Positions 1 to 24,175 of a stretch of DNA of 24,175 nt are shown here, one piece after another. The first letter of the stretch is position 1. The number at the start of each line of letters is the position of its first letter. The notes under the pieces were generated by a model that saw nothing but the letters and a program-made list of their open reading frames with translations, did not search any database and was not told where the DNA came from. Origin of the DNA: a virus. Lineage: Duplodnaviria > Caudoviricetes. The position numbers and the translations under genes were made by a program. The stretch spans positions 1 through 24,175 of IMG/VR virus record IMGVR_UViG_3300038406_000097; one strand, written 5' to 3'.

Positions 1-40
1 GTGGGCGCTGATTCAGCACGAGAATGGGGGTACGAGGGTG

Positions 41-352
41 ATGGCTGAGGAGATCACGTTGCGAGTGGCTCTGCCCGAGGTCGTCGAAACACCCATTAGG
101 ATCTTGGTCAGCTGTGGACTCACCACCGCCTATGTCTACGAGCACGGCGCGCAAGGTGGCGGCTCGTGGGCGGTGTGGACTTACTCTGGCGGGAGCATAA
201 TCGCCGGCGGCACGAACGGCTATTCGCGCGAGCGGGCGCTTACGGACGCATGCGCTCACGTGCGTCGTCAAGAACGGCAACGGCTGCTGTTCGAACAGCT
301 TCGTCGGGCACTGGAGGAGCAGGAACTATTGGACCACCAGGAGGAAACATGA
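41..352 (+). CDS. Hypothetical phage protein
   Basis: ATG at 41 (alternative GTG 38) after GAGGG; stop overlaps the next ATG (ATGA at 349-352). Confidence 0.7.
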   Translation: MAEEITLRVALPEVVETPIRILVSCGLTTAYVYEHGAQGGGSWAVWTYSGGSIIAGGTNGYSRERALTDACAHVRRQERQRLLFEQLRRALEEQELLDHQEET

Positions 353-717
353 CATGTCCAACACCACCCGTCGACGCACTGCGCTTCGAGGACATGCCGA
401 ACGCGGCTGAGGTGCTGCGCTTGGCCGCCGCACGGTTGGAGTCTGGCCGCGGAGTGCCGACGCCCGCGCCGCTGCTGCGCCGCTGGGCCGACGAGCTGGA
501 CGCCACCCCAGCGACGTTCCGGTTGCCAGCAGAGTTGGCTGCCGCCCGTCGCAACGCCTTCGCTGATGGGATGGACTACGCCATTGGACTTCCAGCACCA
601 GATGAGACGCTGCCCGATCCGGTGCTGGACTGGATCGAGGGAATCGCCGCCGAGATCCGTGCCGGGCAGCGCACCATCCCCCGCCAGCCGGCCAACACCA
701 CGGAGGAACCGAAATGA
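349..717 (+). CDS. Hypothetical phage protein
   Basis: AGGAGG RBS before ATG 349 (MTCPTPPVDALRFE...); ATGA coupling at both ends. Confidence 0.75.
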   Translation: MTCPTPPVDALRFEDMPNAAEVLRLAAARLESGRGVPTPAPLLRRWADELDATPATFRLPAELAAARRNAFADGMDYAIGLPAPDETLPDPVLDWIEGIAAEIRAGQRTIPRQPANTTEEPK

Positions 718-935
718 CCATGCCGTCGAGATATGCCTGCCAGACCTGCGGCGCAACCGGCAGGGTGATCCACCGGACGTCACCGAAGGGCGAGCTGTTC
801 GCCGGACAGTGCGCGCAGTGCCTTGGTGGGCAGTCCGCACGGACGATGACCGGCAAGCTTGACGAGGCGCTGACACCGGAGCCGTGGCTGGACGGCGCCG
901 ATGAGGCCACCACCGACACCACGGAGGAGACATGA
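714..935 (+). CDS. Small putative zinc-ribbon protein
   Basis: CQTC...CAQC pairs; GGAGG RBS; ATGA overlaps. Confidence 0.7.
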   Translation: MTMPSRYACQTCGATGRVIHRTSPKGELFAGQCAQCLGGQSARTMTGKLDEALTPEPWLDGADEATTDTTEET

Positions 936-1390
936 GCCGCTGGAAGCTAGCGGCACTGGGCGCCGCCGTCGCCACCCTGATCGGGTGTGTCAGCTCAACC
1001 GCCGAGGTCAACCAACCCGACGCGTTCGATCAGCTGCAGGCCGACCCTGCGCTGGTCCGCGGCGCCGAACACGCACTCGACCAGGCGCCGGCACCTGAAC
1101 CGGGTTGGGCCGTCGGCGTCGTCCTGGCTGAGCAGGAACGGGAAAAGCAGGGCCTGTTGGGCGCCTACGACACGTGGACGATCGCCGTGCTCGGCGCCGA
1201 CGGGTCGATGGCCGTCCTAACCGACGACTGGTGCGACAACGACGACCATCCGGATTCGGCGGACGTGCTGCCAGTGCTCGTCGCACCCGGTGACCTGATC
1301 ACCTGGACGGGCGGGCCCGAGTTGTGCGTCCCGGATGTGCGGGTGCTACGTAAGGCCGCCGCGTTCCTCGACGACGAAGACAATCAATGA
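932..1390 (+). CDS. Putative lipoprotein
   Basis: N-terminus MSRWKLAALGAAVATLIG-C: basic n-region, hydrophobic h-region, lipobox-like LIGC; GGAGGAG RBS. Confidence 0.7.
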   Translation: MSRWKLAALGAAVATLIGCVSSTAEVNQPDAFDQLQADPALVRGAEHALDQAPAPEPGWAVGVVLAEQEREKQGLLGAYDTWTIAVLGADGSMAVLTDDWCDNDDHPDSADVLPVLVAPGDLITWTGGPELCVPDVRVLRKAAAFLDDEDNQ

Positions 1391-1409
1391 CCATGGAGGA
1401 GGAATAGGA

Positions 1410-1754
1410 ATGACTACAGTAGAGTTTCTGCGGGCCAGGTGGGACGAGGACGCGGAGTTCGAGGCCGGGACGGGTGAGTTGGCCGCCAAGCGGCTAATTC
1501 TGGAGCTGGTAGACCTAGTGTGGGACAATGGTGCGATGGCTCGACTGAACCTGGCCATCTGCTACTGGGCGGCTCGGTACTCCGCGCATGAGGACTACGA
1601 CCCGTCGTGGGCTCCAGAGCTATGGGAGGGTGTAGTTAGCTCCGAACGGGTGATTGCGCAGTACCGATGGGAGAGGCCACCACCTGCTACGCGATCGTGG
1701 TGGGGTAGGCGGCAATGGCGTAGAATTTGGAGAGGGGACAAGCGTGAGTCCTGA
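1410..1754 (+). CDS. DUF6221-like protein (short version)
   Basis: VEFLRARWDED...ELAAKRLILE...YSAHEDYDPSW resembles the actinobacterial/phage DUF6221 pattern as recalled; GGAGGAGG upstream of ATG 1410. Confidence 0.65.
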   Translation: MTTVEFLRARWDEDAEFEAGTGELAAKRLILELVDLVWDNGAMARLNLAICYWAARYSAHEDYDPSWAPELWEGVVSSERVIAQYRWERPPPATRSWWGRRQWRRIWRGDKRES

Positions 1755-2031
1755 AGCGACGGTTAGTCATGCTGAATTGGTATCCAAAGTGCGGGAGGTT
1801 CATGAGATTCAGTCATGGCACGGGAACTGGAACTATTCACCATATATGCGAGGCCTGTTCAACGGTCTGGAACTGGCAATGGCTATTCTGGAAGATCGTG
1901 AGCCGTCCTATAAGGATAGCCCGATTCTTCCTGATAGGTATCTTTGTGATCAACCGTCCTACGAGGGTGCGCCCATGAGCAACACTAGTCCCCTTATGAG
2001 GGCTAGGAATTTCGGAGCTGAGGGTGAGTAG
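1744..2031 (+). CDS. Hypothetical phage protein
   Basis: GTG 1744 after GAGGGG; overlaps the end of the previous gene; contains WNYSPYMRGLFNGLELAMA. Confidence 0.7.
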   Translation: MSPEATVSHAELVSKVREVHEIQSWHGNWNYSPYMRGLFNGLELAMAILEDREPSYKDSPILPDRYLCDQPSYEGAPMSNTSPLMRARNFGAEGE

Positions 2032-2034
2032 CTA

Positions 2035-2148
2035 AAGGATCTTGCTCGTCGAGAGCTAGCTCGATTTGTCCATAGGATAGACCTATCTAGACTTAATACA
2101 GACGAGTAGAGACCAATCTCAAACACCACTACAAGCCCCTATGACACA
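2035..2148. repeat. Degenerate intergenic repeat, copy 1 (copy 2 at 23073-23185)
   Basis: Exact 23-mer CCACTACAAGCCCCTATGACACA at 2126-2148 and 23163-23185, plus collinear shared blocks (GATCTTG, GAGAGC, CGATTTGTC, ACCTAT, AGTAGAGAC). Confidence 0.85.
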
Positions 2149-2216
2149 TCGAAGTCTAACTCAATCTAACAAGGAGGGTGCTTAGGACGTTATACCAGTA
2201 GATTGGGAGAAATCGT

Positions 2217-2495
2217 GTGAACACTGATGACTTATTTAGGCAGATGGAGGAAGACGAACTCCGAGATGGTGTCGAAGCAGCTAAGCAACAACCAACACTG
2301 GTAACGTTGACACCAATACAATACGCTAAGGCTCGTAACATTAGGCCGCAACGCGTCTATATGGCTTTCCGGAATGGTAAGTTGACACCAAACAAGTGTG
2401 CATGTGGACGTACAATCGTCAACGTGGACGAAGCTGATACATACTTCGGCTTCGACAAAGTTCCAGGAGATATGTACAGAGAGGAGGCGCGATGA
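2217..2495 (+). CDS. Small helix-turn-helix DNA-binding protein (excisionase/MerR-like fold)
   Basis: LTPIQYAKARNIRPQRVYMAFRNGKL...GRTIVNVDEAD fits an Xis/MerR-type wHTH pattern; GGGAGA RBS. Confidence 0.6.
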   Translation: MNTDDLFRQMEEDELRDGVEAAKQQPTLVTLTPIQYAKARNIRPQRVYMAFRNGKLTPNKCACGRTIVNVDEADTYFGFDKVPGDMYREEAR

Positions 2496-2794
2496 CGGAT
2501 AAGAAGTTACAGCTGGTTGTGGAGTACCTTAACAACCAGACGAGGTACTATCCGGTCACACTCAAACGAGGTTGGCGACTTGACACCATACACAGGCAGA
2601 TCATAGTTGGTATCGGAGTGCCACGTACGATGATCCCTCTCGACTCGGTAGCTGCGTACCACATCGAACAAGTCGAGAGGGACCCTACGTGGGTACCTGC
2701 ACCCAGTTGTCTCCTTCCACACCGCTATGAAGATAAAGACTGGCGACCCCGCTTCCCTGTGCATGAACACCTACAATATCAGGAGGAGATGTGA
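2492..2794 (+). CDS. Hypothetical phage protein
   Basis: GAGGAGG RBS; ATGA coupling. Confidence 0.75.
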   Translation: MTDKKLQLVVEYLNNQTRYYPVTLKRGWRLDTIHRQIIVGIGVPRTMIPLDSVAAYHIEQVERDPTWVPAPSCLLPHRYEDKDWRPRFPVHEHLQYQEEM

Positions 2795-3195
2795 GTAACA
2801 GCCCCTCATACACTCAGGAGCAGCTCGATCAAGTACTGGAGGACTTCAAACACCTTACCACTATGTGGAACACGTTCGTACTTGAGCAGACAGATACGTC
2901 TAATGGGCATATACATGCACCTCCGGCACTTGCGTACATCATGGAGTGCTTGCAGAAGGTGACAATTCCTTCGGATAGCTCCCTGCTAAAAGCATCTGAT
3001 CGGGATCCCCACCAAATGGGGCAAGCGGAGTACATCCTTGCACTGTATGCGAGCCTAATGTTCCATTTCGGTCAGCACTGTTACAAGAATGGAATTATTA
3101 TTGCCAACATGCTCCCCTGCATCTGTGGTGAACTAACAGTGCAAGACCTACTCAGTGACATCTTCAAGGAGGGAGAGGGTGAAGTTCATGAGTAG
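2791..3195 (+). CDS. Hypothetical phage protein
   Basis: AGGAGGAG RBS; GTGA overlap with the previous stop. Confidence 0.75.
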   Translation: MSNSPSYTQEQLDQVLEDFKHLTTMWNTFVLEQTDTSNGHIHAPPALAYIMECLQKVTIPSDSSLLKASDRDPHQMGQAEYILALYASLMFHFGQHCYKNGIIIANMLPCICGELTVQDLLSDIFKEGEGEVHE

Positions 3196-4717
3196 AACCA
3201 ACCTTCGAACTTTGTACGATTTTCAAAGAGTTGGTGTTGAGAAGTTCGTAGAAGTAAGAGCTGCACTAAACGCTGATGACATGGGTCTTGGAAAAACCGT
3301 GCAAGCTATTGCTCTTGACAAGATCAAGAGGGAAAAAACCGAGTCAGATGAGCGACTCCTAACTCTCGCCATAGCGCCCCTGTCCGTGCTAGACGTGTGG
3401 GAAACACACTTTCGGAACTGGAATCCCAAGTTGCGAGTCTACACCATAGACTCAAAGAGCCGCAAAACGTTCGAGTACAACATCAAACGTGCTGCGGCAG
3501 GTAAGAGTGAATATGACGCATTCATCTGCCACTGGACAGCTTTGCGCCTAGTCGAGAGTTTGTGGAAGGTGCAGTGGTTCCACGTCATTGCTGACGAAGT
3601 GCATATGGCTAAGAACCGAAAGGCACAACAAACAGTTGGACTAAAGAAACTTCACACCAAGAACAAACTAGGACTTTCTGGTACGCCAGCCGATAACCGG
3701 CCAGACGACCTTTGGAGCATCCTCAACTGGCTATATCCTAACACATTTAGCAGCTTTTGGAAGTTCTACAACCACCACGTCATCATCAAGCACCACGATG
3801 AAATTGGTAGTTGCGGATGTTCTAATGGCCATCGTCGGCCTTACCGCGAAGTGGTCGGAACGGCTCACACAGAGGAGCTGCACAAGAAAATTGCGCCGTT
3901 CTACATTAGGCGTCTAAAAGAAGACGTACTAGATGACCTCCCCAACAAGTACTACGACCGTATCACAGTCGAATTGCCCTTACAACAACGTCGGGCGTAC
4001 AACGAGATGGCTGAGTCAATGTTGGCCTGGGTTGGAGAACAGCAGGATCAGCCACTTGCAGCACCAATCGTCGTAGCACAACTAATTCGACTTCAGCAAT
4101 TTGCCTGTGCGTATGCAGAGGTCGTGCAGATCAAGAAGAAGCAGCGCCAACTTGACGGGTCGTGGAAAACGATTTGGGTTAACGTGGTCCGTCTGACTGA
4201 ACCATCGGTCAAACTGGACGCGGTTGTACAGATCCTTGAGAACAACCCAAACAACCCTCTTGTGGTCTTTGCTCAGAGCAAGCAGCTCATCAAGATGTTG
4301 GGTCACCGATTGAGTGCTAAAGGAATATCTGTAGGACTACTAACAGGTGACACACCACAAAACCAGCGAGGACCCCTGGAGAAGAATTTCCAGAAGGGTG
4401 AGATCCAAGTATTTGCCGGAACTATTAAGGCTGGTGGTCAAGGAATCACACTCACAAGAGCAAGTCGGGTAGTCTTCCTCGACCGAGTCTGGAGTCCGTC
4501 CATCAACAGGCAAGCAGAGGATAGACTCCACCGTATCGGTCAGAAGAGTGCTGTCCAGATTACGGATATCGTAGCGAGAGGCACCGTAGATCTTGGGCGT
4601 ATGCAGCAGATTAGGAGGAAGTGGTCCTGGATCAAAGAGATCCTTGGTGATCCCAAGAATGTCCAGGATAAGTTTCTCGGTTTCGAAGACAGCGAACTGG
4701 AAGGAAATCATGGATAA
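3188..4717 (+). CDS. SNF2/SWI2-family SF2 helicase/translocase
   Basis: ADDMGLGKT (motif I), IAPLS (Ia), DEVH (II), LSGTP (III), GGQGITLT (V), QAEDRLHRIGQ (VI); likely start ATG 3188. Confidence 0.95.
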   Translation: MSRTNLRTLYDFQRVGVEKFVEVRAALNADDMGLGKTVQAIALDKIKREKTESDERLLTLAIAPLSVLDVWETHFRNWNPKLRVYTIDSKSRKTFEYNIKRAAAGKSEYDAFICHWTALRLVESLWKVQWFHVIADEVHMAKNRKAQQTVGLKKLHTKNKLGLSGTPADNRPDDLWSILNWLYPNTFSSFWKFYNHHVIIKHHDEIGSCGCSNGHRRPYREVVGTAHTEELHKKIAPFYIRRLKEDVLDDLPNKYYDRITVELPLQQRRAYNEMAESMLAWVGEQQDQPLAAPIVVAQLIRLQQFACAYAEVVQIKKKQRQLDGSWKTIWVNVVRLTEPSVKLDAVVQILENNPNNPLVVFAQSKQLIKMLGHRLSAKGISVGLLTGDTPQNQRGPLEKNFQKGEIQVFAGTIKAGGQGITLTRASRVVFLDRVWSPSINRQAEDRLHRIGQKSAVQITDIVARGTVDLGRMQQIRRKWSWIKEILGDPKNVQDKFLGFEDSELEGNHG

Positions 4718-4922
4718 GACAAAGATTGACGCACATATCAGTCGATACTTCATAGCCGTATACGGCAAAGACGTCGGCTTCCGTGCACCAGAAACATTTC
4801 CGAATCTAGTAGAGCGGTGGATGCTAGCCGTTGCTAGGGATGACGCAAGGACAGCCGAGCTCCTAATGAACGAGATCGAATCCTTTGCCAAGATGCGCCA
4901 GGCAGGGCACGGTAGACCCTAA
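4710..4922 (+). CDS. Hypothetical phage protein
   Basis: GAAGGA RBS before ATG 4710 (MDKTKIDAHISRY...); overlaps the helicase stop. Confidence 0.65.
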   Translation: MDKTKIDAHISRYFIAVYGKDVGFRAPETFPNLVERWMLAVARDDARTAELLMNEIESFAKMRQAGHGRP

Positions 4923-4936
4923 GAAAGGTGCAGCTC

Positions 4937-5386
4937 ATGAAGAACCGTAAAGAAATAATCAAAGGCCGCCTAGAGCAGCTCGAGCAGGAACTCGTCGAGT
5001 TGTCACGGTTCCCTGACGACAACTTCCCCGAAGGGGCCGTTATCAAGTTCGATAAGGTCTTCAGCTCTTGGGAGGAAGCACGCGCATATCCATCGTACGA
5101 GCAGTTTCGCACGTTGTATGATGCGCACAGGGCATATAACTACGCAGCCATTAAGGTGAATGGCTTGTGGTACACTACCGGTCCTAAGTCACCAAAGGGC
5201 TACAACTGGGACGATCTCACCGAATGGATGGGTAACGGTGTCAGGAAGATCGTAGTGATGCAGCCACACTCATCAATCATCCTTGATGGGTCCCATCCCA
5301 TAAGGATCGGCCCAAAGGAGGAATTGCCCCTCGAACCTACAAAGGAACAGCCCCTACCCGAAGAAGGCGTCCCTACTAACAACTAA
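4937..5386 (+). CDS. Hypothetical phage protein
   Basis: GAAAGG RBS 8 nt before ATG 4937 (alternative GTG 4928); N-terminal coiled coil; YAAIKVNGLWYTTG segment. Confidence 0.75.
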   Translation: MKNRKEIIKGRLEQLEQELVELSRFPDDNFPEGAVIKFDKVFSSWEEARAYPSYEQFRTLYDAHRAYNYAAIKVNGLWYTTGPKSPKGYNWDDLTEWMGNGVRKIVVMQPHSSIILDGSHPIRIGPKEELPLEPTKEQPLPEEGVPTNN

Positions 5387-5388
5387 TC

Positions 5389-5406
5389 CTGTTCTGTTCT
5401 GTTCTG
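5389..5406. repeat. (CTGTT)3 short tandem repeat between stop codon and RBS
   Basis: CTGTTCTGTTCTGTTCTG; GTTCTGTTCTGTT recurs at 10811-10823 in an equivalent position. Confidence 0.75.
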
Positions 5407-5418
5407 AAAGGAAGAGTC

Positions 5419-5859
5419 ATGGCTCGTAAGCGTTTGCCCGAGACTGAGGCGGCACTAGAAGTTAACTGCCCAGTCGAGTGGTGCCAAGCCATTCCAGGAT
5501 GGCCCTGCGAAAGTAAGCACGGAAACGCAGTTCGTCCACACACTGCTCGACGTGTTAGAGCTGGAGTGAAGTCCAATAATGGGGCCTCTTCTCTCGCTGA
5601 GTCGGAAAAGCCCTCGAACGACATCGCCGACGCGGTAATGCTCCAGGTAACACGAGTTGCTGACATCAAGCAGCGGGCACGTGCTCAGGCGAGTACTGAC
5701 GATCTGCTTCTCATGGTTGATGACCTAGCAAGTTCCCTGGCGACGGTACTCAGTCTCATCGGCCGTAAGGTCGACCAGACCAATGAGGAGCTCGAGACCT
5801 ACAAGGATCGACTGGCGGAGATCCAGAAGATGGCGAACGGCATTCAGAGGGACGAGTAA
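5419..5859 (+). CDS. Zinc-finger plus coiled-coil protein, putative DNA-binding
   Basis: CPVEWCQAIPGWPC...HTAR (C-x4-C-x7-C...H) followed by a heptad-rich C-terminus; AAAGGAAG RBS. Confidence 0.7.
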   Translation: MARKRLPETEAALEVNCPVEWCQAIPGWPCESKHGNAVRPHTARRVRAGVKSNNGASSLAESEKPSNDIADAVMLQVTRVADIKQRARAQASTDDLLLMVDDLASSLATVLSLIGRKVDQTNEELETYKDRLAEIQKMANGIQRDE

Positions 5860-5864
5860 GCACT

Positions 5865-5961
5865 CGTGCTCATACAATCCTCCACAGGGCTTTGGACTTT
5901 GCCTGGTGCAATAACTGAACTAGGCAAACCTAGAGCCCCTGTGGAGGTTTGTATGAGCATG
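5865..5961. repeat. Long imperfect inverted repeat (~45-bp stem, 5-nt loop); possible terminator or RNase III site
   Basis: CGTGCTCATACAATCCTCCACAGGGCTTTGGACTTTGCCTGGTGCA pairs with TGAACTAGGCAAACCTAGAGCCCCTGTGGAGGTTTGTATGAGCATG; several mismatches are G-U on the + strand. Confidence 0.85.
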
Positions 5962-5986
5962 AAGACTGATAGAGAGGAGCGAGTGG

Positions 5987-6277
5987 ATGGCGTTGACACA
6001 CACGCACACCAAGACCTACGTGCACGTCTACGTCGTGGCGAAGGAGATGGTGATTGATAGAGCAGGACACGAGCAATACGACATCCTCGGTGTCACTCAG
6101 ACGCAGGAGAAGGGGAAGGAGCTGTGCGAGGATGACTACCGTCGTGGGTGGCCTTCGGCCGCTGGGCTGATGTGGGACGGAGACGACAAGCAGCTCTGGA
6201 GTGTTGGGAGCATGTTGCTAGCTCCGATCTACTACATCCACCGGACACGGCTTCATGAGGAGGAGCGAGCGCGATGA
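5987..6277 (+). CDS. Hypothetical protein (paralog of 6274-6648)
   Basis: GAGGAG RBS; LGVxxT-x7-CED...WP motif shared with the next gene. Confidence 0.75.
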   Translation: MALTHTHTKTYVHVYVVAKEMVIDRAGHEQYDILGVTQTQEKGKELCEDDYRRGWPSAAGLMWDGDDKQLWSVGSMLLAPIYYIHRTRLHEEERAR

Positions 6278-6648
6278 CTGATGAGGGCAAGCGCTACCTC
6301 TACCTGGCAACCGAAGAGGCAACCTTGAACCTAGGTCTCGGTGTCGCGAGGGACACCAAGTACTTAGGGGTTGCGCACACGCTGAAGGCCGCGGTGCAAG
6401 CGTGCGAGGATACGCTGGAGCACGGACACAGGTGGCCGGCGGACGCGCGACCGGAACGAGCTAGTGGAACGGTCGGCGAGGAGTGGCGGTGCTACCACCC
6501 AGACAAGCTCAACGTCCAGTTCAGGATCCGCAAGGTGATCATCATTGACCCCGAAGCAACGGCGATCGTGACGAAGGCGTACCGTTACCCCGCCAAGGAC
6601 GAGATATCCGATCGCTTCTACCCTCGTGACTATCCACGCTATGACTAG
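6274..6648 (+). CDS. Hypothetical protein (paralog of 5987-6277)
   Basis: GAGGAGGAG upstream; ATGA coupling; LGVxxT-x7-CED...WP motif. Confidence 0.75.
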   Translation: MTDEGKRYLYLATEEATLNLGLGVARDTKYLGVAHTLKAAVQACEDTLEHGHRWPADARPERASGTVGEEWRCYHPDKLNVQFRIRKVIIIDPEATAIVTKAYRYPAKDEISDRFYPRDYPRYD

Positions 6649-6653
6649 AAGGA

Positions 6654-6860
6654 GTGAGTGCGATGATATGCGAGTCATGTAAGGCTGCTGGACAGTTAGC
6701 GCATCTTGATGGTGATTACGATAGGCACGAGCTGGCTCGGTTGCACACCCAGTGCAAAGGTGGAACACACTGTACTTGCCAACATAGACTGACGCGTAAA
6801 CTACCCGACGGAACACTCGCGGATATAGGTTCTAACTACGAATCGAGGTTACCGGGATGA
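6654..6860 (+). CDS. Small Cys/His-rich putative zinc-binding protein
   Basis: CESC...HTQC...CTCQH; start may be ATG 6663 (AAGGAG RBS). Confidence 0.65.
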   Translation: MSAMICESCKAAGQLAHLDGDYDRHELARLHTQCKGGTHCTCQHRLTRKLPDGTLADIGSNYESRLPG

Positions 6861-7147
6861 ATCCGGAGTGGTCATGGAACGTAGCTGTAACCGACGAGCA
6901 ACTGGCGACTATGACGCAGCAGTACACACAAACGCGTCAAGGCGTTTTCATTTGTCACCTAGCTTTTGAAGAGATTAACACACAGGTTAGGAAAGGACGT
7001 GCTTGGTGTAAGTGTATCGATTGTGGAAATCCTTATCCATATGATAGGGAGGGTGCTAGTGGTGAGTTTTGTTCTGAAGCCTGCGAAGCCAAGTCACTTG
7101 CCTACGAATATCCCTATTCTCCCTTTGTGTACTCGAGAGGATGGTGA
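6857..7147 (+). CDS. Small Cys-rich protein (TRASH/YHS-like treble clef)
   Basis: CIDCG...FCSEAC pattern; ATGA coupling. Confidence 0.6.
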   Translation: MNPEWSWNVAVTDEQLATMTQQYTQTRQGVFICHLAFEEINTQVRKGRAWCKCIDCGNPYPYDREGASGEFCSEACEAKSLAYEYPYSPFVYSRGW

Positions 7148-7149
7148 GT

Positions 7150-7338
7150 ATGACGCATAGTCAGAATATAGAATCTGTTCTAGAAATTCTCAAGGACAAC
7201 CCTCAAGAGGACCGAAGGTGTGTTGTACCTCCCATTGGATGTGGTCGACTTATCGTCGATGATTACACATCTTGGGATGTGCTTGTTAAGGAACAATATT
7301 CCATAAGCGGTCTTTGTGATAAGTGTCAGGAGAAGTGA
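7150..7338 (+). CDS. Small Cys-rich phage protein
   Basis: CVVPPIGCG...SISGLCDKCQ; start ATG 7141 or 7150. Confidence 0.6.
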   Translation: MTHSQNIESVLEILKDNPQEDRRCVVPPIGCGRLIVDDYTSWDVLVKEQYSISGLCDKCQEK

Positions 7339-7745
7339 TGGCACGGTATGTTCTGTTAGAGTTTGATGACAGCAAGCAAGCCGATCTGTTCACTGTTGCC
7401 ATTGGGCAGGCTGGAGGGGTATTCTTCTCTAGCGATAGCGGAACCGGAGCTGGTGCTTACGGCTATATTGACCCCACTAAGGTACGAGCACGAGCCGTTT
7501 TCGCTAAGCCTACAGGATTTTGCGAGTGCGCAACGTTGAGTGACAACTCAAGTAGGGGTAAGAAGTGGGGGTGGTACGTGTGCGTTAAGTGTAAGAAGCC
7601 TCGAGAGGGTCAATGGCAACACCCACGCAACCTCCTAGATCCCATTGATATCCCTACAACACAGCGACAGTTATATCTCGGTGTCATAGAGCCTGAGCTA
7701 CCTCCAGGTACCAAGCTTGGGCCCTACACGCAGAGGAGACGCTAG
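7338..7745 (+). CDS. Hypothetical protein with zinc-ribbon motif
   Basis: AGGAG RBS; TGATG coupling; FCEC...WYVCVKCKKP. Confidence 0.7.
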   Translation: MARYVLLEFDDSKQADLFTVAIGQAGGVFFSSDSGTGAGAYGYIDPTKVRARAVFAKPTGFCECATLSDNSSRGKKWGWYVCVKCKKPREGQWQHPRNLLDPIDIPTTQRQLYLGVIEPELPPGTKLGPYTQRRR

Positions 7746-8017
7746 TGTCGATTATCGTGCAACATCTTAAGCCTGGCATGTTCATCAAGTCCTGCGACGT
7801 GGAGGCTATGGTTATTGCCTTGGTCCCTAATCATCCTGTCTGGCCTCACCTGTCGCTAGTCATCTGGAAGATGACCAAGAAGTCCCACCCAACAGATCCT
7901 GACTATAGCTTCGATGCGCTGAATCCGAATCAAGTTGTAGGAACTGTTGTATATCCTAACGACGACGACGTTGAACGTCGAGATAGATGGCGAGATACGA
8001 TAGTCGGAAAATTCTGA
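7745..8017 (+). CDS. Hypothetical phage protein
   Basis: GAGGAG RBS; TAGTG overlap. Confidence 0.7.
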   Translation: MSIIVQHLKPGMFIKSCDVEAMVIALVPNHPVWPHLSLVIWKMTKKSHPTDPDYSFDALNPNQVVGTVVYPNDDDVERRDRWRDTIVGKF

Positions 8018-8037
8018 GGTTAGGTGTGTGATGAGCC

Positions 8038-8132
8038 GAGGGGCGGTCTCGCCGTTAGGAAGAACCAGGCGCATGAGCCTACGAACGGTATCGGGTCTCT
8101 TTGGAACAGGATGTTCCTGGTCACCGCCCCTC
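8038..8132 (+). ncRNA. Candidate structured RNA (multi-stem junction)
   Basis: 10-bp closing stem GAGGGGCGGT/ACCGCCCCTC enclosing GCCGTT/AACGGT, AGGC/GCCT and GGAACA/TGTTCC stems; intergenic. No family recognised. Confidence 0.4.
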
Positions 8133-8193
8133 ACTATGTCGACAATAAAACCTTAGATAGGTGTGTGACTTTAAGGATCTTGAGATCGACCCC

Positions 8194-8223
8194 TTGAGGT
8201 CCTACTAGGGTTTACTATATAAT
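8194..8223 (+). promoter_or_regulatory. Sigma70/SigA-type promoter for the recombination-replication operon
   Basis: TTGAGG (8194-8199), 18-nt spacer, TATAAT (8218-8223); followed by AAGGAGGAGG and the exonuclease gene. Confidence 0.7.
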
Positions 8224-8246
8224 AGAAATAGCACAAGAAGGAGGAG

Positions 8247-9575
8247 GTGTTCACCATTTTCCCCCCGGTTGCTGACGAGTCTGTCGGAGTTAATGAGTTA
8301 ATCCGATTGAAACTCGTCCACAGTATTCATACGTCGGAGCGTATGTCTTTTCGTGGTTGTCGTAGGCGACATCAGTGGACCTTTGTTGAGGGTTACTACC
8401 CTTTGGTGACCCCCAAGCCGCTTGAATTCGGTGCAGCCTTCCACATCGGTATGGAAACGTACTATAACCCGAAGACTTGGCACGACAAGGCTACGGCAGC
8501 AGCCCTTGCGCAAGCTGCATTTGTTCGTGCTTGCAAAGAGCAATATAATGCATATGTCAAGCTTAATCAGGGGAATGTCAATCCCGAGGCTAGGACTGAT
8601 TACGCAGAACGAATTGAGCTTGGCAAGGGCATGCTCAAGTACTACACTACCTGGATCTCTCCGCAGTACGATACCAACTTCAAACCCGTCAAGGTTGAGA
8701 TATCCTTTGAGGTCCCGATTAGGGATCCCGAAGGCAACTACATGTACTGCAAGTGTGGTCGATGCTGGCATCGCTGGACATCCTCTGACCATGGCCGTGA
8801 GTATATTCGCTCGACTATGGAGGCCTGTAAGACTTGTACTACCGAACGGGATGAGGAAGGCTGGCGGGAAGGGCACTGGGTAGGACTTCCTGTCACCTAC
8901 GGTGGTCGCATCGATATGCTAGCTGAGGACGAGGAGGGTCGCTATTGGGTCTTCGACTGGAAGACGGCTGCGCGGATGGCTGGCACACCTATGGATGAAT
9001 CTCCGTATGCCGATGACGAGTTTATGCTACTCGATGATCAGATCACCTCATACTGTTGGGCGCTCTGGACATTAGGGCTTCAAGTTGCAGGGTTCGTGTA
9101 TGCGCAAATCAAAAAAGCGGTGCCAGTTGAGCCTGAACCTAACAAGACCATACGGCTTGGTCGACTGTATTCCGTCAACAGGCAGCAACCTACTACGTAC
9201 GCGATGTACAAGCAAACTGTGGCCGAGAACGATACCAATGCGTACGAAGAGGGTTTGTACGACAACTTCCTCGAGTTCCTAAAGAGCTCTGAGGGTCCAC
9301 GTTTCCACATTCGCCACCAAATCTTCAGGTCGGAGACTGAACTTCGAAACGCTGGCTTTAACATCTGGCAAGAAGCTTGTGACATGCTTGATCCGAAGTT
9401 ACGTATTTATCCGTCTCCAGGAAGGTTTGCCTGCAACTTTTGCGCCTTCAAGGAACCTTGTCTGGCCAAGAATAAAGGCGAAGACTACCAGTACACGCTC
9501 AACACTCTGTACGAAAAGCGTGACCGTCACTACTGGGAAATCAAACCAAGCACTGACAGTCGAGGAGGACGATGA
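8247..9575 (+). CDS. Cas4/RecB-like PD-(D/E)XK exonuclease (phage recombination nuclease)
   Basis: N-terminal HTSE..SFRGCRRR, FGAAFH, VEISFEVPI, GRIDML...FDWKT, DQITSY, C-terminal CNFCAFKEPC (1+3 Cys Fe-S staple pattern). Exact start uncertain. Confidence 0.88.
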   Translation: MFTIFPPVADESVGVNELIRLKLVHSIHTSERMSFRGCRRRHQWTFVEGYYPLVTPKPLEFGAAFHIGMETYYNPKTWHDKATAAALAQAAFVRACKEQYNAYVKLNQGNVNPEARTDYAERIELGKGMLKYYTTWISPQYDTNFKPVKVEISFEVPIRDPEGNYMYCKCGRCWHRWTSSDHGREYIRSTMEACKTCTTERDEEGWREGHWVGLPVTYGGRIDMLAEDEEGRYWVFDWKTAARMAGTPMDESPYADDEFMLLDDQITSYCWALWTLGLQVAGFVYAQIKKAVPVEPEPNKTIRLGRLYSVNRQQPTTYAMYKQTVAENDTNAYEEGLYDNFLEFLKSSEGPRFHIRHQIFRSETELRNAGFNIWQEACDMLDPKLRIYPSPGRFACNFCAFKEPCLAKNKGEDYQYTLNTLYEKRDRHYWEIKPSTDSRGGR

Positions 9576-9925
9576 TGGCAAAGAAGGTGTGGTACAAGAC
9601 GCGTGTTGAGAAAAACCTTGCTGAGATGCGACGCTGTCAATTGGTGGCAGAAGGGTCTCGTGACCTAGTATTTGCCATCCGCGCAGCAACCGCCCGCGAT
9701 CGTAATCGTTCGGGAGTCGAATTGGACCTCGACTGCCTAGCTGATCCGGAGTACAAAGCGGCCATTGCTGACAACCAGTGGTATATGCAGCAGACAATCA
9801 TGTATGCTAATACAGCACAGACTGAAATGCGGCTACTGGCGCTGGAACGCTCCAACGTTATTCCTTTCCAACGTAAAAAGGACACCGTCGAGGATTTGTT
9901 GAATAGTGTTTACCCTCTTCGATAA
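9572..9925 (+). CDS. Hypothetical phage protein
   Basis: GAGGAGG RBS; ATGA coupling. Confidence 0.75.
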   Translation: MMAKKVWYKTRVEKNLAEMRRCQLVAEGSRDLVFAIRAATARDRNRSGVELDLDCLADPEYKAAIADNQWYMQQTIMYANTAQTEMRLLALERSNVIPFQRKKDTVEDLLNSVYPLR

Positions 9926-9936
9926 GGAGTCTCTCG

Positions 9937-10806
9937 TTGACAACAGAAGTTCTAACTCCCAATTCCTTTGCAGGCCTTACTGTTGGTAAGGCACAGATCC
10001 AAACGCCCAACATCAGTCTCCTTATCTATGGTCGGTCCTCGGTGGGTAAGACTACCTTAGCTGGGTCTGCTGATGCTGTTCCTGAGATGCGTAAGGTACT
10101 AGTTATCGATGCAGAATCAGGTACACTGGCTTTAAGAAAGACCAACTACAATGTTGACGTGATCAAGATAACTTCTTGGGAACAAATCAAGGAGATATAC
10201 GCAGCGTTGTACGCTGGTGGCCATGGGTACAATACAGTCATCTTGGACTCACTCACGGAGATCCAGGAACTCAATATGGCTTACATCATGCATACGATGA
10301 AGGATGACCCTGACAACGTCGAGAGAGACCCAGACATACCAGGGTGGCACGAATGGAACAAGAGCGGAAAGCATATTAAACAGCTCATCCGCTTGTTCCG
10401 CGATCTCCCAATCAACGTCATTTTCACCGCTCTGATGAAAGAAGATAAGGACAACAAGACCGGCGTCGTTATGAAGCTACCTGATTTGCCTGGTAAATTG
10501 GCTCATAAGGTGGCTGCACTATTCGATATCGTCTTGTACTACACCATTGTCGAGAGAGAGGAGGGCGGCTCCGTCCGTGTATTGGCATCGCAGGCTGGCA
10601 GTAATACGGTTGCCAAGAACCGTGGGTCGGATGATCTCCCAGCCATATTGGAGATTCCCCATCCCAATGAGGCCTCTGCGTTGTCTATCATCTACCCAAA
10701 AATTGTTGGGGCAATTGCGAGTTCTCTTACCAACGATGCCGAGAGGCGCCGTCTCGTGGCTATTGAGAGGGAACGGGCATCTGAGGAAGACGGTATCCTC
10801 GCGTAG
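9937..10806 (+). CDS. Sak4/AAA_24-like RecA-fold ATPase (single-strand annealing recombinase)
   Basis: LLIYGRSSVGKTT Walker A, VIDAESG, VILDSLT Walker B, VIFTA, AKNR; sits between exonuclease and SSB; TTG start with AAGGAG RBS. Confidence 0.85.
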   Translation: MTTEVLTPNSFAGLTVGKAQIQTPNISLLIYGRSSVGKTTLAGSADAVPEMRKVLVIDAESGTLALRKTNYNVDVIKITSWEQIKEIYAALYAGGHGYNTVILDSLTEIQELNMAYIMHTMKDDPDNVERDPDIPGWHEWNKSGKHIKQLIRLFRDLPINVIFTALMKEDKDNKTGVVMKLPDLPGKLAHKVAALFDIVLYYTIVEREEGGSVRVLASQAGSNTVAKNRGSDDLPAILEIPHPNEASALSIIYPKIVGAIASSLTNDAERRRLVAIERERASEEDGILA

Positions 10807-10846
10807 TTTGGTTCTGTTCTGTTTACAACCGAGTTAGGAGTTAGCT

Positions 10847-11389
10847 GTGGATGACGGCATTCGCGTTAACATGACAGGCAAGGAAGGCAAGAGTCAGACC
10901 CTCGATCCGCTACCCGGTGGTAAGTTCCTGATGGCGATCACAGACTGTGACATAGAGCAGATCAAGCCTGGCGGACAAGCCAAGAAGGAGAACGTTGGCA
11001 AGCCAATGTTTGCCATTGAGCTCACTGTCCAGGATGGCGATTTCGAGAATCGCAAGGCATGGACTCGTGTCATGCTGTTCGATGGAGCCCTATACACCAT
11101 CTCGCAGATGCTTAAGGCTCAAGGCGTAGCAGTCACCGAGATGGGTGATAAGGCCGAGTTCCAGGTCGAAGGATACGCTAAGAACGTCATTCCTGGCGCT
11201 GCGTGGTGGATGGGCAAACTGTTCGTTGTCCGCCTCAAGTTTGTAGCCAAGAGTAAGGGCAAGGACGGTAAGGAGTACGACGATCGAAACGAGGTAAAAG
11301 GTTTTCAATCCCCCAAGGACTGGAAGCCTGGTACCAGCCCTAAGAAGGCTTCCGCAACCACCTCTGTCGGCCAATCTCTCCTCCCGTAA
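10847..11389 (+). CDS. Single-stranded DNA-binding protein (DUF669-like OB fold)
   Basis: DPLPGGKFLMAITDC...PMFAIELTVQDGDFENRKAW...DRNEVKGF; standard position downstream of Sak4. Confidence 0.75.
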   Translation: MDDGIRVNMTGKEGKSQTLDPLPGGKFLMAITDCDIEQIKPGGQAKKENVGKPMFAIELTVQDGDFENRKAWTRVMLFDGALYTISQMLKAQGVAVTEMGDKAEFQVEGYAKNVIPGAAWWMGKLFVVRLKFVAKSKGKDGKEYDDRNEVKGFQSPKDWKPGTSPKKASATTSVGQSLLP

Positions 11390-11395
11390 TAAGAC

Positions 11396-11618
11396 GTGGC
11401 AGCGGTAGCGAGTGAACGAGGCCAACGCTCTCAAGAAGTCGTTGGATAGCAACCAGTTACCGCTGCCACCTAGTCGTGGTAGGGCCGACGAGGTTACGAA
11501 AGCAAGCGCTGCGTGCAGGCCTAGTAATCTGATTTTGTCAGAGAAGAGCCGACCGATCCGAGTAGGCCACTCGGGAAGTTTGTGAGTAGTGCTCAGATTC
11601 GAGGTTCGGCCCTACCAC
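11396..11618 (+). ncRNA. Candidate two-domain structured RNA or ssDNA element between SSB and primase
   Basis: Stem 11396-11409/11456-11469 and perfect 13-bp stem 11476-11488/11606-11618, each enclosing internal hairpins. Confidence 0.5.
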
Positions 11619-11656
11619 CCCATAACCCTTCAATAGCTCCATCCCCCGGAGGTCTC

Positions 11657-13864
11657 GTGGTCGATCGCCGTGAAGGCTTCTTCAAGCTGCTCCTCTCCAC
11701 TGTTGGTGGGCATGTGTGCATTGCTACGAGGACGCCAGGTACCCACAAATTCGTCGAGCGCTTCTTCTACTGGCCTGACCAAGTAGATGAGATGCTTGCG
11801 TACGTTGAGAAGGTGCGCGAAGGTAACAACACCTACTTCTGTCCACAATTACTAGGCGACACTGACTTTCGGCGCGAAAGCGACGGAAAAGGTCCACGAG
11901 TCAAGGAAAACGTCATAGCATGTACCTGTCTCTGGGCAGATCTGGATACATGCAGCCCGGAGAAGCTACTCGTTAGACCGTCAATTGTGTTAGAAAGTTC
12001 TTATGGTAGGTACCAAAGCTTTTGGGTACTCGATAATTCCATGTCACCAACCCAGGCAGAAGACATTACCAGACGAATTACCTACCATCACGTACCTGAC
12101 GGCGCTGATAAGTCCGGATGGGACCTAACTCAGCTCATGCGAGTTCCTTTAACAAAGAACTACAACCATGAAGGCAATCCAACCGTCCGCGTTGAAGATG
12201 TCTACAATGCGAGATACCGCTCAGACGACTTTCAGGTGTACCCCGCCGCTTCGAAGAGAACAGGCGGAGGCATACCAATGCCTGATAAGGAACAAGTTCC
12301 GGTTATCGACAATCCCGTAGAATTCCTTCAAGATCGTCGTAAGCGGATCAACAGTGACGTTTTTCGCCTCTTTAGCGATGAACCCACGGAGAATTCGTGG
12401 AGTGAACCACTATGGAGACTGATGATGTTACTGTTTGAAGGTGGTCTATCACGCGAGGAAGTCCTCGCTATCGTTCAACGAGCCGCTTGTAACAAATATG
12501 GTAGGGATGGTAGACCAGAAAGACATCTGTGGGATGACATATGTCGTGCGTACATTAAGCACATGGAGAACACCAAAGCAGTTGTTGTTCCAGAACTCGA
12601 ATCGGTAGAACTACTCGACGAGGAGGAACTTATACGAGTCAGAGCACATTACACATTTGTTGAAAGGTACGTCGCGTGGGCTACAGGGCTAGGAGACGCC
12701 GCTCCGCAATACCACCAAGCGGGCGCATTTACGATCTTGAGCGCAATCCTGTCTGGGAGAGTCTCGCTTCCTACCTCATTCGGAAATATGATACCCAACC
12801 TGTGGTTCATGCTCCTCGCGGACACGACATTGACGAGGAAGAGCACAGCGATGGACATCGCCATGGACCTACTACTGGATATTGATTCGGACGTTATCAT
12901 GGCGACCGATGGTTCAATCGAAGGTCTTCTACAAGGGTTGTCAACACGCCCAGGAAGACCTTCAATTTTCCTGCGTGATGAGTTCTCCGGTCTGCTAGAG
13001 TCTATGACCAAGAAGGACTACATGGCAGGTATGGCTGAGATGTTCACTAAATTATACGATGGCAAGTTTCAAAAGCGACTCTTGCGAAAGGATCCAGTCG
13101 AAATCCGCGAGCCTGTCCTGATCCTGTTCACAGGTGGAATTCGCAACAGAGTACAGCAACTGCTATCACTCGATCATGTGTCATCAGGCTTTATCCCTCG
13201 ATTCGTCTTCCTGACAGCTGAATCAGACATCAGTCGAGTTAAGCCTCTTGGGCCACCGGTCGTAAGAGACAGGGAAGCTCGAGAAGAACTCCTGACAGAA
13301 GTACGTTCGTTGTACCTTCACTACACCCAAACCGTGAATATCAATGTCGAAGGTACGAGCATTCACATAGCACCACCTAGAAAGTGGTCCGCTCAGCTAA
13401 CACCTGAGGCATGGGCACGGTTCAACAAGTTGGAGGGGGTGTTAAATGATGCTGGAATGAAATCGGACAGACCTGACTTAATCACTCCGGTATACTCACG
13501 TTTAGCTATCTCCACACTGAAAGCTGCAACTTTGCTAGCAGCCTCCGAAACGCGCGAAGATGTTGTAGCAGTCGATGAGATTCACATACTCCACGCTATC
13601 TCTTTCGCAACTAGATGGCGAGGTTACGCTATCGATGTTATCAATGGTGTTGGCAAAACACAAAGCGAGCGAGACATCGAAAGAGTGTATGCCTCCATTC
13701 GTAAGAGTCCTGGTGTGAGTAGATCATCACTTATGCAGAGCTACCACCTTACGGCTCGCACTGCTGACTCTATATTCCAGACACTCGAGCAGAGAGGAAT
13801 GATAACGGGCAATAAATTCGGGAAGGGAACGACATACAGCCCAGTGGAAGGGGAGTTGGAATGA
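11657..13864 (+). CDS. Primase-helicase: RepB-like (AEP) primase + DUF3987-like P-loop domain + C-terminal wHTH
   Basis: CLWADLD, ESSYGRYQSFW and LMRVPLTKN (RepB primase motifs); NLWFMLLADTTLTRKST and LRDEFSG in the C-terminal ATPase domain; GGAGG before GTG 11657 (ORF open from 11582). Confidence 0.85.
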   Translation: MVDRREGFFKLLLSTVGGHVCIATRTPGTHKFVERFFYWPDQVDEMLAYVEKVREGNNTYFCPQLLGDTDFRRESDGKGPRVKENVIACTCLWADLDTCSPEKLLVRPSIVLESSYGRYQSFWVLDNSMSPTQAEDITRRITYHHVPDGADKSGWDLTQLMRVPLTKNYNHEGNPTVRVEDVYNARYRSDDFQVYPAASKRTGGGIPMPDKEQVPVIDNPVEFLQDRRKRINSDVFRLFSDEPTENSWSEPLWRLMMLLFEGGLSREEVLAIVQRAACNKYGRDGRPERHLWDDICRAYIKHMENTKAVVVPELESVELLDEEELIRVRAHYTFVERYVAWATGLGDAAPQYHQAGAFTILSAILSGRVSLPTSFGNMIPNLWFMLLADTTLTRKSTAMDIAMDLLLDIDSDVIMATDGSIEGLLQGLSTRPGRPSIFLRDEFSGLLESMTKKDYMAGMAEMFTKLYDGKFQKRLLRKDPVEIREPVLILFTGGIRNRVQQLLSLDHVSSGFIPRFVFLTAESDISRVKPLGPPVVRDREAREELLTEVRSLYLHYTQTVNINVEGTSIHIAPPRKWSAQLTPEAWARFNKLEGVLNDAGMKSDRPDLITPVYSRLAISTLKAATLLAASETREDVVAVDEIHILHAISFATRWRGYAIDVINGVGKTQSERDIERVYASIRKSPGVSRSSLMQSYHLTARTADSIFQTLEQRGMITGNKFGKGTTYSPVEGELE

Positions 13865-14718
13865 GTAAAAGTATTGCAGTAGTATCAGGCGGTCTTGATA
13901 GCACCACCATGATCTACCACCTTCGTGAGGAGGGTCATGAGCTTCACTTGCTGTCCTTCGACTATGGACAGCGACACAAGAAGGAACTCAAGTTCGCCAG
14001 CATCATCGCTCGCAACTTAGGACTGCGCCACGACATCATCGACCTCACGGGTATCACCCACCTGATTAGCAATAGCGCCCTTACCTCCCACAATATGTGT
14101 TGTTATTCAACCAAGGAGGAGTGCGACGCTAACGGTGGATGTGCCACGATCGAGGTCCCGGAGGGGCACTATGCCGAAGATACCATGAAGCTGACGGTGG
14201 TCCCCAACCGTAACATGATTATGCTTTCGATTGCAGCCGGCATCGCAGTCAACGAGAAAGCTGACTACGTCGCCACTGCTGTCCATGCTGGCGATCATGA
14301 TATCTACCCAGATTGTAGGCCTGCATTCATCGAGGCGGCGAACCGTGCGACTGTAGTTGGTAACGAAGGTCTTGGAATCTTTTCCGATTTTACTAGATTC
14401 TTCAATGCCAGAAGCAACATGCACCCATTCATCGATGCACCTTTCATACACTGGACCAAAACGGACATAGCTTTTCGCGCATTCGAGCTGAACGTTCCTC
14501 TACACATGACATGGAGCTGTTACAAAGGTAACGAGAAGCATTGCGGCCGCTGTGGGACTTGTGTTGAACGCCTCGAAGCTATCAGCGCAGCCCAAGACAT
14601 GATTCGCGCTCAGGGCTTCGCTATTGGCGGAACCGAATACATGGATCAAACAGAGTATGAAGATAACGAGTACTGGAAGACGGTGATAGTACATGAAGCG
14701 CGCAGTCGTCACGCTTAG
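13861..14718 (+). CDS. queC: 7-cyano-7-deazaguanine (preQ0) synthase
   Basis: SGGLDS PP-loop, FDYGQRH, VPNRN, YPDCR, TWSCY...CGRCGTC Zn site. Confidence 0.97.
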   Translation: MSKSIAVVSGGLDSTTMIYHLREEGHELHLLSFDYGQRHKKELKFASIIARNLGLRHDIIDLTGITHLISNSALTSHNMCCYSTKEECDANGGCATIEVPEGHYAEDTMKLTVVPNRNMIMLSIAAGIAVNEKADYVATAVHAGDHDIYPDCRPAFIEAANRATVVGNEGLGIFSDFTRFFNARSNMHPFIDAPFIHWTKTDIAFRAFELNVPLHMTWSCYKGNEKHCGRCGTCVERLEAISAAQDMIRAQGFAIGGTEYMDQTEYEDNEYWKTVIVHEARSRHA

Positions 14719-14926
14719 GGTTGAAGACGTCGAAAAGTTCCTTGACCTACCCGAAGGGGTGAGCATCGCCGGGCTACGCGACAACTGGCAAATGCTGGGT
14801 ATTGACGCACTACTTGAGGGTTCAAATCTTCCTGTGGAAGAACACGTTCCAGGCGCTGAGCCTCCCCATTTGCACCTAATTCGACATACTGCTGTTCGAC
14901 TGACATTGGAGATGAAGACGCAGTGA
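14693..14926 (+). CDS. Hypothetical phage protein
   Basis: Overlaps the queC end; GTGA-coupled to the next ORF. Confidence 0.6.
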   Translation: MKRAVVTLRVEDVEKFLDLPEGVSIAGLRDNWQMLGIDALLEGSNLPVEEHVPGAEPPHLHLIRHTAVRLTLEMKTQ

Positions 14927-15126
14927 AAACAGAAGAGAATCCCCTAAGCAGTGCGCAGCAAGTGCGAGCAGCTGCTTTGCGTGAGGCACGGGCTGTAATG
15001 GGTGACAAAACACCATTCACCAGTAGTGCCATAAATCCGATAGATCTCGTCGAGGTAGCTCAATGGATTGTGGATGGGCACAACACCTGGACAGATGCCC
15101 CCGCGGTTGTTTCACCAACATCATGA
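14923..15126 (+). CDS. Hypothetical phage protein
   Basis: GGAGATG upstream; fills the gap before queD. Confidence 0.6.
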   Translation: MKTEENPLSSAQQVRAAALREARAVMGDKTPFTSSAINPIDLVEVAQWIVDGHNTWTDAPAVVSPTS

Positions 15127-15591
15127 GTGGTAGGTGAAGAAGTGACATTCATTGCTGTACGGCATAACATAGAAGTGGCACATCGCCTCTATGAACTACC
15201 AGGCAAGTGCCAAAACATCCACGGCCACTCGATGTTGATAGAGATGCAATTGCATGGATATCCTAACAAGCATGGCGTACTGGAGGATCTACCCTTTGGA
15301 GACGTCAAAAAGAGGTTCCGTGCTCATCTAGACGAAGTCTTCGATCACCACCTACTCTTGAACGAGAACGATCCTTGGGCACACCCTCTAGCCCCAATTG
15401 GAGCGCCTATTGCTGACTATCGAATGTTGCCAGGGCTTGTAGTAATGCCAAACGATCCCACTACAGAAAATCTTGCTAGGTGGATCGCTGAGTGGTCCAT
15501 TAACGAATTCAACCTACACGTAGAAGTTACCGTCGATGAGACTGGTACCAATTCAGCTGGCTATATGATGGCCCCCAGAATCGGAGACTAG
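15127..15591 (+). CDS. queD: 6-carboxy-5,6,7,8-tetrahydropterin synthase
   Basis: AHRL, CQNIHGHS, FDHHLL, PTTENLA, ETGTNSA; true start possibly GTG 15142. Confidence 0.95.
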   Translation: MVGEEVTFIAVRHNIEVAHRLYELPGKCQNIHGHSMLIEMQLHGYPNKHGVLEDLPFGDVKKRFRAHLDEVFDHHLLLNENDPWAHPLAPIGAPIADYRMLPGLVVMPNDPTTENLARWIAEWSINEFNLHVEVTVDETGTNSAGYMMAPRIGD

Positions 15592-15592
15592 C

Positions 15593-15802
15593 ATGAACCT
15601 AAGGAAAATTGCCCTAGAACATCCAACGCGACCTAAGTACAATCCCACCATTCAGCTTGAGGGTCGTCCTATATACGGAACTACTGATCTGGGCGCGACA
15701 ATTCTTATAGCTGTTGCTCCCAAAGAATACCACTATATGGTAGCATCAGCTATCGCAGCGTGGTATAACTGCAAACTCGAAGGCGAGCCAACCATCACCT
15801 GA
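15593..15802 (+). CDS. Hypothetical phage protein
   Basis: GGAGA RBS; fills the queD-queE gap. Confidence 0.6.
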   Translation: MNLRKIALEHPTRPKYNPTIQLEGRPIYGTTDLGATILIAVAPKEYHYMVASAIAAWYNCKLEGEPTIT

Positions 15803-15824
15803 ATAGCCCTCTGGGGGAGGACTG

Positions 15825-16529
15825 ATGCGCGTATCGGAAGTCTATAGATCAATACAGGGAGAAGGGCCGAAAGTAGGATTACCCACAACTTTCCTTCGCT
15901 TTGCAGGTTGCAACTTGAGGTGTCCTAGTTGGCCTTGTGATACGCCTCATGCTATCTTTCCTGAGGAGTACAGGAAGGAGTGGACAACGGTGTCGCCAGA
16001 AGAACTCGCCAACGAGGTCATCACAATATCCGCACCCGGAGAAAATATCTGCTTTACGGGTGGTGAGCCTTTTCTCCAGCACAACGCACAACTGAAATGG
16101 TTGACAGACCACCTGCAAATTGCTGATCGCGGTCTCGAATGCTTTAGCAACGGAACACTCGTTATTCCAGAGTGGGCCTTCGAAAAGATCGACTTCGTCA
16201 TCGACTGGAAACTACCAGGCAGCGGAGAGATAAACTTCAATGCCGAAATCTTCCTAGCAAACCTCCACAGGGCGCTTGGGAGTTGGCAGGGTGCAAAGAG
16301 GCACTCACTTAAGTTTACTGTAGCCAGCTTCGACGACTTTGTCAAAGCTGTCGAACGACTCGATGCTAACAAGAAGCTAGAAGAGCTACAAGTCTTCGTC
16401 GGTCCGGTTTGGGGTAAGGTTGAACCTCGCGAGGTTGCTAGGTGGATACTCGAGTGGTACGATCTTGACTGGCGACTCAACCTCCAAACACACAAGTACA
16501 TCTGGAATCCGGATGCGAGGAGGACGTAG
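15825..16529 (+). CDS. queE: 7-carboxy-7-deazaguanine synthase (radical SAM)
   Basis: SIQGEG, FLRFAGCNLRCPSWPCDT, TGGEP, DWKLPGSG, LQTHKYIW; GGAGG RBS. Confidence 0.96.
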   Translation: MRVSEVYRSIQGEGPKVGLPTTFLRFAGCNLRCPSWPCDTPHAIFPEEYRKEWTTVSPEELANEVITISAPGENICFTGGEPFLQHNAQLKWLTDHLQIADRGLECFSNGTLVIPEWAFEKIDFVIDWKLPGSGEINFNAEIFLANLHRALGSWQGAKRHSLKFTVASFDDFVKAVERLDANKKLEELQVFVGPVWGKVEPREVARWILEWYDLDWRLNLQTHKYIWNPDARRT

Positions 16530-16596
16530 GCAAAGTCAGAGGCCCTGTGGAAGCCTTGCGGACAACCTAGACAGATTCGCAGATAGGAGTAGGTGA

Positions 16597-16932
16597 ATGA
16601 AGAAGCGTTATGTGATAACACGTAACCAGGCACCGTCTGTTGGCGCAAACGGCATTTCCAATGCGCGCCTGACTGATCAAGAGGTCGAGGAGCTCCGTAA
16701 GCAGGGGGCTCAGGTAGATCTGCGTAAGGATCTGGAAGTGGTACCCAATCGTGCAATGCTGCGAGCTCAAGGTTATGGTAAAAAGCCTGCACGTCGTAGG
16801 CGTACACGTAAGAGTAATGTGTTCACGACCATGGAGCAGCACTTTCGCCCTAACGGACTTACTCGAGGTAAGAAGCAGGTGTATCGCTTCCCGATTCCTC
16901 AGGGGATGTTTAGTAAGCAGGATCGAGCATGA
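16597..16932 (+). CDS. Basic hypothetical protein
   Basis: AGGAGTAGGTG RBS; Arg/Lys-rich (KKPARRRRTRK); ATGA-coupled to folE. Confidence 0.65.
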   Translation: MKKRYVITRNQAPSVGANGISNARLTDQEVEELRKQGAQVDLRKDLEVVPNRAMLRAQGYGKKPARRRRTRKSNVFTTMEQHFRPNGLTRGKKQVYRFPIPQGMFSKQDRA

Positions 16933-17537
16933 GTATGCCCTCTCCGTCCTCCTACACTAGGCAGCAAGAGGTTGAACTCAACTGGACGGCTTCCCTACTG
17001 GAGACTTACGCAGGACTCACGGATGGTGATGAGCATAGTAATGAAACACCTCGTCGGTTTCTGGATATGCTGAACGAGCTGACTGCACACAGACGCGACA
17101 AGTGTAATGGTGACTGTATGAAGTTCAAAACGTTCCTAAATGACGGTATGGACGAGATGATTGTTGTGCAGGGTATTCCGTTCGTATCCGTGTGCAATCA
17201 TCACATTATACCGTTTATGGGCTTTGCCCATGTTGCGTATGTGCCTAACGAGAAGATAGCTGGCTTGAGTAAGTTCGCTCGCGTAGTGGATCACTTCGCA
17301 CGTTCATTGCAGATACAAGAACGTCTCACAGCGCAAATCGCCGATTATCTGCAAGAGATGCTTCGGCCTCGCGGCGTGGGAGTTGTTCTAAGGGCGGAGC
17401 ACCTTTGTATGACCATTCGGGGTGTACAGAAGCCAGGCGCCGTGACTACTACAGCGTCCATGCAGGGCGTATTCAGCGATCACACTAGGACAGCTAAGTC
17501 TGAGTTTATGCTCTACCTAAACGGGTCCCATCAGTAA
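16929..17537 (+). CDS. folE: GTP cyclohydrolase I
   Basis: ETPRR, SVCNHH, GLSKFARVV, LQIQERLT, HLCMTIRGV. Confidence 0.97.
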   Translation: MSMPSPSSYTRQQEVELNWTASLLETYAGLTDGDEHSNETPRRFLDMLNELTAHRRDKCNGDCMKFKTFLNDGMDEMIVVQGIPFVSVCNHHIIPFMGFAHVAYVPNEKIAGLSKFARVVDHFARSLQIQERLTAQIADYLQEMLRPRGVGVVLRAEHLCMTIRGVQKPGAVTTTASMQGVFSDHTRTAKSEFMLYLNGSHQ

Positions 17538-17567
17538 AGTAGTACCAAGAGTGTAGGGGAGTGCAGT

Positions 17568-17909
17568 ATGGATCTTAAGGAGATAGTTCGTCAGTGTCGA
17601 GGTGATAGTAAACGTTGGTTTCCTAACAATTGGAATAACAATACGGAAGCTGATGTTGCTTTCCACATCCTTGCTACTGCAGGCGAGGCAGGGGAGTTAG
17701 CAAACCAAATGAAGAAAGTCCTGCGTGGAGATATCTCCTTCGAAGAAGCTAAATCAAGCATCTCCGAAGAAGCTATTGACGTTTTCATCTATCTTTGCAA
17801 CATCTTCGCACTGCTCGAGGTCGATCCTGTCAAGCTCTATGCAATCAAGAGGAGACGGAATGAACAGCGGTTCGGCAATCGACCCAGTGGTGCTGCAGCA
17901 ACTCTCTAA
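17568..17909 (+). CDS. MazG-like nucleotide pyrophosphohydrolase
   Basis: GEAGELANQMKK...EEAIDVFIYL (ExxE...EExxD all-alpha NTP-PPase metal motif). Confidence 0.88.
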   Translation: MDLKEIVRQCRGDSKRWFPNNWNNNTEADVAFHILATAGEAGELANQMKKVLRGDISFEEAKSSISEEAIDVFIYLCNIFALLEVDPVKLYAIKRRRNEQRFGNRPSGAAATL

Positions 17910-18156
17910 TGAGTTTGATGCGATTTGTATGGAGCGGCACCTCATGGGTGCTGAGAAGTATGGTGAAGGTACCTACCTAGGTGTCGATACTTTGCAGATG
18001 GCGCTAGAGGAGATTGCGGACCTTGCAAACTATGCAAGGTACACGTTCATCAAGATTCGCTTAATGCAGGAGAACTTTAACATCGACAGTTCAGCAGTAC
18101 AACCAGTTCCAAAGCCTAGGTCAGGGTTCTTTAGTTACAGAAAGGACCAGAAATGA
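17860..18156 (+). CDS. Putative second all-alpha (d)NTP pyrophosphatase
   Basis: GAGGAG RBS before ATG 17860; GAEKYG...ALEEIADLANY resembles the phage dNTP-diphosphohydrolase/MazG-superfamily helix motif. Confidence 0.6.
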   Translation: MNSGSAIDPVVLQQLSNEFDAICMERHLMGAEKYGEGTYLGVDTLQMALEEIADLANYARYTFIKIRLMQENFNIDSSAVQPVPKPRSGFFSYRKDQK

Positions 18157-18959
18157 GGGTGGCTCTTATTCCCCCGCGTGGATTGGAGAACTACGCACTA
18201 CGATCGAGGTTTCACTTAGCCTTGGCGATTCCGACATTGCTAACGAGACAGACATATGGAGGCATGTATAAGCGTGCCGCCAAGCTTGGTGACTATGTAG
18301 TCATGGATAATGGTGCTAACGAAGGGCAACGAGCAACTGGGCAACTACTATGTGACTTAGCTACAAACTTCGGATGTCAAGAAGTGGTTCTCCCTGATGT
18401 GTTGTACGACAAATACGGTACTATTATGGGTGCTAAGGTTTACTTGATGGGTGGGTACGGGGGACTGGGCCTCAGGAAGATGGCAGTCCTTCAGGGTAAG
18501 GACCCGACTGATCTGAAGAGCTGTGCTATCAGATTTGCCGATATACCTCAGATAACTGTGGTCGGAATTCCGCGTCATAGCATCGTGACGATGAATCGTC
18601 CAGCCGTACGGATTGAAATAGCAAATTGGATAGAAGACCGCTTTCCGAAACGGTTTAAGATCCACCTCTTGGGTACGAATTCTGCCTACCTAGGCGAAGT
18701 ATCAGCAGCCCAAAAGTACGCCCCACACATTCGGTCTGTAGATACTTCAATGCCTTTTAATTATGCTATAGCCCACCGATCTTTGACCAGAGTTACCGAC
18801 ACTGTAATACGCCCAGAGCGGTATTTCACAGACGATTGGTCGGGCCGTATTGACGTTAACCTTCTCCGCGACAATATTGACACCCTAATGGAGTGGGCTG
18901 GTGAAGTTGGTAGAGAGGAAGCACGCGTGGGCACAATGCGAACAGTGCCCACTAGCTGA
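18153..18959 (+). CDS. dpdA: DpdA-like TGT-fold 7-deazaguanine transglycosylase/transferase
   Basis: TIM-barrel TGT motifs VVMDNGA, LPDV, AVLQG, VGIP, HLLG, RSVDTS; lacks the CxCxxC...H Zn subdomain of tRNA TGTs; adjacent to queCDE/folE. Confidence 0.82.
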   Translation: MRVALIPPRGLENYALRSRFHLALAIPTLLTRQTYGGMYKRAAKLGDYVVMDNGANEGQRATGQLLCDLATNFGCQEVVLPDVLYDKYGTIMGAKVYLMGGYGGLGLRKMAVLQGKDPTDLKSCAIRFADIPQITVVGIPRHSIVTMNRPAVRIEIANWIEDRFPKRFKIHLLGTNSAYLGEVSAAQKYAPHIRSVDTSMPFNYAIAHRSLTRVTDTVIRPERYFTDDWSGRIDVNLLRDNIDTLMEWAGEVGREEARVGTMRTVPTS

Positions 18960-21324
18960 AGATGGGCGATTTGTCCCTTCTGAGATACCTACAAATCCTC
19001 GTTTAGTCGTAGTAGGTGAGGCACCAGGTTTTGAGGAGGTTAAGTACGGAAGACCTTTCATTGGACCTTCGGGACAATTACTAGATCAGGTACTGAAGCA
19101 CCATGGGTACGAACGAGAAGAGGTAATGTACACAAATGCTGCGCTTTGTCGGCCTTCGAATAATACGACTCCTCCTAAGGCTGCAATTCGTGCATGTAGA
19201 GAACGTCTACTTCGTGAGATTATCGGCTCGGGAGTACAAGACATACTTGCGCTTGGTGGGACGGCATCAGCTACTGTCATTGACGATAGAAGGCTTATTA
19301 CCACCCTTCGAATGGGTCCACCCAAGTCGCCTACGGACGACTTTTTACGACTCTCAAAACATATCGAGGGTGGGAATGGAGGTCCTACGCGGGTTGTCGC
19401 GTCCTGGCATCCGGCATACGCTCTCCGCAACAGTGACGCTTTCCCCTCACTCGTCGCCGACGTAGGAAAGCTGAAGGGCGTAAAAACGGACATTTGGCAA
19501 CCACCTGACTGGAAGTACTTTGAGAATCCTGTTGACGCTCAAACTGTGCTTACGCAGATCATGGCCTGGCAAGATCTGCATCAGTCTTACGAACTCGTTG
19601 TCGACATTGAAACGGGTATTGATAAAGACAATAGTTATGACCACCCAAATGAGTACGATCTTCTCTGTGTAGGACTAGGATATACTAAAGGCAAGGTGGT
19701 CGTTATTGGATATGACCCTTGCCACGCTAAGAGTGTACTAGACCTACTCAAAAAGCTTTTTCGCAGGTCTAAGCTTATTGCCCAGAACGGTAAATTCGAC
19801 CTCGCGGGGCTATATCCCCATTTAGGTCCCCTCGAGTTGTGGTTCGATACAATGCTGGCTAGTTACTGTTTGGACGAGCGTCCTGGAAATCATAAGCTCA
19901 AGACTTTAGGCCTCGAACTCCTAGGGACCCCTGAATGGGAACATGAAATACTTAGGTTCATACCTAGAGGCGGTAACTACGCAAACATCCCTCGACCCGT
20001 TCTCTACAAGTATAATGCCTACGATGTGGCAGTAACATGGGACTTGAAGGAGCTCTTCACTCCGAAACTTGACACTCCTCGTCGCCCTGATGATTGGCCT
20101 TATCAGGACAGGCCGTTCAAATCGCTTAGGGACCTGCACGACTTCTTAGTCAGAGCATCAAATCAGCTCATGTTCTTGGAGCTCAACGGTTTAACTATCG
20201 ATCGCGCATACCAAAACAAACTTCGGGAGATCTTTGGGGTTCGACTCGGAACCCTCGAAAGCCGTCTAACGGAAATTGCTGGTTACGAGCTCAACCCACG
20301 TAGTCCTAAACAGCTCAAGGAGTATTTCGCCGAACAGAAAATCATGTTAGACTCCACTAACAAGGACACGTTAGAACAACTTCTGGAGATCCTACGTAAG
20401 CGGGACGACACAACTAGCGACACCGTTCAATTCATTGAGACACTCCTCGTACACAGACGACAACAAAAACTCTCTTCAACTTACGTTGAAGGAATTAGGA
20501 AGCGTATGTATCGAGGTAGGGTATACTCCACCTACCTTCTTCACGGATCAACCTCTGGACGACTTACTAGTCGCAATCCGAATCTTCAGAACATTGATCG
20601 CGATAGGGATATTCGTAGGCAGTTTGCCGTTGCAAAGCCTGAGAATATCTTTGTACACACCGATTTCAAGCAAGCTGAGGGTCGAGTTATTGCCTACCTA
20701 GCCCAGGATGAGTATCTACGGGAGGTATTTAATAACCCAAAGATCGACATCTTTGACGAACTATCCAATCAGTTGTACGGTGTGGGCAATTGGAGGAAAG
20801 AAGTTGAGCGGATTAGGACAAAAGCCTTCTTCTATGGCCTCTCCTACGGGCGAGAAGCATACTCAATCGCCATGGAGTTCGGACTGTCTGTGTCTGAAGC
20901 CGAACGACGTATGCAGGAGTTCCTGTCCCTTATTCCTGCTACAGCGGCATGGCAGAAGGCGACTAGGGATGAAGTCTTGGCGGGGAAGGACCTCATCACA
21001 CCTTTCGGACGCCGCCGCCGGTTCTGGCTAATTACAGAGCATAATAAGAAGGATATTCTAAACGAGGCTTTATCCTTCCTCCCACAGTCAACATCTTCTG
21101 ATATATGCCTCGATGCTCTTATACATATCCGACCACGACTTCGAGGCATTGGATTTGTCCGACTCACAATTCATGATGCCCTAGTCGCAGAGTGTCACGA
21201 GAGTCGTAGAGAAGAAGTAACTAACATCATGATCGAGGAGATGATGGCTGCTGGAGAGCGTTTTACTAATTATGTACCATTTCCAGTTGATGTGTCATAC
21301 GGCAAGACATGGGGAGATTTGTGA
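18901..21324 (+). CDS. Family A DNA polymerase with N-terminal family-4 uracil-DNA glycosylase-like domain and 3'-5' exonuclease
   Basis: UDG4: CEQCPL, GEAPG, GRPFIGPSG, TNAALCRP, HPAYALR. Exo: VVDIETG, QNGKFDL, YNAYDV. Pol: TSGRLTSRNPNLQNI, DFKQAEGR, KAFFYGLSYG, TIHDAL. Confidence 0.96.
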   Translation: MKLVERKHAWAQCEQCPLAEDGRFVPSEIPTNPRLVVVGEAPGFEEVKYGRPFIGPSGQLLDQVLKHHGYEREEVMYTNAALCRPSNNTTPPKAAIRACRERLLREIIGSGVQDILALGGTASATVIDDRRLITTLRMGPPKSPTDDFLRLSKHIEGGNGGPTRVVASWHPAYALRNSDAFPSLVADVGKLKGVKTDIWQPPDWKYFENPVDAQTVLTQIMAWQDLHQSYELVVDIETGIDKDNSYDHPNEYDLLCVGLGYTKGKVVVIGYDPCHAKSVLDLLKKLFRRSKLIAQNGKFDLAGLYPHLGPLELWFDTMLASYCLDERPGNHKLKTLGLELLGTPEWEHEILRFIPRGGNYANIPRPVLYKYNAYDVAVTWDLKELFTPKLDTPRRPDDWPYQDRPFKSLRDLHDFLVRASNQLMFLELNGLTIDRAYQNKLREIFGVRLGTLESRLTEIAGYELNPRSPKQLKEYFAEQKIMLDSTNKDTLEQLLEILRKRDDTTSDTVQFIETLLVHRRQQKLSSTYVEGIRKRMYRGRVYSTYLLHGSTSGRLTSRNPNLQNIDRDRDIRRQFAVAKPENIFVHTDFKQAEGRVIAYLAQDEYLREVFNNPKIDIFDELSNQLYGVGNWRKEVERIRTKAFFYGLSYGREAYSIAMEFGLSVSEAERRMQEFLSLIPATAAWQKATRDEVLAGKDLITPFGRRRRFWLITEHNKKDILNEALSFLPQSTSSDICLDALIHIRPRLRGIGFVRLTIHDALVAECHESRREEVTNIMIEEMMAAGERFTNYVPFPVDVSYGKTWGDL

Positions 21325-21425
21325 TGAAGGATAAGATCCTATCCAAGCTACTGGACATCCCTCTCTGGGTGGTCAACAAGATGATAGATCTCGTCGACCG
21401 TTGGAACACAAGGAAACGACCATGA
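21324..21425 (+). CDS. Small hypothetical protein (33 aa; not in the ORF track)
   Basis: MKDKILSKLLDIPLWVVNKMIDLVDRWNTRKRP; GGGGAG RBS; TGATG coupling to the polymerase and ATGA coupling to the next gene. Confidence 0.6.
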   Translation: MKDKILSKLLDIPLWVVNKMIDLVDRWNTRKRP

Positions 21426-21751
21426 CTACTAAGTTGACACAGATGTACGATGCCCTCCACTCGCGCCTCGTTATTCGAATTCAAAATAGTGAGGGGATCT
21501 ACGTAGAAGACTTTGTTACGGACGAGATGCGCAGTAATTGGCCACAAAACTTCGAGCTGCTACTTCAAGCCCAAACGAAGTTTCTACAAGGCCTATGTGA
21601 TTCCTGGTCTGATAGAACAGGAGAACACATCCTACTCATAGCACCGAAGCACGAGGGGCAGGAATGGGGAATTGAATTCGACTATCTCGAGGGTGAGGTA
21701 GTTGGAGAGAGGTGGGAAGATGGCTCGTGGAAGGAAATCAGTAATAGGTGA
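21422..21751 (+). CDS. Hypothetical phage protein
   Basis: AAGGAA RBS before ATG 21422 (MTTKLTQMY...). Confidence 0.7.
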   Translation: MTTKLTQMYDALHSRLVIRIQNSEGIYVEDFVTDEMRSNWPQNFELLLQAQTKFLQGLCDSWSDRTGEHILLIAPKHEGQEWGIEFDYLEGEVVGERWEDGSWKEISNR

Positions 21752-22043
21752 CACGAATGTCGCCAAGAACGGATACCACTACATACGAACCGATACGGGC
21801 TGGCGACTTACTCATCATGTTATTGCCGAGGAGAAGCTAGGTAGGGAAATTAAATATGGTGAAACTGTTCGATTCGTAGATGGTAATCGCGACAACCTAA
21901 CACCAGAAAACGTCACCGTTGTCCCAGTGAGAAGTTCCCTACGTGGAAGGATTGCTAAGATTGAAGCGCAAATTATGGAGCTAGAAGGTGAACGCGATCG
22001 ACTCAAAGCCAAGTTAGCAATGCAAAACGGTCAAATCAAGTGA
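21720..22043 (+). CDS. Degenerate HNH-endonuclease-like protein with C-terminal coiled coil
   Basis: NGYHYI...HHVIAEEKLGR...VRFVDGNRDNLTPENV resembles HNH_3, but the usual H-H is replaced by R-F; GAGGTGG RBS before ATG 21720. Confidence 0.75.
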   Translation: MARGRKSVIGDTNVAKNGYHYIRTDTGWRLTHHVIAEEKLGREIKYGETVRFVDGNRDNLTPENVTVVPVRSSLRGRIAKIEAQIMELEGERDRLKAKLAMQNGQIK

Positions 22044-22055
22044 GGGGAAAGGTAC

Positions 22056-22634
22056 ATGCATAAGTACTTCTACGACACCGAGTTCCTTGATGATGGTAAG
22101 ACCATCAACATGATCTCGATCGGGATTGTGTGCGACGACGGCAGAGAGTACTACGCCATCAATCATGATGCACCTTGGGATAGCATTCGTCACCACAAGT
22201 GGCTCTGCGAGAACGTCGTACCGCACCTTCCCTTGCGTTGGCTTGACGGCAAGCCCGGAGGAAAGGTCACCAAGGTGGCAGCTAGCAACTACGACCGTTG
22301 GAACTTTAGTCTCGACTTCACTGATACTCTGTACAAGCCTAGGTACCTCATCGCCAACGAGGTACGAGACTTCATCACTCACCACTCTAGCAACTGGAGG
22401 GACAACGCACTCTGGGTTAACTATGGCGCCTACGATCACGTTGTTTTGGCCCAACTCTGGGGGTCCATGACCGGCTTGCCAGCAGGTATCCCTATGTTCT
22501 CGCGCGACCTACAGCAACTCTGGTGGGACGCCGGATGCCCCGAAAAGCCTCCGCAGCCAAAGGACGATCATCACGCATTGGCTGATGCTAAGTATAACAT
22601 GGCACTCTGGCAAACTTGCGTAGCCTTCAAGTGA
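22056..22634 (+). CDS. DEDDh 3'-5' exo(ribo)nuclease, Rv2179c/RNase AS-like
   Basis: YFYDTEF, ISIGIV, WLCENVVPHLP, YGAYDHVVLAQLWGSMTGLP, HHALADA. Confidence 0.9.
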   Translation: MHKYFYDTEFLDDGKTINMISIGIVCDDGREYYAINHDAPWDSIRHHKWLCENVVPHLPLRWLDGKPGGKVTKVAASNYDRWNFSLDFTDTLYKPRYLIANEVRDFITHHSSNWRDNALWVNYGAYDHVVLAQLWGSMTGLPAGIPMFSRDLQQLWWDAGCPEKPPQPKDDHHALADAKYNMALWQTCVAFK

Positions 22635-22650
22635 AGGGGGAGAAGCACAT

Positions 22651-23082
22651 ATGTTTGTAATCATCTCGGGTAGGCAGGGCGGTAAGACGGACACTGTGGT
22701 CAGGTGGCTTATCGAAGATCCCGAGCGCAGGATTGCACTAGTTGCAAGTGAGAGCCGGAAAAGGTCCCTCCTCAACCGCGTTTTGCTGCTCTCTCCGAGC
22801 AGTATCACAAAGAGCTTCTGGCAGGACCGTATCAGAGTCGCTAGTGAACTACTAGGCGGCGGCAGCGGGTTTCGGGGGAGGGGGCCGCACCAGATAGGCA
22901 TTGACGACTTAGAAGATGTCTTAGGGGTCCTACTAAGCTTCGTTACCGGAGGTATTCTTGAGCTGGTTACTATGACTGCCACACCCATTATCCTTCCAGT
23001 AACTGCAGGAACTGAGGGGGAGGAGAAGAGAGGCACACCGCTGCGGCGAGAAGGGACGAATTTACAAGAGAAAAGATCTTGA
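22651..23082 (+). CDS. Small P-loop NTPase-like protein
   Basis: N-terminal IISGRQGGKT (Walker A) and IGIDD (Walker B-like); GGGGGAG RBS. Confidence 0.65.
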   Translation: MFVIISGRQGGKTDTVVRWLIEDPERRIALVASESRKRSLLNRVLLLSPSSITKSFWQDRIRVASELLGGGSGFRGRGPHQIGIDDLEDVLGVLLSFVTGGILELVTMTATPIILPVTAGTEGEEKRGTPLRREGTNLQEKRS

Positions 23083-23185
23083 TCTTCTTGCTTGAGAGCG
23101 ATTTGTCAAGCTGTTTAACCTATATCTAAGCTAGCTAGACAAGTAGAGACTCTCCCTAAACCCCACTACAAGCCCCTATGACACA
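23073..23185. repeat. Degenerate intergenic repeat, copy 2 (copy 1 at 2035-2148)
   Basis: Exact 23-mer at 23163-23185 plus collinear upstream blocks. Confidence 0.85.
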
Positions 23186-23273
23186 GCGTAGCTAGACTTA
23201 GAATGAGGCTTGATCATAACTATGAGTGCCAGGGGTTGTGTGATTCGAAGCTTCCACAGGGCCCCTTTGAATG

Positions 23274-23310
23274 TTGACTAGTCAAAGAAGGAGAGACAGT
23301 TGGTTATAAT
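23274..23310 (+). promoter_or_regulatory. Putative promoter: perfect palindrome TTGACTAGTCAA upstream of TATAAT
   Basis: 12-bp palindrome at 23274-23285; TATAAT at 23305-23310; GGAGG at 23321 and ATG at 23332 downstream. TTGACT-to-TATAAT spacing (25 nt) is too long for a standard -35. Confidence 0.5.
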
Positions 23311-23331
23311 TTGCACTAGTGGAGGATCGCT

Positions 23332-23463
23332 ATGAACCTTGTCAGGTTGATTTGGTGTGGGCTCACGACTGTATGGGATTGGATTAAAAACAACTTGTGT
23401 CTACTAGGTATAGGCTACCTTGCCATAATCGTTATCCTAGCACTAGCTTCAAGTGATTGTTAG
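23332..23463 (+). CDS. Small membrane protein (43 aa; not in the ORF track)
   Basis: MNLVRLIWCGLTTVWDWIKNNLCLLGIGYLAIIVILALASSDC; GGAGG RBS 6 nt upstream; one hydrophobic helix. Confidence 0.6.
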   Translation: MNLVRLIWCGLTTVWDWIKNNLCLLGIGYLAIIVILALASSDC

Positions 23464-23488
23464 TGGCAAACTTGAAGGAGGAGTACTG

Positions 23489-24010
23489 GTGGACCTACCA
23501 ACTGTGCTGGCGTTAGATACGGGTGGTACTACTGGCTACTGTTGCGTCATCCCCCACAAGCCACCCATTCAAGGCGAGCTAGGACCAAAAGAGCACCACG
23601 TCGAGCTCTGGGACTTGATGCTTGAATATGTTTTAGCAGCTGACGACCACCATACAGCTCTTCACATCGTGTGTGAGGCTTTCCAGTTTCGGCACGACGA
23701 TCGCGACCGTTCTAAGATCGACTACATGGCTGCACACTATGAAGGAGTAGTGGAACTATTCCATGCAATGAACCAGACTAGGTATGCAGCGACAAATTTG
23801 TCACTAGTACTTGTCAAACAGTCAGCCTCTCAGGTGAAAGGTCAAGGCAAGAAGGGGCCGAGCAAAACCTTCTGGGGTGACGATAGCAAAGTTAAACAAG
23901 TCGACCTGTGGGTGCCTGGAAAGCCACATGCGGTAGATGCTACTCGCCACTACCTCTACTACGTGTCATTTGCATTAGACAACGACTACTACCTAAGGAA
24001 ACTGAAATGA
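23489..24010 (+). CDS. RuvC-like Holliday junction resolvase
   Basis: VLALDTGGTTG, IVCEAF, HAVDATRH; AAGGAGGAG RBS before GTG 23489 (ORF open from 23453). Confidence 0.82.
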   Translation: MDLPTVLALDTGGTTGYCCVIPHKPPIQGELGPKEHHVELWDLMLEYVLAADDHHTALHIVCEAFQFRHDDRDRSKIDYMAAHYEGVVELFHAMNQTRYAATNLSLVLVKQSASQVKGQGKKGPSKTFWGDDSKVKQVDLWVPGKPHAVDATRHYLYYVSFALDNDYYLRKLK

Positions 24011-24129
24011 TGGAGAACGAGGAAAGGGTTTCAGTGGGACGTAGCATTGCTATCTTGTTGGTCGTCTTCGGATCGATTATGGTGATGGGCGCTACCGCCA
24101 TTAGTCTTATCGTGTACGTCTTCAACTAG
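24007..24129 (+). CDS. Small membrane protein (40 aa)
   Basis: MMENEERVSVGRSIAILLVVFGSIMVMGATAISLIVYVFN; ATGA coupling to the resolvase; hydrophobic stretch. Confidence 0.6.
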   Translation: MMENEERVSVGRSIAILLVVFGSIMVMGATAISLIVYVFN

Positions 24130-24165
24130 GTAGGATAAGGCCCGGCTGTCCGAGGGATCCTATCT
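24128..24165 (+). terminator. Possible hairpin (terminator or processing site)
   Basis: AGGTAGGAT/ATCCTATCT stem with an inner C/G-rich stem; no U-tract; an AGGAGG RBS follows at 24168. Confidence 0.3.
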
Positions 24166-24175
24166 CTAGGAGGAC

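Follow-up and report, generated by a model that had tools for sequence, protein, structure and literature searches.

FolE, QueD, QueE and QueC convert GTP into preQ0 (or ADG). Three phages encoding a transglycosylase of the DpdA3 subfamily, CP220, phiST and immuto_2-6A, have been analysed chemically, and all of them carry DNA in which guanine is fully replaced, by dADG, dDG and fdPreQ1, respectively (PMC10516641). The identical four que genes combined with DpdA1 yield 28-32% dPreQ0 (PMC6884629). DpdA3 is not known to be active in any assay, and how phages that encode it reach complete replacement matters: Cui 2023 place every insertion after replication, tests of DpdA3 in E. coli failed to give any modification, and the cytoplasm of infected cells contains the ADG nucleoside (PMC10516641). 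A route at the level of nucleotides was previously proposed for Campylobacter phages (PMC6884629), and the Z-genome phages offer a precedent with MazZ, a MazG-fold (d)GTP diphosphohydrolase that yields dGMP (PMC8342488).

The window studied here is a stretch of 24,175 nucleotides from a viral genome that is only 40% complete, and it carries a real cluster of queC, queD, queE, folE, a MazG-family gene, a small gene starting at position 17860, a TGT-fold gene and a UDG-PolA gene (Table 1). Profile matches confirm the placement and common strand of queC, queD, queE, folE and polA given in a preliminary description of this DNA, and the last four genes indeed overlap (by 50, 4 and 59 nt), with an RBS-like AGGAGA ahead of the ATG of the 17860 gene. 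The small ORFs at 14693, 14923, 15593 and 16597 are present in 6, 1, 1 and 1 of 82 sequences.

Table 1. Genes of the 7-deazaguanine module and its borders in the window.
Feature	Coordinates	Strand	Basis or remark
Primase/helicase	11582..13864	+	phrog_10514 E 3.6e-93; upstream border of the module
queC, 7-cyano-7-deazaguanine synthase	13861..14718	+	PF06508 E 1.5e-55; TIGR00364 above cut-off
queD, 6-carboxytetrahydropterin synthase	15127..15591	+	PF01242 (PTPS) E 3e-21; phrog_2389
queE, radical SAM CDG synthase	15825..16529	+	TIGR03963 E 1.2e-33; phrog_2076
folE, GTP cyclohydrolase I	16929..17537	+	PF01227 E 1.8e-57
MazG-family all-alpha NTP pyrophosphatase (predicted; dGTP likely substrate)	17568..17909	+	metal ligands intact
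17860 protein, 98 aa, two-helix, RHxxGxEKYG ... EExxDxxNY	17860..18156	+	phrog_11184 (unknown function)
DpdA3-subfamily guanine transglycosylase (predicted), TGT barrel; D52, D82, Q114, D197	18153..18959	+	
Family A DNA polymerase, N-terminal family-4-type UDG domain	18901..21324	+	PF00476 2e-63, PF03167 8e-25
Four small variable ORFs (14693, 14923, 15593, 16597) scattered in module	14693..16932	+	not conserved

Comparison with related primase-to-polymerase spans revealed that 70 of 74 carry the module with dpdA3, and the remaining 4 are devoid of all seven genes, with the primase just 144-198 nt from polA. The module is therefore gained or lost as a unit, inserted between primase and DNA polymerase, and the 4 module-less spans may represent one single gain or loss. 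MazG and/or the 17860 gene are present in 69 of the 70 dpdA3-bearing spans (17860 in 64, a MazG of this subfamily in 60). The polymerase, assigned a special part in the preliminary description, borders the module as a core replication gene. We do not regard it as special because the module-less sisters keep the same UDG-PolA and because partly modified DpdA1 phages have adjacent polymerases as well; its adjacency, also found in CAjan and Quinobequin, was rejected as evidence. An RxRxK motif in the O-helix was considered as a signature of base selectivity, and it is shared by 66/66 module polymerases but also by Amigo, while immuto_2-6A does without it; it is probably a lineage marker rather than a specific signature. 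Against the DpoZ model the window polymerase scores 41 bits (cut-off 500). The phage may infect actinobacteria, as the preliminary description has it, judging by 27-30% primase identity to Streptomyces, Arthrobacter and Curtobacterium phages; a motif scan detected no WhiB, considered as a host marker, in either the window or the 12 genomes covered.

The TGT-fold gene is borne out by a predicted TGT barrel (pLDDT 95.6) whose best PDB matches are all TGTs, and comparison of profiles and folds places the protein in the DpdA3 subfamily. Its hhalign probability is 99.2 against phiST CGPG_00065 and 98.6 against CP220 CPT_0056 but just 0.7 against CAjan DpdA1, and its predicted fold matches the phiST protein (259 aa) with a TM of 0.80. 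A tblastn search matched it to BSP7_057 (BSP7 AYJ76173), which is classed as DpdA3 in Cui 2023 (PMC10516641). D52, N53, D82, Q114, H171 and D197 are kept between the window protein and its homologues in CP220, phiST and immuto_2-6A. Judging by motif order, D52, D82, Q114 and D197 presumably correspond to TGT D102, D156, Q203 and D280. Lack of the TGT zinc motif was considered as a sign of a nucleotide substrate, an argument that we dropped because DpdA1 likewise lacks this motif.

Since the three analysed DpdA3 phages contain no normal G, wholesale replacement is a known outcome for this subfamily (PMC10516641). The near-complete G substitution proposed in the preliminary description thus gains support, though through a DpdA3 membership that had not been seen at the time. 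We favor, with a probability of roughly 0.5, the reading that this DpdA3-type module acts on nucleotides and in this way rids the phage DNA of most or all G; the product would likely be dPreQ0 or dADG. It is distinctly unlikely, in our judgment, that the window belongs to a diverged DpdA3 branch with only partial modification, at the level of CAjan, Rosebush or HVTV-1 (tens of percent of G), and with MazG and 17860 as ordinary replication-region genes. Such partial modification would agree with the 28-32% dPreQ0 made by the same four que genes with DpdA1 (PMC6884629), with weak DUF6610 (DpdA4) matches in 43 of 109 family members, and with the fact that the chemically analysed phages all have other layouts than this lineage, but profile and fold are nearest to the phiST and CP220 DpdA3 proteins, and MazG and 17860 disappear together with the que genes in the 4 sisters.

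In the favored reading of replacement at the nucleotide level, FolE, QueD, QueE and QueC would supply preQ0 (or ADG) from GTP while MazG would cleave dGTP to dGMP, a step that would both take away the competitor and provide the substrate, in the manner of MazZ in Z-genome phages. The dGMP would next have its base exchanged by DpdA3. Phosphorylation of the modified monophosphate would fall to the 17860 protein or to kinases of the host (invoked because this lineage has no P-loop kinase), and the ordinary UDG-PolA would incorporate the resulting nucleotide.

The MazG-like gene of this scheme is confirmed by intact ExxE ... ExxD metal ligands and basic residues (invariant E40, E43, E68, D71, K49, K50 and R101) and by profile matches to structures of integron MazG and dCTP pyrophosphatase 1 (E 4e-13 to 1e-10). 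These nearest structures are dCTP or house-cleaning enzymes rather than G-specific ones, and no MazZ chain is among the 10 PDB matches listed. A MazG of this subfamily is missing from 10 of the 70 modules, and many phages that have no que genes nevertheless encode MazG-like proteins; like the nearness to enzymes that are not G-specific, both observations count against a nucleotide-level reading.

The claim that the 17860 gene encodes a second pyrophosphatase found no support. The protein has a single, acidic EExxD helix and a MazG-family profile probability of 0.3, so that homology to MazG or other all-alpha NTP pyrophosphatases went undetected, and Pfam, PHROGs, PDB profiles, a viral fold search, hhalign and the ESM Atlas all failed to support this assignment (with no Pfam or PDB match and no significant viral fold match). 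Its predicted homodimer scores 0.29 against a mark of 0.42. The gene occupies the slot that is taken by a kinase in other DpdA3 modules, and outside its lineage its examined spread comprises phrog_11184 and, in 3 loci, a related gene. One relative (L231) has a DUF3310-like (T7 gp1.7) gene in this slot, a link that is positional only as homology was rejected (hhalign probability 0.11), and homology to Nmad1-like genes was rejected as well. In L235, the slot is filled by a MazG of a different type together with a gene that weakly resembles CMP-N-glycosidase. The 17860 protein is a candidate for a nucleotide kinase that lacks a P-loop or for a second enzyme acting on the pool.

Among 10 DpdA3 loci other than that of the window, 9 have an NMP-kinase-like gene in the vicinity of dpdA3, vs 0 of 7 DpdA1/2/4 loci; CP220, phiST and immuto_2-6A have both a nucleotide hydrolase and such a gene within three genes of dpdA3, and in L309 and L310 a kinase is fused to DpdL. 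What appears to be new here is a lineage without P-loop kinase that has 17860 in the kinase's slot: neither scanning for the motif nor searching with four small kinase profiles brought up a P-loop kinase in the window or in 11 long relatives (0/11). A P-loop gene at 22651 (in 14 of 82 sequences by BLAST) was rejected as the module's kinase, having a Walker A motif only, no Pfam match and a position outside the module. Besides this kinase-less lineage, the lack of MazG beside dpdA3 in BSP7 and Youna2 and of a kinase in the stretch examined of PA5oct (DpdA3 according to Cui) count against a nucleotide-level reading.

This route had been proposed in the preliminary description and draws support from the co-inheritance of MazG with the module and from kinases and hydrolases beside DpdA3 elsewhere, but Cui 2023 argue the opposite. 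A possible, though less probable, explanation is that DpdA3 is a very efficient transglycosylase acting on finished DNA, with MazG and 17860 as pool-cleaning helpers that travel with the module and may, for instance, dispose of modified NTPs or salvage the guanine set free. DpdA3 retains the TGT fold and catalytic aspartate positions, DNA is the substrate of all assayed DpdA relatives, no kinase is recognisable in this lineage, and the window protein is net positive (34 K+R vs 27 D+E). However, post-replicative insertion leaves unexplained why kinases are beside or fused in DpdA3 but not DpdA1/2/4 modules, modification by DpdA3 in E. coli was nil (PMC10516641), and DpdA3 proteins are for the most part acidic or without net charge; with a spread from -21 to +10 (median +1) over 109 family proteins, net charge was discarded as an uninformative clue to the substrate. 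Taken together, kinase association and co-inheritance favor the nucleotide-level route over the published model, without proving it.

The modified base might instead enter through a host or phage phosphoribosyltransferase (PRTase) and ribonucleotide reductase (RNR), with DpdA3 only clearing residual G from DNA. PRTase genes do lie within the DpdA3 modules of immuto_2-6A, StAshley, L309 and L310, and RNR and a dNMP kinase adjoin that of StAshley, but the window has neither PRTase nor RNR and none stood out among the accessory ORFs of the 74 spans, which makes this route very improbable. Rather doubtful, too, is the boldest version of pre-replicative synthesis, a G-free genome built in a large uncultured phage lineage by a three-gene kit in which MazG would drain dGTP to dGMP, DpdA3 would be retooled for free nucleotides, and 17860 would found a new non-P-loop kinase family in the slot that P-loop kinases occupy in other DpdA3 phages and a gp1.7-like gene in one relative. 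If true, this kit would stand beside the Z-genome pathway as its counterpart for guanine and could be transferred to other hosts.

In this lineage, the synthesis genes, MazG, the small 17860 gene and dpdA3 are inherited together as a compact module. Along with sisters that naturally lack this module and with relatives cultured in Bacillus subtilis, it makes the question of how DpdA3 phages replace all their G directly testable. A nucleotide-level route would mean that a TGT-fold enzyme works on free nucleotides and that a handful of genes could be enough to write DNA whose guanine is entirely 7-deazaguanine and which resists many restriction enzymes.

Among known systems, the Z-cluster of PurZ, MazZ and DatZ (PMC8342488) provides a working analogy in pairing a base-synthesis enzyme with a MazG-fold hydrolase, although the window lacks PurZ and DatZ. 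The DpdA1 dPreQ0 systems of CAjan and Rosebush share its four synthesis genes, and dpdA of CAjan adjoins the phage's own polymerase as in the window, but their DpdA1 is unmatched to the window protein, modifies about 30% of G, and has no MazG or kinase nearby. CP220, phiST and immuto_2-6A resemble the window in a homologous DpdA3 with a nucleotide hydrolase close by and differ in that all three have NMP-kinase-like neighbours; moreover, phiST has DpdL and no QueC, immuto_2-6A has QueF and DpdN, and the genes of CP220 are scattered. The Bacillus phages BSP7 and BSTP5 (PMC10516641 Data S1) and Weizmannia phage Youna2 have the same order of primase-queC-queD-queE-folE-...-dpdA3-UDG-PolA and DpdA3 proteins that are 28-30% identical to that of the window, but they carry a P-loop NMP-kinase-like gene before dpdA3 where the window instead has MazG and 17860.

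The replication region of this linear 24-kb virus record (estimated completeness 40%) has all genes in the same orientation, and the interval from primase to PolA holds queC, queD, queE, folE and four small variable ORFs together with a MazG-family gene (17568), a gene for a 98-aa protein (17860) and a TGT-fold gene (18153). The co-oriented run in the preliminary description was recovered, with overlaps of 50, 4, and 59 nt among its last four genes (17568, 17860, 18153, and polA), and no QueF, ArcS, or amidotransferase was found among the 36 ORFs scanned in the window, as it had claimed. Its "actinophage" label agrees with the primase, which matches proteins of actinobacterial phages (27% to 30% identity) and would make an actinobacterial host possible. 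GC content is 0.61 to 0.66 at positions 1–2000 and approximately 0.49 over the remainder of the window. A 143-aa ORF at 22651–23082 has Walker A and B-like motifs but matches no family; a minority of relatives have it, located before the RuvC-like gene.

Profile comparisons and structure prediction identify the TGT-fold gene as a dpdA3. Its 268-aa product has no match in Pfam, PHROG, or NCBIfam at usual limits, and a structure model from an alignment of 109 proteins (108 of 117 search matches plus the query) reached a pLDDT of 95.6. All PDB matches listed for this model are tRNA-guanine transglycosylases, and the best named viral fold match is a 259-aa phiST protein (TM 0.80), equal in length to CGPG_00065. 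Profile comparison of the 18153 family gave probabilities of 99.2 with phiST CGPG_00065, 99.0 with gp9 of Brevundimonas phage StAshley, 98.6 with CP220 CPT_0056, and 0.7 with CAjan DpdA1, and tblastn found gp57 of Bacillus phage BSP7 (30% identity, E 7e-6), listed as DpdA3 along with FolE, QueD, QueE, and QueC by Cui et al. (2023, PMC10516641). Residues D52, N53, D82, H171, G174, and D197 are invariant across 8/8 aligned proteins, and the DpdA3-like family is large, since a profile search retrieved 4,211 clusters at E ≤ 1e-10. Unannotated dpdA3 genes missing from the Cui et al. list occur in the cultured phages StAshley (L159:3976–4776; L-numbers denote compared viral loci), Youna2 (L001:9001–9771), and MA9V-3 (L308:7001–7795).

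The genes of the module are inherited together. Loci were gathered by DpdA3, MazG, and primase queries (best 80 of 158, 355, and 249, plus all 32), and 74 distinct loci covered the full span from primase to polymerase, those that did not being excluded. As these are best-ranked matches, the following ratios are not prevalences: dpdA3 is present in 70/74 spans, and these 70 have the MazG gene in 60 cases, the 17860 gene in 64, both in 55, and at least one of the two in 69. All seven module genes are absent from four sisters (L222, L282, L284, and L285) with primase–polymerase gaps of 144 to 198 nt and a lower GC content (0.44); these four may represent one single event. The top approximately 30 matches of a MazG scan were all module-bearing except L108, and the weaker ones came from phages that are unrelated and carry no que genes. 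In L222, a MazG of another kind is present at a different site. MazG is therefore common in phages, but the 17568 subfamily in the module slot goes with the module; regarding the preliminary description's question of whether que-less relatives share the small-gene pair, the four module-less sisters have neither gene between primase and polymerase. Four relatives (L015:5089–6481, L070, L096, and L107) have an insert inside the que cluster, a methyltransferase-like ORF plus one of no recognized family, making extra tailoring possible. Five others (L010:4677–5634, L078, L090, L199, and L223) have a small ORF and what we take by eye to be a DJ-1/PfpI-like ORF between queC and queD; the latter could be an amidotransferase-like partner.

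Gene 17568 is indeed MazG-like, as initially proposed: its metal ligands are kept in 46/46 aligned members and its structural matches are integron MazG and dCTP pyrophosphatase 1, neither of which reveals a guanine preference. The proposed second pyrophosphatase, 17860, did not hold up, being a two-helix protein with a single EExxD helix and no link to MazG by Pfam, PDB, viral fold, or hhalign searches. Six modules lack it: in L231, a DUF3310-like gene occupies its slot, in L042 and L074 one lies between dpdA3 and polA, and the modules of L061, L096, and L235 contain a putative Nmad1-like gene; the DUF3310 label is our own recognition rather than a Pfam result. The L231 protein matched 590 phage records, with 3/25 among the matches listed annotated as nucleotide kinase, and DUF3310 has been connected with the T7 gp1.7 nucleotide kinase (PMC9339283). 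Modules retaining 17860 can likewise contain either gene type, and DUF3310-like genes are also present in module-less phages, so that a swap of 17860 for a DUF3310-like gene is a lead only. L235 has neither a 17568-type MazG nor 17860; before dpdA3, it has another MazG-type ORF and a CMP N-glycosidase-like ORF (weak, E 0.39).

The polymerase, in contrast to the earlier suggestion, does not appear specific to the system: UDG-PolA, of a described group of UDG-fused PolAs (PMC13697223), is a core gene common to module-bearing phages and module-less sisters, and dpdA is likewise near the polymerase in CAjan and Quinobequin. Of the distinct O-helix motifs linked to a module, 66/66 read RxRxK, against RTMVK for the module-less sisters; this is no proof of selectivity, since RARLK occurs in Amigo, whose 18-kb stretch covered here lacks que genes, and immuto_2-6A has RNQAK. 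In the window's UDG domain (18901–19500), four invariant cysteines are retained together with the motifs GEAPG and HP; the motifs are altered in the module-less sisters (L222: GGGPN, no HP).

We consider a nucleotide-level route most likely as a whole, with a probability of about 0.5. By the established pathway, preQ0 or ADG would be made from GTP; MazG would turn dGTP into dGMP, DpdA3 would exchange the base on the nucleotide, a kinase would restore the modified triphosphate, and the polymerase would then incorporate it. The MazG step is modeled on MazZ (PMC8342488), and the general idea is already in print, a modified-dGTP route being cited as a proposal for Campylobacter phages (Hutinet et al. 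2019, PMC6884629). Cui et al. instead propose post-replicative insertion, which we regard as possible though less probable; they report ADG nucleoside in infected Campylobacter cells, unsuccessful DpdA3 trials in E. coli, and the phiST MazG/dUTPase, and the term "kinase" is absent from their main text and a portion of the supplement (PMC10516641). In the openly accessible literature searched, no paper among those listed puts the DpdA3 mechanism to the test. Only partial modification of G, as with the 28% to 32% dPreQ0 of Rosebush and CAjan (Hutinet et al. 2019, PMC6884629), is improbable next to the DpdA3 phages CP220, phiST, and immuto_2-6A, in which every G is replaced (PMC10516641). By analogy, the product would be dADG, as in CP220 with the same five genes, or, equally possible, dPreQ0, as in DpdA1 phages with the four synthesis genes.

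Borders of the module and gene neighborhoods of other loci with dpdA3
Locus	Feature	Coordinates	Position or neighbors
Window	primase/helicase	11582–13864	upstream border of module
Window	PolA with N-terminal UDG domain	18901–21324	downstream border of module
phiST	MazG, DpdL, then AAA_18 kinase-like gene		immediately upstream of dpdA3
CP220	HD hydrolase–P-loop domain fusion; P-loop kinase-like gene		before dpdA3; after dpdA3
immuto_2-6A	PRA-PH pyrophosphohydrolase; annotated thymidylate kinase		two genes before dpdA3; three genes after
BSP7	P-loop gene, weak dNK match		directly before dpdA3; no adjacent MazG
Youna2	P-loop gene		directly before dpdA3; no adjacent MazG
MA9V-3	AAA_18 gene		directly before dpdA3
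L309	DpdL–NMP-kinase-like fusion	5082–5996	directly or nearly upstream of dpdA3
L310	DpdL–NMP-kinase-like fusion	3489–4457	directly or nearly upstream of dpdA3
StAshley	dNMP kinase with RNR and PRTase		6 kb downstream of dpdA3
PA5oct (listed as DpdA3)	no kinase in stretch examined; no match to DpdA3 profile		downstream flank 1.4 kb only

A kinase-like gene lies near dpdA3 in 9/10 other DpdA3 loci, PA5oct with its short downstream flank being the exception, and PDB searches with these neighbors gave weak matches only. Around seven DpdA1/2/4 genes (CAjan, ACP17, and HCTV-1 as labeled by Cui et al.; Hedgerow, phi47:1, ValKK3, and Quinobequin as assigned here), 0/7 loci had a P-loop motif within flanks of up to 7.5 kb, some sides shorter, in a scan that overlooked the L309 and L310 kinases; no kinase or MazG was among the scanned neighbors, and ACP17 (DpdA2) has a dUTPase 7 kb from dpdA. 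The HD-hydrolase/P-loop fusion beside CP220 dpdA3 (CPT_0055–0057, L315:18543–21036) is reminiscent of DatZ. The listed PA5oct protein (L317:26986–29669) has 540 aa and falls outside the short DpdA3 profile; a glycosyltransferase follows both it and ACP17 DpdA2 (L319:7007–9306), making a glycosylated deazaguanine possible.

A motif scan and four small kinase profiles found no P-loop NMP kinase in the window or 11 long relatives (43 to 55 kb, 7 with terminal repeats). An AAA_18 search of 35 virus records gave 4 matches, all at an AAA ATPase-sized ORF, and is insensitive, since it overlooks the BSP7 P-loop gene. For this lineage, the nucleotide-level reading meets its chief objection in the missing kinase: either host kinases would serve, as they do in Z-genome phages, or 17860 would itself be the kinase. 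While other DpdA3 phages mostly have a P-loop kinase-like neighbor, the window lineage has the 17860 gene instead, and this kinase-less layout is new in a system that otherwise belongs to the known DpdA3 kind.
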